The notes under the pieces: model-generated
Told to the model about the DNA's origin: nothing
The model's database searches: none
What the model saw: the letters and a program-made list of their open reading frames with translations, nothing else
NCBI GenBank assembly: GCA_034423035.1
Contig: DAOUJF010000025.1
Coordinates: forward strand, 349-64,348
Direction: 5' to 3'
DNA: 64,000 nt
Source: Dehalococcoidia bacterium
GTDB taxonomy: Bacteria; Chloroflexota; Dehalococcoidia; Lucifugimonadales; VXLM01
Translations under genes and position numbers: made by a program
Shown here: piece after piece, positions 1-64,000 of the stretch
Numbering within the stretch: position 1 is the stretch's first letter
How the letters are laid out: every line of letters starts with the position of its first letter

Positions 1-328
1 AGGTGTCAGCGCAATCGAGACTCCGGTTCCCAAGTGCCAAGAGGTAGATGCACTTGACGACAGGGCTCCTGCTGGTGATCCCGTCCCGCGGGACCGCTCA
101 GGCACAGGGAGTTCTTCAAGGAGGTGGCTGGTATGTCGTGGGCGAAGATTGCCCGAAGGTTTAGCACGAGCATCATCAACCTGTGGAGATCGAGGAAGTG
201 GGGAGTCCTGCCCCAAATGCACCATCTCTTGGCGCTGCAGGACTTGGCCGATAGCATGGACCTCGGCCACCTGCTCCCCACTGCAAGAGTCCGCAACTCA
301 GAAACTCAGATATGAAGAGGTGATTACT

Positions 329-538
329 ATGCAAGACAGACTGATGAGACGTCGCGAGGTTGAGAGAATCACGGGCGTGAGCCGCGCCTCGATCTATCGG
401 CTGATGCGAAGCGGGAGCTTCCCGCTACCTGTCAGGGTCGGCGCTACGGCCGTCCGGTGGAAGCAGAGCGATATCGCCGACTGGATAGAGTCGCGGCCGT
501 TAGCGACGGGCGACCTAGGCCCGACCACCTCCGCCTAG
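329..538 (+). CDS. AlpA-family phage/island transcriptional regulator or excisionase (MerR-like HTH)
   Basis: MQDRLMRRREVERITGVSRASIYRLMRSGSFPLPVRVGATAVRWKQSDIADWI matches the AlpA/Prophage CP4-57 regulatory pattern. It sits next to the integrase. Internal ATG of track ORF 149..538. Confidence 0.75.
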   Translation: MQDRLMRRREVERITGVSRASIYRLMRSGSFPLPVRVGATAVRWKQSDIADWIESRPLATGDLGPTTSA

Positions 539-562
539 GAAACACAAGCCGACATTGCACGG

Positions 563-1711
563 CTAGTCCGCGAGGTAGCCCGCCCACTGCTGCATGAGCA
601 CACGGCGACGGTCGAACAGGTCGGACCGGGCATATGCCTGCTCGACGCTGCCGCCAAGCTGATGCGCCAGAGCCGCCTCACCGACTGCCCACGGCGTGTC
701 GGTCTGTTCCATGGTCCACGTCTTGAACGAAGTTCGGAACCCGTGCACCGTCGCCCTGTCGGCAAGCCCGGACTTGCGGAGTATATTCGTCAAGGTCATG
801 TCGCTCAGCATCCGGCCAGGCCTCAGAGGAGACGGGAAGCATAGCCCCGAACCGTCGTCAAGTCGCTGGGCCAGTATCAACACGTCGATGGCCAGATCGC
901 TCAACGGTACCCGATGCTCCATGCCTGCCTTCATGCGTGAGCCGGGTATCGTCCACGATGCATCTTCGAGATCGATCTCGTTCCATGTGGCTCCCCTTGC
1001 CTCACCGGACCGCGACGCCGTGAGGACCAGGAATTTCAGGCAGTACTTCGAAGCTGGTGAAGTCTGGGACGCATCGACGGTTTTGAGAGCCGAAGCCACC
1101 TCCTGATAGGGAAGCGCCCTGAGATGGGCCTTGACCTTGGGCATGGACGGCAGAGCCCCGTCTATTGCTTCCCCCGCGGGGTTGGTCTCGATCAACTCGT
1201 TCGCCATCGCCCATCTGAAAATCGTTCGCATCCTCTGTCGGACACGCCGGGCCGTCTCGGGACGTGCGGACCATATAGGTGTGAGCACCGTCAACACGTC
1301 GGTGCGGCTAATGGTGTCGATGGGCATCTTGCCGATCTTGGGAAAAGCATGTCGTTCGAGAGTCTGAATCCATGCCCGGGTGTGGCTTCCGTTGCGCCAA
1401 CGAGGCTTGTTGGCTTCATGGACTGCATAGGCGGCCTCTCTGAAAGTGGGCGTAGAGGGTCGGCGTTTCTCCGCTACCGGGTCTCTCCCGTTGCCAATCG
1501 CCTCCCGATTGTCCGATGCGCGCTTCCTCGCCTGAGCCAGAGAGATAGTCGGATACCCGCCTAAGCCGACATCGCGTCGTCGACCGTCGACGGTTATCCG
1601 ATGCACCCAGCTCTTGCGGCCGTTCTTCTTTATGAACAGGTGCAGGCCGTCGCCGTCCGAGTAGCGGCCCGGTTCGCTGAGCGCCCTCACCCTTGTTGCC
1701 GACAGTTTCAA
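563..1711 (-). CDS. int: Tyrosine recombinase, P4-like integrase with N-terminal arm-binding (DUF4102-like) domain
   Basis: N-terminus KLSATRVRAL..GRYSDGDGLHLFIKKNGRKSW is typical of P4-type integrases. C-terminus carries HGFRTSF and a terminal ..AY.R region. Adjacent to tRNA. Confidence 0.9.
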   Translation of the reverse strand: MKLSATRVRALSEPGRYSDGDGLHLFIKKNGRKSWVHRITVDGRRRDVGLGGYPTISLAQARKRASDNREAIGNGRDPVAEKRRPSTPTFREAAYAVHEANKPRWRNGSHTRAWIQTLERHAFPKIGKMPIDTISRTDVLTVLTPIWSARPETARRVRQRMRTIFRWAMANELIETNPAGEAIDGALPSMPKVKAHLRALPYQEVASALKTVDASQTSPASKYCLKFLVLTASRSGEARGATWNEIDLEDASWTIPGSRMKAGMEHRVPLSDLAIDVLILAQRLDDGSGLCFPSPLRPGRMLSDMTLTNILRKSGLADRATVHGFRTSFKTWTMEQTDTPWAVGEAALAHQLGGSVEQAYARSDLFDRRRVLMQQWAGYLAD

Positions 1712-1731
1712 CCCCTATAACCTCTCTATCT

Positions 1732-1753
1732 GTTACCACACAAGTTACCACAC
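1732..1753. repeat. Two direct copies of GTTACCACAC (1732-1741, 1744-1753) just upstream of the integrase start
   Basis: Read directly from sequence. The position between int and the tRNA fits arm-type or operator sites. Confidence 0.5.
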
Positions 1754-1902
1754 TTGACGCGAGATAACAAAGGATTGCGGAAGACCAACGGGGATGCCTC
1801 GACTGGACGAATCGGGCCTTATTTGTAGCTAACCAAGCTACGAATTGAAGTTTAACTGAGAAACCAAAAGGCGGATGGAGAATGGACGGGAATAAGTGAC
1901 AG

Positions 1903-1978
1903 TGGTGGAGCTGGGGGGACTCGAACCCCCTACCTCTTCAATGCCATTGAAGCGCTCTCCCAGATGAGCTACAGCCCC
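1903..1978 (-). tRNA. tRNA-Ala (anticodon GGC), CCA encoded
   Basis: Reverse complement GGGGCTGTAGCTCATCTGGGAGAGCGCTTCAATGGCATTGAAGAGGTAGGGGGTTCGAGTCCCCCCAGCTCCACCA folds as a cloverleaf. It has a G3:U70 pair, anticodon loop ATGGCAT and T-loop GGTTCGAGTCC. Confidence 0.93.
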
Positions 1979-2108
1979 ACGGAGGAAGCGGCATGTGGAA
2001 CGCCGCCGCAATAGCAATGGTAGCAAACGGCCTCGTATCCCAGCAAGAGGTTTGGATGCCGCCTTGAAACGTACTACAATGTTCCGGCGTCCCTCTTGGA
2101 GGTATCGA

Positions 2109-2975
2109 ATGGCAAAGAAGCGAGTTCTTATCACCGGCGCTGCCGGGTACGTCGCTGACAGAATGCTCCCGGCGTTTCAGGAGCGTTACGACCTGACGCT
2201 CCTTGATGCCAGTGTCAAGCCGAGCCCGGATAGGGCACATTCCAGCGCAGGTCCCGTGGATGGTGTGCAAATAGCTGATCTTCTCGATCCCGACCGGAGC
2301 AAGTACGCGCATCACTTCGAAGGCATAGACGCGGTCGTACACCTCGCGTACATCCGTCGGAGGGGCGAACCCATCGATCAATACGAGAGCCAGCGGGAAA
2401 ATGTGGATATGGCCTACAACGTGTTCCGCGCCGCATACGATGGGGGAGTTGAACGCGTGGTGGCAGCCAGTTCAAATCACGCCGCCAACTGGTACGAGCC
2501 TGCCCTGTTGCAACCTCGGAAGATGGAGTCGCTCGACCCCTACGATCTACCTCTCTCATACAACTTCTACGGCTGGTCGAAGGCTTCGTATGAGCATCTG
2601 GGATTTCTGTTTGCCAGCGGGACTTTCGGACGCAAGATGGGCATGGTGCTCGTTCGCATCGGCTCGCCCGGAGAGCTGGAGGTTGAAAGATTCTCTGACA
2701 GTGAGGCCGGTCTGAAGCGGAGCCTCGGTTCATACTTGAGCCAACGTGATCAGCTTCAGCTATTCATCAAGGCAATCGAGACGGAGAACATCGAAAACGA
2801 GCACGGTGTTCCCTGGCACGTCGTCTACGGAATCAGCAACAATACGAGGGCATACTGGTCACTGGTCAACGCCCGGCGAGTGCTGGATTACCGTCCCGAG
2901 GACGACGCGGAATCAAGATTCGCGGATGATCTTCGGGCAAGAGGTGAGATGGCACCTGGGAGAACACCCGGCTAG
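2109..2975 (+). CDS. NAD-dependent epimerase/dehydratase-family SDR (uronate-dehydrogenase-like)
   Basis: MAKKRVLITGAAGYV Rossmann motif, SSNH and YGWSK (YxxxK) motifs, GGAGG RBS upstream of ATG 2109. Confidence 0.75.
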   Translation: MAKKRVLITGAAGYVADRMLPAFQERYDLTLLDASVKPSPDRAHSSAGPVDGVQIADLLDPDRSKYAHHFEGIDAVVHLAYIRRRGEPIDQYESQRENVDMAYNVFRAAYDGGVERVVAASSNHAANWYEPALLQPRKMESLDPYDLPLSYNFYGWSKASYEHLGFLFASGTFGRKMGMVLVRIGSPGELEVERFSDSEAGLKRSLGSYLSQRDQLQLFIKAIETENIENEHGVPWHVVYGISNNTRAYWSLVNARRVLDYRPEDDAESRFADDLRARGEMAPGRTPG

Positions 2976-3017
2976 AGCCCGCAGTGAGTTCGATCGCAAA
3001 TCATCGGGGTTGTATTC

Positions 3018-3953
3018 ATGGGGAGTTCACAGAGCTTGACGAAACGAAAGATTCTGGTAACGGGAGCCACGGGGTACGTATCCGTCCGGATGCTCGAAGA
3101 GATCCGGTCGAGGTACGACGTGGTTGCGCTTGACGTCAGTGACAGGAACCGCGAAGGAAAGAAGGTGGAAGGGGTCCACGTCGTGGACCTCATTGATCCC
3201 GACCGGTCAAAATACGAGCAGCATTTTCAGGGGGTCGATGCCGTCATCCACCTCGCACATAAGAGTCGAGAGGGGAAGCCAATCGACCACTTCTTCATTG
3301 AGAAGCAGAATGTTGAAATGGCGTATAACGTTCTGCGGTGCGCGTACGATGCGGGAGTCCGCCGCGCCATCGTTGCAACGTCGAATCACGCCGCCGACTG
3401 GTATGAGCACAACCTGATCCATACCAGGAAGATGGACATGGTCGATCCGTACGACTTCCCCCTGTCCGACAACTTCTACGGATGGGCGAAATCTTCGCAG
3501 GAGGTAATGGGTTTCCTCTTCGCCTGCGGGTTCCCCAGCTTCGACCATCCTTCGGGACGCGAGGTCCTCGTAGAAGGCATTAACATAGGCCGCAAGCTCG
3601 AGGTTGTAATGGTGCGAATCGGGCACCCCCGGGAACTCGACCCCGAACGCTACGGACACGACCCCGCTACCTTCAAGCGCGTACTCGGCTGCTACTGGAG
3701 CGTGCGTGACCAAGTCCAGCTGGTTACAAAGGCAATTGAAACGCCCAACATCGAGAATGAACACGGTGTCCCGTTCCACATCATCTACGGGATCAGCAAC
3801 AATACCCGCGCGTTCTGGTCGCTCAGCAACGCCCGAAGTGTCTTTGGCTACCAGCCGGAAGACGATTCAGAGGTGCGGTTCGCCAACACAATAGAGGGGT
3901 GGATCAAAGGCAGCGACGCACCCGGCGGAGTCGGCAGACTGGGACTGCGCTAA
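3018..3953 (+). CDS. NAD-dependent epimerase/dehydratase-family SDR, tandem paralogue of 2109..2975
   Basis: KILVTGATGYV, TSNH and YGWAK motifs. Collinear similarity to the upstream gene over its full length. Confidence 0.75.
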   Translation: MGSSQSLTKRKILVTGATGYVSVRMLEEIRSRYDVVALDVSDRNREGKKVEGVHVVDLIDPDRSKYEQHFQGVDAVIHLAHKSREGKPIDHFFIEKQNVEMAYNVLRCAYDAGVRRAIVATSNHAADWYEHNLIHTRKMDMVDPYDFPLSDNFYGWAKSSQEVMGFLFACGFPSFDHPSGREVLVEGINIGRKLEVVMVRIGHPRELDPERYGHDPATFKRVLGCYWSVRDQVQLVTKAIETPNIENEHGVPFHIIYGISNNTRAFWSLSNARSVFGYQPEDDSEVRFANTIEGWIKGSDAPGGVGRLGLR

Positions 3954-4056
3954 CGGGGCAGGGAAGTACTCAGCACTTCAAACATTGCAGCCCTAGTTGG
4001 CCCTCTCCTTGCATCCATCCGATGCTGAGATTCGCCAGTAAGGACGTAGAAGGAAC

Positions 4057-5490
4057 TTGGTAGGGAAGTGGAAACCTAAACCGGCGGACTCGGTGGTGCG
4101 GAGACCCCGTCGAGATGTCCTGCGTCCGGTCCACATTGAACTGGCCCCGGCCCGTGGACCGTCATCCGTTCTGAACCCCTCGCTCATCCTCATCTACGCA
4201 TTCGCAGGCCTGATTGCAATTGGAACACTCCTGCTTAGTATGCCCTTTACCCACCACGGAGACGGGTTTACGCCATTCATCGATGCCCTGTTTACCGCCA
4301 CTTCGGCTGCAACCGTCACAGGGCTCATCATTCAGGACACGGGGTCCTATTGGACCCTTGGAGGACAGGCGGTCATCCTGCTCCTGATGTTCATAGGTGG
4401 GCTGGGGATCATGACCATTGCCAGCGCCCTATTCATACTTGCAGGTCAGCGGATATCCTTGACCCAGAGACTCTTGATTCGCGAGACCGTGGGCACCGCG
4501 ACCTTCACGGATATCACGGCAATCACCGTGCGCATCGTCGTCTGGGCGATTGCCATCCAACTGGTCGGCTTTCTGATTCTCACGGCCCGGTTCTCATTCA
4601 TGTATGAACCGTTGGAAGCCGTCTGGCACGGCCTCTTCCAGGGAGTTTCCGGGTTCAATAACGCCGGGTTCGTATCGTTTCCAAACGCCAACAGCCTCGC
4701 GGAATTTCGTTCGGAAAGGATCATCACCGGGGTAATCGCTCTACTCATAGTAGTGGGAGGTCTCAGCTATTGGGTGATCGATGATGTCGCAAAAAGGCGA
4801 GGCTTCTCCAGGCTCACACTGAATTCCAAGCTCGTCCTCATCTTCACGGGTGCGCTCCTCCTGATCGGGGCCTTGGGATACTTCCTTGCCGAGGCCGGGA
4901 ACTCGCACACCTTGGGTAAACTCGGTCTAGTCGACCAAATTGCGGACTCTGTGTTCCATTCGGTCAACCGCACCTCGGGCTTCTCAACGACAGGCTTCGA
5001 GGAGACGAGGGAAGAGACCCATCTTCTCTACATCGTTCTCATGTTCATCGGCGGCGCATCGGCGTCGGTCGCCGGCGGGGTGAAGGTCAACACCTTCGCC
5101 ATCATCATATTCGCAATGGTAGCCGCGCTCTACGGAAGGACCAGGACTGTAGTCTTTTCAAGGCGCATTCCCGCCGTTCAGATTATATGGGCCCTCGTGA
5201 TCGTCAGCCTCGGATGCCTCTTTGCCTACGTGACGGCAATGGTCCTAACCTTCTTGGACGGCGGTAACCATGATTTCCTCGACCTGCTGTTTGAGGCCGT
5301 TTCAGCCCTGGGCACGGTAGGCTTCAGCACCGGCATCACTGCCGACCTTTCAGTGGCAAGTCAATACGTCCTGGCCGCTGCCATGTTCATCGGCCGGGTC
5401 GGCCCGCCCATCGCAATTGTCATCGCACTGTCCCGCCCCGATCGTGAGGGAATGTACCGGTACACCAGGGAGCGCGTGCTGCTCGGCTGA
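4057..5490 (+). CDS. TrkH/KtrB-family potassium transporter
   Basis: Multi-pass membrane protein with repeated selectivity-filter-like motifs GFNNAGF, SGFSTTGF and LGTVGFSTG. The TTG start is uncertain. Confidence 0.85.
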   Translation: MVGKWKPKPADSVVRRPRRDVLRPVHIELAPARGPSSVLNPSLILIYAFAGLIAIGTLLLSMPFTHHGDGFTPFIDALFTATSAATVTGLIIQDTGSYWTLGGQAVILLLMFIGGLGIMTIASALFILAGQRISLTQRLLIRETVGTATFTDITAITVRIVVWAIAIQLVGFLILTARFSFMYEPLEAVWHGLFQGVSGFNNAGFVSFPNANSLAEFRSERIITGVIALLIVVGGLSYWVIDDVAKRRGFSRLTLNSKLVLIFTGALLLIGALGYFLAEAGNSHTLGKLGLVDQIADSVFHSVNRTSGFSTTGFEETREETHLLYIVLMFIGGASASVAGGVKVNTFAIIIFAMVAALYGRTRTVVFSRRIPAVQIIWALVIVSLGCLFAYVTAMVLTFLDGGNHDFLDLLFEAVSALGTVGFSTGITADLSVASQYVLAAAMFIGRVGPPIAIVIALSRPDREGMYRYTRERVLLG

Positions 5491-5580
5491 ACCAGACGAG
5501 CAATGGCCCCCGATGCATTGGCCGGTGTTTCTGTGCTCTAATTGATACTCGTAAATTGCATTTTCGTAAGGAGGACAACA

Positions 5581-5901
5581 ATGCCAAAATACCTGTTTCA
5601 GGGTTCTTACACGATGGAAGGCCTTGGTGGACTTGTGACGGAAGGCGCCGCTGGGCGTCGAGAAATGGCCGAGAACCTGGCCGCCTCACTGGGAGGTAGT
5701 GTCGAGGCCTTTTACTACGCCTTTGGAGACAGTGATCTCTACGCCATCGCCGATCTGCCCGACGATGCCGCTGCCGCCGCCGTGTCCCTCAGTGTCGGGG
5801 CTTCAGGCACGGCGTCCATCAAGACGACGGTGCTGGTCACTCCGGAGACCATAGACGAGGCAATCGTACGGTCGGCAGATTACCAACCGCCTGCAGGCTA
5901 G
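5581..5901 (+). CDS. GYD domain-containing protein
   Basis: MPKYLFQGSYT..FYYAFGDSDLYAIADLPDD is the GYD family signature. AAGGAGG RBS is present. Confidence 0.8.
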   Translation: MPKYLFQGSYTMEGLGGLVTEGAAGRREMAENLAASLGGSVEAFYYAFGDSDLYAIADLPDDAAAAAVSLSVGASGTASIKTTVLVTPETIDEAIVRSADYQPPAG

Positions 5902-5948
5902 GAGCACCTTCAAACATTCTCGATGGGGACGGTCCTTATGCCAGCTGC

Positions 5949-7421
5949 CTACGGCTGTTTAGGCGTAACGTAGTCAACCCCGATCTCAACGCCCTCCAGG
6001 CTCACCTTGCTCGAAAGGTTGGAGGGCCTAGAGAGGTGTGTGACGGATATCTCGTTCACCCCATCGACAACATCGTCCCACTCCAAGGGAAACTCGAAGG
6101 TCGAGTACGTGTACCCATACGTCGTGTAGATCACGTCGTCTTGTGACAGTTCCTTACCGTTGAGGCGCACGCTCATCACGTCATGCGATGTCGATTCGAC
6201 CAGCTTCAGTTCCAGGACGGCGTTCGCGTCGGATGAGTCCTTGACTATCGTCAGGCTAACCGTTGCCGGGTCTGCTTCCGGTCCGACATCGAGCTCGACA
6301 GGTAGGGGAGCGTTGTATCCGAACATAACGCACTTGTCATGCCGAGGCGTCATGTAGTAGCGCTTAGGCTTCTCGAACAGCACGTCGGGATCGCCGATCT
6401 CCGTCAGAATTTGCCGCTGTTCAGACCCTATCGGCCACGGGTACCACGGCAGGTACAGGGCATCGGCTCCCCGACTCCAGTAGGCCGCCGCCGCCGCTCT
6501 GTAGTACTCTAGTCCCGCGTACTCGTCTCGGTTCGGCCCCAGTACCGACCCCATGGCCGGGTAGACCACGCAATCTCCCTTTCGCGCAAGGTCGATCACC
6601 CACTCGAACGGGAAGTCCGGGTCGATGGGCATGTGGCTGTAGACGTTCGGCACCACGAAATCGAGCAGTCCCTCTTCCAACCACGTTTCAATGTCGAAAC
6701 CGGTGTGGTTGTTGGCCGCCAGCGTCGGCAGAATTCTCGCCCCTATGTCGATGGACTTGCCCTTCATCTCACCGGCTTTATTCGCAACACGCCTGAGATC
6801 GCGCAGGAAGTCCGTCAAGACGTGCATATTGACCGCTATCTCGGCAGCCTCGAAGTAGTAGGGGTCAAAGGTCAGGTCCAGTTCGAGGCCGTCCACGTCG
6901 TATCGGATTAACGTTTCCTCAGCAATGGCGAACCTCTCAGCGCGCACCTCCGGGTAGACCCAGTTGAACGCGTTCTTGCGGTCCGGCGAGTCGTCGCCCT
7001 TGAGCACCCACTCAGGGTGGTCGATTTTGAACTGCCAGTTGTGGGCGTTGTTCACATCCGCAGGATCGGATGAGTGGGTCAGACGAAGACTGCCGATGAA
7101 GTCCATACCAACCTTATGAGCGCGATCGATCATCACGTTCAGCGGATCATGGCCCTGCTTGATGAGCCGCATGGTGTTCTCGTACCCGCGCCAGCTTGCA
7201 ACGTCGGGAATCACGTCCAGATGCGCGGCGAATACGTCGGCGTGTTTCGAGTCGTGGAACACCGTCGGCCCCACCCCGAAACCCCAGACGAACGTATCGA
7301 CTCCAGTTCCCGCCACGGCGTCGATGGTCGATGTCGCCTCCGTCATGCTCATTGGCGGCTCATGCACGTAGTAGTGGTAGTGCCGGGCGTCGTCGTAGAA
7401 GATCAGTCGTCGCTTGCTCAT
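5949..7421 (-). CDS. Uncharacterised TIM-barrel-like (glycoside-hydrolase-like) protein with C-terminal beta-sandwich, paralogue 1
   Basis: Alternating beta/alpha pattern RRLIFYDDARH, GTGVDTFVWGFG, MDFIGSLRL, VDGLELDL. Paralogous to 7495..8976 and 63171..64000. I cannot name a family. Confidence 0.6.
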   Translation of the reverse strand: MSKRRLIFYDDARHYHYYVHEPPMSMTEATSTIDAVAGTGVDTFVWGFGVGPTVFHDSKHADVFAAHLDVIPDVASWRGYENTMRLIKQGHDPLNVMIDRAHKVGMDFIGSLRLTHSSDPADVNNAHNWQFKIDHPEWVLKGDDSPDRKNAFNWVYPEVRAERFAIAEETLIRYDVDGLELDLTFDPYYFEAAEIAVNMHVLTDFLRDLRRVANKAGEMKGKSIDIGARILPTLAANNHTGFDIETWLEEGLLDFVVPNVYSHMPIDPDFPFEWVIDLARKGDCVVYPAMGSVLGPNRDEYAGLEYYRAAAAAYWSRGADALYLPWYPWPIGSEQRQILTEIGDPDVLFEKPKRYYMTPRHDKCVMFGYNAPLPVELDVGPEADPATVSLTIVKDSSDANAVLELKLVESTSHDVMSVRLNGKELSQDDVIYTTYGYTYSTFEFPLEWDDVVDGVNEISVTHLSRPSNLSSKVSLEGVEIGVDYVTPKQP

Positions 7422-7494
7422 CGTTTAAGTTCCCTTCGCTGCTCTCTCGCCTTTTGGCTGTCCTGCCCGCCCCTTCGCTCTTGCTCAACTGTCA

Positions 7495-8976
7495 CTACAG
7501 GAAGTCCTGCGGTTCCGGGTATTCGACCCGTACCTCGACCCCGTCAAGTCGTGGAAGCTCGGTGCCGAGGTTCTCAGGCCTCGACCGGACGGATATCGAA
7601 ACGTTGTTTCTGCCGGTCAGCAGCGCACCGGACTCCAGAGGAAAGTCGAGCGCCACGTGCGTGAATCCGTAAGTCGTCCTCCAGGCGCTCGATACCGTGA
7701 GTTCTTTGCTGTTGAGCATCACGACCGTCTCATCATGTACCGTGTGATCGTAGATAGTCAGTCGGAGCGTCGCCCGCGTTTCCGTATCAAACTCGTCGGC
7801 TACGAAGAAACTCACGCTGGTCGGTGAGGCTTCCGCCCCAACCGCAATCTTGGCTGGTAGTTGTGCGCCGTACAGCTGCTCAGACGAAATGTCGAAGTCC
7901 TGGCGCACGACATAGTGCTTCGTACCCTGCGAGAGCAGCTTGGGGTCGCCGATCTTGCCCAGCAGGTCTCGCTCTTCCGGGCCGTGAGGCCATTTGAACC
8001 ACGGTAGGTACGCCCCGTCCGCCCCCTTCGCCCGGTGTGACGCCGCGCCTGCACGATAATGGTCGAGCGTCGCGGGAACGTCACTGTCGCTCCCGACCTG
8101 GTCATGCAGGGTCGAGTACACCTTGCACCCGTTTGCATGTGCGACGTCGACGATCCACTCAAACGGCAGGTCGGCGTCAAGCTGCCTGTCCTGGTAGACA
8201 GTTGGCACCACGAAGTCCAGGGAACCTTGCTCGATCCACGCGGTCACGTCCATCCCGGCCGCCATGTTGCCCTCGCGGGTCGGAAGAACGCGGGCCCCTA
8301 ATGCTATGCGCTTGCCCTTCTTGGCGGACGCCGCGTCTACTGCCTTGCGTACATCGGACATGTACTCCGTCAAGATGTGGGCCTTTGCCTCGGCCTCGTC
8401 GTCCTCGAAGTAGTGAGGCCAGAACGTCCAGTCCACCTCGAACCCGTCAATGTCGTACTCGTTCACCGTCTCCTCGATAAGGGCGAAACGCTCGGCGCGC
8501 ACCTCCGGATACGTCCAGTCGAAGGCATACTTCCCGCGACCTTTGAGACACCATTCCGGGTGGTCGATTCGGAATTGCCAGTTGAACATCCAGCCGACCT
8601 CATCGTCCTGGTCTGCTGGGTCGGCCGAATGCGACTGCCGCAGCGAAACGAAAAACTCGACCTCCTTCTCCTTCGCACGGTCGATCAGGACCTTGAGCGG
8701 GTCGAGTCCGCGCTCGTTAAGGCTCTTGATGTTCTCGTACGCTCTCCATCCCGCCACCAACGGGAACGATTCCAGGTGATCGCCCCAGCGTTCACCAACG
8801 TTTGTGTCGTGGAACATCGTCGGCCCCGCGCCGAGGCCGTACACCAGCGTGTCGACCCCTGTTCCCACAACCTCGTCTATCGGCTTCCATGCGTCCTCCA
8901 GCCGGAACGGCGGGTCGTAGTAGTAGATGTACGAGTGCCGTGCATCGTTGTAGAAGAGCAGTCGTCGTTCTTTCAT
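7495..8976 (-). CDS. Uncharacterised TIM-barrel-like protein, paralogue 2
   Basis: MKERRLLFYNDARH.. is collinear with paralogue 1. Start set at the Met aligned with the paralogue 1 start. Confidence 0.6.
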   Translation of the reverse strand: MKERRLLFYNDARHSYIYYYDPPFRLEDAWKPIDEVVGTGVDTLVYGLGAGPTMFHDTNVGERWGDHLESFPLVAGWRAYENIKSLNERGLDPLKVLIDRAKEKEVEFFVSLRQSHSADPADQDDEVGWMFNWQFRIDHPEWCLKGRGKYAFDWTYPEVRAERFALIEETVNEYDIDGFEVDWTFWPHYFEDDEAEAKAHILTEYMSDVRKAVDAASAKKGKRIALGARVLPTREGNMAAGMDVTAWIEQGSLDFVVPTVYQDRQLDADLPFEWIVDVAHANGCKVYSTLHDQVGSDSDVPATLDHYRAGAASHRAKGADGAYLPWFKWPHGPEERDLLGKIGDPKLLSQGTKHYVVRQDFDISSEQLYGAQLPAKIAVGAEASPTSVSFFVADEFDTETRATLRLTIYDHTVHDETVVMLNSKELTVSSAWRTTYGFTHVALDFPLESGALLTGRNNVSISVRSRPENLGTELPRLDGVEVRVEYPEPQDFL

Positions 8977-9010
8977 ATCTTCCCCTTGTAAGAATCCTCT
9001 CAAACAGGCG

Positions 9011-10417
9011 CTAACCGATCGGCGGCCTCATCCGCGCAGTCTCCGACACTGCTTCCAGAGCGCTCGCCGCGTGGAGCAGAAGCCGGTCATTCAGGTGGCC
9101 CGCCGCAAGCTGCACGCCAATAGGCAGGCCGTCCGACGACATCCCGAACGGAACCGAGATCGCCGGGTGCCCGGTCATCCCGAAGGTCGCCGTGATGTTG
9201 GCGGAGTGTCCGGCGGCCGCCATTCGTCCGTCCACGTCCAGCACCGCGCTGTCGTGTGGCGGAGCCGTTACCGGAGAGGTCGGCAATAGCAGCAGATCGT
9301 GGTCGCCGAAGAACGTCGTAACGTCTCGCGATACCGACTCATGCTTGTCCATAGAGGCAAGGTACTCGGCCATCGACGGCTTTGGCAAGTTGAGGAGGGC
9401 GGAAATCGAACCGGAAAGCTCGTCCTCACGACCCTCCACAAACGGCTTGAAGTAGTGGTCGGCCTCGACGATCAGCATGTCCATCGTAAAGGCAATCGGT
9501 AGCCTGTCGCGCCAGTCGAAATCGACGTCCTCCACGATGCAGCCCAGCGACTCAAGCGCGGAGGCCGCCTTGCGGACGGTATTCTGAATTTCTCCCATGA
9601 CCGGCTCGAACGGGCCTTCCGCCATGACGCCCACGCGGAGCGGCGGCAACTCTGCCCCGAACCATGGCATGTCGTCCACGCCACGTCCAAGCGCGTACGA
9701 ATCGACGTGATCGGGACCGCTCATCACGACCAGTGACATGGCGATGTCGCGCACCGACCGCGCCATTGGGCCGATGTGCATCCTCCGCGACATTATCTCC
9801 GGCCACCCGCCTGTCAGAGGGATCAGGCCGTGAGTGGGCTTGTAACCGACGATGTTGCAGTAGTGGGACGGCAGCCTGTTTGATCCGCCGAGGTCGGTCC
9901 CGATGCCGAGCGGCGAGAGTCCCGCTGAAATGGCCGACGCCTCGCCCCCGCTGGAACCACCCGATGTCCTTTCGAGGTTCCAGGGGTTGAGTGTTCTCCC
10001 AAACAGGTCGTTCACAGTCTCCGCCGTCAGCGCGAACTCTGGACAGTTCGTCTTCCCGATGACGATAGCCCCCGCATCCTTCAGCCGCCTAACGGCGGTG
10101 GCGTCAGTCTCCGGGACTCGGTCCGCATACAGCAGCGACCCTCGCGTGCTGCGTATCCCTTCGGTGTCGAACACCTCCTTCACGGTGAAGGGAACACCAT
10201 GCAGGGGGCCCAGCGATTCGCCGCTCATCACTGCCCGTTCCGCCTCCCGCGCCTGGTCGAGAGCACAGTCGTTCGGAACCACGATGGCATTGATGGCGGA
10301 GTTTACGGAATCACTCCGGTCGAGGTGCGCTTGAACGACCTCCACCGGCGACACGTCCTTCGACCGAATCCGTTCCGCCAGTTCGGTGGCGTCGGAGTAG
10401 AACAGCTCAGATGTCAC
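9011..10417 (-). CDS. Amidase (amidase-signature family, GatA-like)
   Basis: GGSSGGEASAISAG amidase-signature motif and conserved K..S..S context. 7-nt gap to the downstream gene. Confidence 0.88.
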   Translation of the reverse strand: MTSELFYSDATELAERIRSKDVSPVEVVQAHLDRSDSVNSAINAIVVPNDCALDQAREAERAVMSGESLGPLHGVPFTVKEVFDTEGIRSTRGSLLYADRVPETDATAVRRLKDAGAIVIGKTNCPEFALTAETVNDLFGRTLNPWNLERTSGGSSGGEASAISAGLSPLGIGTDLGGSNRLPSHYCNIVGYKPTHGLIPLTGGWPEIMSRRMHIGPMARSVRDIAMSLVVMSGPDHVDSYALGRGVDDMPWFGAELPPLRVGVMAEGPFEPVMGEIQNTVRKAASALESLGCIVEDVDFDWRDRLPIAFTMDMLIVEADHYFKPFVEGREDELSGSISALLNLPKPSMAEYLASMDKHESVSRDVTTFFGDHDLLLLPTSPVTAPPHDSAVLDVDGRMAAAGHSANITATFGMTGHPAISVPFGMSSDGLPIGVQLAAGHLNDRLLLHAASALEAVSETARMRPPIG

Positions 10418-10426
10418 GACCCACTC

Positions 10427-11194
10427 CTAGTACACCGAGTATCCGCCGTCTACGGGAATCGCCGTTCCCGTCACGTAGTCCGATGCGCCGCTCGCCAGAA
10501 ACGCGGCGATGCCTGCGAAGTCCGACGGAACGCCCCAGCGACCGTCGGGAATCCTCGACGTTATCTGGGCGTGCCTCTCCGGGAATCTCTCCTGCAGCGG
10601 CGCCGTCAAATCGGTCTCGATCCAGCCCGGCAATATGGCGTTGACCTGGATGTTGTCCTTCGCCCAGGCGATGGCAAGGCTCTTCGATAGCTGGACGATT
10701 CCACCCTTGCTGGCCGCATACGGCGCGCCCCAGTCGAGACCGAAGATCGATGTCATCGAACCGATGTTGATGATCTTCCCGCCCCCCTGCCTCGCCATGT
10801 GTGGGTACGCCTCGCGACTGCACAGGAACGCTCCTCGCAGGTTCACGTCCTGCACGAGGTCCCAGTCCGCTGCTTCATAGTCCTCCGGTCGACTCCGCAC
10901 CGTAGTCCCGGCGTTGTTCACAAGGATGTCAAGACGCCCGTACCGCTCCATCGTTTCTTCAACGGCGGCCTTTATCGACCCTTCATCCGCAACGTCCAAG
11001 GAGATGCCGCAAGCGTCCGATCCCAGTGTCCGCAACTCCTCGACTGCCGCGTCGGACTTGTCCTTATTCCTCGCAGCCACGACGACCGCGGCGTTCGCGC
11101 CGGCCAGTCCCATGGCGATCCCTAGACCTATCCCGCCGTTCCCGCCTGTAACAATTGCGACTCTGCCTGTGAGGTCGAATAGCTCCGTTGACAT
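10427..11194 (-). CDS. SDR-family oxidoreductase (classical short-chain dehydrogenase)
   Basis: VAIVTGGNGGIGLG cofactor motif, NNAG, YAASKGG catalytic YxxxK. Start chosen at the Met preceded by GAGGA. Confidence 0.88.
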   Translation of the reverse strand: MSTELFDLTGRVAIVTGGNGGIGLGIAMGLAGANAAVVVAARNKDKSDAAVEELRTLGSDACGISLDVADEGSIKAAVEETMERYGRLDILVNNAGTTVRSRPEDYEAADWDLVQDVNLRGAFLCSREAYPHMARQGGGKIINIGSMTSIFGLDWGAPYAASKGGIVQLSKSLAIAWAKDNIQVNAILPGWIETDLTAPLQERFPERHAQITSRIPDGRWGVPSDFAGIAAFLASGASDYVTGTAIPVDGGYSVY

Positions 11195-11357
11195 TCCCAT
11201 TCCTCGACAATTGCACGCCTGAGTTGTCGTGGAATAGTACTCCATAGCCAGGCGCTCCGCTAGGGCGTATTTCAAGACCTTGTGGTATCCTAAATCGCCC
11301 TTAAGACGACTTGTAACAGCGACCCTTACTCCCCGAATTCAAGGACATCCCCGTTTC

Positions 11358-12416
11358 GTGAATCTATCCGTCGTTCGACATCGCTTGGAGCAGCGCGAGG
11401 ACTCGCTTTCGCCCTTCGCGGCCCGCTCGAAGGACAGCCATCGCGAGCTACCGGAAGATCCTTCCGACGTTCGCACCGAGTACCAGCGCGACCGCGACCG
11501 CATCATTCACTCCAAGGCGTTCCGGCGGTTGAAGCACAAGACGCAGGTCTTCATCGCCCCGTCGGGCGACCACTACGTCACCCGCTTGACGCACACGCTG
11601 GAGGTCGCGCAGATCGCCCGGACCATAGCCCGCGCGCTCAACCTCAACGAGGACCTGGCGGAGGCCATCGCACTTGGTCACGACCTCGGCCACACCCCGT
11701 TCGGCCACGTCGGGGAGAAGGAGGTCGACGAGCTTCACCCTGCCGGTTTCACGCACGCGAGCCAGAGCCTTCGCATCGTCGAAAAGCTTGAACGGGAGGG
11801 GCGGGGGTTGAATCTGACATTCGATGTCCGGCATGGCATAGTGAGCCACTCCAAGCCCAAGGGCGACGTCATGGGCGGTGCGACCCCGGAAGACCTGACC
11901 CTGGAGGCGCAGATCGTTCGACTGTCCGACGCCGTCGCCTACCTGAACCATGATATCCCTGACGCCTTCCGTGCAGGGGTTCTCAAATACGACGACATGC
12001 CGAAGGTCGTGAAGGAACGGCTCGGCGACAGGCACTCGAAGCGAATCGACGCGATGGTCACCGACATCGTGACTGCATCATGGGCCGCCACCGGCGAGAA
12101 CGGTCTTGGTTCCCGGCCCGTCATAAGTATGAGCGACGAGATGCGGGAGACCGTCAACGTCCTGCGCGACTTCATGTTCGAGCGATTCTACGTGCCCGAA
12201 GACGAGGGCGAGGAGGGAATCGCAGCCCGCGAGATCGTTCGCCTGCTGTACCGGCATTTCGACGACAATCGGAGTACAATACCCGGCGAGTACCATGACG
12301 AGGAGTGTGCCGTGGTCGACTACATCGCAGGGATGACCGATCAGTACGCTATCCGCATGGCGGAACGCATCGAGCCCGGCATCGGCAAGGTCTTTGCCAT
12401 GAGAAGGGTCGGATGA
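11358..12416 (+). CDS. dgt: dGTPase-like HD-domain triphosphohydrolase (Dgt family)
   Basis: YQRDRDRIIHSKAFRRLKHKTQVF and THTLEVAQIAR..LGHDLGHTPFGH motifs. GTG start uncertain (the track ORF begins at 11280). Confidence 0.85.
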   Translation: MNLSVVRHRLEQREDSLSPFAARSKDSHRELPEDPSDVRTEYQRDRDRIIHSKAFRRLKHKTQVFIAPSGDHYVTRLTHTLEVAQIARTIARALNLNEDLAEAIALGHDLGHTPFGHVGEKEVDELHPAGFTHASQSLRIVEKLEREGRGLNLTFDVRHGIVSHSKPKGDVMGGATPEDLTLEAQIVRLSDAVAYLNHDIPDAFRAGVLKYDDMPKVVKERLGDRHSKRIDAMVTDIVTASWAATGENGLGSRPVISMSDEMRETVNVLRDFMFERFYVPEDEGEEGIAAREIVRLLYRHFDDNRSTIPGEYHDEECAVVDYIAGMTDQYAIRMAERIEPGIGKVFAMRRVG

Positions 12417-12664
12417 CCCCGAACGACCGAGTCCTCACACGCCTCGTCCGCAACCAAACGAAGCTCATTCAAGAGCACCTCGAAGCGATGCAGCGCGATA
12501 CGCACGGCGTGGAATACGCCCGGTGGCGGCGAGAGGTCGACGATATCTGGAAGGGAGTCTTCGAGAACGTCAACGAGATGCAGCCGGAGCCGCAGATGGA
12601 AACACTCGAAGAGATTCGTGAGCTCTGGACGATGTATGTAGCGCACTACGTTGGCGACCAATAG
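12413..12664 (+). CDS. Hypothetical small acidic helical protein
   Basis: Its ATG overlaps the dgt stop (ATGA). No recognisable motif. Confidence 0.45.
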   Translation: MTPNDRVLTRLVRNQTKLIQEHLEAMQRDTHGVEYARWRREVDDIWKGVFENVNEMQPEPQMETLEEIRELWTMYVAHYVGDQ

Positions 12665-12676
12665 ACGAGGCGAAAC

Positions 12677-13030
12677 ATGACGGAAATCACACCCGACCTC
12701 CCGCACGCCCGGCACACGGCACTCATGGCTCACGCCATCGTTGTGCGTCTTAAAGAGATGGGGCTGCCGGAGGAGCTTGACGAGGACCTTGGAACGCTCT
12801 CCACCGATCTCGGAGACATCTGGGCGGCGCACAAGACCCTCGCTGCCCGCTTCGATGACCTCATCGACAGAGCCGACGACTGGGAGTCAGTCGCGGACTG
12901 CCTCGTCGATCTCCGCGCCGCAGTCGACCACATCGGAATGCACGTCGAGACGGCACGTGAACCTATCGACCGGGTGGCGCGGTACGCCTATGAGCAGGTA
13001 GAGTCTTCCGAAAACGGTTCCGGAGTCTGA
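12677..13030 (+). CDS. Hypothetical acidic helical protein
   Basis: GAGG RBS 7 nt upstream of the ATG. Coding-like codon usage. No recognisable motif. Confidence 0.5.
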   Translation: MTEITPDLPHARHTALMAHAIVVRLKEMGLPEELDEDLGTLSTDLGDIWAAHKTLAARFDDLIDRADDWESVADCLVDLRAAVDHIGMHVETAREPIDRVARYAYEQVESSENGSGV

Positions 13031-13051
13031 ATCGAATCGACCCATGTAACA

Positions 13052-13124
13052 CCGATTGGGTGTGATGAGGCCGTGTTCTCTGCTGACTGGGCTTTCTGGA
13101 TTCCTGCCTTCGCAGGAATGACGG
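13052..13124. repeat. Family B intergenic repeat, copy B1 (ccaattgggtgtgatgaggccgt module + GGATTCCTGCcttcGCAGGAATgacgg hairpin)
   Basis: Shares both modules with copies at 53150, 54357 and 54513. Confidence 0.8.
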
Positions 13125-13198
13125 GTTGGTATACTGTGTCACGTAGTTTGGGGTGTATTCAAAACGAACTGGCATAACACCATAGGAACGGAGCAGGC

Positions 13199-15001
13199 AT
13201 GTCCGTAGTCGATGACATACGAGACAAGCTCGACATCGTGGAAGTTATCTCCGGCTACGTCCCGCTGAAGAAGGCCGGACGCAACTACAAGGCGCGCTGC
13301 CCCTTCCATACGGAGAAGACGCCCTCGTTCACGGTGAGCCCGGAGCGCCAGACTTGGCGCTGCTTCGGCGCGTGCGCGACCGGCGGCGACATCTTCAACT
13401 TCGTCATGCGCAAGGAGGGCGTGGAGTTCGGAGAGGCCCTCAGGCGTCTCGCCGAGACCGCTGGCGTGGAGGTCACCAGCCGTCCCAAGGAGCAGGTGGA
13501 CCTGGAGGAGTCCCTCTTCCGAGTAAACCAGGAGGCCGCCCGCTATTACAACGAGATGCTCAAGTCTCCAGAGGGTAGGGCGGCGCTCAAGTACCTCGAG
13601 GACCGGGGCATCGACGAAAAGGCAATCGAAGAGTTTCATCTCGGATACAGCCCAAGAGGCCGCGACCGTCTGAAGACGCACCTGTCGACCCTTGACGCCA
13701 ATCTCGGCCACGCCACTCAGGCCGGTCTCCTCCGAAGCGATGATGAAGGTAATGTCCGGGACTTCTTCTTCGGTCGCCTCATGGTCCCGATATTCAACCG
13801 CCGCGGAAGGGTCGCCGGATTCGGCGGACGTTCTCTGGACGGCTCCAACCCCAAGTACATCAACACCGTAGCCACGCCTATCTTTGACAAGCAGGCCACT
13901 CTCTACGCTCTCGACAAGGCTGCAACGACCATTCGAGAACGGGAGACGGCCATCATCGTCGAAGGGTACATGGACGTCATTGCCGCCCACCAGCACGACC
14001 GCAAGAACGTCGTAGCCTCCATGGGTACGGCCCTCACGGAACGGCAGGTGTATCTCATCCGAAGTATGGCCAAGACGGTCACTCTGGCCCTCGACGCTGA
14101 CACTGCCGGACAGGAGGCGACCGTCAGGAGCCTGGAAGCGTCGTGGCGCGCCATGGAACGCCGCAGGTTCGGACAACGAGAAGAGGTAAAGCTCCTCATC
14201 GCCGAGATGCCCGAAGGCCGCGACCCGGATGACCTCATCCGTGAGTCCCCTGACCAATGGGACGAAATCGTACGCTCAGCCGTCCCCTACATGGACTATC
14301 TCATTCCTGCAATGGCGCGAAGGTACGACGTCAGCTCATCCCAGGGGAAGATGCAGGCGGTTGAGGCCCTCATGCCGATCATACAATCGATGAGCAACGC
14401 ATTCGATCAGGACCGCTATTTCGGCCAGTTGGCGAGTGCGCTCAATGTTACGCGGGAGCAGCTCCAGGCAAGCATCGGGAAGCTGCGTCCTGCCGGTCGT
14501 CCCCGCGCACCCGAACGTGCCCGTGCCAACGTCCCAGCACCAAACACAACCGAGTCTCCCCTCGCGGCGGCAGAGCGAGAGCCGCTTGAAGAGTTCGTGT
14601 TGTCCGCACTGCTACGCTGGCCTGATCTCAAGGAAGACGTGGGACATCATACGCCCGATGAATTCCGCCGGACGGAGAACCGTGAGCTATTTACTCAACT
14701 GCTCATTGCGGGTACAATAGATGAGTTGCAACAGCACCTCGACGAGACCCTTCGCGTTCACTCTGAGTACCTTAGAGAACTAGACCTGAAGCCCACGAAC
14801 CGCCAAACGGCTCCTCAGGCTGTGAGACAGGCCCTAACTCGACTGGAGCAGCGCTACTTGCGAGATCGGCAGGCCGAGATTTTGGAGTCCCAAGAACCCG
14901 GCGCTCCCCTGCCCAAAGACGTTCAGGACTCTATCGTAAACGTCAACTCCAAGCTGAAGGAAAGCTACCTCGTAGGAGCGCGCGAAAAACCGCGTGGCTA
15001 A
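13199..15001 (+). CDS. dnaG: DNA primase
   Basis: CHC2 zinc finger CPFHTEKTPSFTV..WRCFGCATGGD, TOPRIM segment EGYMDV and DAD. Located upstream of rpoD. Confidence 0.95.
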   Translation: MSVVDDIRDKLDIVEVISGYVPLKKAGRNYKARCPFHTEKTPSFTVSPERQTWRCFGACATGGDIFNFVMRKEGVEFGEALRRLAETAGVEVTSRPKEQVDLEESLFRVNQEAARYYNEMLKSPEGRAALKYLEDRGIDEKAIEEFHLGYSPRGRDRLKTHLSTLDANLGHATQAGLLRSDDEGNVRDFFFGRLMVPIFNRRGRVAGFGGRSLDGSNPKYINTVATPIFDKQATLYALDKAATTIRERETAIIVEGYMDVIAAHQHDRKNVVASMGTALTERQVYLIRSMAKTVTLALDADTAGQEATVRSLEASWRAMERRRFGQREEVKLLIAEMPEGRDPDDLIRESPDQWDEIVRSAVPYMDYLIPAMARRYDVSSSQGKMQAVEALMPIIQSMSNAFDQDRYFGQLASALNVTREQLQASIGKLRPAGRPRAPERARANVPAPNTTESPLAAAEREPLEEFVLSALLRWPDLKEDVGHHTPDEFRRTENRELFTQLLIAGTIDELQQHLDETLRVHSEYLRELDLKPTNRQTAPQAVRQALTRLEQRYLRDRQAEILESQEPGAPLPKDVQDSIVNVNSKLKESYLVGAREKPRG

Positions 15002-15073
15002 TGCCGTCGTATAATACCTCGCCCTACTTTAAGCGAAATAACCAAGTAACTGCACGAGACTGGAGGTCACCGG

Positions 15074-16624
15074 ATGGATATAGAGCGTCCCAAGCGGCGT
15101 GACGATGACAGAGACTTGCTGCGAGATCTGGCCGGTGGGGGATCCGACCAGATTTTCCCTATAGACGGTTCTCCGGAAGTCAGACGCGTGGACGACGACG
15201 AGACCGAATCCGGGATAATCAATCCTGCGGCCACTCCGTCCGATGACTCGACAGAGCCTTCAGACGCGGATGTCGAGGCGGAACAGCGTGAAGAGGCTGA
15301 GGCCGAGGCACAGGCCGCGTGGCAGGAGAGCATCGAGTCGTCCGAGATGATTGACGACCCAGTCCGCATGTACCTTCGCGAGATCGGGCGTGTCAGCCTG
15401 CTGAAGGCAGCCGATGAGCGGCATCTTGCAAAGCAGATGGAAGCCGCCAAGCATATCGAACGCCTCGAGGAAGAGCTTACCAGCCCCGAAGGCCGTCCGC
15501 CCCGCGCATGGCAGGTAGTCAACCAACTCTTGTCCCGGGCCGTTGAGGGACAGGAACTGGCAACTGCGCTGAGCAAGTACGGCGGTCTTCCCGGTGACTT
15601 GACCTTCAAGGAAATCGTGACCAACCAGGAATTCCGCAACGTCCTTGACGGTGACATCACAGAAGAGCTGATGATCTTCGCCGAAGACGCCATGAACGTC
15701 TCCCAGGACGAGGCCAAGCAGCTCATCCAGGAGCTCTCGCTGGACACTCGGCTGCTGCCGCCGGAAATCATGACGAATTTCGATGACTCGGCCACGATGG
15801 ACGACGTCAAGAAACAGATCAACGAGATCGATTTCACCCGTCATCTCGACACGCACGAGATCCTGTTCAAGGGTTTCTTTGCACGAGTGAAGGCTGAGGG
15901 AACGACTGCTCAAAACCATCTGGCGGAGGCAAACCTTCGACTGGTCGTCAGCGTCGCCAAGAAGTACATCGGACGCGGCATGTCCCTGCTCGATCTCATC
16001 CAGGAGGGGAACATTGGCCTGATCCGCGCGGTCGAAAAGTTCGACTACCGCAAGGGCTACAAGTTCAGCACGTACGCGACGTGGTGGATCCGTCAGGCCA
16101 TTACCAGGGCCATCGCCGACCAGGCCCGCACTATTCGCATACCCGTCCACATGGTCGAGACCATCAACAAACTCCTGCGCGTGAGCCGCCGTCTCGTCCA
16201 GGAGTACGGTCGCGAGCCGAGCAGCGAAGAGATCGGGTCGGGCATGGAGATAACCCCGGAAAAGGTCCGGGAGATCCTCAAGATTTCCCAGGAGCCGGTT
16301 TCCCTCGAAACGCCCATCGGCGAAGAGGAAGACAGCCATCTTGGTGACTTCATCGAGGACCGCAGCGCCCTCGCCCCCTCGGAGGCGGCGTCATACCAGC
16401 TCCTGAAGGAGCAGGTCGACGACGTGCTCTACACGCTGAGCGAACGCGAGGCCCGGGTACTGCAACTGCGTTTCGGCCTTGAGGACGGTCGTGGCCGGAC
16501 CCTGGAAGAGGTGGGACGGGACTTCGGCGTCACCCGTGAGCGCATTCGCCAGATCGAGGCCAAGGCCCTCCGTAAACTGCGGCAGCCCAACCGCTCGAAG
16601 AAGCTGCGCGACTTCCTGGAATAG
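15074..16624 (+). CDS. rpoD: Primary RNA polymerase sigma factor (sigma-70 family, group 1)
   Basis: Region 1.2 [11 protein letters not shown], region 2 [48 protein letters not shown], region 4 [19 protein letters not shown]. Confidence 0.96.
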
Positions 16625-16628
16625 CCAC

Positions 16629-17723
16629 GTGAGCGTTGCGGGACCGGCCAAGCCGAAAGTCGCGGTCGTCTACACATCGCCCGACACGGTAATCGAAGAT
16701 ATCGGCCGCGCGATGCGGCTCGCCGATTACCAGTCGCACTTGCCCGGCGATCTCGCAACGCTGCTGAAGATCAACATCTCCTGGCAGCAATACTACCCTG
16801 CGTGCTCCACCAGCCCGTGGCAGCTTGACGGCGTCATCCAGACCCTTAAGCGAGACGGCTATGGCGACCTCATACCCGCGCACAACGGCACGGTAGTCGT
16901 AGACCCCGTCGAGGGAGCGCAGAAGAACAAGCACAGCGCCGTTGAGCGCAAGCACGGTCTCGAAAGCGTCTTCTTGGACTTCCCGCCCGTCAAATGGGTC
17001 GACTACACGCCCAAGACTAAACTGATTGCCCTCGATGAGATCTACCCGGAAGGATTCCAAATTCCGGAGATGTTCTTCGGCAAGAACATCGTCCACCTTC
17101 CGACGATGAAGACCCACGTCTTCACCACGATCACAGGAGCGATGAAGAACGCCTTCGGCGGGCTCCTGAACCGCAAGCGCCACTGGACGCACTCGGTCAT
17201 CCACGAGACTCTCGTCGATCTCCTGAGCATCCAGAAGGAGATACACCCCGGCATCTTCGCCGTCACCGACGGCACCTTCGCGGGAGATGGACCCGGCCCT
17301 CGCGCCATGAGGTGGCATGAAAAGAACGTCATTCTAGCCGGGGCCGATCAGGTTGCCGTCGATGCCGTATCGGCCAAGATGATGGGCTTCGACCCCATGA
17401 GCATAAAGTTCATCCGGCTGGCCCACGAGATGGGCATCGGTGCCGGAGAGATGCAGGACATCGAGATCGTCGGCGAGGATATCTCGGACGTCGACTGGAA
17501 GATGGGAGGCACGGAGAACACATTCGCCAGCAAAGGGCAGAAGCTCATCTACTGGGGCCCGCTCAAGCCGTTGGAAAACGTTTTGCTTCGATCCCCCATC
17601 GCGCCATGGTCGTTCGTAGCGTCCAACCTCTATCACAACACCTACTGGATGCGGTTCATCGGTCGGAGGCGTGTCAGAGCCGCCATGAAGACCGGTTGGG
17701 GCCGTCTCTTCCAGCAGTATTGA
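16629..17723 (+). CDS. DUF362 domain-containing protein
   Basis: KVAVVYT.., LLKINISW, HLPTMKTH, DGTFAGDGPGP follow the DUF362 pattern. GTG start 5 nt after the rpoD stop. The longer track ORF overlaps rpoD. Confidence 0.7.
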   Translation: MSVAGPAKPKVAVVYTSPDTVIEDIGRAMRLADYQSHLPGDLATLLKINISWQQYYPACSTSPWQLDGVIQTLKRDGYGDLIPAHNGTVVVDPVEGAQKNKHSAVERKHGLESVFLDFPPVKWVDYTPKTKLIALDEIYPEGFQIPEMFFGKNIVHLPTMKTHVFTTITGAMKNAFGGLLNRKRHWTHSVIHETLVDLLSIQKEIHPGIFAVTDGTFAGDGPGPRAMRWHEKNVILAGADQVAVDAVSAKMMGFDPMSIKFIRLAHEMGIGAGEMQDIEIVGEDISDVDWKMGGTENTFASKGQKLIYWGPLKPLENVLLRSPIAPWSFVASNLYHNTYWMRFIGRRRVRAAMKTGWGRLFQQY

Positions 17724-17798
17724 ATACCTCATTCAGCGTAGGCGACGGATGTTGTGGCTCTGCCCACCCCAAGAATCTAACCAAGGAGCAATCCTTCC

Positions 17799-18941
17799 AT
17801 GCACCTGATTCAGGCAAACGAAAAACTCCAAGCCGAGCACGGCGTCGTCGCCGACTATGCCGACGAGTTCTTCGGCTACTTCGGTTGGCCGACTGTCGCC
17901 CGCATGGATGACGGCACGCTCATCGTCTCGTCATCCGGCCTGCGCAACTACCACGTCTGCCCGTTCGGGCGGACCGTTATCTGCACCAGCATCGACGATG
18001 GCCGCACGTGGACGAGTCCCCGCGTCATCAACGACACCCCCCTAGACGATCGTGACTCCGGCATCATCTCCCTCGGCGGGCGCAAGCTGCTGGTGACCTG
18101 GTTCTCCGTCGATGCGCGAGGAGCGACGCCCTCTGAGCATCAGCTGAGCCTGGGTCCACAAGACGCCGAACGCTGGCAGCAGGGGCTTGGCAACATGACC
18201 GACGAGGCCACCGAGCGCTACGGAGGCTCGTGGGTCAGGACGAGCGACGACGGCGGCCTCACGTGGGACCGTACCGTTAGGGTGGCAGTCTCTTCGCCGC
18301 ACGGCCCGAATCGACTCGCCAACGGCGATCTCGTCTACCTTGGCAAGACCGTGGCATCCGATGAGATCGGCAAGGTCATGAACGCCGGATCGATTGGCCT
18401 CATCCGAAGCAGCGACGGAGGACGTTCATGGATGGCACAGGGCTCCGTGCCCCTGCCGGAAGGGGTCGCTATCGAGTGCTTCCACGAGCCGCACGTCGTG
18501 GAGCTGGGCGACGGACGCCTGCTCGGACTGATCCGCTACGACCCGAACCACCACGACTACGGCAACCGCCAGCCCGGCCAGACCGATTTCCAGATGTGCC
18601 AGTCGATTTCCAGTGACGGCGGAAAGACCTGGACCACGGCGGAGATCATGGACTTCCACGGCTCGCCACCCCATCTGCTTCGACACTCAAGCGGTACCCT
18701 TGTAACCACATATGGCTATCGCGAGAAACCGTACGGAATCCGGGCCATGCTCAGCCATGACGACGGAGACATCTGGCGGTACGACTACATCCTCCGCGAC
18801 GAAGGGCCGCATCCCGACTTGGGCTACCCGTCAAGCGTCGAGCTTGGCGACGGGAGCATCCTCACCGTCTACTACCAACGGCCCCGCTCGGTCGACGACA
18901 AATGTGCCCTCCTCTGGAGCCGTTGGCGCCTGCCTGCCTAA
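17799..18941 (+). CDS. BNR/Asp-box repeat glycoside hydrolase (sialidase-like beta-propeller)
   Basis: Five Asp-box-like motifs: SIDDGRTW, TSDDGGLTW, SSDGGRSW, SSDGGKTW, SHDDGDIW. Confidence 0.8.
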   Translation: MHLIQANEKLQAEHGVVADYADEFFGYFGWPTVARMDDGTLIVSSSGLRNYHVCPFGRTVICTSIDDGRTWTSPRVINDTPLDDRDSGIISLGGRKLLVTWFSVDARGATPSEHQLSLGPQDAERWQQGLGNMTDEATERYGGSWVRTSDDGGLTWDRTVRVAVSSPHGPNRLANGDLVYLGKTVASDEIGKVMNAGSIGLIRSSDGGRSWMAQGSVPLPEGVAIECFHEPHVVELGDGRLLGLIRYDPNHHDYGNRQPGQTDFQMCQSISSDGGKTWTTAEIMDFHGSPPHLLRHSSGTLVTTYGYREKPYGIRAMLSHDDGDIWRYDYILRDEGPHPDLGYPSSVELGDGSILTVYYQRPRSVDDKCALLWSRWRLPA

Positions 18942-19011
18942 ACCGTTCATGCATCCGGCGTCGAAAATATCGTAAGCTATGGAAAACCAGCTACCATCGG
19001 TGAACAGTTAC

Positions 19012-20418
19012 ATGACAAAGACAATGTACCAAAAGATATGGGACTCGCACGTGGTGCACCGGGAAGAGGGGCAGCCGGCGATCCTGTACGTCGACCTGCA
19101 TCTCATCCACGAGGTGACCACCCCTCAGGCGTTCGACGGCCTTCGTGAAGCGGGCAGGGGAGTCCGGCGTACCGACCTGACCGTAGCGGTTGTCGATCAC
19201 AACACGCCGACCGATCCCGGCCGCGTCACCCTGCCGATCAGAGACCCAATCGCCAAGCAGCAGCTCGACGCTCTCAAGCGCAACTGCGAGGAGTTCGGCA
19301 TCAACCTCTTCGACATGGCGAGCCCGAACCAGGGTATCGTCCACATCATCGGCCCCGAGCAGGGTTGGACCCAGCCGGGCAAGATCATCGTCTGCGGCGA
19401 CAGCCACACCTCCACGCACGGCGCCTTCGGAGCGCTGGCTTTCGGAATTGGCACCTCTGAGGTCGAACACGTTCTGGCGACGCAGACGATCCGTCAGAAC
19501 GTGTCGCCCACGATGGAGATCAGGGTCAACGGCGCTCTGCCCTTCGGCGTCACGGCGAAAGACCTCATTCTCGGGATCATCGGACAGATTGGCATCGGCG
19601 GTGGGCAGGGTCACGTCGTCGAGTACACCGGAGAGGCCGTCCGCTCGCTATCGATGGACGGACGCATGACCGTCTGCAACATGTCCATCGAGGGCGGCGC
19701 GAGAGCGGGCATGATCGCCCCCGACGAGACGACCTTCGAGTACCTGCGAGGCCGTCCCAACGCTCCCCAGGGGGACGACTTCGAGGCAGCCGTCGACGCT
19801 TGGTCGAAGCTGAGAACCGACGAGGGTACGGAGTTCGACGAACTCGTCGAGATTGACGCGAGTTCGCTCGAACCGATGGTGTCGTGGGGCACCAACCCGG
19901 GCATGGTGATTCCGGTAACCTCTCGCGTTCCAGACCCAAACTCCTTCGTCGAGGCCGACGACCGGGTCGCCGCCGAACGCGCCTTGGAGTACATGGACCT
20001 CGAGCCCGACACACCCGTCGAGGATATATCGATAGACCGTGTCTTCCTCGGCTCGTGTACCAACGCCCGTCTCGACGATCTGCGCGCCGCAGCGAAGGTC
20101 ATACGAGGCCGCAAGGTCAACGAGTCCGTCTATGCCATGGTCGTGCCCGGCTCAACCTCCGTGAAAATTCAGGCCGAGGCCGAAGGTCTTGACGCCGTCT
20201 TCAAGGACGCCGGTTTCGACTGGCGCGAGGCAGGCTGCTCCATGTGCTTGGGCATGAACCCTGACATCCTCTCAGCGGGCGAGAGGTGCGCCTCCACCTC
20301 CAACCGCAACTTCGAGGGCCGCCAGGGTCCCGGCGGCAGGACGCACCTCGTCTCGCCCGAAATGGCGGCAGCAGCAGCCATCACCGGCCACTTCGTAGAC
20401 ATTCGAGACTGGAAGTAG
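19012..20418 (+). CDS. leuC: 3-isopropylmalate dehydratase large subunit
   Basis: [15 protein letters not shown].., VCGDSHT, GSCTN aconitase-family Fe-S ligand motifs. Confidence 0.95.
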
Positions 20419-20425
20419 GTCAAGA

Positions 20426-20746
20426 GTGAGCACCACGACAGCCGACCTACCCCCAAAGGCCGCCGAGTTCGCGCGCATCCTGCAAGACCACATGCCGGAA
20501 CTGGAGCGAGAATACGGCGTGGCCTCCCTTGCCCTGTTCGGCTCCTACGTTCGCGGTGAAGAGCACGAAGACAGCGACCTTGACGTGCTCGTAGACCTCA
20601 GACAACCGATTGGAATGCTTGAGTTCATCGGGCTGGCTGATCACCTTTCACACCTTGTGGGCAAACACGTGGATCTGACGACGACACGGAGCGCGTCGGA
20701 GCGCAGGAGCGGAAGGCACCTATTACGGGAGGCCGTTCCGCTGTGA
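20426..20746 (+). CDS. mntA: Nucleotidyltransferase-domain antitoxin (MntA-type)
   Basis: LALFGSYVRGEEHEDSDLDVLVD minimal NTase motif GSxxRG..D.D. Overlaps the downstream HEPN gene. Confidence 0.85.
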   Translation: MSTTTADLPPKAAEFARILQDHMPELEREYGVASLALFGSYVRGEEHEDSDLDVLVDLRQPIGMLEFIGLADHLSHLVGKHVDLTTTRSASERRSGRHLLREAVPL

Positions 20747-21096
20747 CACGACCGGTCATTGAGTTCCTGCGGGATATCACAGACTGGATGGAAAACACCC
20801 AGTTATTCGTAGATGACATTAATCAACGGGAGTTTATCGACGATCTCAAAACCCGTAGTGCCGTGGAGCGCGCCGTCGAGATCATTGGAGAGGCCTCGAA
20901 ACATATACCTGATGACATTCGTATGCAGTTCCCCGACGTTCCATGGCAACGTATGGCTGGAATGCGAGACCGCGTGATTCATGCATATTTCGGAGTCGAC
21001 TACGATATTTTGTGGCAGACTGTTACGCAGGAAATCCCACCGCTTCTTGAAAGGCTCAGAGAAATAGTCGTGCTTTTGGAGACTGGAAGAGAGTAG
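20743..21096 (+). CDS. hepT: HEPN-domain toxin (HepT / DUF86)
   Basis: MRDRVIHAYFGVDYDILW contains the Rx4H HEPN motif. 4-nt overlap with mntA. Noticeably lower GC than leuC and leuD. Confidence 0.85.
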   Translation: MTRPVIEFLRDITDWMENTQLFVDDINQREFIDDLKTRSAVERAVEIIGEASKHIPDDIRMQFPDVPWQRMAGMRDRVIHAYFGVDYDILWQTVTQEIPPLLERLREIVVLLETGRE

Positions 21097-21103
21097 CCCA
21101 CCC

Positions 21104-21697
21104 ATGAAACCCTTCACACAACTGACCGGCGTCGTCGCACCAATGGACCGCGTGGACGTCGATACAGACCAGATCATTCCGGCGCAGTTCCTCAAGCGCA
21201 TCGAGAAGACCGGATTCGGACAGTTTCTCTTCTACAAGTGGCGCTTTAGCGAGGACGGATCACTCAACCCGGACTTCGAGCTGAACCTGCCGGGGTATGA
21301 GAACGCCTCCGTCCTTGTCTCCGGGAGGAATTTCGGCTCAGGGTCATCCCGTGAGCACGCTCCATGGGCGCTCCTCGACTACGGCATCCGCTGCGTCATC
21401 GCTCCCAGCTTCGCCGATATCTTTGCGAACAACTCACTGCAGAACGGCATTCTGCTCATCACTTTCTCCGACGCGACCGTTCGTACCGTCATGCGGAAGG
21501 CGCAATCCAACCCCGGCTATCGTCTCCACGTAGACTTGGAGAACCAGCGAGTCTGGGACGACGATGAGGAGGTCAACGAGGGCTTCGACATCGACGAGTT
21601 CGCCAAATACAAGCTCCTCAACGGCCTCGACGACATCGGCCTGACCCTGCAGCATGAGGACAGGATCGCCGAGTACGAGGCGGCCAGAGGCTTGTAG
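21104..21697 (+). CDS. leuD: 3-isopropylmalate dehydratase small subunit
   Basis: MKPFTQLTGVVAPMDRVDVDTDQIIPAQFLK and GRNFGSGSSREHAPWAL swivel-domain motifs. Confidence 0.95.
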   Translation: MKPFTQLTGVVAPMDRVDVDTDQIIPAQFLKRIEKTGFGQFLFYKWRFSEDGSLNPDFELNLPGYENASVLVSGRNFGSGSSREHAPWALLDYGIRCVIAPSFADIFANNSLQNGILLITFSDATVRTVMRKAQSNPGYRLHVDLENQRVWDDDEEVNEGFDIDEFAKYKLLNGLDDIGLTLQHEDRIAEYEAARGL

Positions 21698-21714
21698 GGG
21701 ACGGTGTCCCGCGC

Positions 21715-23847
21715 TCAACCGGCCCCGTCGCCGAACCCCCACAGCCGACCGTCCCACGTGGCGACGATCAGCCGACCTTCGATCATTCCCGGAGCCGCGC
21801 TGATCGGTGCGGGAAACTCAGTGCGAGATACCTCTCCTCCGGTCTCAGAATCCACAATGTACAGACCCCCGTCGATGCCGCCGACTGCGAGCAGAGAACC
21901 ATACTTAACCGGCGCTGCCCACATGGACCGCGCACCGCGTCGGAAGGGGTTCATATCCAGCAGATCGCTCCCCGCCTGAACGCTCCAAAACGCCTCGCGA
22001 GGCGTGAGGCCGAGACTTCGCACCCGTCCCTGGTTCGTCGACACATACATCCGGTCTCCATCAACCAGCACATGCGTCGGGTACTGAGCGTCGAGGACCT
22101 CGCCTTCCCACACAGTCTCGCCGGTTTCAGGGTCGAGTGCGGCCAGCTTGCCGAACTCCACGCCGCCGATGATCAAACCGTCCGCCAATACGGGACTGGA
22201 GAAGTAGTGAGTTATCCCAAGAGGATTCTCCCAAGCGATCTCGCCGTTTGCTCGGTCGAGCGCGACTATCCCCCGTCCGGAGAGGTGTGTGATTAGCAGT
22301 CCTCCCACTACAAGCGGACTGGGAAACGACCCCCATCCGTCGCCGACGGGGTCGCCCGAACCGACCGGAGTCGTAAGCGTTGTATACCAGCGCTCCTCGC
22401 CGGTCGCGACAACGTAAGCGCCGTAACCTGCCTTGCCCCCCGTGTATACGGTGCCATCGGCAATGACCGGCGACGTGTATATCCACCGTCCTGGATAACG
22501 TGGCAGGTCGCGGCTCCAAGCGAGTTCCCCGGAACGCGCGTCGATACCGTGTACCCGGCCCGCAACCGATGTTGCGACGGCTACCCCCTCTTCACTCAAG
22601 GCGATGGTGTTCTTGACTGACGTATCTGTCGGCACGTGCCAGTCTCGACGACCGCTCTTGGAGTCGACGGCATAGACCCCCGCATGGCCCCTGAGGTTGT
22701 CGTCCGTGACGCTGTAGAGCAGTTGGTCTCCATGAAGTGCGGGCGCGGCACGGTGCGTTGGCCCCGGTAGTGCGTGGCTCCATAGCAAGTCAAGCTCTTT
22801 CCCCTGACCCCCGAGGAATACCCTTGTGGGCTTTACGTTTGAACGGGCGGTTGTCGTCTGTTGCACGAGGTCGAACTCGAAGCCATTCTCTGTAAACCTG
22901 ACGAGCCGGTAGCCGCGGGAATTCCCGTCATAGCCGCCGAAGCACAGTGGCGTCGGCCCGCCCACAGCCATCCCCTTGTACTCGAACGCCTTGGCGCAAT
23001 GCGTGTGCCCAAACAGCACGAGTCTCACGTTGTATTGGCCCAGCAGGTCGAGGAACTCGATGGCAGGCGGGGTGTGCATGTACAGAACCGTCTCGCGTCC
23101 ATCCGGCAGGGCCGATAGGTCCTCGATAAGCCATCGGTCCTTGCGCGCGATGTCGGCTTGGGTGAAGTAGCTGTCCTCCTTCGAGAACGCCACGAAGTGT
23201 CGCCCGCCCCAGTCGAAGCTGTAGTAGACCGGCCCCAGCACACCTTGGTAGTTCTGGATGCAGCTCACACCCTCCACGTACTCGTACTTGTCGCGGTTGC
23301 CGCCCTGCGCTTCCAGCTCGACGTGGCCGTCATGCCCGCCATAGACCGGCCGTATCGGCGTCCTGATGGGCGCAATCGCGTTGCGGAAGTGCTCCAGCTC
23401 CGCCATAGTGCCGATGTCGGTGAGGTCGCCCGTCGCGAGCACCAGGTCAGGGGACGATTCCCGCTCCAGCTGTTGCAGATCACCTGTCAGGCGCGGCCCT
23501 GTTTCCGGTCCCAGCCATGCCCCCTGCGGCCGGTAGTACGGCTCCGTGCGAACGTGGGTGTCGGTGATCTGGGCGAGCGTGAATTCTCCGTATTGACGCT
23601 CCGGCGCTGCACGAAGCTCGAAGTCGATCTCCGAGTCGGCCTCCGGGACACGGTGGTAGAAGCCACCCACGGCCCGGTGCGTGTCCGGCACCGAGAGGGT
23701 GATGAACGAGTGACTGCCCTGCTCCGCTTCGATTTCGTAGCGCCCTCGGCCATTGGCGCTGACGACCGTCTCGCCGTTCGATATGGATACCCAGGGAACT
23801 CCATACCCCCGTTCGTCGAGCACTGTTCCTTTTACGCGTACCGTCAT
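21715..23847 (-). CDS. Fusion protein: N-terminal carboxypeptidase-regulatory-like domain + calcineurin-like metallophosphoesterase + PQQ-like (BamB-type) beta-propeller
   Basis: MTVRVKGTVLDERG.., AQITDTHV, GDLTD, GHTHC metallophosphoesterase motifs. The C-terminal half has repeated G.VY..D..G..W propeller blades. Start at the Met preceded by GGAG. Confidence 0.7.
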   Translation of the reverse strand: MTVRVKGTVLDERGYGVPWVSISNGETVVSANGRGRYEIEAEQGSHSFITLSVPDTHRAVGGFYHRVPEADSEIDFELRAAPERQYGEFTLAQITDTHVRTEPYYRPQGAWLGPETGPRLTGDLQQLERESSPDLVLATGDLTDIGTMAELEHFRNAIAPIRTPIRPVYGGHDGHVELEAQGGNRDKYEYVEGVSCIQNYQGVLGPVYYSFDWGGRHFVAFSKEDSYFTQADIARKDRWLIEDLSALPDGRETVLYMHTPPAIEFLDLLGQYNVRLVLFGHTHCAKAFEYKGMAVGGPTPLCFGGYDGNSRGYRLVRFTENGFEFDLVQQTTTARSNVKPTRVFLGGQGKELDLLWSHALPGPTHRAAPALHGDQLLYSVTDDNLRGHAGVYAVDSKSGRRDWHVPTDTSVKNTIALSEEGVAVATSVAGRVHGIDARSGELAWSRDLPRYPGRWIYTSPVIADGTVYTGGKAGYGAYVVATGEERWYTTLTTPVGSGDPVGDGWGSFPSPLVVGGLLITHLSGRGIVALDRANGEIAWENPLGITHYFSSPVLADGLIIGGVEFGKLAALDPETGETVWEGEVLDAQYPTHVLVDGDRMYVSTNQGRVRSLGLTPREAFWSVQAGSDLLDMNPFRRGARSMWAAPVKYGSLLAVGGIDGGLYIVDSETGGEVSRTEFPAPISAAPGMIEGRLIVATWDGRLWGFGDGAG

Positions 23848-23927
23848 ATTTTCTCCGCCGTTCATACACGAATGACGTTGGGATTGTACATCGTCCGGAG
23901 TGGTGACGTGGTATCCTTGTTGCCGCA

Positions 23928-24566
23928 ATGGAGACTCCTGAAATATCGCTCTTCGAGGCGATACACACACAGCGCGCCATCCGCCGGTTCACGGACGAAC
24001 CCGTATCCGACGAGGCTATCCGGCGCATCCTCGAGGCGGCAATCCGCGCTCCGAGCGGGCGGAACACTCAGCCATGGCGGTTCATCGTCATCCGCGACAC
24101 CGCGACCAAGCGGAGGGTTGGCGATTACTATCGTCGTGCGTGTGAGGAGGCCGGCATCGGCCAGGAACCGATTCCCGGACTGTCGAAGAAGGTCAACGAC
24201 TCGGTCACTCATCTCGCCTACCACATGGGAGACGCGCCGGTCCTGGTCCTGGCGTGCTACGAGCACCTTTCGGGGGACACCGTTGGGCCGAGTACCCTCC
24301 TGACCGGGTCCTCGATATACCCCGCCGTGCAGAACCTGTTGCTGGCCGCTCGCGCGCTCGGACTGGGCACGTCCCTGACGACCGTTCACTCGATGTTCGA
24401 AGAGGAGATCAAAGACCTGCTCGGCATCCCGTCGAACGTCCAGACGGCGGCCCTCATTCCCTTGGGCTACCCCTCTCCGGAGGAGCGCTTCGGTGGAAGC
24501 CGCCGCAGGCCGGTCGACGAGGTAACGCACTACGACCGGTGGTCGGACGCTGCCGGCGGCGAATAG
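23928..24566 (+). CDS. Nitroreductase-family protein
   Basis: LFEAIHTQRAIRRFTDEPVSDE..APSGRNTQPWRFIVI is the typical nitroreductase N-terminus. Confidence 0.88.
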   Translation: METPEISLFEAIHTQRAIRRFTDEPVSDEAIRRILEAAIRAPSGRNTQPWRFIVIRDTATKRRVGDYYRRACEEAGIGQEPIPGLSKKVNDSVTHLAYHMGDAPVLVLACYEHLSGDTVGPSTLLTGSSIYPAVQNLLLAARALGLGTSLTTVHSMFEEEIKDLLGIPSNVQTAALIPLGYPSPEERFGGSRRRPVDEVTHYDRWSDAAGGE

Positions 24567-24593
24567 TAAACGAGAATCGGACCAGGAGCATAC

Positions 24594-25628
24594 ATGTCGG
24601 AAACTCCTATCAGAGTCGGCGTCGTTGGAGCGGGCAACAGCGCCGTCGAAACGCATATCCCGCGATTCCAGAGTATCGAAGGCGTGGAGGTCGTTAGTGT
24701 CTCCAACCGGACACGCGAGTCCGCACAGCGTGCGGCGGACCGTCTCGGCATCCCGAAGGTCTACGACCACTGGCCTGATCTCGTCGCTTCGGACGAGATC
24801 AACGCCGTATTCATCGGCACGTGGCCCTACCTCCATAAGCCCGTAACCATAGCTGCTCTCGAATCCGGGAAGCATGTGCTCTCACAGGCCCGCATGGCAA
24901 TGAACGCCCAGGAAGCGCACGAGATGTTCGATGCCTCATTACGACACCCCGGACTGATTTCGGCCGTCGTGCCAACGTCGAGGCTTGGCGCGGGCGTAGA
25001 GCAGGTCAAGCATCTCATTGCCGACGGCTGGCTGGGCGATCTGCTGTCGATTGACGTTGTATCCGGCCACGAGTTCGTAGACCGTGGCGCGCCTTACTTC
25101 TGGAGGCACGACCGAGACCTGAGCGGCGTCAACATGCTCGATGTCGGAATGTTGGCCGAGGCCCTCGACCGCGCCATCGGCCCATTTTCTACCGTAATGG
25201 CAAACGCCAAAGTCAACGTCCAAAATCGACGTGACGCGGCGGGAGAACCCCACGCTGTGGCGGTGCCCGATCACGTCGATATCATCGGTGAAATGGCGAT
25301 TGGGGCCTCCTACCACATGCGCTTCAGCCAGGTCACCGGCATGGCCGAAGAGGGCGTGTGGTTCTTCGGCAGCGAGGCGACCCTCAAGACCGACGGCTAC
25401 GCCGAAAAGATCTACGGCGCACGTAGAGGAGATTCTGGGTTCACCCCCATTGATTCCCCGTCCGAGAATCGGATCGTGCATGACATCGCCGCTGAGTTCG
25501 TTTCTGCCATTCGCGAGAAGCGGCAGGTCGAGCAGGTGACATTTGCCCAGGCCGTTAGATACATGGAGTTCACCGAGGCGGTCGGCATCAGCGCCCGGAC
25601 CGGCCGGCGTGTGAACCTACCACTGTGA
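24594..25628 (+). CDS. Gfo/Idh/MocA-family oxidoreductase
   Basis: IRVGVVGAGNSAV Rossmann start and EKP-like KHVLSQARMA segment. Confidence 0.82.
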   Translation: MSETPIRVGVVGAGNSAVETHIPRFQSIEGVEVVSVSNRTRESAQRAADRLGIPKVYDHWPDLVASDEINAVFIGTWPYLHKPVTIAALESGKHVLSQARMAMNAQEAHEMFDASLRHPGLISAVVPTSRLGAGVEQVKHLIADGWLGDLLSIDVVSGHEFVDRGAPYFWRHDRDLSGVNMLDVGMLAEALDRAIGPFSTVMANAKVNVQNRRDAAGEPHAVAVPDHVDIIGEMAIGASYHMRFSQVTGMAEEGVWFFGSEATLKTDGYAEKIYGARRGDSGFTPIDSPSENRIVHDIAAEFVSAIREKRQVEQVTFAQAVRYMEFTEAVGISARTGRRVNLPL

Positions 25629-25643
25629 GAGGTTAGACCTGCC

Positions 25644-26846
25644 GTGCAGCCACTTTCCGGCGTTCGACTCATCGACGTTACGCAGATCATGGCGGGGCCG
25701 TTCTGCACCATGCTCCTCGGGGACATGGGCGCGGACGTCATCAAGATCGAGAAGCCGGACGGAGGAGACGACGTTCGCCGATCGGGTCCTCCATTCGTGG
25801 CCGGCGAGTCGGCCACCTTCCTCAACATCGGGCGCAACAAGCGCAGCGTAGTCATCGACATGAAGCGGCCCGAGGGAGCCGAGATTGTCCGTAACATGGC
25901 AAGGGACGCCGAGATCTTCGTGCAGAACCTTCGGCCGGGACGTCTCGAAGGATTCGGGCTTAGCTACGACGATGTTCGAGAGGTCAACCCCGCCATCGTG
26001 TATGCCACCATCACGGGGTATGGCCGGACTGGGCCCCTCAAGGACAAGCCGGGGTTCGATCTCATGGCCCAGGGACACTCCGGCATCATGAGTGTGACCG
26101 GCCATCCGGGTCAGCCCCCCGTGAAGGTCAGCGTTCCGATCACCGACCTCAACGCCGGACTGTTCACGGCCTACGGGATACTGGCGGCCTACGTGAACCG
26201 GCTCAAGACCGGCAAGGGGCAGCATGTGGACTCGTCGCTTATGGAGGCCGGGGTCGCGTACACAATGTGGGAGTCGGCAATCTACTTCGCCTCCGGCAGA
26301 ATTCCGGGGCCGAATGGGTCGGCCCACCAGATATCCGCCCCTTATCAGGCCCTGCCCACCGCCGACGGGTACATAACTATCGGCGGCGCGAACCAGAGGA
26401 ATTGGGAGAACATATGCCGCACACTCGGGCGTGAGGAGCTTATCTCGGACCCGCGCTTCGTCAATAACGCCGGACGCATGGCGAACCGGCCCGCCCTTGA
26501 GGAGACGCTGGGTGAGACCCTCAAGACGAAGCCAACGGCACACTGGCTCTCAGTTCTTGAGAAGTCCGGCGTCCCGAGTGGGCCTATTCATGACATCGCC
26601 CAGGTATATGCCGACCCGCAGGTCATTGCGCGGGACATGGTCGTTGAGGTCGAGCACCCGACGGCGGGTGCCATCCGCAACGTTGGGATTCCCGTCAAGT
26701 TCTCAGAGACTCCCGGCAGCATCCGTCGCCCGCCCCCACGTTTCGCCGAGCACACTGAAGAGGTGCTCTGCGAGTTCGGGTATTCTACTGCCGACATCGA
26801 CGCGCTCAGGGGTCGGGGAATCGTCAAGACCCTCAAGGACGTGTGA
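25644..26846 (+). CDS. CaiB/BaiF-family (class III) CoA transferase
   Basis: LSGVRLIDVTQIMAGPFCTMLLGDMGADVIKIEKP is the canonical family III N-terminus. Confidence 0.9.
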   Translation: MQPLSGVRLIDVTQIMAGPFCTMLLGDMGADVIKIEKPDGGDDVRRSGPPFVAGESATFLNIGRNKRSVVIDMKRPEGAEIVRNMARDAEIFVQNLRPGRLEGFGLSYDDVREVNPAIVYATITGYGRTGPLKDKPGFDLMAQGHSGIMSVTGHPGQPPVKVSVPITDLNAGLFTAYGILAAYVNRLKTGKGQHVDSSLMEAGVAYTMWESAIYFASGRIPGPNGSAHQISAPYQALPTADGYITIGGANQRNWENICRTLGREELISDPRFVNNAGRMANRPALEETLGETLKTKPTAHWLSVLEKSGVPSGPIHDIAQVYADPQVIARDMVVEVEHPTAGAIRNVGIPVKFSETPGSIRRPPPRFAEHTEEVLCEFGYSTADIDALRGRGIVKTLKDV

Positions 26847-27340
26847 CCGGGACGGGCGAGGAGGGACTGGTGGCAACTCACCACTTCCGAGCTGAGCTGT
26901 ACTCCGTCGGCATAAATCGCTGCGTGGACGTTCCTTCCGAGATCAGCCAGGCGCTCGGCGGCGAGGCCCACATCCGCGTCAAGGGCATGGTAGGGGATGA
27001 ACCCTTCCGCTCCAACCTGGCGCCTCGTGGGGGCGGAGCGCACCGTCTCTTCGTCCACAGCAACATCTGGCGGAAGCTCGGCGTCGACGTGGGCGACACC
27101 GTTCATGTCGAGATCGAGCGCGACGAAGAGGAGTGGGAAATCACCATTCCTTCCGACCTTGCTGACGCCATGTCGGAGGGCAGCGAGGCGCTTGAAGCCT
27201 TTCAGGCCCTCACCATCCCCAACCGAAAGCGGTTCATCAACCGCATCGAGGAGGCCAAGACGCCCGCGACACGGAAGCGTCGTATTGAGCAGGGGATCAA
27301 GCTGCTCATTGAGCGACTGCGGGGAACGAACGGGGGTTAG
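26843..27340 (+). CDS. DUF1905 / YdeI-like domain protein
   Basis: CVDVPSEISQALGGEAHIRVKGMV..PFRSNLAP and the C-terminal FINRIEEAKTPATRKRRIEQGIKLL pattern. The GTG start overlaps the upstream stop. Confidence 0.6.
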   Translation: MTGTGEEGLVATHHFRAELYSVGINRCVDVPSEISQALGGEAHIRVKGMVGDEPFRSNLAPRGGGAHRLFVHSNIWRKLGVDVGDTVHVEIERDEEEWEITIPSDLADAMSEGSEALEAFQALTIPNRKRFINRIEEAKTPATRKRRIEQGIKLLIERLRGTNGG

Positions 27341-27352
27341 CGGTCTCCATGT

Positions 27353-27446
27353 CCGTTCGTGGTGAGCTTGTCGAACCATGCACAGTATGAACCCTTCGAC
27401 AGGCTCAGGGCGAACGGGGTGCTTTCGACACGCTCAGGCCGAACGG
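27353..27446. repeat. Family A palindromic intergenic repeat, copy A1 (with duplicated right arm)
   Basis: CCGTTCGTGGTGAGCTTGTCGAACCATG...CCCTTCGACAGGCTCAGGGCGAACGG is a long imperfect palindrome. Related copies at 30565, 40994, 50683, 50769 and 60995. Confidence 0.85.
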
Positions 27447-27471
27447 ATTTCTTCCATCCCCTCAATCGCCG

Positions 27472-27858
27472 TCAGTCCAAGACCGCCACGGCGTCGATCT
27501 CGATGTGGACGTTCGCACCGGGGAACCGCGCCCCGACGATGGTGTTGGTAGGGTAGTCGTCACCGAAGAACTCGTGGTAGATGTCGGCCTGCTCCCCGTC
27601 GAAGGGGAACCAGTCGTCCGTATTGTTGACAAAAGTAGTCAGCTTTACGATGTCGGACGGCTTGCCGCCCTCGGCCACCACCATACGGGTGAGCCTGTCG
27701 AGCACGACGCGAAGCTGCTCCATCGGCGAGCCGTTCTCCGCTTCGGACCTGTTCGCCGTGCAGCCTGACAGGAACAGCATGTTTCCCGCCCGAACGCCAC
27801 GGCTGTAGTGCGGCCCCGCAGCGTAGATATCTTCGAATCCGATCCGTCGGTTCTTCAT
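27472..27858 (-). CDS. RidA/YjgF-family reactive-intermediate deaminase
   Basis: 128 aa with the ..GNMLFLSG.. and ..PTNTIVGA..LPGANVHIEIDAV C-terminal pattern typical of RidA. Confidence 0.85.
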   Translation of the reverse strand: MKNRRIGFEDIYAAGPHYSRGVRAGNMLFLSGCTANRSEAENGSPMEQLRVVLDRLTRMVVAEGGKPSDIVKLTTFVNNTDDWFPFDGEQADIYHEFFGDDYPTNTIVGARFPGANVHIEIDAVAVLD

Positions 27859-28067
27859 AGGGGATGATATGTTCTAGTACCCATACCAGGCACCACCTAC
27901 TCCATCTCCACCCTAATTCTCAAAATTAATTTAGATATAGTATAAAATTCGGCTGAAGTGCATTTCTATTATTCCGAACATTTATAGAATTCTAAACGGA
28001 ACACATATTCCGAAAAATGTCAAGACGAAACCCTAATTAGTCCAACTTATTTTAGCACTAGATCCTC

Positions 28068-28096
28068 TTGACTGCTAACAAATGGTCGAGTATCAT
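28068..28096 (+). promoter_or_regulatory. Sigma-70-like promoter TTGACT-17 nt-TATCAT in an AT-rich context
   Basis: -35 at 28068-28073, -10 at 28091-28096, exact 17-nt spacer, AT-rich UP-like region upstream. It lies 82 nt upstream of the tRNA-like element. Confidence 0.4.
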
Positions 28097-28177
28097 ACGC
28101 TCGCAGTGGCAGATACAAACAGATAGAGACGACTCTCCTCAGCAAATCGCTGATCAAGCCGTCCCTACCATGATCAT

Positions 28178-28247
28178 GGGGGTCCCAAGGTCGGCGGCCG
28201 GGCTTCTAATCCTTCGCCGGAGGGTTCGACTCCCTCGACCTCCACCA
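28178..28247 (+). ncRNA. 70-nt tRNA-like element (perfect acceptor stem + T-arm + CCA) lacking a canonical D-arm and anticodon stem; possible pseudo-tRNA or att remnant
   Basis: GGGGGTC (28178-84) pairs with GACCTCC (28237-43), including G3:U70. A73 then CCA. T-arm is GAGGG-TTCGACT-CCCTC. The 3-prime half reads as a tRNA half with loop CTTCTAA, but the 5-prime half is 6-8 nt too short. Confidence 0.45.
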
Positions 28248-28252
28248 CTATA

Positions 28253-28278
28253 GGATCCCCGTTTGGCGACGGAGATCC
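28253..28278 (+). other. Hairpin GGATCCCCGT-ttggcg-ACGGAGATCC directly after the CCA end
   Basis: 10-bp stem with one mismatch, read directly. There is no U-tract, so terminator function is uncertain. Confidence 0.35.
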
Positions 28279-28723
28279 CAAGAGCGCCTACAGTTGAACA
28301 TAATCATGAGAATTCTGCAACTCTCATGTCTTGGTGATTGTATTATAGAAGTTCAGAACACTTGTGTGCAAGGACTTTTGAGTATTCATTAATGGCATTA
28401 TTCCCTTGACGAACAGCCAACGTCTTCGTCTGTTTCCACTCGTCACAAAACACCCGAATGTCTAGGTCTTGACCCGCCGCCTTCAGCTACTCCCTCAGCC
28501 AGTCACCAAACTACATGGCCCAGTCAGCTTACGTTACGGTCCTCATGGTAGTGGTGTTTCCCAATATCCCCTTGTTCTCAGGACTGATGAAGATCGCGCT
28601 TCGTGGGACATTTCGGGACTCTTCCTAGTGTACAGCCATCGAGAGCGAAGAAGTCAGCTTCGATCCGGATAGAGAGTTACCTGAAGCTGAGCAGGTGTGG
28701 CCCACCGGCCAGGCCCCCTTTTT

Positions 28724-28753
28724 CTGTAACATTTTGTAACATTCTGTAACTTC
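28724..28753. repeat. Three tandem 10-bp repeats (c/t)TGTAAC(a/t)T(t/c)
   Basis: ctgtaacatt ttgtaacatt ctgtaacttc has exact 10-bp phasing. It follows a GC-rich hairpin region and a T5 run. Confidence 0.7.
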
Positions 28754-28778
28754 TCGGCGAATCTTCGTATCTGAGATG

Positions 28779-28797
28779 CGGGGGTCTCCCCCGTTTG
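28779..28797 (+). terminator. Possible intrinsic terminator CGGGGG-tct-CCCCCG-TTTG
   Basis: 6-bp GC stem, 3-nt loop, short T run. No annotated gene lies upstream on this strand. Confidence 0.3.
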
Positions 28798-28984
28798 ATC
28801 CCTCCTCGCACCGCCTCGGTACGAGAATGAGTCCTGTTGTTCCGTCCTATCCTATTCACGCAGGGCTTTGCACTACGCATACGTACTGCAAGACTCATAA
28901 TAGATTATGTGTTCTTATTCGTCAAGTCCGGTTCATGATGAGTGAGTGATCGGAGTTGGTGAGGAGAACATCCCTCTCCCCTAT

Positions 28985-29011
28985 GGATACCCGCTCTCGC
29001 GGGTATGACGG
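28985..29011. repeat. Family B-type hairpin, copy B5 (GGATACCCGCtctcGCGGGTATgacgg)
   Basis: Same architecture and trailing GACGG as the other family B hairpins. Confidence 0.6.
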
Positions 29012-29105
29012 TGGCTGTGTGCGTTAGGCGTTCTCACGGAGTCTGAACAGTTACTCATAGTGAACTTGGGGGAAGAGGCGATGAGAAGGGGCGGTACCGG
29101 CCCTT

Positions 29106-30008
29106 CTACATTGAAATCAGATCCCGAACCATCTCGACGGCTCGCTCGACATCGACGCCGACCGCAACCCGCACTGTTCCATCTCCGTAGTCCGCAACGG
29201 TCCGTCCGCGCTCTTCGCCTTCGTTTACCACCGACACCTTCGCCGCGCGATACGAAAGGACGTCCGGCTCGATTGCCGCCGCAACGGCCAGCGGATCGTG
29301 CAGGTGGAACTCATCCGTCACGTCAAGCTCCTGGAATCGGTTCGTGAGAATTCGATTGCCCAGTTGGGCCTGCTTGGAGGAGCCCTCGAACCAGTGCGGG
29401 CCTCCGTCCCGGTGCATGAATGTCTCGTACGTGACGTCGAGACCAACCAGCGTGACGGGCACTCCCGACTCGAAGACGGCGTTGGCGGCCCAGGGGTCCT
29501 CATGGATGTTGAACTCGGCGTGAGGCGTGATGTTCCCCGCAACTCCGACGGCGCCGCCCATCACGATTATCTCCGGTATCGCGTCCGCAATATCCGGGCG
29601 ATTGTCCAGCACGGCTGCGACGTTGGTGAGCGGGCCGATCGCAAGGATTGAGAGTTCGCCCGGAGACGCGGAGATGCGGTCGCGCAGGAAATCCACCGCG
29701 TCCTCGCGAACCGGCTCCAGCGTCGAGCCGGGCAGGCTGACGCCGAGTCCGTCGGAACCGTGAAAGTGGTACGCATGGGTGTACGATCCATGAAGCGGCC
29801 TGTCAGCGCCGACCGCGATGGGCATGGCGCTGCTTGGCCCTTCGAGATACTCCATCAGCCTGAGAGCGTTGTCGGTCGTCTGTGCGAGCGTCGCGTTTCC
29901 GCCGACAGTCGTGATGCCCTCTACGGACAGGTCAGGGGAGTTCAGCGCCATCATGATCGCCAGGACGTCGTCCGTCCCGGGATCGGTGTCGATAATGACT
30001 CGTCGCAT
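29106..30008 (-). CDS. Nucleoside hydrolase (inosine/uridine-preferring family)
   Basis: MRRVIIDTDPGTDDVLAIMMAL is the DxDxxxDD nucleoside hydrolase fingerprint. Start set at this Met. Confidence 0.9.
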   Translation of the reverse strand: MRRVIIDTDPGTDDVLAIMMALNSPDLSVEGITTVGGNATLAQTTDNALRLMEYLEGPSSAMPIAVGADRPLHGSYTHAYHFHGSDGLGVSLPGSTLEPVREDAVDFLRDRISASPGELSILAIGPLTNVAAVLDNRPDIADAIPEIIVMGGAVGVAGNITPHAEFNIHEDPWAANAVFESGVPVTLVGLDVTYETFMHRDGGPHWFEGSSKQAQLGNRILTNRFQELDVTDEFHLHDPLAVAAAIEPDVLSYRAAKVSVVNEGEERGRTVADYGDGTVRVAVGVDVERAVEMVRDLISM

Positions 30009-30122
30009 AGTTTTGTCTCTCGATACGGAGAAGTGAGTGTCACATAGTACCCTACGTTCTTTGTGTCGCGCTTGTCGGGTGGATATAATGGCAGACATCC
30101 GAAGCCCGACGAGAGGGGCCTT

Positions 30123-30545
30123 ATGGCGACCATCCAAAGCCTTCAAAAGCGGTACCAGGACCTTGACCGGCAGTTTGAAATGAAGCCGGAGACGGTCATT
30201 GATCCCTCCTGTCTGCTGGCCTTCGACTATGACTACGCGGGCGGGGACAGCGTGGTCGTCATCGACATGGACGAGTTCACCGCCGTATGTCCATGGACGG
30301 GCCTGCCCGACTTCGGTTCGCTCGAAATCACCTACGTCCCCGGCGAGCTCTGCATCGAGCTGAAGTCGCTAAAGTACTATCTGCTCTCATACACCGGAGT
30401 CGGCATCGTCCAGGAACACGCGGCCAACCGCATCCTGCGCGATCTCGTCGAGGTGTGCCGTCCCGCCCGGATGTCCATCCTCCTCGATTACAATGTGCGA
30501 GGCGGTCTGCACACGACCGTCACGGCGAGGTACGAGGCGGACTAG
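30123..30545 (+). CDS. queF: NADPH-dependent 7-cyano-7-deazaguanine reductase (type I QueF)
   Basis: EFTAVCPWTGLPDFGSLEITY (catalytic Cys) and SLKYYLLSY..G..QEH QueF motifs. Confidence 0.88.
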   Translation: MATIQSLQKRYQDLDRQFEMKPETVIDPSCLLAFDYDYAGGDSVVVIDMDEFTAVCPWTGLPDFGSLEITYVPGELCIELKSLKYYLLSYTGVGIVQEHAANRILRDLVEVCRPARMSILLDYNVRGGLHTTVTARYEAD

Positions 30546-30564
30546 AGGGGGCGAGCATCGGGGT

Positions 30565-30631
30565 CCGTTCGTGGTGAGCCTGTCGAACCATGAATGACGT
30601 ATCGACCCTTCGACGGGCTCAGGGCGAACGG
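30565..30631. repeat. Family A palindromic repeat, copy A2
   Basis: CCGTTCGTGGTGAGCCTGTCGAACCATGA...CCCTTCGACGGGCTCAGGGCGAACGG, just after the queF stop. Confidence 0.85.
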
Positions 30632-30725
30632 ACTTCCCCACTGTGAGCAAAGCTGGGATGTCGGGATGTAACGGTCACGTCTGAGCGCTGCCTGATTTGA
30701 ATCCGTATCGCAGCCGAGTGAGGCT

Positions 30726-31247
30726 ATGGCGACTGAAACCGAAAACATGAAGCACCGCATCAGGGCGGCGGTCATCATTCTCGAAGGCGACTCAGTCCTT
30801 CTGGTGAGAGAACGCGATGCGAGTGACGAAGACGACATTTGGATACCTCCCGGCGGCGGAGTCGAGGGGTCAGAATCTCTGGAAGAGTGCGTCAAACGCG
30901 AAACGCTCGAGGAGACGGGCCTCTCGGTCGAGCTCGGCGATATAGCGTACGTCCGCGATTTCCTGGATGTCGGCTACCACCACTGCGAGATATTCTTTCT
31001 TGCCTCTTTCTATTCGGGCGACATTGTCATAGGTGAAAACCCGGAACTGGGAATCCTCGATTTCGCGAACGAGATCCTGGATGTGCGGTTCGTGCACCGC
31101 GACGAGATGCGGGAGATGGCGATCTCGCCGGACGTGCTCAAGACGACGTTCTGGGACGACCTGGCGGAGGGATTCCCACGGACGCGTTACCTCGGCGTGA
31201 GAAAGTCTCTCAATCTTCAACGGCTTGAAGGTCGAGGCGAAACGTGA
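30726..31247 (+). CDS. NUDIX hydrolase
   Basis: Nudix box GGGVEGSESLEECVKRETLEETGL. Confidence 0.88.
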   Translation: MATETENMKHRIRAAVIILEGDSVLLVRERDASDEDDIWIPPGGGVEGSESLEECVKRETLEETGLSVELGDIAYVRDFLDVGYHHCEIFFLASFYSGDIVIGENPELGILDFANEILDVRFVHRDEMREMAISPDVLKTTFWDDLAEGFPRTRYLGVRKSLNLQRLEGRGET

Positions 31248-31301
31248 GTCCTCCAACGGTGTGGTAGGATGTGGCCAGCCTCAGCGTGAGCGGAGGTCCA
31301 A

Positions 31302-32189
31302 ATGACGGCGACTCAGCCCGATCTCGATGCCGCCTACGATCTTTGCCGGCGGATCACGAAGGCCGAAGCGAAGAACTTCTACTACGCCTTCAGGACTCTC
31401 CCTGCCTTCAAGCGACGCGCCATCTATGCCGCCTACGCCTTCTGCCGCCTGTGCGACGACATATCCGACGATGTCATGTCACGAGAGGGGCGCATCGAAG
31501 GATTCAGGGGTGTCCGCGAATCACTTGCCCTGGCCCGCGAGAACGGCAGCGCCGAACCCGTGTTCGCTGCTCTCGGCGACTCGGCGATGCGGTTCGACAT
31601 ACCGTGGGAGCACTTCGACGAGATCGTGACGGGCGTCGAGATGGACCTCGATATCACGCGGTATGAGACCTTCGACGACCTACGCGAGTATTGCCACAAA
31701 GTCGCCTCGGTCGTCGGGTTGGTGAGCATTGAGATATTCGGCCACGACGATCACCCTGAGGTTGAGAAGTACGCCGTCGACCTCGGTCTTGCCATGCAGT
31801 TGACCAACATCCTCCGCGACATCAAGGAGGACGCCGAACGCGATCGCGTCTACCTCCCGCAAGACGAATTACGGCGCTTCGAATGCAGTGAGGACGATTT
31901 GACGAATGGCGTTGTAAACGAGCCGTTTCGTGAACTTATGCGTTTCCAGGTCCGGCGCGCTCGTGAGTTCTTCGAATCCGGCAGGAACCTCATCCCCCTG
32001 CTTGAGCCGGACGCGCGGGCTTGCACTGCCGTCCTCATAGGGGTGTATGCGTCGATTCTCGACCGGATCGAGGCCTCAGACTACGACGTTTTCTCACAGA
32101 GGGTGAGCTTGAGCACCGGGCAGAAGCTGATGACCATGGCAAAGCTGTGGACGATGAGCCGCGTGCCGGGTCTTCGAGGGCTGATGTAG
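31302..32189 (+). CDS. Squalene/phytoene synthase-family prenyl transferase
   Basis: NFYYAFRTLP and two Asp-rich motifs, CDDISD and NILRDIKEDAERDRVYLP. The CrtB versus HpnD-type assignment is not resolvable here. Confidence 0.85.
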   Translation: MTATQPDLDAAYDLCRRITKAEAKNFYYAFRTLPAFKRRAIYAAYAFCRLCDDISDDVMSREGRIEGFRGVRESLALARENGSAEPVFAALGDSAMRFDIPWEHFDEIVTGVEMDLDITRYETFDDLREYCHKVASVVGLVSIEIFGHDDHPEVEKYAVDLGLAMQLTNILRDIKEDAERDRVYLPQDELRRFECSEDDLTNGVVNEPFRELMRFQVRRAREFFESGRNLIPLLEPDARACTAVLIGVYASILDRIEASDYDVFSQRVSLSTGQKLMTMAKLWTMSRVPGLRGLM

Positions 32190-32204
32190 TCTGCGCGGTC
32201 GTCC

Positions 32205-33614
32205 TTACCTGGACAGCCTGAGAACGAACACGTCGCTGTCGATCTCGTTGCCCTTGCCCGCGCCGCCAGGGCCAATCTCGCCCTCGGTGCCGCCGATCAC
32301 GTAGACGCCGCCGGAACCCTCGGCGATATCACGAGCCCCGTCGATGCGCCGTGTCCCCACCGCTCTTGTCCACCGGTCGCCGCCACTGGCATCAAAGCTC
32401 TTGGCGAAACCGTCCTCCTGGCCCTCGCCGCCCGCTCCCGGAATGGAAGACTCCGTGTTGCCCGCCACGAACACCGTGCCTCCACTGTCGACCGCTATGG
32501 CGTCGGCGGTGTCATCGTCCTCGCCGCCGAACTGTCGAGTCCAAGAATGCTGGCCGGTCGGGTCCATCTTGCGCGCAAACCCGTCGTTGCCGCCTCCGCT
32601 TTGCTCGCCATCGAAGGCTCCTGTCGTGCTTCCCGCAACATAGATGTTGCCGCTGGAGTCCAGCGCGATATCCAGCGCCTTGTCGTTCGGCTGACCGCCC
32701 GCCGCAGAGCCGCTGCCGAACTGAGTCGTCCAAACGACGTTGCCTGCCGGGTCGTACTTCCTGACGAAGGCGTCACGCCCGCCGGGGTTGAGGAATCCCT
32801 CAAAGGCCCCATCGGTGTATCCGGCCACATATATCGAGCCTGAGCCATCGACTGTGATTCCGAGAATCTCGTCGTGGCGCTCGTGGCCGAACTGCTGCGT
32901 CCATATCTCTGTCCCGTCGGCCCCGTACTTCCTCAGGAATGCGTCATTCCAGTCCGTGACCGGTCCCAGCGGCGCGCCTCCGGCGTTCTCGAACCCCGGA
33001 AGACTGCCCTCCGTGTGGCCCCCAACGTACACGTTGCCGGACCCGTCCACGGCAATGGACTGTGCGATGGTGCCCAGCTGCGTCCCGAACTGCGTCGTCC
33101 AGCGCTCCGTGCCGTCGGCATCGTATACCCTCACGAAAGCGTCGCTGCCGAAATACTCCGTCGTGTACCCGCTGAACTCACCGATCGTGCTTCCCGCGAG
33201 GTAGACGTTCCCCTCGCCGTCGACCGCTGCGGTCACCACGTTGTCGTTGTCCTCCGTGCCGAACTGCCGTGTCCAGATCTCTGCGAGCGACCCATCCAGC
33301 TTCTGCAGAAAGGCATCCTTCCCTCCAAGATAGTCCTGTCCCGGGAGAGCGTCTTCGATGTGACCGGCAATGTAGACGTTTCCGGAAGCGTCCACCGCCA
33401 CCGCGTTGCCGTAGTCGTCGAACGGTGACCGGATCTGCAGGTTGTCTCCGCCGCCCGAGGGAGCCGCCTCGCCTGTCGTATCCGACCCGCCTTCGCCACT
33501 TCCTCCGCCGTCGCCGCCATCACTCCCACAGGCGAATGTCTGAGCGACCAAGGTGACGAAAATAACCATGGCCAGGATAGATTTAGCAGGGTGCCCTGAA
33601 CTGAGGAACCTCAA
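32205..33614 (-). CDS. Secreted lipoprotein with SBBP-type beta-propeller repeats
   Basis: Signal peptide with lipobox TFAC. About ten repeats of the pattern D.SGNVY(V/I)AG.T.G...G....G..DAF..K. Confidence 0.8.
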   Translation of the reverse strand: MRFLSSGHPAKSILAMVIFVTLVAQTFACGSDGGDGGGSGEGGSDTTGEAAPSGGGDNLQIRSPFDDYGNAVAVDASGNVYIAGHIEDALPGQDYLGGKDAFLQKLDGSLAEIWTRQFGTEDNDNVVTAAVDGEGNVYLAGSTIGEFSGYTTEYFGSDAFVRVYDADGTERWTTQFGTQLGTIAQSIAVDGSGNVYVGGHTEGSLPGFENAGGAPLGPVTDWNDAFLRKYGADGTEIWTQQFGHERHDEILGITVDGSGSIYVAGYTDGAFEGFLNPGGRDAFVRKYDPAGNVVWTTQFGSGSAAGGQPNDKALDIALDSSGNIYVAGSTTGAFDGEQSGGGNDGFARKMDPTGQHSWTRQFGGEDDDTADAIAVDSGGTVFVAGNTESSIPGAGGEGQEDGFAKSFDASGGDRWTRAVGTRRIDGARDIAEGSGGVYVIGGTEGEIGPGGAGKGNEIDSDVFVLRLSR

Positions 33615-33930
33615 TGGTCTCTCCCTTGTTCATATCCGACGATTCCAAAGGCATGGTAGCCCTGCGGTTGTCGGCGGTCAAGGTTCTGGGCGCAAGAGAA
33701 AGGGGTGCGTAGCACAGTCTTGTAGGTTACCTCGACAGGGACGTCTGGGCGGGAGATGCCAGACCAAGACCGATCCAACGTTCCTGGTGTGCTGGGAATT
33801 CGACGACGGGGTCAAATGGCGCTGTAGGTCATGGTGAGATTCCGTGTTTAATCGTTGACAGAATTCGTAGCGCAACGGTACCGTTTAAACGATACCAACA
33901 TTACCTACGTACAAGGAATTGCACACGCGA

Positions 33931-34371
33931 ATGGACCAGCTAGACACTAAGATTATCGACATTCTGCAAAATGACGGAAGGACATCGAACGCGCGGGTTG
34001 CCAGGCAGGTTGGCGTAAGCGAAGGCACCGTCCGGAGACGGCTCAACAGACTTATCGAAGGAGACTTCATCGAAGTCGTAGCAGTCCCTGATCCGGTGAA
34101 AATGGGCCTCGCGTCCAGGGCGTTGATCGGCGTTCAGATCGATCCTGACCAGATCGACCGCGTGGCCGATGACCTCATCGCGCTCAAGGAGATCGGTTGG
34201 GTGACGATTACAACCGGCACCTTCGACGTGTTCGCCTGGGCCGCCCTTCCCACTCCCGAAGAGCTCGGCGTGTTCCTGCGCACCAAGGTCGGCACGATCC
34301 CCGGCGTTCGGCGCACGGAGACATTCGTCAATCTGAGCAATAAGAAGCGGGGTAACGGCGTCGTGGCATAG
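33931..34371 (+). CDS. Lrp/AsnC-family transcriptional regulator
   Basis: MDQLDTKIIDILQNDGRTSNARVARQVGVSEGTVRRRLNRL HTH plus a C-terminal RAM-like domain. Confidence 0.9.
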   Translation: MDQLDTKIIDILQNDGRTSNARVARQVGVSEGTVRRRLNRLIEGDFIEVVAVPDPVKMGLASRALIGVQIDPDQIDRVADDLIALKEIGWVTITTGTFDVFAWAALPTPEELGVFLRTKVGTIPGVRRTETFVNLSNKKRGNGVVA

Positions 34372-34395
34372 CCCACTACACGACACTGAACTAAC

Positions 34396-34435
34396 AGCCC
34401 CGCCCCGATGACCATCGGGGCGGGGCTTTCTTTTG
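34396..34435 (+). terminator. Rho-independent terminator after the lrp-like gene
   Basis: AGCCCCGCCCCGAT(g acc)ATCGGGGCGGGGCT: a 14-bp perfect stem followed by TTCTTTTG. Confidence 0.85.
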
Positions 34436-34500
34436 TAAGCGCTGTACGAGCATACCGGCTTCAACTATAATTCTTGGCCGGTGACGGAAAGGAGCGGAAC

Positions 34501-36291
34501 GTGTTCAAGACCATCGACTGCGGAGAGCTGCGAAGTAAGCAAGAGGGACAGGAGGTTACGCTTGCGGGATGGGTAGACCGGCGTAGAGATCACGGGAACC
34601 TGATCTTCATCGATCTGCGCGACCGTTCAGGCATCGTTCAGGCAGTCTTCAATCCCGACCTTCACCCGGAGCCGCACGACCTCGCGGGACAGGTTCGCAG
34701 CGAGTGGGTGATTCAGGTATCGGGCCGCGTGACTCGCCGTTCGGACGAGACGATCAACCCCAACCTTCCCACGGGCGAGATCGAGGTCGCGGTCGAGAGC
34801 ATGGCGGTCTTGAACGAGTCCAAGACACCCCCGTTCTACGTCAACGAGGAGAGCGAGGTCGACGAGCTGCTGAGAATGCGCTATCGCTACCTCGACCTGA
34901 GGCGTCCGCGCATGCGCGACATGCTGGTGCTCCGCCATCAGGCGGTTAAGTTCATTCGCGACTTCCTCAGCGATCGCGGCTTCCTCGACATCGAGACGCC
35001 GATTCTCATCAAGAGCACGCCCGAAGGCGCGAGGGACTATCTCGTTCCCAGCCGCCTCTATCCCGGCAAGTTCTACGCCCTTCCGCAGTCGCCGCAGCAG
35101 CTCAAGCAGCTTCTCATGGCGGCGGGTGTGGAAAAGTACTTCCAGATAGCCAAGTGCTTCCGCGACGAGGACCCACGAGGCGACAGGCAGCCGGAGTTCA
35201 CGCAGCTTGACCTCGAAATGAGCTTCGTGGACCAGGACGACATCCTCGATCTCATCGAGGAGCTCTACACCAACATGTTCGAGACGCTCGTCCCCGATAG
35301 GCAAATCCTGCAGAAGCCGTTTCCACGCATTCCCTACGCCGAGGCCATGGCCCGCTACGCCTCCGACCGACCGGATATTCGCTACGGACTCGAAATGTCC
35401 GACCTGGGAGAGACGGTCAAGGACACCGACTTCCGCGTGTTCCAGTCCGTTCTCGCCGGAGGAGGCATCGTGAAAGGGTTCGCGGCCCCCGGACTGGCCG
35501 ACATGCCGCGTCGACAGCTGGACGACCTTGTGGAGTTCGCCAAGCGAAGCGGAGCGCAGGGACTCGTCTACATCGTCTTCAGCGCCGACGCGCCCTCAAT
35601 CGACGACCTTGCCGAGGAGCACATCAAGTCGCCCGTCGCCAAATTCCTCTCGCTCGATGTCGTGAAGGAAATGGCGCGACAGACCGGGGCGAATCCCGGA
35701 GACCTTCTCCTCATAATCGCCGGTCCCGCCAAGTCGACGAACGTCGCCCTCGACGCACTGCGGCGTGAGATTGCACGACGCCTCGAACTCGCGGACCAGA
35801 ACGTGCTGGCATTCGCCTTCGTCGTGGACTTCCCGCTCTTCGATTGGAACGAAGACGAGGGTAGGTGGGACTCGCCCCACCACCCATTCACGGCGCCGAA
35901 GGCCGGGTACGAGGACTTCGAGACCGACCCCGGCGGGGCCCTCTCCCGTTCCTACGACCTCGTCTGCAACGGGATGGAGGCGGCGGGCGGCAGCATCCGA
36001 ATCCATCAGCGGGACGTGCAAAACAAGGTCTTCAAACTTCTCGGCTACAGCGAGGAGGACACGGATGCGCGGTTCAGGCAGCTGCTCGACGCCTTCGAGT
36101 ACGGCACGCCCCCGCACGGTGGCATCGCGGCCGGCATCGAGAGGCTCATCATGCTTCTGCTGAACGTCGACAGCATCCGCGAAGTCATCGCCTTCCCCAA
36201 GACTCAGACCGGAGTCGACCCCCTATTCGAGGCCCCCGACGCCGTCGACGACGACCAACTGCGAGACCTCCGCATCATGCTCACGGAGTGA
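34501..36291 (+). CDS. aspS: Aspartate--tRNA ligase
   Basis: OB-fold N-terminus VTLAGWVDRRRDHGNLIFIDLRD, class II motifs FRDED.R.DRQPEFTQLD and GGSIRIH..GTPPHGG.A.G.ERL. AAGGAG RBS before GTG 34501. Confidence 0.95.
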   Translation: MFKTIDCGELRSKQEGQEVTLAGWVDRRRDHGNLIFIDLRDRSGIVQAVFNPDLHPEPHDLAGQVRSEWVIQVSGRVTRRSDETINPNLPTGEIEVAVESMAVLNESKTPPFYVNEESEVDELLRMRYRYLDLRRPRMRDMLVLRHQAVKFIRDFLSDRGFLDIETPILIKSTPEGARDYLVPSRLYPGKFYALPQSPQQLKQLLMAAGVEKYFQIAKCFRDEDPRGDRQPEFTQLDLEMSFVDQDDILDLIEELYTNMFETLVPDRQILQKPFPRIPYAEAMARYASDRPDIRYGLEMSDLGETVKDTDFRVFQSVLAGGGIVKGFAAPGLADMPRRQLDDLVEFAKRSGAQGLVYIVFSADAPSIDDLAEEHIKSPVAKFLSLDVVKEMARQTGANPGDLLLIIAGPAKSTNVALDALRREIARRLELADQNVLAFAFVVDFPLFDWNEDEGRWDSPHHPFTAPKAGYEDFETDPGGALSRSYDLVCNGMEAAGGSIRIHQRDVQNKVFKLLGYSEEDTDARFRQLLDAFEYGTPPHGGIAAGIERLIMLLLNVDSIREVIAFPKTQTGVDPLFEAPDAVDDDQLRDLRIMLTE

Positions 36292-36307
36292 GTTAGGACA
36301 CCACAGG

Positions 36308-37294
36308 ATGGCCAGTAAGTATGATCCGCTGTCGAAGCATCTTGAATCGATTGGTGCTTCAGCGTGGCACACCACCTTCCAGGAGATCGAAAGGATCCTC
36401 AGCTTTCGTTTGCCAGCGTCCGCTCGTAACCACCGATCATGGTGGCACAATAACACTATTGGCCATCCTCAAGCGCCAGCCTGGATGGACATCGGATGGA
36501 AGACCACGGATGTCGATATGAGCGCTGAGACGTTGGTGTTTAGGCGCGGTAGTATGTCTGCCCCGGGAACGAGTGCCTCTGAGGCTAAACGTGTCCCCGA
36601 GTCGGTTTCTCAGGACAATGCTCCCGTGAAATCACCCCGGAGTTCGGGTGCGTTGACAGACCAGAGTGAGATGTCTTTAGACATTCACCTTCTTATTCAA
36701 GGCCTATCTCATACTCGTCCGATCTTCCATTCGGAGGCCGACTTCCAGCACGCCCTCGCATGGTACATTCACAAAATGATGCCGGACTGCAAGGTTCGGC
36801 TGGAGTACCCGTTTCCGGTTTCCGACAAAGAACTCTACTTGGATATTTGGCTCCAAACCGAGAAAGTCGCAATCGAGTTGAAGTTTCCTTCTCGGAACCT
36901 GGAACTTGAATGGGACAGTGAACGTTTCTTCCTCCGTGAACATGGAGCACAGCCCCCTCGCCGGTATGATTTCCTAAAGGACGTTCGGAGGGTTGAACAG
37001 ATGATAATGGATGGAGCAGCCAAGGTGGGGTACGCGATCTTGCTGACAAATCACCCACACTATTGGAACCCGCCTTCAAAACAGGACGTTATCGACGTTG
37101 CCTTTCGTATACACGAAGGTCGTAATGTGTCAGGCGAATTGACGTGGTCAGGACGCGCAGGCGAGGAAACGAAAAGAGGCAGGGAAGAACCAATAGACAT
37201 CATCGGCTCTTACGACCTGCACTGGCGGGACTACTCGAGATTTGGCAGCGGTACCAATCAACAATTTCGGTATCTAGCCGTAATGGTTCAATAA
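36308..37294 (+). CDS. Hypothetical protein: small N-terminal domain + C-terminal PD-(D/E)xK nuclease-like domain
   Basis: YLDIWLQTEKVAIELKF provides the D...ExK core. The gene is visibly lower in GC (about 50%) than both neighbours. Confidence 0.55.
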   Translation: MASKYDPLSKHLESIGASAWHTTFQEIERILSFRLPASARNHRSWWHNNTIGHPQAPAWMDIGWKTTDVDMSAETLVFRRGSMSAPGTSASEAKRVPESVSQDNAPVKSPRSSGALTDQSEMSLDIHLLIQGLSHTRPIFHSEADFQHALAWYIHKMMPDCKVRLEYPFPVSDKELYLDIWLQTEKVAIELKFPSRNLELEWDSERFFLREHGAQPPRRYDFLKDVRRVEQMIMDGAAKVGYAILLTNHPHYWNPPSKQDVIDVAFRIHEGRNVSGELTWSGRAGEETKRGREEPIDIIGSYDLHWRDYSRFGSGTNQQFRYLAVMVQ

Positions 37295-37358
37295 CCCACG
37301 ACCTGCTACAGTTCCCACCGACACACAACAACCTGACGGAGCAAACGGAGGAAAAGGA

Positions 37359-38936
37359 ATGTTCGACGTTCTCATAACGGGCGGCACAATAGTGGACGGC
37401 ACGGGAAAGCCGGGGTACCGCGCCGACCTGGGCATCACGGGCGAGAAGATTGAGTCCATCGGCGACCTGTCACAGGCGCAGGCGCGGCGCTACATTGACG
37501 CGACGGGCCACGTTGTCTCGCCGGGTTTCATCGACACGCACGTCCACTCCGACGCCGTGCTCCTCATCGACGGACAGCATCCGCAGGGACTCCGTCAGGG
37601 GATCACCACCGAGATTCTCGGTCAGGACGGGCTGTCCTACGTGCCCGCCTCGCCCGAAAACTACCGGATGTACAACCACTACCTCTCCGGCATCCTCGGC
37701 AGAGCGCCCGACGACCTCGACATGAGCTCCGTCACCGCATTCAAGGCGAACTATCACCACAAGACCGCCATCAACGTCGTCACCAACATCGCCCACGGCG
37801 CCCTTCGCGTGGAGGCCTGCGGAATGCAGGACATTCCCATGGTGGGTGACCGCCTCGAACATGCCAAACGCCTCGTGTGGGAGGGCATGGAGCAGGGCGC
37901 CGTCGGCCTCGCGACCGGCATGTCCTACCATCCGCAGGCATGGAGCGACACCGAAGAACTGATCGAACTCTGCAAGATCGTCGCCGAGTTCGACGGCGTG
38001 TACACCACCCACCTCCGCGACGTGAACCCCGACCGCGGCTTCGGCGGGGGCGGTGTGCCGGAGGCGCTGGAGATCGGACGACGCTCCGGGGTGAAGGTCC
38101 ATTTCTCGCACACGCGCACGGCGGTAGGCACCGCCGGAAAGACTGCTGAACTGATGCAGCAGTTCGACGAAGCCAAGGACGAGGTCGATCTGACCCTGGA
38201 ACTCTACCCATACCCGACCGGAAGCTCCTTCGTCCTCAGCAACATGCCGTCCCAGGCCCACAACGGCGGCCCGGCGGAGATCATCGAGCGGCTCAAGGAT
38301 GCCGACGAGCGCGCCGTCATCGTAGATCACATCGAGACTAGCAACGCGCGGGTCGTCAAGGAGTTCGTCTATTCCCACATGCCGCTGACGCCCGAACTCG
38401 AGGGCCTAACCGTTCCAACGCTCGCCGAGCGACGCGGGAAGAGCTTCGGCGAAGTGACCATCGACCTGCTCCTGGAGAACGATCTGGAGGTCGGGTTCTG
38501 GGGCGTTCCGCCCGGCGACATAACGGACTGGCGACAAGTGAGCCAGGACGCCGTAGAGCTGCTGTCGCGCACCGACTACATGGTCGGCAGCGACTCCATC
38601 CACGTCGGCGGGCATCCGCATCCCCGCGCTTGGGGCACATTCCCGCGCTTCCTCGGCCGGTTGCGCCGACAGTTCCCGATAATGTCTCTGGAGTCGATGG
38701 TGCAGCGCATGACCGACAACGCCGCGCGTCGCTTCGGACTTACCGGGCGAGGACGGCTGGAAGAGAGCTGCTTCGCCGACGTCGTTGTCTTCAATGCCGA
38801 CACCATCATCGACACCGCAACCTACGACGACCCCCAGCAGTATCCCATTGGCATCCCGTTCGTGATCGTCAATGGACAGGTGGCTGTCGATCAGGAGCGC
38901 TGCACGGGCGTCATGGCCGGCCAGGCAATTCCGTGA
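37359..38936 (+). CDS. N-acyl-D-amino-acid deacylase (D-aminoacylase, amidohydrolase superfamily)
   Basis: MFDVLITGGTIVDGTG...VSPGFIDTHVHSD metal-binding HxH. C-terminal FADVVVFN...V.VNG pattern. Confidence 0.88.
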   Translation: MFDVLITGGTIVDGTGKPGYRADLGITGEKIESIGDLSQAQARRYIDATGHVVSPGFIDTHVHSDAVLLIDGQHPQGLRQGITTEILGQDGLSYVPASPENYRMYNHYLSGILGRAPDDLDMSSVTAFKANYHHKTAINVVTNIAHGALRVEACGMQDIPMVGDRLEHAKRLVWEGMEQGAVGLATGMSYHPQAWSDTEELIELCKIVAEFDGVYTTHLRDVNPDRGFGGGGVPEALEIGRRSGVKVHFSHTRTAVGTAGKTAELMQQFDEAKDEVDLTLELYPYPTGSSFVLSNMPSQAHNGGPAEIIERLKDADERAVIVDHIETSNARVVKEFVYSHMPLTPELEGLTVPTLAERRGKSFGEVTIDLLLENDLEVGFWGVPPGDITDWRQVSQDAVELLSRTDYMVGSDSIHVGGHPHPRAWGTFPRFLGRLRRQFPIMSLESMVQRMTDNAARRFGLTGRGRLEESCFADVVVFNADTIIDTATYDDPQQYPIGIPFVIVNGQVAVDQERCTGVMAGQAIP

Positions 38937-38979
38937 CGAGAAACGCTGATATCGGAGTGAACGCGAAAACCGGAGCGCC

Positions 38980-39720
38980 GTGCTAGGCCCAATCGAGATC
39001 GCGGTCTCGGCACTCGTGCTGGCGGTCGCCGGGTTTGCCATCGGCGCCATCGGCTTCGGTTTCGGTCTCACGACCACGCCGATCATGCTGCTGTACCTCG
39101 ACCCACAGACGGTCGTGATCGTGGTGAATGCCGTCGCCGTTCTGGCGTTCGGCCTCGTGCTGGTCGAGACCCGTGACCACGTCCCCTATCGCGACCTCAC
39201 GCCTACCGCCATCGCGGGCGCTCTCGGCGCCCCCATCGGCGTGTACGCACTCAGCGCGCTGGACCCTTCCACCCTCCGCATAGGCATCAGCGCGCTCGTG
39301 TTGGCCCTAACTGCCCTCGTGGTCGTCAAGACGGAGTGGCGCGTACCAAAGCCGCAGCTCACCGGGCCAGTGATCGGCTTCTGTGTCGCCGCCATGGTCA
39401 CCGGCCTCGCCATCGGTGGCCCTCTCCTCGTCCTGTTCTTCCTCGGTCGCGGCATGGAACGGCAGGGCGTCCGTGCCTCAATGGCGTTCTTCTTCATGGT
39501 GATGTACGTCACCGCCCTGGCGGGCTATTTCATCCAGGGGCTGATGACCTCCGACCGCCTCCTCCTTACCGCCGCGACGGCACCCGCGGTCGCCATCGGC
39601 TACTGGCTCTCCGTGCGCCTCACCGGACGGATGAATGAGAAGGTCTTCCGTCAAGTGGTAGTCATCGTCATCGCCGTGACGAGCACGATGGTCCTGGCGC
39701 GGGAGGTATTCTCGCTGTAG
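38980..39720 (+). CDS. TauE/SafE-family sulfite/anion exporter
   Basis: About 8 TM helices with G(F/I)G.G motifs at the start of each half (GAIGFGFGL, GLAIGGPL). Confidence 0.75.
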   Translation: MLGPIEIAVSALVLAVAGFAIGAIGFGFGLTTTPIMLLYLDPQTVVIVVNAVAVLAFGLVLVETRDHVPYRDLTPTAIAGALGAPIGVYALSALDPSTLRIGISALVLALTALVVVKTEWRVPKPQLTGPVIGFCVAAMVTGLAIGGPLLVLFFLGRGMERQGVRASMAFFFMVMYVTALAGYFIQGLMTSDRLLLTAATAPAVAIGYWLSVRLTGRMNEKVFRQVVVIVIAVTSTMVLAREVFSL

Positions 39721-39812
39721 GCCGCATGCACCGACCCATCCGCCCGTTCGCGGTTGACACCCCCTTCACCGACTCGTAGGATGCGCACCAACTTGCGTGA
39801 GGGGTGTACGGG

Positions 39813-40943
39813 ATGGACTTTGGGATCATCTACGAGATGCAGCGGCCCACGCCCGACGGGGTCGTCGACGAAAAGGCGCTGATCGAAGAGACCATCGAGC
39901 AGTGCGTTCTGGCAGACAAGGTCGGATTCGACTACATTTGGTTCGTCGAGCACCACTTCCTCACAACGTTTTCCGGCTCCTCAGCGCCTGAGGTGCTCAT
40001 AGGGGCCCTCGCGACTGCCACCAAGCGCATCCGTCTCGGTTTCGGCGTCGTAGTCCTGCCCCATGAGCACCCGATCCGCGTCGCCGAGAAGGTCGCCATG
40101 GCAGACCATGTGTCCGGCGGACGCATCGATTTCGGCACCGGACGGAGCAACTCCTACGAGCAGCAGGGCTTCGAGGTCGACCCACGCGACACCCGCGCCA
40201 TCTGGGACGAGGCGCTCGACGTGGTCTGCGGCATCTGGCGCGAGAAGGAAGAGTTCAAGTGGAACGGCAACTTCTGGAACATCCCCTCGCGCCGCATCCA
40301 CCCGAAGCCTCAGCAGTCGCCCCATCCACCGATATGGGTCGCCGCCATGCAGCCGGACACCTACACCATCGCGGCGGAGAAGGGGTTGGGAGTCCTTGCC
40401 TTCTCCTCGGAGGCCCCCGAGAACTATACCGAGCACATCAAGGAGTACCGGAAGAACGTCAAGAGCGCCAATCCCGTCGGCGATGTCATCAACGACAAGT
40501 GGGGCAACTTCACCATCGGCTACTGCGGCGAGGACAACGCTGAGGCACAGCAGCTTGGAGCGGACGCCATCAGGTCGTTCTTCGGCCCCGACCGTCCCTA
40601 CGTGCAGGGGCGGCGCGACGTGTACAAGAACCTGATTGAGTCCTGGGGCGGTCTCCCCGACCATCTCCAGCGCGAGTTCGACAACTACCTGATCGGAGCT
40701 GCGTCTGAGTCCGACGACGATGCCGCCCGCGCCATCTGGGAGAAGCTGGATCCCTCCATACTCGCCGAGCGCGGCATCATCATCGCGGGCGACCCGGAGA
40801 GCTGCGCGACGGGCATCCGCGCCCACGAGGAGTCCGGCGCCGACCAGGTCCTCATGGTCATGCAGACCGACATGATACCCCACGAAAAGGTGATGACATC
40901 CATCGACCTCTTCGGCCGCGAAGTCATCCCCATGTTCAAGTAA
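39813..40943 (+). CDS. LLM-class (luciferase-like) flavin-dependent oxidoreductase
   Basis: FGIIYE..., GFDYIWFVEHHF, RLGFGVVVLP are typical luciferase-like monooxygenase segments. Confidence 0.85.
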   Translation: MDFGIIYEMQRPTPDGVVDEKALIEETIEQCVLADKVGFDYIWFVEHHFLTTFSGSSAPEVLIGALATATKRIRLGFGVVVLPHEHPIRVAEKVAMADHVSGGRIDFGTGRSNSYEQQGFEVDPRDTRAIWDEALDVVCGIWREKEEFKWNGNFWNIPSRRIHPKPQQSPHPPIWVAAMQPDTYTIAAEKGLGVLAFSSEAPENYTEHIKEYRKNVKSANPVGDVINDKWGNFTIGYCGEDNAEAQQLGADAIRSFFGPDRPYVQGRRDVYKNLIESWGGLPDHLQREFDNYLIGAASESDDDAARAIWEKLDPSILAERGIIIAGDPESCATGIRAHEESGADQVLMVMQTDMIPHEKVMTSIDLFGREVIPMFK

Positions 40944-40993
40944 CGGCGGGGACAGTCGTCCAAGCGGGGTGTCGAATACGTCGTACTGGCTGG

Positions 40994-41056
40994 TCGTGGT
41001 GAGCTTGTCGAACCATGAACGGCACTTCGGCCCTTCGACACGCTCAGGGCGAACGG
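40994..41056. repeat. Family A palindromic repeat, copy A3
   Basis: TCGTGGTGAGCTTGTCGAACCATGA...CCCTTCGACACGCTCAGGGCGAACGG between convergent genes. Confidence 0.85.
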
Positions 41057-41065
41057 GGGTCTTAT

Positions 41066-41833
41066 CTAGGGCGAAAAACGTCGGACGAGGGCCTTCGCGT
41101 GCTCCCGAATCTCCGGCTTATCGCTCCGCTCCCACGTCGCCAGCAACTCGCGATACGAACAGGCAACGAACCTTACCTCGTCCCCCACGACGTCTTGCGC
41201 GAACCTGCTAATCTCCTCGCGGTGGGAGGCCTTGGCTTCTTCGGCAATGGGCTTGCCGTCTCTAGGCCAGATATCCGGCTCCGCATAGAGGTAGAAGAGG
41301 ACCGGCTTCAGTCCCTCGAATTCACCGCCGGACCTGACTTGCGTCCGCAAGCCGAGTGCATGTTTGACAAGCTGCGCTCTGTCAAGTCCAACGGAGGGTC
41401 TATCGTTCCGAATGAGCTGGTCTCTAACCCCTTCGTACCCCTTCATACGATCGCCCCAAACCGGCCTCAAGTACGCATCAGAAAACGGCACACTGGCCGG
41501 TCTGAAAGGCTCGAACCGCTTGGCCTCGACCCCGACAAGTGCCGATGAAGTCACGATGAGAACATCGAGCCAGGGATGCCGTCCGCCTCTCCATGGGAAC
41601 CGTACCTCTTTCTCTATATGGAGTGAAGAAGCAGGCCACTCGACGTCCTCACATCCAGGTAGGGGAGCCAAGTCCGCAGGTCGATCGAGGAAGAACCCGA
41701 ACGTGTTGGCTGCGAGAGCCGCTGAGGACTCCGGGCTGTCGAACTTGCCGCTGACGATCTCATTGCCCGGAGCAGCGCTGTAGACCGCCTCGACTTGCTC
41801 GGTGGGTACTCCGGGTAGGAACCTCTTTTCCAC
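41066..41833 (-). CDS. Hypothetical PD-(D/E)xK nuclease-like protein (restriction-endonuclease-like fold)
   Basis: ESSAALAANTFGFF N-terminal helix, then WLDVLIVTSSALVGVEAKRFE (D-x13-E-x-K). AGGAG RBS before the GTG start. Confidence 0.55.
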   Translation of the reverse strand: MEKRFLPGVPTEQVEAVYSAAPGNEIVSGKFDSPESSAALAANTFGFFLDRPADLAPLPGCEDVEWPASSLHIEKEVRFPWRGGRHPWLDVLIVTSSALVGVEAKRFEPFRPASVPFSDAYLRPVWGDRMKGYEGVRDQLIRNDRPSVGLDRAQLVKHALGLRTQVRSGGEFEGLKPVLFYLYAEPDIWPRDGKPIAEEAKASHREEISRFAQDVVGDEVRFVACSYRELLATWERSDKPEIREHAKALVRRFSP

Positions 41834-41852
41834 GATTGTCTCCTGTCTGACC

Positions 41853-42995
41853 CTATCCCACCCCCAGCACCCGCGCCGCCGTTCCGCCCATCACCAGCGA
41901 CTGGTCATCTTCACTCAGCCCTGCCCAGTCCGTGAATTGCCCCTCGATCCACTGGCGCGACTGCCGGTAGGTGCAGAACCGGTTCTGGAACGGCATGTCC
42001 GTCCCCCACATGAGGTTCGCTGCTCCGATACGTTCCAGCATAGCTGACAGCGTCGGCCAGACCTCGCGGTAGGGATACTCAAAGATGTCGCCGAGCCGCA
42101 CGGGGAAGCAGACCTCGATGCTGACGTTCGGGTTGGAGAACGGCTCCCAGATCTCGTCCGGCAGTACGATGGACTGCTGCTCGTCGTTGAGGAATGTCCG
42201 CCAGGGGAATCCGTGCGTGAGGCTGCACACGGCGTCGGGGTACCGCTCCATCCAGCGCATGAGCGTCCGGTGCTCGTCGAGATAGCCCCGCTGCTCCTGG
42301 GCCTTCGTGCGCTTGACTCCCTTGAGGTCGTCCGGGCCTGCGCCAAGCGTGAAGAAGATCGGCACGCCGAGCTCGGTCACCGCCTCCCAGAATGGACGGT
42401 AGGGCCCGTCATCCCACTCCTCGTCGCTCGTCCTGTAGCACAGCGGCGGGATGAACTTGACGGCGTGAAGCCCGTGCTCCTCGATGGCCCGCACGGTCTC
42501 CGCAGTCACGGTGTCGGTCTCGTTGATGATGCGCCACTCGTCCACAGGCGCCATCGCGAACATCCTGCCGGGAAAGCGCTCGACGATCTCCTGCAGGTAG
42601 GAACTATCCCGCACCAGTGCCGGATCGGTGTGCAGCAGGACGCCCTCGACACCAGCATAGTGCATCTCGGAATCCAGGCTGAATGGCGTGAACTCGGTGT
42701 TCCGCAGGTTTGGCGGCAGGAAGTATTTTGTATACTCTCGACCCTCCCAGTTCCAGACCACGCGGCCTCTCGGCTTGTTGACGCGGAACCGCAGGTCAGG
42801 GAGGTTGTCGATGTCGTGGGTGCCTGCCGGATCGAGCACCTCGGACGGCCCAAGTTTCCCGTCCGGTATCCGCATCGCCGGCTGATGGTGAGAGGCGTTG
42901 GCAGCCTGCGCCCATCGCAGGTGCTCCTCGCCTGAGGAATACCCACGAGGGCTGTCAAGCGCCTCGAAGCAGTATGCGTGAGAGTCGATGATCAT
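41853..42995 (-). CDS. Amidohydrolase-2-family (TIM-barrel metal hydrolase/decarboxylase) protein
   Basis: MIIDSHAYCF.. start, ..LHTDP.., ..KFIP.., ..GTDMPF.. pattern. Paralogue of 43557..44690. ATGA overlap with grpB. Confidence 0.75.
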   Translation of the reverse strand: MIIDSHAYCFEALDSPRGYSSGEEHLRWAQAANASHHQPAMRIPDGKLGPSEVLDPAGTHDIDNLPDLRFRVNKPRGRVVWNWEGREYTKYFLPPNLRNTEFTPFSLDSEMHYAGVEGVLLHTDPALVRDSSYLQEIVERFPGRMFAMAPVDEWRIINETDTVTAETVRAIEEHGLHAVKFIPPLCYRTSDEEWDDGPYRPFWEAVTELGVPIFFTLGAGPDDLKGVKRTKAQEQRGYLDEHRTLMRWMERYPDAVCSLTHGFPWRTFLNDEQQSIVLPDEIWEPFSNPNVSIEVCFPVRLGDIFEYPYREVWPTLSAMLERIGAANLMWGTDMPFQNRFCTYRQSRQWIEGQFTDWAGLSEDDQSLVMGGTAARVLGVG

Positions 42996-43564
42996 CCTTC
43001 CTCCTCCTGTCCGTCCTGTGATTCTGCGAGCGCCGATTCGGTGGTCTGGCTGATGAATACGCCCTTTGCGTCGGTGTAAGCCGGGCGATCGTCCCTATAC
43101 TGTGAAGCCAACTCCCGCTTTAGACGCTCGTATGTCATAGCCGTCACCGAGTTAGTCCTGAGTTGGTCCCTGAATGCCACAAGCTTCCGCACATCCGAAT
43201 GGTCTTGAGGGTACATGTGGCAATGTACCACCGTGCGGCCGTCCACGATCTTGTCGAAGTAGAATCGTCCGGGGAGTCCGTTCTCCCCTCTATACCTATA
43301 CCCAAGTGTAGCCATCGGCCCAACGGCATTCTCGCCATCACTTGGGTTGGCTACGACCGGCATGATATCCAGGATCGGCTTCGCCGCCAGACCAGGCACG
43401 GACGTGCTCCCGACGTGGTGTACTTCCATCACCCCAGGCCCGCACCTTTCAAGGATAACTGCTCGTTCACACTCGAATATCTCAGCCCATTCGGAGAGAT
43501 GCTCCACGATCTCGACGTGATCCCTATCGGTACCCAAAACCCTCCAATTGTTCGTATCATCCAT
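42992..43564 (-). CDS. GrpB-family protein (UPF0157)
   Basis: HHVGSTSVPGLAAKPILDIMPVV and ..HCHMY.. are GrpB signatures. It overlaps both flanking genes. Confidence 0.8.
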   Translation of the reverse strand: MDDTNNWRVLGTDRDHVEIVEHLSEWAEIFECERAVILERCGPGVMEVHHVGSTSVPGLAAKPILDIMPVVANPSDGENAVGPMATLGYRYRGENGLPGRFYFDKIVDGRTVVHCHMYPQDHSDVRKLVAFRDQLRTNSVTAMTYERLKRELASQYRDDRPAYTDAKGVFISQTTESALAESQDGQEEEG

Positions 43565-44690
43565 CGTCCACTCCGAGCACACGGGCGGCAGTGCCTCCCA
43601 TTATCAGGGCAAGGTCATCGTCGCTCAGTCCGGTGGCGGGTGCGAAGTGGCCTTCCAGCCAGTCACGCGATTGCCTGTACGTGCAGAAGCGGTTCTGGAA
43701 CGGCATGTCGGTGCCGTACATAAGCTGACGCGGCCCGATCCGGTCGACCATCGCCTCCATAGTCGGCCAGACCTCGCGGTAGGGATAGTCGTAGATGTCT
43801 CCGACGCGGACGGGGAAGCATACCTCCAGGCTCAGGTTCGGGTTCGCGAACGGCTCCCATATCTCATCGGGGAGGACGATGCGGTCGCCGTCCATGTACA
43901 CGCGCCAGGGAAACCCGTGTGTGATGCTGCAGAGCATGTCGGGGTAGCGCTCCATGAGGCGAGAGAGAATGCGGAGCTCGCCGATGTAGTTCTCCCGTCC
44001 GTAGGCGTCGGGATGCGCCTCGCTCGCTCGAGCGGGCCCGGTGCTCAGCGTGAAGAAGACCGGCACGCCAAGTGTGGAGACCGCCTCCCAGAATTCTTCG
44101 TATGGGCCTCCGTCCCAGGGCTCATCGCTGACGGTGTACCCGGCGGAGCCGAACTTGATCGCGTGCAGGCCGAGGTCTTTGATGGCCGTCGTGACGCCGT
44201 CAATCACCGAGTCCACGTCGGTGTGAATCTGCCGCTCGTCGAGTAGCGCCATCGACAGTATGCGGTCGGGGTACTGTGCTACGCACTCAGTCAGGTACTC
44301 GTTGCTCCGTCCGAGCATGGCGTTCGTGTGGAGCAGGATCTTGTCTATGCCCGCGTAGTCCATCTCTCCAATGAGACTGTCAGGCGTGAACTCCAGGTTG
44401 CGCAGGTTCGGCGGATAGAAATGCTTCGTGTAAGTCTCCCCCCGGTAGTCCCACAGGACACGCCCCGCCGCCTTGTCGATGCGAAAGTTCACGTCCGGCA
44501 GGTCGTCGAGGTCTCCCCTGTTCGGATCGAGAACGTCGGACGGCCCGTCTGCCCGATCATGAAGTCGAAACGCTGGCTGGTGGTGGCCGGCCTGCGCCTT
44601 CTGCACCCAGCGGAGGTGTTCCTCGCCGGAAGCATACCCGCGAGGGCTGTCGGCGGGCTCGAAACAGTATGCGTGCGAGTCGATAATCAT
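43557..44690 (-). CDS. Amidohydrolase-2-family protein, paralogue
   Basis: MIIDSHAYCFEPADSPRGYASGEEHLRW.. is collinear with 41853..42995. Confidence 0.75.
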   Translation of the reverse strand: MIIDSHAYCFEPADSPRGYASGEEHLRWVQKAQAGHHQPAFRLHDRADGPSDVLDPNRGDLDDLPDVNFRIDKAAGRVLWDYRGETYTKHFYPPNLRNLEFTPDSLIGEMDYAGIDKILLHTNAMLGRSNEYLTECVAQYPDRILSMALLDERQIHTDVDSVIDGVTTAIKDLGLHAIKFGSAGYTVSDEPWDGGPYEEFWEAVSTLGVPVFFTLSTGPARASEAHPDAYGRENYIGELRILSRLMERYPDMLCSITHGFPWRVYMDGDRIVLPDEIWEPFANPNLSLEVCFPVRVGDIYDYPYREVWPTMEAMVDRIGPRQLMYGTDMPFQNRFCTYRQSRDWLEGHFAPATGLSDDDLALIMGGTAARVLGVDDG

Positions 44691-44803
44691 TCGATAGGAG
44701 TCCTCCGCACGGCCAACATGGTACCACTCCCATGCTCTGCCCGGCGTGATACACTTCGCCGACATTCACCGGACATGTGACCCCCTACGACAAGGAGAAC
44801 GAC

Positions 44804-45103
44804 ATGATTGCACAGTTGCGGACGTACACGATCAACAAGGGCATGATGGACGACTGGCTGAAGGTCTTTCGCGAGGACATCGTCCCGCTGTGCCGGAGCA
44901 TGGGCATCGGCGTCGAGTCGGCATGGGTGAACGACGAGGGGACGCAGTTCACCTGGATTCGCACCTTCGAGGACGCAGACGACATCGAGCGCAAGGAAGC
45001 CGCCATGTACGGCAGCGAGTGGTGGGACGAGAACGTCACCTTCGTCCGCAGCCACCTCGCCCACCGCGAGTTCACCGTCGTCAACCCCGTGGAGTTCGAA
45101 TAG
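44804..45103 (+). CDS. NIPSNAP-family protein
   Basis: MIAQLRTYTINKGMMDDWLKVF.. small dimeric alpha-beta barrel pattern. AAGGAG RBS. Confidence 0.7.
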   Translation: MIAQLRTYTINKGMMDDWLKVFREDIVPLCRSMGIGVESAWVNDEGTQFTWIRTFEDADDIERKEAAMYGSEWWDENVTFVRSHLAHREFTVVNPVEFE

Positions 45104-45148
45104 GGGACGAATGGCTTCTCCATTCTGCTGGTGACCGGAGACTGAATC

Positions 45149-46051
45149 ATGTTCGAAGGCTTCACACACACCAACCTCACCGCCAACGGCGTCGGCATCA
45201 ACCTGAGATACGGGGGCAGCGGCCCGCCGCTGCTGCTCCTGCACGGCTATCCGCAGACGCACGTGATGTGGCACAAGGTCGCCCCGCCGCTCGCCGAGCG
45301 GTACACCGTCGTCGTGCCCGACATGCGGGGGTACGGTGACAGCGACAAGCCACCGGCCCCGGACGACGACCTGATCGTGTACTGCAAGCGCACCACCGCC
45401 AATGACCAGGTCGAGGTCATGCGGCAACTTGGTTTCGAGTCGTTCCACGTGGTGGGACACGACCGGGGTGCACGAGTCGGCCATAGGATGGCTCTCGACC
45501 ACCCGTCACGGGTGAGGAGCTTCACGTCCCTCGACGTTGTGCCGTCGCAGGCGGCGTTCGAGAACATGGACGCCGACCTGTCCTTCGCATGGTTTCACTG
45601 GCACCTGATGCGTCAGCCGCCCCCTCTCCCGGAGACGCTCATCGGCAGCAACGCGAAATTCTACCTCGACTTCCTCCTGGAACGCTGGACGGCAGTCGAA
45701 GGCTCGATCACCGACGAGGCATACGCCGAATACCTCCGCTGCTTCGATAACCCTGACACCGTCCGGGCGACCTGCCTCGACTACCGGGGAGTCGCCCTCG
45801 ACCTCCAGCACGACGAGGTCGACCGCGGGCGAAAGATGGACTGTCCTGTCCTTCTGCTGTGGGGCGCGGACATGAGAAAGCGCCCAGGCTGGCAGACCGG
45901 CAAGAGCCTCGACATGCTCTCCGTCTGGCGAGAACGCGCCCACGATGTACGCGGGAAGCCGCTCGACTGCGGGCACTTCATCCCGGAGGAGCGACCGGAC
46001 GAGTTGGTCGCCGAGCTAACGGCGTTTCTATCGGAGTGCGAGGGGCGGTAG
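45149..46051 (+). CDS. Alpha/beta hydrolase (haloacetate dehalogenase / epoxide hydrolase-like)
   Basis: LLLLHGYPQTHVMWHKVAP..VVVPDMRGYGDSDKP and nucleophile elbow VVGHDRGARV. Confidence 0.82.
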   Translation: MFEGFTHTNLTANGVGINLRYGGSGPPLLLLHGYPQTHVMWHKVAPPLAERYTVVVPDMRGYGDSDKPPAPDDDLIVYCKRTTANDQVEVMRQLGFESFHVVGHDRGARVGHRMALDHPSRVRSFTSLDVVPSQAAFENMDADLSFAWFHWHLMRQPPPLPETLIGSNAKFYLDFLLERWTAVEGSITDEAYAEYLRCFDNPDTVRATCLDYRGVALDLQHDEVDRGRKMDCPVLLLWGADMRKRPGWQTGKSLDMLSVWRERAHDVRGKPLDCGHFIPEERPDELVAELTAFLSECEGR

Positions 46052-46062
46052 AGCGGAAAGCT

Positions 46063-48744
46063 CTAGGCGAGGTTTCTTGGCGCGAAACTCATGGTCCCCT
46101 TGAATTCCGACTCCCCCGTTTTGGACACTCGGCCCTTGCCGAGCTTGAAGCGATAGCGGTTGTTGATGGGGTCAGTCTCGCCGGATGTCACGCTGTTGGC
46201 GGCCATGTCAAGCTGCCCCTGGTTGTGGAGGAAGTAGCTGCACGTGACGCCCTTTGGGACCATGTCGGTCACGTAGGCGACGGCCCTGAAGCTGGCCGCG
46301 TACCGTCCACCGTTCTGCGTCGCCACCCTGTCGTTCTCGACGCGCACCCAGTCGCCGCTCTCTATGCCACGGGACTCGGCGTCCTTCGCATTGATCTCCA
46401 GGAAGTTGGACGGGAATCGCTCCCATCGATAGGGGATGCGGAGGTCGTCGAACTGCGACTGCCAGTGCTCGTTGACCCGCATGTTGGTGACCCACAGCTC
46501 GTCCCCCTGCGGGCCTTCCTTCTCTTGAAACTCCTTGACATCGTTCCAGTCGCCCCTGGGGAATATGGCCTTGCCGCTGGCAGTGCCGAAGCTGTCCTGG
46601 TGGAGGTGCTTTGTGCCAACGAGCTTGCCGTCTTCCAGCTTGATCGGGCACTGAATTCCTGTAGTGCCGAGTTCACGGAGAAATTCGTGTGCCCTCTTCC
46701 CCTGCGACTGGGCCATCTTGACGAGTTCCGCGTAGTCGTGGACCGTTCCCTTAGAGCGCTCGGCCGCCTCCTCGAACACGTCATTCGAGTTCTGCCAGTC
46801 GTATCCTGAGAATCCCATGCGCTTGGCGATCTGGGCGACGATCCACCAGTCAGGCTTTGCTTCGCCGGGCGGCGTCATGATCTGGGAGTAGATTCGAAGC
46901 CGGCGTTCGCCCTGCATCCGGGCGAAGTCGTCCTCTCCCCACGTTGCCGCCGGGAGCATGAAGTCTGCGAACTGAGACACGATGTTGGGGTATATCTCTT
47001 GAAGAACGAGGACCATGCCGTTGGCATCGACTTTGGCCTTGAGCAGGTCCTTGACTCTCTCGACGTTGAGCCTTCCGGCTGAGTCGAAAGCGTCGCTGCG
47101 AGTTATCGATGGGCCGGTCTCTCTGCTCAGCCTCTTGACGTGCGCGGCGAGGTCCTGTGACGCGCCCATCGCCGTCATCCACGTCGTGCCAATGACGTAC
47201 ATGAACCGCACGTTGCCTTCCACCACCCAGCGATCGACATTCAACTCGATGGTGTTGCCCTTGTACGAGTCCGGCGACTTGTCCTTTGCATACCCTGCCG
47301 CTGAGATCATCCCTCGCTGGTGACCACCCGCGCGGGACTGCATCTGCCCTGGCCTTCCGCCCGCACCCACGACGAGGCCGAGCGCTGCGAGCGAGGCGGT
47401 GTTGGGGTAGTTGTGGGCCCAGTAGTTGCCCTTTTCGAGCATGATCGAGGTCTTTGGACGGGAACCGCCGGACCTTGGCCTCGCCATGATCTCGGCCGCT
47501 TTGCGTATCTTCGCCGCCGGGACGCCGGTTATCCGCTCGGCATTGGCAACGGTATAGGTGTCATCACTGAGCAGGAAGTCCTTGTACCCTTCAAACGTCA
47601 GACCGAACTCTTGCCGTCGCCAACCGCTCTCTCCGGCGAGGTCCGATTCGGATACGGTCCGCTCGGCGATGAATTCGGTATCCTCCCAGTTCTTCCGGAT
47701 GATCTCTCTTGCGATGGCGTTGTTGAGGACGGTGTCGGTGCCCGGTGTGACTTGCAGGTGCAGGCCGCCGCGTTTTTCGGCGTAGGCGGCCGTGAAGTCG
47801 CGACGGGGATTCACCACGATGAGAGTGGCCTGACCGCGCGCTACCCATTCGTTGAACAGGATCGACTTCGTTTCGTACAGCGTTGCGCCGGAGATGAAAA
47901 TCACGTCGGCATCGAACCAGTCCTGGTAGGCGGCGCTGTAGGCATTGATGCCGGCGTCGCTCAGGCCCGGCGTGTCCGCTCCGGCGGCAGGCTTGTCGTG
48001 GGGAGCCCACACGGGCGTTCCGACGGACTTCCGCGCGAGTTTGGTCAGCGCGTAGGTGTTCTCATAGTACTGATACGAGAACTGCTTCATACCCCAAGCC
48101 ATCTCGCCGTACTTGTCCAGTACGTACTTGGAAAGATCACCGACCAACTCGATTGCGTCGTCCCAGGGGATATCGACGAAAGCCTCGCCGATTCGGAGCT
48201 TGGGGTGCTGTAGCCGGTCCTTGGTCGGTTTGTCGGGGCTATAGAGCTTTTGCGCGAGTGTGCCCCCTCGCACGCTGTGGTCTCCGCCCCTGTTTACGAC
48301 CTCCGTGTCGCCGTCGGGGATCACGAGCACATGGTGAGGCGTCCCATCGATCTCAACGATGTTCTGCATGTTGGAAGAGATCCACTTGCCGCTGAGTCCT
48401 GCAACGGGATAATCGACGCCCAGCGCATTTTCGTTGGCGGCTGTTCCTCCCTCCCTTCCAACGAGCCATGTGTATACCTTGTAACCGCATCCGACCACGC
48501 AATAGTCGCAGGCTGTCGGAACGACACTCGCGTCCGTTGGAGGCAGGACTATTCCTGCAACCGGTACATCGCTGAGCTGGACGGAATCGTCCTTTTCGCT
48601 CCCGCACGCCGCCAATACGGCCGCGGCCCCGCCTGCCGCCATGAGCGCAAGAAATGTTCGCCGGGAGATGCCGGCCTCTCTTGCCTTCTCCCACAGCCCC
48701 TCACTGTCCTCTGACATTTCGACAACCTGAGATTCTTGTTTCAT
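46063..48744 (-). CDS. Molybdopterin oxidoreductase, arsenite-oxidase (AioA)-like large subunit, with Tat signal and lipobox
   Basis: CDYCVVGCGYKVYTW (Cx2Cx3C 3Fe-4S motif of the Aio clade), collinearity with AioA as I recall it, N-terminal SRRTFLALMAAGGAAAVLAAC. Confidence 0.8.
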   Translation of the reverse strand: MKQESQVVEMSEDSEGLWEKAREAGISRRTFLALMAAGGAAAVLAACGSEKDDSVQLSDVPVAGIVLPPTDASVVPTACDYCVVGCGYKVYTWLVGREGGTAANENALGVDYPVAGLSGKWISSNMQNIVEIDGTPHHVLVIPDGDTEVVNRGGDHSVRGGTLAQKLYSPDKPTKDRLQHPKLRIGEAFVDIPWDDAIELVGDLSKYVLDKYGEMAWGMKQFSYQYYENTYALTKLARKSVGTPVWAPHDKPAAGADTPGLSDAGINAYSAAYQDWFDADVIFISGATLYETKSILFNEWVARGQATLIVVNPRRDFTAAYAEKRGGLHLQVTPGTDTVLNNAIAREIIRKNWEDTEFIAERTVSESDLAGESGWRRQEFGLTFEGYKDFLLSDDTYTVANAERITGVPAAKIRKAAEIMARPRSGGSRPKTSIMLEKGNYWAHNYPNTASLAALGLVVGAGGRPGQMQSRAGGHQRGMISAAGYAKDKSPDSYKGNTIELNVDRWVVEGNVRFMYVIGTTWMTAMGASQDLAAHVKRLSRETGPSITRSDAFDSAGRLNVERVKDLLKAKVDANGMVLVLQEIYPNIVSQFADFMLPAATWGEDDFARMQGERRLRIYSQIMTPPGEAKPDWWIVAQIAKRMGFSGYDWQNSNDVFEEAAERSKGTVHDYAELVKMAQSQGKRAHEFLRELGTTGIQCPIKLEDGKLVGTKHLHQDSFGTASGKAIFPRGDWNDVKEFQEKEGPQGDELWVTNMRVNEHWQSQFDDLRIPYRWERFPSNFLEINAKDAESRGIESGDWVRVENDRVATQNGGRYAASFRAVAYVTDMVPKGVTCSYFLHNQGQLDMAANSVTSGETDPINNRYRFKLGKGRVSKTGESEFKGTMSFAPRNLA

Positions 48745-49319
48745 GAACTCTCCCCCAGCGGCTTGACGGGGACACCGCCCTCAAGATTGTTGGAGTGTCC
48801 GTATACAAGCCCAGCTACGCCGATTGCGAACACGTGACTCCCATCGGTCTCCAAGACTACTTGCGGCAGGCTCTGCGTCGCCTGTCCGAGCACCAGTATG
48901 CCGTTCTTGGTGAGATCGAAGGTGCTGTAGTGGCACGTGCACGGGCCGATTACATTGTGTGCTGATTGGTACTGCTCTATCAGTGGGCAGCCCATGTGGG
49001 AGCATATATAGCTGAATGCGACGATGTCGCCGTCGGGTCCGATTCCGTCTGAGGCCTCCTCGCCGAGCTTGACCAGGAAGCTCCTGTGCTGAGCAAGGGG
49101 ATACACGAAGTCGAGCGGCTGCTTGGTCTGGAGAGCGTCCAGTCGAGCGATCCTGACCTTGGGATACGATCTGGTCACGCGCTGTACACCCGGCCTTACG
49201 GCCTCAACGACCTGCGCAGCCTTCGGAAATGCCAGGATTCCCGCCGCAACGCCACCGGCAATGCCGGCTTGCTTCAGAAACGAGCGTCGCGTGATGTCGT
49301 CGACAGAGTTCTCTGCCAT
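48741..49319 (-). CDS. Rieske [2Fe-2S] small subunit (AioB-like) with Tat signal
   Basis: TRRSFLKQAG Tat motif. Rieske ligands CSHMGC and CTCHYSTFD. The stop overlaps the large-subunit start (ATGA). Confidence 0.82.
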   Translation of the reverse strand: MAENSVDDITRRSFLKQAGIAGGVAAGILAFPKAAQVVEAVRPGVQRVTRSYPKVRIARLDALQTKQPLDFVYPLAQHRSFLVKLGEEASDGIGPDGDIVAFSYICSHMGCPLIEQYQSAHNVIGPCTCHYSTFDLTKNGILVLGQATQSLPQVVLETDGSHVFAIGVAGLVYGHSNNLEGGVPVKPLGESS

Positions 49320-49466
49320 AAAATCCTCCTAAACGGTACAACGACCTCAGAGATCGCCGTTGCCAACCTTGTCAGCTACCTCGAAACCTATTGTTTGGCA
49401 GTAAGCTAATTGTTTCTGAGGCGTTTAGGAGGCCGCACTACGGAAAGTGAGGCGGCGTAGAATAGC

Positions 49467-49745
49467 CTACCCCGGCACCACGCCGGTTCCTATGAACAAC
49501 TCCTTCGCCTCTTCCAACGTGATGTCGGGCTCGGGGATGATGGCGTCGGACTCCTCCAGCTCGTCGAGTTCCAGGGGAGTTCCGTTTTCCTTGACCATCG
49601 CGATCATCTTGTTAAGGAGAGCACGAAACTCTTCTTCGTTATCATCGGCCAGGACGTCGACGATCGAGTTGTCGATTTCATTGAGGTCGTCGAGCATCGC
49701 GGCCGGAAAGCGCCACTGTCCCTCCGTGAGTATTCGGATAATCAT
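49467..49745 (-). CDS. PspA-associated small acidic protein (PspAA-like)
   Basis: MIIRILTEGQWRFP...LNEIDNSIV.....EEEFRALL..M...V...G.PL..DEL..SD.I.P is the pattern I recall for the PspAA domain. ATGA overlap with pspA. Confidence 0.65.
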   Translation of the reverse strand: MIIRILTEGQWRFPAAMLDDLNEIDNSIVDVLADDNEEEFRALLNKMIAMVKENGTPLELDELEESDAIIPEPDITLEEAKELFIGTGVVPG

Positions 49746-50479
49746 GACTGTCCCCCGGAAAGCTGTTTCGGTTTGTCGCCTGAGTCCACGGACGCCTTGA
49801 GCGCCGCCAACTCAGACTCGACACCGGCTGATGCAGAGAGCTTGCTGAGCTCGCGGTCGATGTCGTCCTGCCCTCCGCCGAGTGGATCGTCTAACACGCC
49901 TGCCGCCGCAAGCTCGTCGATCGCGCCGGCCCTGGCCTTCATCGACTCGGTCTTGTGCTCCGCCCGCTCTACGGCGAGTGAAACGTCGCCCATTTCCTCG
50001 GAGAGTCCGGAGAGGGCTGACCCAATTCGTACCTGGGCCTGCGCCGCGCTGTACTGTGCCTTGATGACCTCTTTCCTGTTGCGGAAGGCCTGCACTTTGG
50101 CCTGGATGCGCTGCTCTGCGGCAGTCAGCTTCTCCTGCTCGTGCTCCATGTCGACGATCTGCTGGCCCAGTCCATCGAGCTCCGCCAGCGCAGTCTGCTT
50201 GCGTTCGAGAGCCACGCGCGCCAGGTCCTCTCTCCCCATGCCAAGCGCCTTGCGGGCCTGGTCGTCGAGCTTGCCTACATTCTCCCGCACCTTCTTGGCC
50301 TGAAGCTCGAGACGGCGCTTTGCCGTGACCATCTCCACGACGCCCCGCTTGACGTCACGCAGCATTTCGAGTTGCTTTTCATATGCGTAGTCGAGCGTCT
50401 CCTTCGGGTCCTCGGCGTTGTCGATGATGCGGTTCATCTTCGCCTTAACGACGGTCGACATCCTCGATAGCATCCCCAT
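49742..50479 (-). CDS. pspA: PspA/IM30-family membrane-stress protein
   Basis: MGMLSRMSTVVKAKMNRIIDNAEDPKETLDYAYEKQLEMLRDVK is the canonical PspA N-terminus. Coiled-coil composition. GGAGGAAG RBS. Confidence 0.9.
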   Translation of the reverse strand: MGMLSRMSTVVKAKMNRIIDNAEDPKETLDYAYEKQLEMLRDVKRGVVEMVTAKRRLELQAKKVRENVGKLDDQARKALGMGREDLARVALERKQTALAELDGLGQQIVDMEHEQEKLTAAEQRIQAKVQAFRNRKEVIKAQYSAAQAQVRIGSALSGLSEEMGDVSLAVERAEHKTESMKARAGAIDELAAAGVLDDPLGGGQDDIDRELSKLSASAGVESELAALKASVDSGDKPKQLSGGQS

Positions 50480-50682
50480 GGTACTTCCTCCCTCTCTCTC
50501 AATTCTGAAGCCGGGGCTTCGGGTCTGGTATCCATTATACCTTGAATGAAAAGACCCTACATGCGCAGCAGGCCACGGCACAGACGGATTCCTCGTACAG
50601 GATCGTTCGCATCGCAGCCCGTCGGGCGTGAATCCCCCGGGCTCCATCATGTCATAGAGGGTGTTTCCGAAGTCAGTGAACC

Positions 50683-50729
50683 CCGTTCATGGTGGGTTTG
50701 TCGAACCATGAACCGCCCTTCGACAGGCT
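50683..50729. repeat. Family A repeat, copy A4 (left arm + core)
   Basis: CCGTTCATGGTGGGTTTGTCGAACCATGAACCGCCCTTCGACAGGCT. Confidence 0.75.
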
Positions 50730-50768
50730 TTCAAGTAGCTGCAGGTAGTTACTGACACCCCTGCACGG

Positions 50769-50822
50769 CCCCGTTCGGCCCAGTATCCAGTACGGGGCAG
50801 GCTCTGAGCTTGTCGAAGGGCG
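50769..50822. repeat. Family A repeat, copy A5 (inverted partial copy)
   Basis: CCGTTCGGCC...CTGAGCTTGTCGAAGGGCG, same subtype as 60995..61036. Confidence 0.75.
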
Positions 50823-50912
50823 CGCGGGGCGTAACGCTGCTCAGGACGAGCGGGTGATAATCACCTTTAGATGTCCCCAAAAGCACTTCGGAAACACCCT
50901 CTTAGAGAGCGC

Positions 50913-51095
50913 CTAGTAGTCGCTGCCGGAATTCCCGGAGAACATCTTGATCAGGCCGAGTACGATGAGAACGACGCCGATGATGATGAGGATGAGTCCG
51001 GAAAGATCGATGAGCCACTTGATCAGGTCCCACCTCATGATTATGCCGAGGATGACGAGGATTACTCCTATGCCCAGCATTCCAATCCTATCCAT
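50913..51095 (-). CDS. Small membrane protein, two predicted TM helices (60 aa)
   Basis: MDRIGMLGIGVILVILGIIMRW..LSGLILIIIGVVLIVLGLI. GGAGG RBS 7 nt from the ATG. Its own promoter-like site lies upstream. Confidence 0.7.
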   Translation of the reverse strand: MDRIGMLGIGVILVILGIIMRWDLIKWLIDLSGLILIIIGVVLIVLGLIKMFSGNSGSDY

Positions 51096-51143
51096 TGGAT
51101 GACCTCCTATTCATGTCTGTACCTGGCTGTGGGGCAATTTCTT

Positions 51144-51172
51144 ACGATAGTATCTTCCGGCGAGAGTGTCAA
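51144..51172 (-). promoter_or_regulatory. Promoter-like TTGACA-17 nt-TATCGT upstream of the small membrane protein
   Basis: Minus-strand -35 at 51172-51167 and -10 at 51149-51144. The -10 lies inside one of two TATCGTAAG 9-mers (plus-strand CTTACGATA at 51141-49 and 51194-202). Confidence 0.35.
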
Positions 51173-51269
51173 GCACATAAACAGGCATTCACACTTACGA
51201 TATTACAATCACCCGGCAGTCGCATCACACGAACCTTTGATTCTCGCGAGGATGCGAAACGCGGGACGG

Positions 51270-52169
51270 CTATCCCTTGTCTTCCGATTCCTCGTCGCCC
51301 ACAACCTCGCGGAGGAATTCCTCCATGTTCTCGGGAAGGGCGACTGCATCCGGCTTGTCGTCGGCCTCCGGCGGGATCTCCTCGTCGTAGGACTGTTCCA
51401 TCCGCGTGATCTGAGTGCGGACCTCGTTGTTGCCCGCCAAGGCGCGCTCGATCTGCTCGTACTGCCGTTCGCCGCGCGTCTTGTTGGCGAGGAAGGTCGG
51501 CAGTCCGTACATCGCGCACAGGGCCTCAAGAAGTCGAGCCGTGGCCATGTAGTCCTCATCGAGTTGGACGTAGTGCGGCAGGTGCACCATCAGGCTGGAC
51601 GATTCGATGCCGGCGTCTTCGAGACCCTCTCCGATGAGGTTCACGATGCTCGTCGGCCCCTGGTAGGTGTTGGTCCTCGGAGACGTCAACCCGGTGAGGC
51701 GATCGAGGTGCTTGTCGGGGAGGCTGCCCGTGATCTTGAGCGGGCGTGTATGCGGCACCTGGTCGTACATGCCTCCGATCCGGCAGTACTCGACGACGTT
51801 GAAACGCTTGACCAGTTCGACCACGGCGTCGCAGTAGTCCTCTCCGTACATGTGCGGCTCACGGAGATGGAGGAAGAGGAAGTCACGCCCCGTTGCGGGA
51901 TCGCGGGCATAGGTGACGACACTGTTGGGGATGTCCAGCGACCGGATGCCGTCGACCCATTTCATGACCGGCCGTTCGCGCGTGAAGTCGAGAAACTTGC
52001 CGGGGCGGGCCAATCGGCCCAGTTCCGTGGCCGTCATCTGGCGTTCGAGAATCTTGAGCGTCAGCGTGCCGGCGCTGCCCACGTCGACCCACGGCTTGAG
52101 CATCGCCACAGCTATGGCGTCCTCCAGTTCAGGTACCGGTTCTACTACTTCGAACTCACCGATTCTCAT
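51270..52169 (-). CDS. PAC2-family (proteasome-assembly-chaperone-2-like) protein
   Basis: N-terminal ..AMLKPWVDVGSAG.. and ..FLFLHLREPH..YC..V pattern typical of bacterial PAC2-family proteins. Confidence 0.7.
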   Translation of the reverse strand: MRIGEFEVVEPVPELEDAIAVAMLKPWVDVGSAGTLTLKILERQMTATELGRLARPGKFLDFTRERPVMKWVDGIRSLDIPNSVVTYARDPATGRDFLFLHLREPHMYGEDYCDAVVELVKRFNVVEYCRIGGMYDQVPHTRPLKITGSLPDKHLDRLTGLTSPRTNTYQGPTSIVNLIGEGLEDAGIESSSLMVHLPHYVQLDEDYMATARLLEALCAMYGLPTFLANKTRGERQYEQIERALAGNNEVRTQITRMEQSYDEEIPPEADDKPDAVALPENMEEFLREVVGDEESEDKG

Positions 52170-52257
52170 GCCGATATGGTGTCACAGTGCGCCGGAATCT
52201 TCAAACCGGACGTTGCCCGCGCTTGACCGGCCGGGGGATGACGCCGGACCCGGGCGG

Positions 52258-53013
52258 CTATTCGATTAGAGCCGTACGCAGGGCCGCGATATCGTCATCG
52301 GTCACCCCTGTCGAACGCACGTAGGCTTCGACTCCTCCATACCGCTCGTCAAGGTAGCCCAGCGTATCGAGCATGACTTCCGGCGGGCAGTTCCGCGCCC
52401 GGTATGCCTCAGGCGTGTAGTCGGCCGGGTCGGCGCCCGGCTCCTCGGGGTCAGGGCCGAGATACGCATCGATGCGGAACTCGGCCGTCAGGGTATAGTC
52501 GGCGGCGATTGTCTCGTCCGGCACACCGGCGAGACTCAGGAGCAGGGCGGAGATGAGGCCCGTTCGGTCCTGCCCGCCCATGCAGTGGTACATCGCCGGC
52601 AGCATCCTCGGCCTTGCGAGCACTCGGAGCGCCTCGCCGAACTTCTCGCCCCGCCGGTCGAGCATGTTGCGGTAGCTCCAGTGAATCCTGGCGCGAGGCT
52701 CTTCCCTGTTGACTTGATCGAACACCATGTCCCCAACGATGTCGACGTTTCGGTACCTGACGTGGGGCGACCGGCTCAGCACATTGTCGGCCTGTCCGTC
52801 AATCTCGTCTTTACGCCTTAGGTCGATTACCGTTCGCACGCCGTACGTGGAGGTGAGCGTGTCCTGCGAGTGCTGAGGCAGCGTGCTCACGTTGTCGGCG
52901 CGAAGGAACTTGCCCCATCGCGTAGTCCGGCCATCTGCCGTTTCGTATCCGCCGATGTCGCGGACGTTGTAGGCGCCTTCGATCTCGATGCGTCTTCTTG
53001 GGTCATGGTTCAT
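52258..53013 (-). CDS. Protein-tyrosine phosphatase-like (Y_phosphatase3 type)
   Basis: Active-site loop HCMGGQDRTG (CX5R). N-terminal NVRDIGGY. Confidence 0.85.
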   Translation of the reverse strand: MNHDPRRRIEIEGAYNVRDIGGYETADGRTTRWGKFLRADNVSTLPQHSQDTLTSTYGVRTVIDLRRKDEIDGQADNVLSRSPHVRYRNVDIVGDMVFDQVNREEPRARIHWSYRNMLDRRGEKFGEALRVLARPRMLPAMYHCMGGQDRTGLISALLLSLAGVPDETIAADYTLTAEFRIDAYLGPDPEEPGADPADYTPEAYRARNCPPEVMLDTLGYLDERYGGVEAYVRSTGVTDDDIAALRTALIE

Positions 53014-53149
53014 TCGGTCAATGCTCCCTGGATTCGGATTAGTGTGGCCTCCGCGCTTCCAATCCTATCTTCTGCGGCGGCAGCCTTGTTTAACGCACGG
53101 TTATTGGTCGATTAAGGAGAAGTTAGCAGCATTGTGTGGGTGCCCAATA

Positions 53150-53220
53150 CCAATTGGGTGTGATGAAGCCGTATTATCGCTAGTGTATCCGATGGATTCC
53201 CGCTTTCGCGGGAATGACGG
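53150..53220. repeat. Family B repeat, copy B2
   Basis: ccaattgggtgtgatgaagccgt... GGATTCCCGCtttcGCGGGAATgacgg. Confidence 0.8.
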
Positions 53221-53296
53221 ATTCACGGTGTATTCAAAGTGAATCGGTAGAAGTTCGGAAGAATAGAGAAACTTGCATCTCCTATGCTGCCGTTCC

Positions 53297-54289
53297 TCAA
53301 TTCCAGACCTCTCCGAAGACTCTCATGAAATTCCCGCCCAGCACTTTCGCAATGTCCTCCGGGCCATAGCCTCTTCTGTCCAATTCGTCCGCGATCGAAG
53401 GGAACTTGTCCGGCGTCTCGATGCCGACGGGGTGCGTCACCGTGTCGGGGTAGTTGAGCCTGCGGGGATTCCACTTCGTTCCCTGCTGTGAAAGGAGCAC
53501 GTCGAACCACTCCTTCGTCTGGTCGATGGTGTAGTCGGTGCCTATGCCCACGTGGTCGATGCCGACTCGCTCGACCATGTCGTCGATGGCGTCGCCGTAG
53601 TCCTGCAGGCTCGATTCAAACTTGTTCGGGAGGAATGGCGGCCAGCAGGTACTGCCGATGATGCCGCCCTTCTCGGCGATGAGCTTGAGGGCGTCGTCGG
53701 TCTTGTTGCGCGGGTGGTCGACGAACGAGCGGGCGTTGGCGTGAGTCGCCGCTACGGGCTTGTCGGACACCTCCGCCGCCTCCAGAGTCGTCCGGTCACC
53801 GACGTGCGAGAGATCGACCAGGATTCCAAGCCGGTTCATCTCCTTGACGGCGTCGACGCCGAAATTGCTGAGACCGTCGTCTACCCGCTCGTAGCACCCG
53901 TTGCCGAGGAGGTTGCGTTCGTTGTACGTGATCTGTATGACGCGCACGCCGAGCCTGTGAAACGTCTCCAGGTGATCGAGATTATTCTCAATCGGCGACG
54001 CGTTCTGCCACCCGAAGACGACACCGCTCTTGCCAATGCGTTTCGCCTCGTGGATGTCATCGACCGAGGTGATGGGCGTCATGAGATCCGACAGCCTGTC
54101 GAGTCGCTCATACCATCCGACGATGTTGTCCATCGCCTCGTGGAATTTCTCGAATATGGCTATCGTGGCGTTGAACGCGGTTACACGTCCGGCATAGATC
54201 CCCTCGAACGCACGCTCCGAGTCCCAGTTGCTGGTGTTCAGTCCATCGATCACAATCGAGTCGTCGTAGGTATTGGTCATGGCAGTCAT
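53297..54289 (-). CDS. Membrane (renal-type) dipeptidase, peptidase family M19
   Basis: IVIDGLN.., ..VIQITYN.RN..G.G.., LVDLSHV, HVGIGTDY motifs. Confidence 0.88.
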   Translation of the reverse strand: MTAMTNTYDDSIVIDGLNTSNWDSERAFEGIYAGRVTAFNATIAIFEKFHEAMDNIVGWYERLDRLSDLMTPITSVDDIHEAKRIGKSGVVFGWQNASPIENNLDHLETFHRLGVRVIQITYNERNLLGNGCYERVDDGLSNFGVDAVKEMNRLGILVDLSHVGDRTTLEAAEVSDKPVAATHANARSFVDHPRNKTDDALKLIAEKGGIIGSTCWPPFLPNKFESSLQDYGDAIDDMVERVGIDHVGIGTDYTIDQTKEWFDVLLSQQGTKWNPRRLNYPDTVTHPVGIETPDKFPSIADELDRRGYGPEDIAKVLGGNFMRVFGEVWN

Positions 54290-54356
54290 CTCTCCGCATT
54301 AGAGGGTATCAGCCCAAGAGTGAGGGATGCCATACGGAGCAAAGTTCAGAGTTATG

Positions 54357-54426
54357 CCAATTGGATGTGATGAGGCCGTATTCCAAAATCCCCCACCACC
54401 GTCATTCCCGCGTAGGCGGGAATCCA
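54357..54426. repeat. Family B repeat, copy B3 (hairpin module inverted)
   Basis: ccaattggatgtgatgaggccgt... ccgtcATTCCCGCgtagGCGGGAATcca. Confidence 0.8.
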
Positions 54427-54512
54427 TCCCCGGCGAGGTGCATCGTCATAACATTGAAGACAGTCCGTCATGCTGCCCGTCCGAATTAGGTGGGGAATCA
54501 AGGTATTCTTGA

Positions 54513-54554
54513 CTGATCGGGCTTTCTGGATTCCGGCCTCCGCCGGAATGACGG
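54513..54554. repeat. Family B repeat, copy B4
   Basis: ctgatcgggctttctGGATTCCGGCctccGCCGGAATgacgg shares the ctga..gggctttctgg leader with B1. Confidence 0.8.
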
Positions 54555-54598
54555 AGGTGGAGGTACCTGTTCAGACTCCGTGAGATATGCAGGAATTG

Positions 54599-54660
54599 CC
54601 TGTCATCCTGAGGGGCGTAGCGACGAAAAATCTCCAGTCTCTCCCCCACTGGGGGAGAGA
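54599..54660. repeat. Family C element (cctgtcatcctgaggggcgtagcgacgaaaaatctcc) plus 10-bp perfect hairpin TCTCTCCCCC-act-GGGGGAGAGA
   Basis: Read directly. Only one copy occurs in the window. I recall both modules as common dispersed repeats in metagenomic genomes. Confidence 0.5.
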
Positions 54661-54760
54661 CACAGAGAGGGGGCCTTCGCCATCCTCCTCACCGAGACTG
54701 AACACTGCCATACCACCGTTCCGATTGACACCCATCCACCATCGAAGATACGATGCTGGC

Positions 54761-55417
54761 ATGAAGATCGATATTGCGGGCAATCCCGACTATGGGCAGT
54801 TGCACGTCACACTGGGCCCGGGCGAGCGGTTCATCGCCGAGGGCGGCTCGATGGCGTGGATGGACCCCGGGATTCAGTCGAAGGCCCGCTTGCTTGGCGG
54901 TTTCGTGAGCGCCCTCATTCGAAAGTTCACGGGTGGCGAATCGCTCTTCGTTGGCGAGTATTCCACCGACAAAGGTGGGAAGATCGCCTTCTCTCCCGCC
55001 CAGCCCGGATCGGTCTTGCAGAGGACGCTCAACGGTGACTCATTCATGCTTACCGGCGGGTCATTCATGGCTTGCACCCCCGGCGTGGAATTGAGCACGA
55101 AGTTCGGTGGAGGGCGGGCGCTCTTCTCCGGCGAGGGGCTGTTCCTCATGGAGTGCAGTGGCAGTGGGGATCTGTTCTTCAACGCCTACGGCTCGATCAT
55201 CGAGAAGGAGATCGACGGGTCGTTCATTGTCGATACGAGCCACGTGGTCGCATGGGAGCCGTCCCTCAGCTACTCCATTCAGGGTATGGGCGGTATCAAG
55301 AGTACCCTCCTCTCCGGGGAGGGCCTCGTGATGAAGTTCTCCGGCGCCGGGACCATTTACCTGCAAACACGAACGATGCCGGGGTTGGCCTCATGGCTGA
55401 CACCCTTCAGCGTATAG
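54761..55417 (+). CDS. AIM24/TIGR00266 (DUF124)-family protein, copy 1
   Basis: ..GERFIAEGGSMAWMD.., GGESLF, FSGEGLFLMECSG.G.LFFNAYGSI.., VDTSHVVAWE.., LSGEGLVMKFSG.GTIYLQ. Confidence 0.8.
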   Translation: MKIDIAGNPDYGQLHVTLGPGERFIAEGGSMAWMDPGIQSKARLLGGFVSALIRKFTGGESLFVGEYSTDKGGKIAFSPAQPGSVLQRTLNGDSFMLTGGSFMACTPGVELSTKFGGGRALFSGEGLFLMECSGSGDLFFNAYGSIIEKEIDGSFIVDTSHVVAWEPSLSYSIQGMGGIKSTLLSGEGLVMKFSGAGTIYLQTRTMPGLASWLTPFSV

Positions 55418-55451
55418 CTCATCGGCAGGTATCGAGAGGAAACGTTGCAAG

Positions 55452-56141
55452 ATGCAAATAGACATCCATGACAACGGCGCCTTCGGCTCGGCCCTCGTGC
55501 ATCTGGACCCGACGGAAGAGTTCGTATCCGAGGCGGGGGCGATGTTCCGCGCGTCCGACAACGTCGATATCGACGTGACGACCCGCAGCCGCAGCTCCGG
55601 CGGAATCATGTCGGGCATCAAGAGGATGATCGCAGGGGAGCACTTCTTCTTCTCGCGATACAGCGTGACGGACGGCCAGGACGCCGAGATCGGACTTGCG
55701 CCGATTCTGCAGGGTCAGGTCGCTCTGATCGAGTGCGACGGGGATGCGCGCTGGGTCTGCGCCGGAGGGAGCTACCTCGGCTCGGCCGTAGAACTGAACA
55801 TAGACACCCAGTTCCAGGGCTTGCGTGGAATGCTGTCGGGCGAGTCGTTGTCATTCCTCACTGTAGAGGGTAGGGGGCCGTTGTTGGTCAACGCTTTCGG
55901 GACGATCACGGAGTTGGAAGTGCAGGGCGGTCTCACCATCGATACGGGGCACGTCGTGGCGTTCGAGGACTCGTTGGACTACTCGGTCGGCAAGGCCGGA
56001 GGAAGCTGGATATCCTCGTTCCTGACCAGCGAGGGAATCGTCCTCCACTTCAGTGGATATGGACGTGTCTACGTTCAGAGCCACAACCCCGACGAGTTCG
56101 GCAGGACCCTCGGACCGCTGCTCCCGGACAGGAATTCGTAA
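55452..56141 (+). CDS. AIM24/TIGR00266-family protein, copy 2
   Basis: Same motif order: EAGAMF, GEHFFF, LSGESLSFLTVEGRGPLLVNAFG, IDTGHVVAFE, TSEGIVLHFSGYGRVYVQS. Confidence 0.8.
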   Translation: MQIDIHDNGAFGSALVHLDPTEEFVSEAGAMFRASDNVDIDVTTRSRSSGGIMSGIKRMIAGEHFFFSRYSVTDGQDAEIGLAPILQGQVALIECDGDARWVCAGGSYLGSAVELNIDTQFQGLRGMLSGESLSFLTVEGRGPLLVNAFGTITELEVQGGLTIDTGHVVAFEDSLDYSVGKAGGSWISSFLTSEGIVLHFSGYGRVYVQSHNPDEFGRTLGPLLPDRNS

Positions 56142-56815
56142 TGGACTACTTCATTCACTCGCGGCCAAGCTACAGTCTCGCGGAGGTCACCCTCAACCCC
56201 GGTGAACAGCTCGTTACCGAGTCGGGGGCGATGGCGTGGATGACTGACAATATGCGCGCGGAGACATCGGTAAGGGGCGGGATCATGTCGGGCCTGAGCC
56301 GAAGGGTGCTAGGCGGCGAGAGCTTCTTCCAAAACACCTACGAGGCGGAGGGCGCGCCCGGCGTCATCGGCCTCACCCAGGGACAGCCCGGCGATATTCT
56401 GGCATACGAGATGGACGGCGAAGAACTCCTCTTGGAGAAGGGAGCGTATCTGGCGTCCTCACCCGGTGTAACCACGAATTCCGATTTTCAAGGCCTGCGG
56501 GGACTCTTCAACGAGGGTATGTTCATCCTCCGCGTGACGGGCAAGGGGACGCTGTTCTTCAGCGCCTACGGCGACATCCAGGAGATCGAGGTGGATGGCG
56601 GATACATCGTCGACAACGGCCATGCCGTCGCCTGGGACTCCACTCTCGATTACCGGCTGACCCGCGCCAGGAAAATCCGCTCGTTCCTCTTCTCCGACCA
56701 GATCACCATGGAGTTCTCCGGCAGGGGCAGGCTCTGGGTGCAGTCCCGGAACCCCCGCTCCCTCTCGAACTGGGTGTACCCCTTCCGCAGCGTCAAGTCG
56801 TCCGACGACGGGTAG
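56141..56815 (+). CDS. AIM24/TIGR00266-family protein, copy 3
   Basis: ESGAMAWM, GGESFF, FNEGMFILRVTGKGTLFFSAYG, VDNGHAVAWD, FSGRGRLWVQS. TAATG overlap with copy 2. Confidence 0.8.
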   Translation: MDYFIHSRPSYSLAEVTLNPGEQLVTESGAMAWMTDNMRAETSVRGGIMSGLSRRVLGGESFFQNTYEAEGAPGVIGLTQGQPGDILAYEMDGEELLLEKGAYLASSPGVTTNSDFQGLRGLFNEGMFILRVTGKGTLFFSAYGDIQEIEVDGGYIVDNGHAVAWDSTLDYRLTRARKIRSFLFSDQITMEFSGRGRLWVQSRNPRSLSNWVYPFRSVKSSDDG

Positions 56816-57116
56816 GCTTGTCCCAACCTCTTCCCTGTAACCTGTTCATTATAGTGGGCAGTCTTCGTCTTCCGTCATTTCCATTTGGAAACTCGGACCA
56901 GGCGACCAAACACTCAACATAGTCCTTCTTGTACTATAGTCGCGCCGAATAGTCATAAGGTGGGAGCGATGTCGTAAGTGTCACTGAACAAGCTGGGTGG
57001 GGCCTGCGTGCTCATTGTTCTTGAACTCGGCCTCATGTCTCGGCCCGACGGCACGGAAGGGTGCGCGATGATTCTCCCCAAAAACAGATTTCACTAGATA
57101 AGGAAGCAGGAGAGCT

Positions 57117-58085
57117 ATGCAGCGAATAACCCGTGACCAGGCGATGAAGTATGAGTTCAATCGCAGTGACGAGCCCCTGATGCGCGTCGCACAGGGCGAG
57201 AGTTTCATCGTGGAGACCGAGGACGCCGGTTCCGGCCAGGTGCGGTCGGCCGATGTCGCGCCGCACATCATGGACTTCCCGACGCGAAACTTCGAGCCGC
57301 CGAAGGGCAATCCCATCGGAGGACCCGTCTTCGTGGAGGGAGCCGAGCGGGGCGACCTACTCGAGGTCACGATCGAGCGGATCATCGTCGACGATCAGGG
57401 ATTCACGAACTTCCGGCCAGGCCAAAGCCCCCTTGGTGACTCGTACAAGTGGCAGTCCCTGCGAGGCCCGTTCGTCCATATCATCAAGCACCTTCCGGGG
57501 CCGAGCGGGACGACCAGCGACGGGAAGGGCATCTTCAACGACAAGATCACGTGGGACCTCGCCCCGATGATCGGCACCATCGGCACCGCGCCCGACCGCG
57601 AAGTGGAGACCAGCGCCGTCGGGCAGGGGCCTTGGGGCGGCAATCTCGACGTGCGGGATGTGAAGGAAGGCACTCGCGTGTACCTGAACGTTTACCACGA
57701 GGGCGGTCTGCTCTATGTCGGGGACGTTCACGCCAGCCAGGGGGACACGGAGTTCTACGGCACCGCGGACGAGACCCGTGGTGAACTGACCCTCTCATGC
57801 CGCGTCATCAAGAACAAGCAGGTCCCGTTTGTGCGCCTGGAGAAGGACGACTCCATCGTCGCCCTCTACTCTTTCCGACCGCTGGAGGACGCGGTCAAGA
57901 GCGCCATCGAAAACCTCATGGAGTGGATGGTCACCGAGTACGGCGTCTCCGAGCGCGACGCGTACATGCACGCCTGCATCAACCCAGACTTCCGCGTGAA
58001 CGTCTACCAGATGGTCCGCATCGGCCGTATCCAGTACACCGTCGGTGCCGAGATCCCGAGGAAGTACCTCGTGCCGAGCGGGTGA
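57117..58085 (+). CDS. Acetamidase/formamidase-family amidohydrolase
   Basis: N-terminal ..VAQGESFIVETEDA.., ..GNPIGGPVFVEGAERGD.L.V.I.., ..GGNLDV.....G...YL.V..EGGL..VGD.HA.QGDGE-like motifs. Confidence 0.85.
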   Translation: MQRITRDQAMKYEFNRSDEPLMRVAQGESFIVETEDAGSGQVRSADVAPHIMDFPTRNFEPPKGNPIGGPVFVEGAERGDLLEVTIERIIVDDQGFTNFRPGQSPLGDSYKWQSLRGPFVHIIKHLPGPSGTTSDGKGIFNDKITWDLAPMIGTIGTAPDREVETSAVGQGPWGGNLDVRDVKEGTRVYLNVYHEGGLLYVGDVHASQGDTEFYGTADETRGELTLSCRVIKNKQVPFVRLEKDDSIVALYSFRPLEDAVKSAIENLMEWMVTEYGVSERDAYMHACINPDFRVNVYQMVRIGRIQYTVGAEIPRKYLVPSG

Positions 58086-58095
58086 GGGGGTGCTA

Positions 58096-58359
58096 ATGAA
58101 GAGGCCAGCGCATCCGGGCGCGATTGTACGGACAAGCATGGAAGCCGAGGGATGGACAGTGACTGAGTTCGCCCAGCGGTTGGGCGTTACCCGCGTTTCA
58201 GCTTCTCGTGTCGTCAATGGACGAGCGGGTATATCGCCCAGCATGGCGTTGGCCCTCGAACGCCTGGGTTGGTCGAGTGCAGACCACTGGCTACGCATGC
58301 AAGCCGGCTATGACCTCGCCCTCGAACGGGCAAGGCAAGCCCGCGAGGACGCCGCATGA
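58096..58359 (+). CDS. higA: HigA-family antitoxin (XRE-type HTH), no cognate toxin seen
   Basis: MKRPAHPGAIVRTSMEAEGWTVTEFAQRLGVTRVSASRVVNGRAGISPSMALALERL is the classic HigA/VapI pattern. Confidence 0.85.
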   Translation: MKRPAHPGAIVRTSMEAEGWTVTEFAQRLGVTRVSASRVVNGRAGISPSMALALERLGWSSADHWLRMQAGYDLALERARQAREDAA

Positions 58360-58461
58360 TCCCCGGGAAACTCGCTCCGGTGAGGGACGTCAAAGTGCAG
58401 ATTGCCTTACTCCTCAACGACGCATGAGGAAAAACGTGAGACACTAGCGACGGAAGCATCA

Positions 58462-58523
58462 GCCGCATCCGATACACCGTCGGCCCCGATATCCTACGCA
58501 ATACCTCGTACCGAGCGGGTGAG
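58462..58523 (+). pseudogene. Decayed duplicate of the last ~62 nt of the formamidase gene (compare 58024..58086)
   Basis: Hand alignment gives about 80% identity with one 1-nt deletion that breaks the frame. Both copies end in CCGAGCGGGTGAG. Confidence 0.75.
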
Positions 58524-58659
58524 TTCCCGACTGCGGTTAGCCAACAATCACTAGGTATGTCTGCTGTGTGATGCCTTTCAGGTCGGCAGGGTAATCCCCG
58601 TCACTGTATACTGATACCAACCACATCAATCCGTGTTCCGATGAGCAAAGGCATACAGG

Positions 58660-59034
58660 TTGGGCACATTTCAGGTGGAAGTACAGATCGGCGACACGAT
58701 CGCCGAAAATTGGGTCTCCTTGAGCGCCCTCGTGGACACGGGCGCGACCATGACCGCCGTGCCGGCATCGGTCTTGAGGCAGCTCGGCGTGGAACCAACC
58801 ACCCGCAAAGCGTTCCAGTTCGCCCAGGGCGAGATCAGGACAATGGACATCGGATACGCGCGACTGCGTGTTGAGGATCAAGAGATCATTTCACAGGTGC
58901 TGTTCAACGACGAGGGTACACCCGCCCTCCTCGGGGCTATCGCCCTTGAAAATGCCTTCTTGGGAGTCGACCGGTTGGCACAGCGCTTGGTTCCGATTCA
59001 TGGCCTTATGATGACACAGGCTCCCTCTCGATAA
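58660..59034 (+). CDS. Retropepsin-like (clan AA) aspartic protease domain protein
   Basis: LVDTGATMT catalytic DTGA motif and LLGAIALE flap/dimer segment. The TTG start is uncertain. Confidence 0.75.
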   Translation: MGTFQVEVQIGDTIAENWVSLSALVDTGATMTAVPASVLRQLGVEPTTRKAFQFAQGEIRTMDIGYARLRVEDQEIISQVLFNDEGTPALLGAIALENAFLGVDRLAQRLVPIHGLMMTQAPSR

Positions 59035-59055
59035 CTCCGGCGAGATGACAGAAAG

Positions 59056-59382
59056 ATGGTAGAGACGAGAACCCAACCGACCGCCACCGAGCAATGCATG
59101 ATTGATCCTATTGCCGTTGAACCGAGAGAGAACTACCGCATCTGGCTTCGTTACTCCGACGGTGCGGAGGGGGAGGTCGATCTGTCGGACCTGGCAGGCG
59201 GCGGAGTATTCAGTGCATGGGATGTTCGATCCTGTTTTGAAGCCGTTCACGTGACCGAATACGGCGCTATAGCATGGAGCGAAGAGTTGGAGCTATGCCC
59301 CGATGCGCTGTATATGCGACTAACCGGCAAGACCGTCGGCGCGGTCATGCCGAGAGCGCTGGAAGTTCTCGGTAATGCCTGA
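59056..59382 (+). CDS. DUF2442 domain-containing protein
   Basis: ..VEPRENYRIWLRYSDGAEGEVDLS.......F......F..V.....G.I.W.....L.PD.LY pattern. The start could be the internal ATG at 59098. Confidence 0.75.
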   Translation: MVETRTQPTATEQCMIDPIAVEPRENYRIWLRYSDGAEGEVDLSDLAGGGVFSAWDVRSCFEAVHVTEYGAIAWSEELELCPDALYMRLTGKTVGAVMPRALEVLGNA

Positions 59383-59635
59383 AATCTGCCGATTCTACGG
59401 AATCGTCATCCAGATGTACTTTGATGACCATGCGCCCCCACATTTCCATGCCCGATACGGCGGCCGCCGCGCCGTAGTTAGCATAGACCCTCCAATTCTG
59501 CTGCATGGTAGCTTACCGGTCCGTGCCCGAGGCATGGTCATTGAGTGGGCGAGGATGCGCCGGAACGATTTGTTGCAATCGTGGGAACTTGCGCAGAGAA
59601 GAGAATCCCCGGGCAAAATCGCCCCTCTGGAATGA
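59375..59635 (+). CDS. DUF4160 domain-containing protein
   Basis: MPEICRFYGIVIQMYFDDHAPPHFHARYGG is the DUF4160 signature. 8-nt overlap with the DUF2442 gene. Confidence 0.85.
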   Translation: MPEICRFYGIVIQMYFDDHAPPHFHARYGGRRAVVSIDPPILLHGSLPVRARGMVIEWARMRRNDLLQSWELAQRRESPGKIAPLE

Positions 59636-59759
59636 CGACGATTGTTTGTAGCGCGGATGGTGTGCGGCTCGTGGGTCCCGTACTCCCTTTCAACCGTTGA
59701 AATCCCCGCCCCAGCGCCTTACCCTATCCTGCATCACGCAATCGGCGAAGGAGAGCCGC

Positions 59760-60950
59760 ATGGCATACACCGCAGTTAAGGACTTCCTGCAGGATGAGCT
59801 CGATTCAATTCGGGAGAGCGGCCTGTACAAGGAAGAGAAGATCATCAGGACTCCGCAGGGCGCGGAGGTCGACACGTCCAAGGGCCACGAGCTCATCATG
59901 TGCGCCAACAACTACCTCGGCCTGGCCGACAGCGAGGAGATCGAGCAGGCCGTCGTCGAAGGTCTCAAGACGCACGGATTCGGCATGGCGTCGGTGCGGT
60001 TCATCTGCGGAACGCAGGACATTCACAAAGAGCTCGAAGACAAGATTTCCGGTTGGTTCGGTACAGAGGCGACGATCCTGTACACCTCGTGCTTCGACGC
60101 GAATACCGGTCTGTTCGAGACCGTGCTGGGGCCGGAAGATGCCATCATCAGCGACGCCCTCAACCACGCGAGCATCATCGACGGCGTCCGGCTCTGCAAG
60201 GCTACTCGCAAAGTCTACAAGCACAACGACATGGGGGACCTTGAGGACAAGTTGAAGGAGACCCAGGACGCTCGATTCCGAATGATCGCCACCGACGGCG
60301 TCTTTTCCATGCAGGGCGACGAGGCCGACCTCGTCGGCATCTGCGACCTCGCCGAGAAGTACGACGCCATGGTCATGGTGGACGACTCTCACGCGACCGG
60401 GTTCCTCGGCCCAACGGGGCGTGGAAGTGTCGACAAGCAGGGCGTCATCGACCGCGTCGACGTGATTACCAGCACAATGGGCAAGGCTCTCGGCGGAGCG
60501 TCCGGCGGCTTCACGACAGGACGCAGGGAGATCATCGACATCCTTCGGCAGCGCTCCCGGCCGTATCTGTTCTCCAACACGTTGGCCCCGCCAATAGTGG
60601 TCGGCGCGCTCACTGCTCTCGACATCCTTCAGAACCGCCCTGAGCTGCGGGAGAGACTCCACGAAAACACGGACTACTTCCGAAGCAAGATGAACGACCT
60701 CGGCTTCGACATCGTACCGGGCGACCATCCCATCGTCCCCATCATGATCGGGGACGAGAAGAAGAATGTTGCCCTTGCGGAGGCGGTCAACGCCCGAGGC
60801 GTCTTCGTCGTGGCGTTCAGCTTCCCCGTCGTGCCTCGAGGAGAGGCCCGCATCCGCGTCCAGATGTCGGCGGCCCACACGCGAGAGCAGCTCGACCGCG
60901 CGCTCGCCGTATTCGAGGAGGCGGGCAGGGAGCAGGGTGTGATCAGCTAG
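59760..60950 (+). CDS. kbl: Glycine C-acetyltransferase (2-amino-3-ketobutyrate CoA ligase)
   Basis: Near-collinear with E. coli Kbl as recalled: [65 protein letters not shown] (PLP Lys), RPYLFSN. Confidence 0.93.
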
Positions 60951-60994
60951 CACCGTCGCGTGGGGTAGCTTCCTATGCTCCGTTTAGGAGTTCG

Positions 60995-61036
60995 CCGTTC
61001 GGCCTACCCCGTTCACCCTGAGCTTGTCGAAGGGCG
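60995..61036. repeat. Family A repeat, copy A6 (inverted partial copy)
   Basis: CCGTTCGGCCTACCCCGTTCACCCTGAGCTTGTCGAAGGGCG, just after the kbl stop. Confidence 0.75.
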
Positions 61037-61074
61037 CAGTTCGACAGTTTCACAGTTAACGGCCTTCTGTACGC

Positions 61075-61863
61075 TCATTGTGGACACCCCGGCGGGTAGG
61101 TCCTAGACGAGACCAGCGTCCCAGACTTGTCAAAGAGTCCTGCCGTGTCTGGTTCTGAGTTGCTCCAGATTGCCGTCCCGTGACCGAAGCTCAGCCCGCC
61201 CCAGTCTTCGTGCACCTCATTTGTGTACACCCGCAAGCGTTCTCCCGCCCTAATTTCCAAAGCGGGAAACTCAAACGCCGGACCATCGTCCGACACGTCG
61301 ATAAGTTGCCATCCCTCAAGATCTTGGGCCTCGGTGCCGCTGTTGACGATCTCCACATACTCGTCGGGCTCCTGCCTAGACACCACTCCGTCGAAGAAGA
61401 CGCACAGAATTGTCACCCCACCGTCCGCATCTTCGGTCGTGGTCACAGTTGGAGTCTCCGTGGGTGTGGGCGTCGGCGTTGGCGTTTCCACCGAATCCGT
61501 AGCAGGGAGTGGGGTTGTTGTCGCGGTAGGCGGACTTGTGGGAATTGGCGTCGGTGGGGTGTCTGCTTGTGCAGTGGGAGTTGTAGTCGGAGTGCTTGAA
61601 ACCGCGGGGGTAGGAGTCGGAACCGGCGAGTTCGTCGGTACGGCAATGACTGTTGGAATGCCGGTTGGACTGGGAGAGGGTTCCGGCGTGCTGGTCGCTA
61701 TGGGTACGAGAAATGGTGTGCTCGTGGGTTCAGCAGTCGCTGTTGGTCCCAATGTAGGAGCTTGAGTGGGAACGGTCTGCGGCTCGTCTGACTGTCCGCA
61801 CGCGACTAGCGAGAGCGCAACGAGCACCAGTGTCGAATGGAGCAAAGTTGGAAGACGATTCAA
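61075..61863 (-). CDS. Lipoprotein with Pro/Thr-rich linker and C-terminal lamin-tail (LTD) domain
   Basis: Signal with lipobox LVAC, about 130 aa of PT-rich low complexity, then EYVEIVNSGTEAQDLEGWQL..RVYT LTD pattern. The TTG start is uncertain. Confidence 0.7.
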   Translation of the reverse strand: MNRLPTLLHSTLVLVALSLVACGQSDEPQTVPTQAPTLGPTATAEPTSTPFLVPIATSTPEPSPSPTGIPTVIAVPTNSPVPTPTPAVSSTPTTTPTAQADTPPTPIPTSPPTATTTPLPATDSVETPTPTPTPTETPTVTTTEDADGGVTILCVFFDGVVSRQEPDEYVEIVNSGTEAQDLEGWQLIDVSDDGPAFEFPALEIRAGERLRVYTNEVHEDWGGLSFGHGTAIWSNSEPDTAGLFDKSGTLVSSRTYPPGCPQ

Positions 61864-61881
61864 TCTGGTCGTACACCCACG

Positions 61882-62934
61882 CTACGCCAATACTCGGACC
61901 GTTCCTGAGGTACCGTCGGTGATGCGCCCGACAACCGCCGCTGCCGAAACCCTCCGCCCCTCAAGCTCCGCAAGAAGCGCATCCTTGCGTTCCTCCGAGA
62001 CTGCAATCAGCAGCCCGCCTGATGTCTGGGCGTCGCACAGAAGCAGCTTCTCATGCTCTTGAAGTTCCGCAGCCCACTCCACAGATTCCTCTGCTGCGTT
62101 CCGATTACGCTGCGTTCCTCCGGGAACGATTCCGTCCGCAGCCAGGCTCTCCGCCCCGTCAAGGAGCGGAACGCTTTTGAAAGAAAGTTCCGCTGAGACG
62201 TTGCTTGCGTTGAGCATTCCGAGAAGGTGCCCGATGAGGCCGAAACCCGTTACATCCACGCAGGCATTGACCCCCACTGCGACCATTGCCTCCGAAGCGG
62301 CTTTGTTCAGGACACTCATCACTTCTATCGCGCCGTCCAAAACATCTGAACTCGCCTGCTCACGCTTCCCCGCAGTCGTGATGATGCCGGTGCCTATCGG
62401 CTTGGTCAGCACGAGCGCGTCGCCCGGCCTCGCGCCCGCATTCGTGATCTGCTTGCCCGGCTGCACGGTGCCCGTCACCGCCATCCCGTACTTGGGCTCC
62501 GCGTCGTCGACCGTATGCCCACCGATGATGAGCACACCCGCCTCCTCAGCTTTGGCAGCTCCCCCTTGCAGTACCTGACCGAGGATCTCCTTCGGAAGAT
62601 CGACCGGGAAACCTACGACATTAAGGGCAAGCAGGGGCCGTCCGCCCATCGCGTAAACATCGCTGAACGCGTTGGCGGCCGCGATCGCCCCAAACCAATA
62701 GGGGTCGTCGACGACCGGCGGGAAGAAGTCCACCGTCTGGACGAGCGCCGTGTCCTCCGTCAACCGGTAGACGGCGGCATCGTCTGCTGTGTCGACTCCG
62801 ACGAGCAGGTTGGGGTCACGTACAGGTGGTAGCTGGCGCAGCACCTGCGCCAGGTCGCTGGGACTGAACTTACCCGCTCAGCCCGCGCAGTGGGCCAGGG
62901 TGGTCAGCCGCAGTCCTTCGTGACTGTGCTCCAC
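61882..62934 (-). CDS. selD: Selenide, water dikinase (selenophosphate synthetase), selenocysteine-containing form
   Basis: DPNLLVG..DDAAVY and FFPPVVDDPY.FG.IAA.NA.SDVYAMGG motifs. Upstream, the same frame reads LRLTTLAHCAG-TGA-AGKFSP, matching the SelD Gly-rich loop with UGA at the catalytic Cys/Sec position. AGGAGG lies 5 nt before GTG 62934. Alternative ATG at 62958. Confidence 0.85.
62833..62853 (-). promoter_or_regulatory. SECIS-like hairpin CTGGCGCAG-gtg-CTGCGCCAG, 24 nt downstream of the selD UGA
   Basis: 9-bp perfect inverted repeat read directly. The apical GGUG-containing loop is about 33 nt from the UGA, within the usual bacterial SECIS range as I recall it. Confidence 0.55.
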
Positions 62935-63170
62935 GAGCGCCTCCTTCTTCGAGTGCATCGACTATATCACAGAGGCATTCGACGCTACTTGGTGCGACAG
63001 AGCGTCTGGGCGGAGAGGCCAAGGCCGCCTTTTGCCGAATGAGTGTGTAGGCAAGAGCGAGTCGTCATCACATGCGCGCCGGGCTACCGGTATAATACCG
63101 CCGCAAACGATTGCGTCGATAAACGATTCCCTGAATCCGCGAGCGGTCTATTGACCGCAGGGAGAATGCC

Positions 63171-64000
63171 ATGGCTAGGCCACGATTGATCTATTACCAC
63201 GATTCGCGACACTACCTGATGTACAGGTTCGACCCTCCAATGAGTCTGCACCAGCTTCGGAAGCCGGTGGACGATCTCATCGGAACAGGTGTCGACACCC
63301 TGGTATACGGCACTGGCATGGGCCAGACGTTCCTGTACGACACTAAAGTCGGTATCAAGTTCGGCGAGAAGGCGTCGGAGCACAACCATGGTCTTGTCTG
63401 GTGGCGGGCGGCCGCAAACTTGGAATCCGCTCTCGAACGTGGGCTCGACCCATTCCAGATCGTCGTGGACCGGGCACACGAAAAAGGGATACGTGTGCTC
63501 GGCAGCATAAGAATCAACGACGGGGGCGCACCCGAAGGCAGCAACTACACCATCGGAAGGCTCAAGTACGAAAACCCCGATGTCATGATCGGCGAGGAAG
63601 ACCCCGACAGGCCCTACACCGCGACCGCATTGGACTTCGCAAGGGCCGAAGTCAGAGAGGAGCGGCTCAGCGTAATCGAGGAGGTCTGCGACCGCTACGG
63701 CGCGGACGGCGTGGAGATTGACGAGTATGTCCGCGTCTTCTTCAAACCGTCCGAGGTGGAACGGAACATTCCCATCCTCACCGAATGGATGCGGAGCGTT
63801 CGCGCCTTGCTCGACAACATCGGCCGTCGGCAGAGCAGGGAATTGTCCCTTGCAATTCGAGTGCATCCGAGCGAGCAGGCATGTCTGGACGTCGGGATGG
63901 ACGTGCGCACGTGGATACGGGAAGGCATAGTCGACTGGGTGACGCCGTTCGGAGACGTGACGATCATAGACCCGGTTCCTCACTTCGGCTGGATGGTTGA
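63171..64000 (+). CDS. Uncharacterised TIM-barrel-like protein, paralogue 3 (partial, runs off the window end)
   Basis: My own translation: MARPRLIYYHDSRHYLMYRFDPPMSLHQLRKPVDDLIGTGVDTLVYGTGMG.., collinear with 5949..7421 and 7495..8976. It is absent from the ORF track because no stop lies in the window. Confidence 0.7.
   Translation, partial: MARPRLIYYHDSRHYLMYRFDPPMSLHQLRKPVDDLIGTGVDTLVYGTGMGQTFLYDTKVGIKFGEKASEHNHGLVWWRAAANLESALERGLDPFQIVVDRAHEKGIRVLGSIRINDGGAPEGSNYTIGRLKYENPDVMIGEEDPDRPYTATALDFARAEVREERLSVIEEVCDRYGADGVEIDEYVRVFFKPSEVERNIPILTEWMRSVRALLDNIGRRQSRELSLAIRVHPSEQACLDVGMDVRTWIREGIVDWVTPFGDVTIIDPVPHFGWMV

Follow-up and report, generated by a model that had tools for sequence, protein, structure and literature searches.

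The window analysed here is a 64-kb stretch of DNA (64,000 nucleotides) from a Dehalococcoidia bacterium, and its longest interval not covered by open reading frames (ORFs) of at least 110 amino acids lies between ridA and a nucleoside hydrolase gene, at 27859–29105. It measures 1247 bp, compared with 446 bp for the second longest uncovered stretch and a median of 74.5 bp. An earlier inspection of the letters (the sequence-only reading) had described an ORF-poor, AT-rich island here, and both properties hold up. No ORF longer than 73 amino acids is present, and gene calling on the identical Logan contig L001 placed no gene in the interval. The three small ORFs (61–73 amino acids) that had been described as lacking motifs matched no Pfam or PHROG family at E ≤ 1, nor did the other six-frame fragments (11 fragments of at least 31 amino acids and two small ORFs of the right part were scanned). 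GC content at 27900–28099 is 34%, close to the roughly 35% estimated earlier for the start of the island, against a window mean of 60.3% (standard deviation 4.3%, 200-nt windows). This is the sole strongly AT-rich patch in the window, and elsewhere GC never falls below 46%. A consensus scan returned six promoter-like sites in the island vs 1.3 ± 1.2 in shuffles. Contig L001 (3.2 kb, run SRR13587050) extends from QueF through the hydrolase and the entire island to ridA, and its 1361 positions aligned to the window (27800–29160) show 100% identity; it was assembled separately by Logan, from reads that may be the same as the window's. Apart from the window's own contig, L001 is the only record with the exact ridA and hydrolase proteins. 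The features of the interval are as follows.

27859 to ~28592, unstranded: lineage-specific AT-rich insertion of ~734 bp, with low GC and no homology in relatives.
27860–27913, plus strand: second, degenerate element resembling the ends of tmRNA or tRNA-Ala, GGGGAUG...CAUCUCC-ACCC (Rfam and R1, a covariance model built from phage TLD-only genes).
27972–28012, unstranded: palindrome TAGAATTCTA flanked by three TTCCG/CGGAA cores and located upstream of the promoter; possible binding sites for proteins, read in the sequence.
28019–28072, unstranded: inverted repeat GTCAAGACGA / TCCTCTTGAC, the right arm of which overlaps the -35 hexamer (repeat search).
28068–28096, plus strand: putative sigma-70-type promoter TTGACT-17-TATCAT with 10/12 consensus matches, its 3′ end 81 nt upstream of the tRNA-like gene.
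28178–28247, plus strand: alanine-type tRNA-like minigene, 70 nt (Rfam, minimum free energy fold and TLD model).
28253–28278, plus strand: hairpin GGAUCcCCGU...GACGGaGAUCC directly after the CCA end (fold).
28305–28328, unstranded: AT-rich, terminator-like hairpin CATGAGA...TCTCATG (repeat search).
28593–29105, minus strand: ancestral ridA upstream module, homologous to the same intergenic region in related Dehalococcoidia MAGs.
28605–28619, unstranded: truncated first repeat unit GGGACATTTCGGGAC, with the L003 counterpart GGGACATTCTGGGACATTTCGGGAC (comparison with L003).
28722–28754, unstranded: three 10-bp direct repeats TTCTGTAACA (TRF and repeat search).
28779–28793, unstranded: GC hairpin CGGGGG-TCT-CCCCCG, with a longer form in L003 (sequence).
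28897–28925, minus strand: conserved promoter TTGACG-17-TATTAT toward ridA (consensus scan; near-invariant in 11 loci).
28985–29011, unstranded: REP-like hairpin GGATACCCGC-TCTC-GCGGGTATGACGG of a dispersed family with other copies in the window.
29084–29107, minus strand: hairpin AGAAGGGGCGGT/ACCGGCCCTTCT directly after the nucleoside hydrolase stop codon (repeat search), likely the terminator of that gene.

All of the elements named in the sequence-only reading were recovered: the near-consensus promoter, the tRNA-like element, the TTCCG/CGGAA cores (27972, 27997 and 28008) with their palindrome (27985–27994), the 10-bp tandem repeat (3.4 copies, TRF score 52), several hairpins (28253–28278, 28305–28328, 28779–28793, 28987–29006 and 29084–29107) and a "family B hairpin" that is probably the one at 28985–29011, with its two further copies in the window. 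Their grouping into one island does not survive, since the interval is composite and its right 500 bp are ancestral regulatory DNA common to relatives. A decayed ordinary gene aligning across the interval, which had been named as evidence that would count against the earlier proposals, was not found.

The order hydrolase-gap-ridA is kept in 25 related genomes (23 fetched loci together with L168 and L169), with gaps of 70–1333 bp. BLAST of the island against relatives gave homology solely from 28604 onward (28604–29105), and by eye the homology to the related locus L003 resumes at TCGCGCTTCGTGGGACAT, ~28593. The left segment (27859 to ~28592) is absent from all 25 related genomes with the hydrolase-ridA pair. 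It adjoins the ridA start codon and takes the place of ~66 nt of native leader, among them the Shine-Dalgarno region; the base context at the ATG is GTGGGTCTCC in relatives vs AGGGGATGAT in the window. In this genome, ridA is separated from its native promoter and ribosome-binding site; the insertion would have landed between the native ridA leader and the ridA start codon. The reading that we tentatively prefer is that the island consists of two unrelated parts, the native ridA regulatory region and a recent foreign AT-rich insertion, probably phage-derived, which carries a tRNA-like small-RNA gene.

The native part aligns to L003 with 78% identity over 357 nt and 87% over 120 nt (BLAST), with shorter matches to L002, L004 and L005 and alignable blocks in 11 loci, across which the promoter block TTGACGAATAAGAACGCATAATCTATTATGAG is nearly invariant. 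The palindrome CATAAT-AG-ATTATG (28896–28909) overlaps the -10 hexamer of this minus-strand promoter. With the palindrome as an operator at its -10 hexamer, this sigma-70-type promoter would transcribe a long ridA leader, in which the three 10-bp repeats are candidate regulator-binding sites. On the ridA-sense strand these repeats read GTTACA with a 10-nt period, and one to three units occur in 10 related genomes (14 fetched loci), solely in this intergenic gap. Response regulators of the OmpR/PhoB type bind direct-repeat operator boxes. The ridA boxes are similar to such operators in their three hexamer cores (GTTACA, GTCACA or GTCCC) with a 10-bp period and in a -10-like TATGTG or TATCTG that follows 16 nt on (window plus strand), but differ in lying inside the transcribed ridA leader and in having no regulator identified. 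Because of this position within the leader, the boxes could equally be sites that act at the RNA level. REP-like hairpins appear to have been added around the native regulatory region; further copies of the family are found at ~53190–53220 (plus strand) and ~54399–54430 (minus strand), and several copies inflate the same gap in L007.

The insertion had no blastn match among 50,697 phage records and 72,556 plasmids, and a search for the terminal inverted repeats of a MITE or IS model gave a best score of 14 vs a shuffle mean of 14.7. An exact 11-nt match, GAGATCCCAAG, between 28272–28282 and the L003 leader (rough chance expectation 0.06) could reflect two insertions instead of one, or chance. 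No homologue of the minigene or the insertion was found in GTDB genomes, IMG/VR, JGI metagenomes, or phage or plasmid records, and the exact 26-mer of the T arm and 3′ end had 0 matches in IMG/VR and GTDB representative genomes; the only other copy of the minigene is that in the identical L001. A pattern with the same acceptor matched nine times in JGI metagenomes, all of them tRNA-Ala genes in large tRNA arrays, which were rejected as homologues of the insertion. A CCAAGG-specific pattern in IMG/VR matched only L136 and L151. No phage genes accompany the minigene in the window, and a minigene without a companion phage gene may be a stranded remnant.

The 70-nt minigene folds into three helices. 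Its acceptor stem GGGGGUC/GACCUCC is paired at 7/7 positions, includes G3·U70, and is followed by A73 and an encoded CCA (3′ ACCA); its T arm, GAGGG-UUCGACU-CCCUC, is canonical with a 5-bp stem and a 7-nt loop. There is no D stem, and the single-stranded D-loop analogue CCAAGGU contains GG and aligns to caagGgU in the consensus of the phage TLD model and to GAucuGG in Rfam tmRNA. The place of the anticodon arm is taken by a 9-bp hairpin with a 2-nt bulge and an 8-nt loop, CUUCUAAU. The minigene has no tag reading frame, and helix P2 is closed by a loop instead of the messenger domain. The minimum free energy fold (-30.4 kcal/mol) gives exactly the acceptor stem, the hairpin and the T arm, at a stability not above that of shuffled sequence (z = -0.64), and the minigene has 69% GC within DNA of 30–45% GC. 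Its best Rfam family is tmRNA, which beats tRNA in clan competition, with 29.3 bits (E 1.3e-9 for that search), below the RF00023 gathering threshold of 47 bits. Neither standard ARAGORN nor Rfam at gathering thresholds returned anything in the island. ARAGORN in standard and relaxed modes found no cloverleaf at the minigene, and only the mitochondrial mode made a call, a tRNA(UCU) without a D arm whose anticodon stem has two mismatches. The tmRNA motif UUCGAC...GGACG at the base of helix P2, which we take to be the SmpB contact region, is missing and is replaced by UCGGC...GCCG, all Watson-Crick; the motif is kept in standard tmRNA and in the core viral minigenes (8/15 distinct sequences, among the matches listed). 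As read from its sequence, the RNA resembles the tRNA-like domain (TLD) of tmRNA without the messenger part.

The surroundings of the minigene add to this picture. The upstream promoter at 28068–28096 is a consensus match, of a kind common in AT-rich DNA. Downstream, the 3′ arm of the hairpin at 28253–28278 lies within GGAGATCCCAAG, which repeats the opening 12 nt of the minigene in direct orientation. The degenerate element at 27860–27913 has a 7-bp stem with G3·U70 and lacks a T arm, has a local Rfam tmRNA match of 17.2 bits and scores 18.5 bits with model R1, and folds no better than shuffles. It is one of only three GGGGNNN...N'N'N'CTCCACC pairs on both strands of the 64 kb.

Descriptions of the TLD-only form have so far come from one mycobacteriophage and a few organelles, namely the accepted "TLD only" tmRNA of mycobacteriophage DS6A (PMC4131195) and the CDS-less organelle tmRNAs (~65 nt), which include those of jakobid mitochondria and two Mallomonadaceae plastid genes of ~65 bp (PMC11915505). 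We located the DS6A TLD (tmRNA Website ID 11587) at 28478–28560 of JN698994, where the record is unannotated. In common with the minigene it has G3·U70 in the acceptor stem, GG in the D-loop analogue, a single central hairpin of ~28–30 nt, the T arm, A73, the lack of a tag reading frame and an intergenic position, and its Rfam tmRNA score is also under the threshold of 47 bits (34.7 vs 29.3 bits). DS6A differs in keeping UCGAC...GCACG at the hairpin base and in not encoding the CCA, whereas the minigene has UCGGC...GCCG, an encoded CCA and no linker between hairpin and T arm, and lies in a bacterial chromosome without phage genes. The organelle CDS-less tmRNAs likewise consist of the tRNA-like domain alone, the messenger part having been lost. 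Unlike the minigene, they are organellar, vertically inherited reductions of a resident ssrA; the minigene is an added gene within an insertion, and the host ssrA presumably lies elsewhere, none being seen in the window.

Many TLD-only genes of 58–68 nt were found in viral contigs of IMG/VR, with at least 15 distinct sequences among the first 120 stretches listed (L097/L114, L136/L151, L091/L100/L150, L083/L138/L157, L095, L107/L141, L161, L052 and others), and their central hairpin covaries in 6/6 pairs. They resemble the minigene in overall layout, size and encoded CCA, and L136/L151 have GGGGGUnCCAAGGU in common with it. They differ in carrying the UUCGAC/GGACG motif and hairpins of 3–7 bp with small loops, often UUCG, whereas the hairpin of the minigene is longer and bulged with an 8-nt loop. 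With the Rfam tmRNA model L136 reaches 60.6 bits, above the threshold. Model R1 gives 39.3 bits for the minigene and fails to tell TLDs apart from tRNA-Ala, with scores of 28–46 for true tRNA-Ala and tRNA-Gly controls. Seven other viral TLD-like sequences, none of which had gone into the model, scored 78 (the held-out L097), 42–50 (L154, L057, L079 and L146), 29.1 (L096) and 15.0 (L073), so that the minigene lies below all but the last two. Two 59-nt matches to a "D-armless tRNA-Ala" pattern, L069 and L088, were set aside because they probably represent internal portions of ordinary tRNAs; model R1 fits a 76-nt tRNA that covers the same 3′ end as L069, and L088 was set aside without this check. 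ARAGORN misses or miscalls the viral TLD-only genes. The viral set suggests that phages commonly carry TLD-only genes which annotation pipelines overlook.

The strongest competing explanation, possible though in our view doubtful, is that the minigene is a dead relic: the insertion would be a fragment of a foreign tRNA cluster, from a phage or another source, the minigene an alanine-type tRNA pseudogene that has lost its D stem and proper anticodon stem, and 27860–27913 a more decayed neighbour. The promoter match would then be a by-product of AT-rich DNA, and no product of consequence would be made. Ordinary tRNA-Ala shares G3·U70, A73, CCA, the canonical T arm and a similar R1 score with the minigene, which differs from it in having neither a D stem nor a 5-bp anticodon stem with a 7-nt loop and is called neither by standard ARAGORN nor by the Rfam tRNA model. 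The same acceptor stem with a loop similar to CCAAGGU is present in tRNA-Ala(UGC) of metagenome tRNA arrays. The mitochondrial ARAGORN call with its two anticodon-stem mismatches, the second decayed acceptor-stem pair 265 nt upstream in the same orientation, the lack of companion genes and of homologues in the databases searched, and the absent UCGAC/GGACG motif point the same way. However, 21/21 base pairs of the three helices are intact in a GC-rich island within AT-rich DNA, which is unexpected under free decay. Rfam favours tmRNA over tRNA, the hairpin with its 9 bp is something other than a damaged anticodon stem of 5 bp, and the 10/12 promoter lies at a sensible distance.

The sequence-only reading had also raised the idea of a decayed integrative-element scar at a former tRNA-type att site. 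The first half of that idea fares well, since the ~734-bp left part is lineage-specific, compositionally foreign and equipped with a tRNA-like element; the former att site, tRNA or tmRNA, is improbable. On that view the two segments ending in CTCCACC would be att repeats, and a direct repeat is indeed present, CTCCATCTCCACC (27900–27912) and CTCGACCTCCACC (28234–28246), 11/13 identical, with AT-rich DNA between the copies whose short inverted repeats could be sites for a recombinase or accessory proteins. It also counts in its favour that integration often takes place at tmRNA and tRNA genes (PMC4131195, PMC10865867). Against it, ARAGORN found no tRNA or tmRNA between hydrolase and ridA in the 23 fetched loci with the pair, and none is present in this gap in any of the 25 related genomes, where the ancestral state is a 70–110-bp or regulatory gap. 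The six-frame Pfam/PHROG scan (E ≤ 1) gave no tyrosine or serine recombinase and no other coding remnant. The partial copy at 27900–27912 is on the wrong side, upstream of the intact gene, whereas integration at a 3′ end leaves the displaced fragment downstream; this copy has its own matching 5′ strand, something that att duplication would not yield, and just 320 bp separate the two repeats. Islands specific to ssrA are known in Dehalococcoides genomes. The insertion resembles islands integrated at ssrA or tRNA genes in its Dehalococcoidia host class, its direct repeat like a tmRNA end and its foreign DNA, but it lacks an integrase and a resident ssrA or tRNA in relatives, has the wrong order of repeat and gene, and is shorter than 1 kb.

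More improbable still is a decoding tRNA of unusual shape, D-armless and with alanine identity, whose anticodon would be UCU or CUA (amber) depending on the register of the loop CUUCUAAU. The loop matches Y-U-NNN-R in two registers, ARAGORN in mitochondrial mode calls tRNA(UCU), and the 9-bp hairpin would have about the length of a stacked D stem and anticodon stem. The loop is, however, 8 nt and not 7, mismatched closing pairs are needed in either 7-nt register, and no variable region separates the hairpin from the T arm. We know of no use of D-armless elongator tRNAs by bacterial ribosomes.

We give very little credence to an assembly chimera, in which the AT-rich segment would be foreign to this locus; the sharp contrast in composition with the flanks and the lack of relatives of the segment would fit, but L001, possibly built from the same reads, carries the AT-rich segment between the same genes and shows no difference over the aligned stretch (27800–29160). 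Least credible of all, and rejected here, is a circularly permuted tmRNA in two pieces, of which the minigene would be the acceptor piece and GGAGAUC (28271) the start of the coding piece: Rfam tmRNA_permuted aligns 28220–28280 and GGAGATCCCAAG repeats the first 12 nt of the minigene, but the score (17.1 bits, E 0.65) is at noise level, GGAGAUC/GACCUCC has one mismatch and A3-U70 instead of G3·U70 where the upstream GGGGGUC pairs perfectly, no alanine-ending tag reading frame is visible downstream, and ssrA is not kept here in relatives.

Returning to the preferred reading, a foreign insertion with a tRNA-like gene beside the native ridA region, the earlier suggestion that the interval is a locus for non-coding RNA now has good candidates in the promoter-driven minigene and in the conserved ridA leader/operator module. 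The minigene may be a self-contained small-RNA gene, with a near-consensus promoter, a leader of ~75 nt and the 70-nt tRNA-like RNA. RNase P would cut 5′ of G28178, the encoded CCA end would be exposed, and alanyl-tRNA synthetase could charge the RNA by means of G3·U70 and A73. Lacking both an anticodon arm and a tag reading frame, the RNA would act as a tmRNA mimic. It may either be a competitor of the host tmRNA for stalled ribosomes, SmpB and EF-Tu, or rescue ribosomes without adding a tag; inhibition of tmRNA has been reported for a TLD molecule like that of DS6A (PMC4131195). The full form of this proposal, a working chromosomal mini-tmRNA with its own promoter that is charged with alanine and serves as an SmpB decoy or tag-less rescuer in a free-living or sponge-associated Dehalococcoidia, and that is an outlier of a larger class of phage TLD-only genes, we consider unlikely.

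Should the minigene be active, it would, as far as we found, provide the first report of a TLD-only tmRNA-like RNA in the chromosome of a bacterium other than a reduced endosymbiont. It would also be a natural case of a small RNA that can disturb or circumvent tagging during ribosome rescue. Why DS6A carries a TLD is an old question, and the comparison set offers many examples on which it can be tested directly. Even if the minigene is dead, the locus is a recombination hot spot: among close relatives the length of this intergenic site varies between 70 and 1333 bp, through gain and loss of an ORF, REP elements, the regulatory module and the foreign fragment described here.

The island between ridA and the nucleoside hydrolase gene spans 1247 bp (27859-29105). 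Nowhere else does the window go so far without an ORF of at least 110 aa in any frame: the second-longest ORF-free stretch measures 446 bp, and their median is 74.5 bp. GC content falls to 34% at 27900-28099, the sole strongly AT-rich patch in a window averaging 60.3% (sd 4.3%). The ORF-poor, AT-rich island of the sequence-only reading was thus borne out, and the promoter, tRNA-like element, hairpins, 10-bp repeat, TTCCG/CGGAA cores and palindrome that it listed all lie where it placed them. An assembly chimera is among the less likely explanations: a separately assembled 3.2-kb Logan contig (L001) covers both flanking genes and is base-for-base identical across the island.

Features of the island and its neighbors
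27472-27858, minus strand: ridA, left neighbor
27860-27913: short element whose two ends resemble those of tmRNA
27914-28067: highly AT-rich sequence that holds the TTCCG/CGGAA cores, plus an inverted repeat extending into the -35 hexamer
28068-28096: predicted consensus-type promoter, TTGACT-17-TATCAT
about 28103-28177: predicted leader, about 75 nt
28178-28247, plus strand: tRNA-like gene (minigene), 70 nt
28253-28278: hairpin
28305-28328: AT-rich hairpin
up to about 28592: C-rich sequence of about 260 nt without recognizable feature
28925..28897, minus strand: predicted promoter, TTGACG-17-TATTAT, with the palindrome CATAAT-AG-ATTATG over its -10 hexamer, nearly invariant
29106-30008, minus strand: nucleoside hydrolase gene, right neighbor

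The nucleoside hydrolase has thousands of relatives. We compared neighborhoods on ENA/NCBI contigs (L002-L005, L168 and L169) and in 31 species representatives from GTDB. Every one of these 31 carries a Dehalococcoidia or Chloroflexota MAG label, and the names of several come from sponge studies. The order QueF, hydrolase, ridA, DUF1905 and CoA-transferase is conserved in every relative whose hydrolase identity reaches about 72%, except in L015 (74% hydrolase identity), where no ridA follows downstream, and L032, where the contig stops within the hydrolase gene. The hydrolase-ridA gap itself is highly variable, from 70 to 1333 bp: it measures 70-108 bp in L006 (93% identity), L008, L016, L168 and L169, 263-480 bp in nine further loci, about 710 bp in L002/L007 and 1333 bp in L003. 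The L003 gap holds a called ORF of 144 aa without a Pfam family (L003:6163-6597), inserted on the hydrolase side of the promoter, a further sign of an insertion hot spot. No tRNA or tmRNA gene was found in this gap in the relatives, so the former tRNA att site proposed earlier did not hold up, and an att scar is one of the less likely explanations.

Nor is the island a single unit, as had been supposed, since BLAST homology to relatives starts at 28604 and runs rightwards only (78% over 357 nt and 87% over 120 nt against L003); by eye, the match restarts at TCGCGCTTCGTGGGACAT, near 28593. The left segment, from 27859 to about 28592, occurs in none of the relatives compared, and its first base directly adjoins the ridA start codon, beside which relatives read GTGGGTCTCC, the Shine-Dalgarno complement, and the window reads AGGGGATGAT. 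The GGAGAC Shine-Dalgarno sequence present in all relatives is missing at the window ridA (27850-27875). Therefore about 734 bp were inserted and about 66 nt of native leader lost, leaving ridA without its native ribosome-binding site and cut off from its promoter. The gene is intact (128 aa, 98% identity to L006), and minus-strand promoter-like hexamers within the insertion (27996..27968 and 27968..27939) might serve as substitute drivers. What survives of the earlier interpretation is a segment of probably foreign DNA that carries a tRNA-like element, together with a candidate non-coding function. The insertion has no significant terminal inverted repeats, the fragments translated from its six frames, at most 63 aa long, matched no Pfam or PHROG entry, and blastn against phage and plasmid collections gave no match. 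On the 3′ side of the minigene, GGAGATCCCAAG (28271-28282) repeats the first 12 nt of that gene (28178-28189) at 10 of 12 positions, and its core GAGATCCCAAG recurs about 40 nt from ridA in L003, within the native leader there (about 7186-7196); this match could mark a junction, with two insertions and not one, or reflect microhomology or chance.

The right part is a native, putatively regulatory module upstream of ridA. The same promoter block, TTGACGAATAAGAACGCATAATCTATTATGAG, is oriented toward ridA in 11 loci and sits 177-419 nt upstream of the ridA ATG in relatives versus 1067 nt in the window. It is followed downstream by one to three units, each made of three 10-bp direct repeats whose cores on the ridA-sense strand are GTTACA, GTCACA or GTCCC; the three cores of one unit covary, all changing together, and on the opposite strand a -10-like TATGTG or TATCTG follows each unit after 16 nt. 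In each genome the units are confined to the hydrolase-ridA gap, with a single occurrence in the 64-kb window, and they are locus-specific candidate regulatory sites, not dispersed repeats. The boxes resemble direct-repeat sites of winged-helix response regulators. No Rfam family matched the right part. The module (28593-28925) is common to the gaps of L003, L007, L009-L014, L034 and L036 and missing in the five loci with 70-108-bp gaps. The hairpin at 28985-29011 is one member of a palindromic REP-like family dispersed in the window (consensus GGAT(A/T)CCCGC-NNNN-GCGGG(A/T)ATGACGG; further copies at about 53190-53220 and about 54399-54430), several copies of which make up much of the L007 gap.

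The minigene reads GGGGGUC CCAAGGU CGGCGG-CC-GGG CUUCUAAU CCU-UCGCCG GAGGG UUCGACU CCCUC GACCUCC ACCA. In its MFE fold the acceptor stem has 7 bp, among them G3·U70; a 7-nt loop containing GG comes next, then a central 9-bp hairpin bearing a 2-nt bulge, and finally a canonical T arm and ACCA. GGGGNNN with a complementary NNNCTCCACC within the next 400 nt occurs at just three places in the window, both strands counted: a real tRNA-Ala (1903-1978), the minigene and 27860-27913. The fold energy of the minigene alone is unremarkable (z = -0.64), and no homologues were found for a covariation check. The sequence shows its structure and identity elements, a consensus-type promoter and a location within a recent insertion. 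The main rival to an active tmRNA mimic is a dead relic left over from a foreign tRNA cluster. An unusual decoding tRNA is less probable. ARAGORN did not call the gene under standard settings, and in mitochondrial mode made it a D-armless tRNA(UCU) with two anticodon-stem mismatches. The best Rfam family is tmRNA, which outcompetes tRNA within the clan, at 29.3 bits (E 1.3e-9 in a 1.6-kb search), below the 47-bit threshold. That alignment matches the ends and skips the middle. A permuted tmRNA is likewise less likely than the relic.

A tmRNA reduced to its tRNA-like domain ("TLD only") has been described in mycobacteriophage DS6A, and a similar molecule is a strong tmRNA inhibitor, perhaps via SmpB titration (PMC4131195); tmRNAs of about 65 nt without a CDS occur in jakobid mitochondria and two plastids (PMC11915505). 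We placed the DS6A gene at 28478-28560 of JN698994, between gp33 and gp34, where the GenBank record has no annotation. Its 3′ end is CTCCACTA, so CCA is not encoded, and its Rfam tmRNA score of 34.7 bits is near that of the minigene. A pattern scan of IMG/VR for short units GGGG...GGTTCGANTCC...CTCCACCA gave at least 161 matches; the acceptor stem is fully paired in 43 of the 161 listed, and many are TLD-only genes of 58-68 nt, with at least 15 distinct sequences among the first 120 stretches listed.

TLD-only genes on IMG/VR viral contigs
L097:4359-4426 (-)
L114:6627-6694 (+)
L136:2015-2081 (+)
L151:8486-8552 (-)
L091:298-363 (-)
L100:1041-1106 (-)
L150:11917-11982 (+)
L083:3162-3228 (+)
L095:234-300 (+)
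L107:3082-3146 (-)
L161:3502-3565 (+)
L052:8793-8854 (-)
L057:176-235 (-)
L079:6818-6879 (-)
L146 and L154

Their layout is a G3·U70 acceptor stem, a D-loop analogue (GG), UUCGAC, a short hairpin frequently capped by UUCG, GGACG, a T arm and CCA. When eight of them were aligned with DS6A every cell was paired, and two-sided changes occurred in 6/6 pairs of the central hairpin, which the search pattern left unconstrained. ARAGORN missed these genes or miscalled them as tRNA-Glu or tRNA-Val; the Rfam tmRNA model gives one of them 60.6 bits. On contigs L097 and L114 the TLD-only gene lies next to four clustered tRNA genes. In the literature searched, DS6A alone is named as a phage example, and the family around it is apparently large and overlooked. 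As a separate observation, the metagenome contig L041, where 14 kb hold 21 tRNA genes, carries three adjacent tRNA-like genes at 7652-7892, with four-base anticodons according to ARAGORN (cttt, ctta and cata).

A covariance model built from this alignment (R1) gave 78 bits to a held-out viral example, 42-50 bits to four other viral TLD-like sequences, and 29.1 and 15.0 bits to the weaker candidates L096 and L073. The minigene scores 39.3 bits, a value that does not discriminate because true tRNA-Ala and tRNA-Gly genes score 28-46. It lacks the UUCGAC/GGACG motif and has UCGGC/GCCG in its place. Given the non-discriminating score, the missing motif and the lack of homologues, we therefore name it an alanine-type tRNA-like minigene of TLD-only architecture, not a proven member of the tmRNA family.

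If this alanine-type minigene is active, transcription would start at about 28103, RNase P would cut 5′ of G28178, and the RNA could be alanylated via G3·U70 and A73. It may then act as a tmRNA mimic, either as a decoy for SmpB, EF-Tu and stalled ribosomes or in tag-less rescue. Both this TLD-like minigene in a chromosome and the DS6A-type phage family merit experimental study.

Follow-up and report, generated by a model that had tools for sequence, protein, structure and literature searches.

A candidate phage-type, alanine-identity tRNA-like RNA gene in an AT-rich insertion of a Chloroflexota chromosome

We analysed a window of 64,000 nucleotides from a Dehalococcoidia bacterium (Chloroflexota; contig DAOUJF010000025.1, positions 349 to 64,348 of the forward strand), and all coordinates below refer to this window. 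The features described here lie within an AT-rich segment at approximately 28012–28538, which has about 45–50% GC compared with 60% GC for the genome. No plausible coding ORF was found in the segment (the longest spans 73 amino acids), and no phage or transposase gene lies beside the RNA element that it contains. A counterpart of the segment is absent from the same spacer in all eight syntenic relatives. This spacer is hypervariable among relatives and measures just 70 bp in the closest of them (hydrolase identity 93–94%). We considered and rejected a deleted native ssrA locus, as this position holds no tmRNA in the relatives and the ancestral spacer spans 70–100 bp. Neither terminal repeats nor a small mobile element convincingly bound the insertion, no second copy occurs in the window, and BLAST searches of the spacer against plasmids and phages returned nothing. 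The nearest integrase, a P4-type enzyme encoded beside a tRNA-Ala(GGC) gene, is 26 kb away within the window and implies that islands do integrate in this genome.

The segment contains a 70-nt tRNA-like RNA gene on the forward strand (28178–28247). The 5′ acceptor strand GGGGGUC (28178–28184) pairs at seven of seven positions with the 3′ strand GACCUCC (28237–28243), with G3:U70 among the pairs, and is completed by discriminator A73 (28244) and an encoded CCA (28245–28247). A canonical T-arm (GAGGG/UUCGACU/CCCUC) occupies 28220–28236, giving an acceptor/T branch configuration of 7/5. The sequence bears out a preliminary description of the locus on each of these points, including the presence of G3:U70 and A73 as an alanine identity set. 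The D-region is reduced to seven nucleotides (CCAAGGU, 28185–28191) that contain a D-loop-type GG and form no D-stem.

The remainder of the element (28192–28219) folds into a single long arm. From base to tip, the minimum-energy fold consists of CGGCGG/UCGCCG (6 bp), a CC bulge, GGG/CCU (3 bp) and the 8-nt loop CUUCUAAU (28203–28210). ARAGORN places the arm in an alternative register, with a 7-nt loop CUUCUAA and UCU at the anticodon position. The preliminary description had recognized a CGGCG/CGCCG helix closing an 18-nt loop. Such a helix exists and is in fact 6 bp long, whereas the supposed loop is itself structured, since the minimum-energy fold places the 3-bp stem and 8-nt loop there after the bulge. 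The same description had found neither a proper D arm nor a proper anticodon arm. The former statement stands, and the latter overstates the case: the 9-bp arm has C32-U33...A37-type flanks and is about as long as the anticodon/D limb of a tRNA. A variable loop is absent, and the long arm abuts the T-arm. This copy is undamaged in all 21 base pairs, in the T-loop, at A73 and in the CCA. Folded alone, the sequence has an energy that is unremarkable for its composition (z = −0.64); structural support comes from homology and covariation and not from thermodynamics.

Upstream on the same strand is a putative promoter, a sigma-70-like match (TTGACT-17-TATCAT, 28068–28096) identified by consensus scan here and noticed previously; from the end of its −10 hexamer to the mature 5′ end of the element the distance is 81 nt. 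Promoter-like consensus matches are enriched in the AT-rich DNA (6 found versus 1.3 expected). If this promoter is used, RNase P would remove a putative 5′ leader (28100–28177, forward strand) whose fold is ordinary (z = −0.48). When folded within the putative 193-nt transcript, the tRNA-like structure persists.

The CCA is followed by the trailer motif TATAGGAT (28249–28256), which is common to the window and a viral homologue described below (L134), and by a hairpin on the forward strand (28253–28278; −13.6 kcal/mol, z = −2.1). This hairpin had been described as one of 10 bp; it is present with 5+5 bp and one internal mismatch. No T-run follows it, so it is not a classical terminator. Its 3′ arm carries GGAGATCC, which is similar to the 5′ end of the element, and an imperfect 12-nt direct repeat (28178–28189 and 28271–28282) brackets the element body. 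A 5′-like repeat after the CCA, GGAGATCCCAAG, prompted us to consider a permuted (two-piece) tmRNA. We rejected it, as the corresponding model scored only 17.1 bits (E = 0.24) and no tag-like reading frame was seen by eye downstream of the element. On our reading, GGAGATCCCAAG also resembles spacer sequence of a relative (L003).

On sequence comparison, tmRNA is the known family that best matches the element. The preliminary description had proposed covariance-model searches, and the Rfam tmRNA model (RF00023) indeed matched with 29.3 bits (E = 5e-10, 601-base stretch searched), below its gathering threshold of 47 bits and ahead of the other families of its clan, including tRNA (RF00005). The alignment covers model positions 1–374, and just 16 nt stand in for 318 internal positions. 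The TLD-only tmRNA of phage DS6A (L129, 28478–28560) aligns likewise, end to end with the middle deleted, and is also sub-threshold at 43.2 bits. Members of the family described below score 20.7–39.8 bits, all sub-threshold, except for two (L134 and L216) that went unreported at the E-value thresholds used. ARAGORN, another check proposed previously, gave a divided answer: no call under default settings, and a D-loop tRNA with anticodon TCT in mitochondrial mode or at an 80% threshold. The standard 5-bp anticodon stem of this call holds two C-U mismatches.

The element departs from canonical tRNAs in having no cloverleaf D-stem and no variable loop, while the loop CUUCUAA is itself canonical. 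With tmRNA it shares the G3:U70 acceptor stem, A73, CCA, a T-arm of the type GGGUUCGAnUCCC and a GG-bearing D-loop analogue without a D-stem. The mRNA-like domain (resume codon, tag reading frame and pseudoknots) is absent, and this absence defines the TLD-only subtype. The Rfam alignment further indicates that the tmRNA neck (helix P2a, 5′ UUCGAC with 3′ GGAC and tandem G-A pairs) is missing. At this position the element has UCGGCGG/UCGCCG, made up only of Watson-Crick or G-U pairs, and two D-loop positions are deleted. Because the conserved GAC/GGAC neck is absent, the element is not a standard TLD. We take the neck to be the SmpB-binding site or contact region; if so, its absence makes an SmpB-decoy mechanism doubtful. 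Many phage TLD-only genes in IMG/VR keep the neck fully and score 52–76 bits with the Rfam tmRNA model.

We identified five homologues of the element in IMG/VR (L134, 10467–10539; L090, 560–630; L169, 5906–5977; L159, 4958–5028; L216, 7482–7551). The pattern used to retrieve them derived from the loop of the window copy, one scan leaving the acceptor stem unconstrained, and tRNA-like matches were then chosen by eye; loop conservation is therefore due to ascertainment. The window and L134 are 80% identical over 65 nt (E = 5e-8) and have near-identical long arms, and by our count about 12 of the matched bases fall outside the search pattern. In L090, a promoter-like site (TTGAGT-17-TATCAT) ends 59 nt upstream of the RNA gene and has the same −10 hexamer as the window. 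The D-regions of the homologues are 9–13 nt long, with a 2-bp mini stem around NNGGU.

An alignment of these six sequences (A3) has 96.7% of its cells paired and double changes at seven pairs. None of 500 shuffles reached the observed level, and slid registers were 54–62% paired. Compensatory changes occur at acceptor pairs 4–7 and at three of the five T-stem pairs, and the long-arm sequences diverge among homologues yet remain complementary. RNAalifold, run independently, recovers the same helices, with compensatory pairs at 11 of 21 positions. G1-C72, G2-C71, G3:U70 and A73 are invariant in all six members. A leave-one-out covariance model trained on the five viral sequences only (R1) was then searched against the whole window and found 28178–28247 at full length (model positions 1–71; 62.6 bits, E = 1.4e-11). 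Training sequences score 67–87 bits with this model, the best non-members 31–49 and the host tRNA-Ala(GGC) 31.2; no match was found at the relatives' loci. A chance likeness of GC-rich sequence to parts of a tRNA would fit the ordinary folding energy, and is refuted by the Rfam E-value, the R1 score and the L134 match.

The homologues reside in phage or mobile contexts. The L134 copy lies inside a phage tRNA array; a full tmRNA, a polynucleotide kinase-phosphatase and a peptide deformylase are encoded by this phage as well. The L169 contig carries a terminase, and the L090, L159 and L216 copies adjoin TnpB or IS1595 transposases. We rejected a consistent link to TnpB/IS1595: three of the five homologues are adjacent to such genes, but orientation and distance vary, and we treat the adjacency as a hot-spot effect. 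Cloverleaf-like relatives that share this alanine-type acceptor (L151 and L172) are called tRNA-Arg(tct) or tRNA-Arg(tcg). Other compact alanine-acceptor RNAs of phages bear stop-anticodon loops (L051, CUA; L068, UUA; L298, CUA).

The covariation also bears on whether the locus is an integration scar or chimera, an option raised in the preliminary description, in which the 3′ half would be the duplicated 3′ end of a tRNA or tmRNA and the 5′ pairing accidental. From loop to CCA, the 3′ half does read like that of a tRNA-Arg(UCU), the type of block carried in attP sites, and tRNA-Arg 3′-half fragments are present in viral contigs (L192, L158 and L161). The P4-type integrase beside tRNA-Ala(GGC) and the flanking 12-nt repeat also speak for this option. 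However, five unrelated contigs preserve the 5′ acceptor strand, the D-region and the 5′ strand of the long arm, each covarying with its partner, a result that largely refutes the scar. Moreover, the integrase is distant and tied to another tRNA. The 28271 copy of the repeat resembles spacer sequence of the relative L003 (from a reading of the printed sequences, with no scored alignment), and so is probably ancestral spacer and not a duplication.

A scar should also have a donor, and the preliminary description had suggested looking for an intact tRNA with the same 3′ half. Searches of the window, GTDB representative genomes, JGI metagenomes and IMG/VR revealed no tRNA, tmRNA or other gene with this half. 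Neither a 28-mer of the 3′ end (against IMG/VR and GTDB representatives) nor a gapped pattern fixed on the acceptor stem (against GTDB and JGI metagenomes) gave a match; tRNA genes without CCA could escape the first two genome scans, both of which looked for an encoded CCA. A 22-mer without CCA, searched in JGI and IMG/VR, gave a single match, in JGI, that falls by chance inside a protein-coding region (L131). Taken with the covariation and the lack of a nearby integrase, these results make a chimeric att-site product highly improbable.

Similar searches returned no second copy or orthologue of the element in GTDB representatives, JGI metagenomes or IMG/VR, and BLAST of an 85-nt element sequence against phages gave generic T-arm matches only. 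A literature search for the family returned only reports of DS6A and CDS-less tmRNAs and work on allo-tRNAs. The element belongs to a small RNA family, otherwise seen in phage DNA, that is apparently undescribed and has as its nearest known kin the tag-less mini forms of tmRNA, the RNA of ribosome rescue.

These observations lead us to favour, with moderate confidence, an intact phage-type tRNA-like RNA gene of alanine identity that was acquired horizontally inside a short AT-rich insertion. The favoured reading agrees with one option of the preliminary description, a genuine tRNA-like or mini-tmRNA-like RNA: tmRNA is the best-matching model, the architecture agrees with that of published TLD-only tmRNAs, and phage homologues show compensatory changes. 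That description is therefore upheld in part; the strain-specific insertion and the phage type were absent from it. The predicted RNA fold combines an acceptor/T-arm minihelix with a GG-containing D-region and a single long arm. We infer that the RNA may be transcribed, with the promoter-like site 81 nt away as a possible start, and cleaved at G1 by RNase P, the CCA being already encoded. Alanyl-tRNA synthetase would then charge it with alanine. The set of G1-C72, G2-C71, G3:U70 and A73 suffices for AlaRS, minihelices included, and the presence of the full set here is the basis for this prediction. The resulting alanyl-tRNA mimic might act on the translation apparatus otherwise than as a normal decoder.

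A competing reading, possible though clearly less probable, accepts a genuine phage-type RNA gene and holds that this copy is not expressed and was left behind by an earlier insertion of phage or mobile DNA. The AT-rich surroundings without a plausible ORF or an adjacent phage or transposase gene fit such a relic, as do the hypervariable spacer, the fact that every relative does without the element and its singleton status across GTDB representatives, JGI metagenomes and IMG/VR. The promoter match is to consensus only, in DNA enriched for such matches. Pointing the other way are the intact base pairs, T-loop, A73 and CCA, the high score against a model trained without the window, and the L090 promoter-like site with the same TATCAT at a comparable distance. 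Each of these is also compatible with a recent, undecayed relic, and the copy would still be intact because the insertion was recent.

A phage-derived, alanine-charged tRNA with a miniature D-arm could instead decode AGA (7-nt loop CUUCUAA with UCU and A37) or the quadruplet UAGA (8-nt loop CU-UCUA-AU), and would then serve in missense or frameshift suppression. By our reckoning the long arm has about 9–10 stacked layers, matching the anticodon-plus-D limb of a normal tRNA, and in the loop of the window copy C32, U33 and A37 are all canonical. The mitochondrial-mode ARAGORN call, the cloverleaf-like relatives called tRNA-Arg, the location of the L134 copy within a tRNA array and the stop-anticodon loops of other compact alanine-acceptor RNAs are all consistent with decoding. 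Functional tRNAs nearly always have a purine at position 37, whereas in the 7-nt register this position is C or U in five of the six members. The anticodon-stem register is also ambiguous, with two C-U mismatches in a standard 5-bp stem, and a variable loop is lacking. Alanine at AGA codons would harm the 27% GC phage L134, where, judging from composition, AGA is presumably a common arginine codon. While natural G3:U70 tRNAs with non-alanine anticodons do insert alanine (PMC5389517), no natural bacterial decoders without a D-stem are known (PMC11551756). We regard decoding as unlikely. Slightly less likely again is the broader proposal that this element, together with its relatives in phages, represents natural D-stem-less tRNAs working in translation and placing alanine at AGA-type codons or, by way of an 8-nt anticodon loop, at four-base codons such as UAGA, as phage-borne missense or frameshift suppressors; if so, no non-cloverleaf decoders would have been found in nature before them outside mitochondria.

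Tag-less mini-tmRNAs have hitherto been treated as curiosities, and in the TLD-only tmRNA reports DS6A is the sole phage example, besides a few organelles (PMC4131195; PMC11915505). Our observations suggest instead that small alanine-identity tRNA mimics are numerous in phage DNA and come in two designs or more. One comprises true TLD-only tmRNAs with the tmRNA neck retained; the second, which includes this element, has a long anticodon-like arm and no neck. A copy of the second design now resides in a bacterial chromosome. If charged with alanine, such RNAs would offer mobile DNA a new way to act on host translation, with ribosome rescue, AlaRS itself, anticodon-directed defence nucleases and decoding as possible targets, and would provide a natural test case for the minimal tRNA needed by bacterial machinery. 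The members tested are missed by ARAGORN and Rfam at curated thresholds, which a dedicated covariance model would remedy.

The nearest documented analogy is the TLD-only (tag-less) tmRNA of phage DS6A. TLD-only tmRNAs resemble the element in length (about 60–85 nt), in the 7-bp acceptor stem with G3:U70, A73 and canonical T-arm, in the D-region GG without a D-stem, in the lack of a tag reading frame and in the single capped helix where tmRNA helix P2 exits the tRNA-like domain. Like the viral homologues of the element, they are borne on phage or mobile DNA. However, DS6A keeps much of the UUCGAC/GGAC neck, while the window element lacks it and has a longer capped helix with an anticodon-like loop at its tip and a D-region 2–3 nt shorter. 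CDS-less mitochondrial tmRNAs occur in jakobids. Mycobacteriophage DS6A carries the 'CDS-less' form (tmRNA Website; Hudson et al. 2014, PMC4131195), and plastid forms of roughly 65 bp are found in Mallomonadaceae (PMC11915505). For a similar TLD-only molecule, strong inhibition of trans-translation is reported, an effect that may come from titration of SmpB (Mao et al. 2009, as cited in PMC4131195).

The element also shares G1-C72, G2-C71, G3:U70, A73-CCA and a T-arm with canonical tRNA-Ala and alanine minihelices, and its 3′ 28 nt are 86% identical to those of the host tRNA-Ala(GGC). Unlike canonical tRNA-Ala, it has no D-stem, GCN-reading anticodon or variable loop. Allo-tRNAs and other non-canonical tRNA-like genes of bacteria and phages include some with G3:U70 and non-alanine anticodons, and natural tRNAs of this kind were demonstrated to insert alanine in E. 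coli (Mukai et al. 2017, PMC5389517). The roles proposed for such mismatched-identity tRNAs are missense or nonsense suppression or a regulatory RNA function (PMC5389517). In allo-tRNAs the acceptor/T branches are 8/4 or 9/3, the D-arms are full and the variable arms are long, in contrast to the 7/5 configuration of the element, which has neither a D-stem nor a variable arm. Finally, D-arm-less tRNAs, whose natural examples are known only from mitochondria (mt tRNA-Ser(AGY) being one), and the engineered mini HisT (PMC11551756) have a short connector in place of the D-arm and an extended anticodon-side stem, as the element does. Set against the D-arm-less mitochondrial tRNAs, the element keeps the D-region GG and a canonical T-loop, and any decoding role is putative.

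We identified a predicted 70-nt tRNA-like RNA gene at window positions 28178–28247 (+), with the sequence GGGGGUC CCAAGGU CGGCGG CC GGG CUUCUAAU CCU UCGCCG GAGGG UUCGACU CCCUC GACCUCC A CCA. As the preliminary description had stated, the element combines a perfect 7-bp acceptor stem that includes G3:U70, the discriminator A73, a CCA encoded in the DNA, and a canonical T-arm (GAGGG UUCGACU CCCUC). Its D-region is a 7-nt connector that contains GG and has no D-stem. In the minimum-energy fold (-30.4 kcal/mol), the long arm starts as a 6-bp helix and, past a CC bulge, runs on through 3 further bp to a loop of 8 nt. For this single sequence the folding energy is ordinary for its composition (z = -0.64) and alone proves nothing about a structured RNA. 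Both flanking signals reported earlier exist. The putative promoter TTGACT-17-TATCAT is present at 28068–28096 but is a consensus match only, within AT-rich DNA. The hairpin after the CCA is real (28253–28278, z = -2.1), has 5+5 bp with one mismatch, and lacks a T-run.

The outcome with tRNA and tmRNA finders depended on their settings. ARAGORN in default mode and Rfam at curated thresholds called only the host tRNA-Ala(GGC) (1903–1978) in the window and missed the element, which ARAGORN’s mitochondrial mode called as a D-loop tRNA whose anticodon is UCU and whose anticodon stem contains mismatches. At relaxed thresholds, the Rfam tmRNA model spans the element from first to last position, with 318 internal positions reduced to 16 nt, and scores 29.3 bits (E = 5e-10 in a 601-base stretch), below the gathering score of 47. 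Judged by this model, the element looks like the tRNA-like domain (TLD) of a tmRNA with the rest of the tmRNA absent.

We identified five viral sequences in IMG/VR that share this architecture (L134, L090, L169, L159, and L216). The search went from L090, a lower-scoring match with a window-like cap, to a scan of viral contigs for the cap plus T-loop, and tRNA-like matches among the candidates were picked by eye. The alignment of the element with these homologues represents a small family of six sequences, in which 96.7% of cells are paired and both partners have changed in 7 pairs. These values were not reached in any of 500 shuffles, and slid registers were 54–62% paired. RNAalifold, run without a supplied structure, recovered the acceptor stem, the T-arm, and the long arm, added a 2-bp mini D-stem, and scored 11 of its 21 pairs as compensatory. 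Trained on the five viral sequences with the window left out, a covariance model matched the element over its full length at 62.6 bits (E ~1e-11; host tRNA-Ala, 31.2). Over ~1.8 Mb of other loci, the training sequences alone outscored the element and the next matches reached 37–49 bits.

Because the homologues were found through the window’s own loop motif, conservation of the loop is circular. G1-C72, G2-C71, G3:U70, and A73 are unchanged in all six sequences, while acceptor pairs 4–7 are free to vary. One cap plus T-loop scan left the acceptor stem unconstrained, and conservation of the full alanyl-tRNA synthetase (AlaRS) identity set is thus an independent observation. It points to a function more strongly than any other finding.

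The closest homologue, L134, is 80% identical to the element over 65 nt (E = 5e-8), with ~12 matching bases outside the search pattern by our own count and a nearly identical arm (CGGCG..GGGCUUCU.AUCCUU.GCCG). The 8-mer TATAGGAT trails both the element (28249–28256) and the L134 copy (10540–10547). The same 8-mer occurs 3′ of a tRNA-Phe gene in L135 (estimated position ~7016–7023). The window sequence around the trailer, CCACCACTATAGGA, may resemble T7-type phage promoters (CACTATAGG) around their initiation site.

All five homologues lie on viral-classed contigs in phage or transposase-rich surroundings. L134 is a 27% GC phage contig whose mini copy sits between two tRNA-Tyr genes of a tRNA array. 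The full tmRNA that this phage also encodes scores 64.7 bits. Together with the array, a polynucleotide kinase-phosphatase of tRNA-repair type, and a peptide deformylase, it makes up a densely packed module for translation and RNA repair (genes at 6503–6916 (-), 10369–10829, and 11735–12661 (-)). The L169 contig carries a large terminase gene. Transposase genes adjoin three of the five homologues: a TnpB/IS605 OrfB gene in L090 (690–1826), divergently oriented and 60 nt from the mini copy, and IS1595/ISXO2-like transposase genes in L159 (3960–4919) and L216 (8148–9008). Orientation and distance differ every time, and the adjacency may reflect chance, a hot spot for insertion, or a true association. 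In L151, downstream of position 823, a second mini (acceptor stem GGGGCTG/CAGCTCC, non-canonical T-loop) directly follows a cloverleaf-like relative; therefore, such elements can occur in tandem.

Named homologues of its nucleoside hydrolase indicate that the window is chromosomal DNA from a member of the Chloroflexota. It includes housekeeping genes, among them those for primase, a sigma-70 factor, subunits of the aconitase family, and aspartyl-tRNA synthetase. The element sits in a 1247-bp spacer between a RidA-family gene (27472–27858, -) and a nucleoside hydrolase gene (29106–30146, -), and the spacer has ~45–50% GC vs 60% for the whole window. Gene order around the spacer is kept in contigs of eight relatives, and the spacer itself is hypervariable. 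The closest relatives, L132 and L133 (hydrolase identity 93–94%), have 70–100 bp there, as do L127 and L128; in L002, L003, and L005 the spacer measures 478–1333 bp. The longer spacers match window 28604–29102 and, weakly, 27917–28011. The segment that holds the element (~28012–28538) has no counterpart in the relatives’ spacers, and searches of their loci with Rfam and our covariance model returned nothing comparable, which implies that the element arrived by insertion. An independent Logan assembly is identical across this region, so the region is not an assembly artefact. The chromosomal copy could be a silent passenger, the recent relic of such an arrival, which we consider the less likely reading.

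Several other features mark this neighbourhood. Long hydrolase–RidA spacers share tandem 10–11-nt repeats, G(T/G)(A/G)ACATT(C/T)(T/C) (window 28605, 28726, and 28736), and a ~72-nt core (window 28892–28963, 87–93% identity). These shared sequences are possibly operator-like sites, or they may form a small non-coding element. The RidA start codon lacks a Shine-Dalgarno sequence in the window and has one in the relatives. Just past the RidA gene, L133 carries a transposase-like gene pair (4652–5796; helix-turn-helix and DDE_3 domains), probably IS630-type, which again suggests that insertions are tolerated here. Elsewhere, tRNA-Ala(GGC) (1903–1978, -) has a P4-type tyrosine integrase (563–1711, -; Arm-DNA-bind_3, Phage_int_M, and Phage_integrase domains) immediately on its 3′ side. 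This arrangement is the textbook mark of a genomic island that has integrated into that tRNA gene; the island continues past the window’s left end.

No second copy of the element came to light when the window, GTDB species representatives, JGI metagenomes, and IMG/VR were searched with exact and degenerate DNA patterns. The same collections yielded no intact tRNA or tmRNA with its 3′ half, the counterpart that the preliminary description had linked to an integration scar. A single pattern match to the 3′ half was within a protein-coding region and is attributed to chance. Readings as an att-site scar or a chance resemblance are effectively excluded. The element, carried on foreign DNA, is intact, resembles L134, and belongs to a structured RNA family whose members conserve the alanine identity set.

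By established tRNA biology, RNase P would set the 5′ end of the RNA, the encoded CCA would leave the 3′ end ready, and AlaRS would charge it with alanine, since AlaRS requires an acceptor helix with G3:U70 and nothing more. We lean towards an alanine-accepting tRNA mimic that is functional now or was very recently. Alternatively, the charged RNA might decode codons through its anticodon-like loop. With ~9–10 stacked layers, the long arm is roughly as long as the anticodon/D limb of a normal tRNA, the loop in the window has the canonical form of a UCU anticodon loop, and CU-UCNN-AU recurs in every family member in an 8-nt register; in a 7-nt register, however, five of the six members carry a pyrimidine at position 37, and the anticodon-stem register is ambiguous. 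ARAGORN calls the cloverleaf-like relatives L151 and L172, which have the same acceptor, tRNA-Arg, and CUA or UUA loops are present in compact alanine-type RNAs of other phages. An engineered D-arm-less tRNA functions in E. coli (PMC11551756), and natural G3:U70 tRNAs bearing foreign anticodons insert alanine (PMC5389517). Reading AGA as alanine would nevertheless be self-harm for the AT-rich phage L134, and we regard decoding as improbable.

The TLD-only tmRNA, which inhibits trans-translation or competes in it, is the documented parallel to an alanylated mimic. When viral contigs were scanned broadly for short minis of alanine type, the matches listed showed phage DNA to be full of such predicted genes. 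Some matches listed, 60–81 nt long, are unmistakable TLD-only tmRNAs in which the GGUUUCGAC...GGAC signature is preserved (L126 1467–1547, -; L010 3031–3110, +; L040 1464–1544, +; L105 2898–2977, +; L013 176–235, -). Several score 52–76 bits, exceeding the Rfam tmRNA threshold despite having no tag region, and several directly adjoin phage tRNA arrays. A second scan added dozens more among the matches listed (L228–L342), and lengths over both sets are 58–81 nt; the two IMG/VR scans returned at least 120 matches each. Since the literature found names mycobacteriophage DS6A as the sole phage with a TLD-only tmRNA (PMC4131195, PMC11915505), these genes look far commoner in phages than reported. 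Near the L126 tRNA array (>20 genes), we also detected two matches that fall below threshold: one to a group I intron (426–615, -), at 47.3 bits against a threshold of 50, and one to a twister-P1 ribozyme (2364–2441, -), at 40.1 bits against 67.2. Compact tRNA-like genes with an alanine-type acceptor (G3:U70, A73) and stop-anticodon-like loops (CUA in L051 and L298, UUA in L068) may encode alanine-inserting suppressor tRNAs of stop-reassigning phages.

DS6A is listed as ‘TLD only’, and a molecule similar to its RNA strongly inhibits tmRNA, perhaps via SmpB titration (Hudson et al., 2014, PMC4131195). CDS-less plastid forms of roughly 65 bp have since been added (2025 database paper, PMC11915505). 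We located the DS6A element at 28478–28560 (43.2 bits, also below the Rfam threshold), and the tmRNA model aligns in the same style to it and to the window element. The UUCGAC/GGAC neck of tmRNA with its tandem G-A pairs, presumably the SmpB contact region, is absent from the window element, which has ordinary pairs instead, and this weakens the analogy. The element is a variant of the TLD-only, tRNA-mimic kind, with one defining tmRNA feature missing and an anticodon-like arm added.
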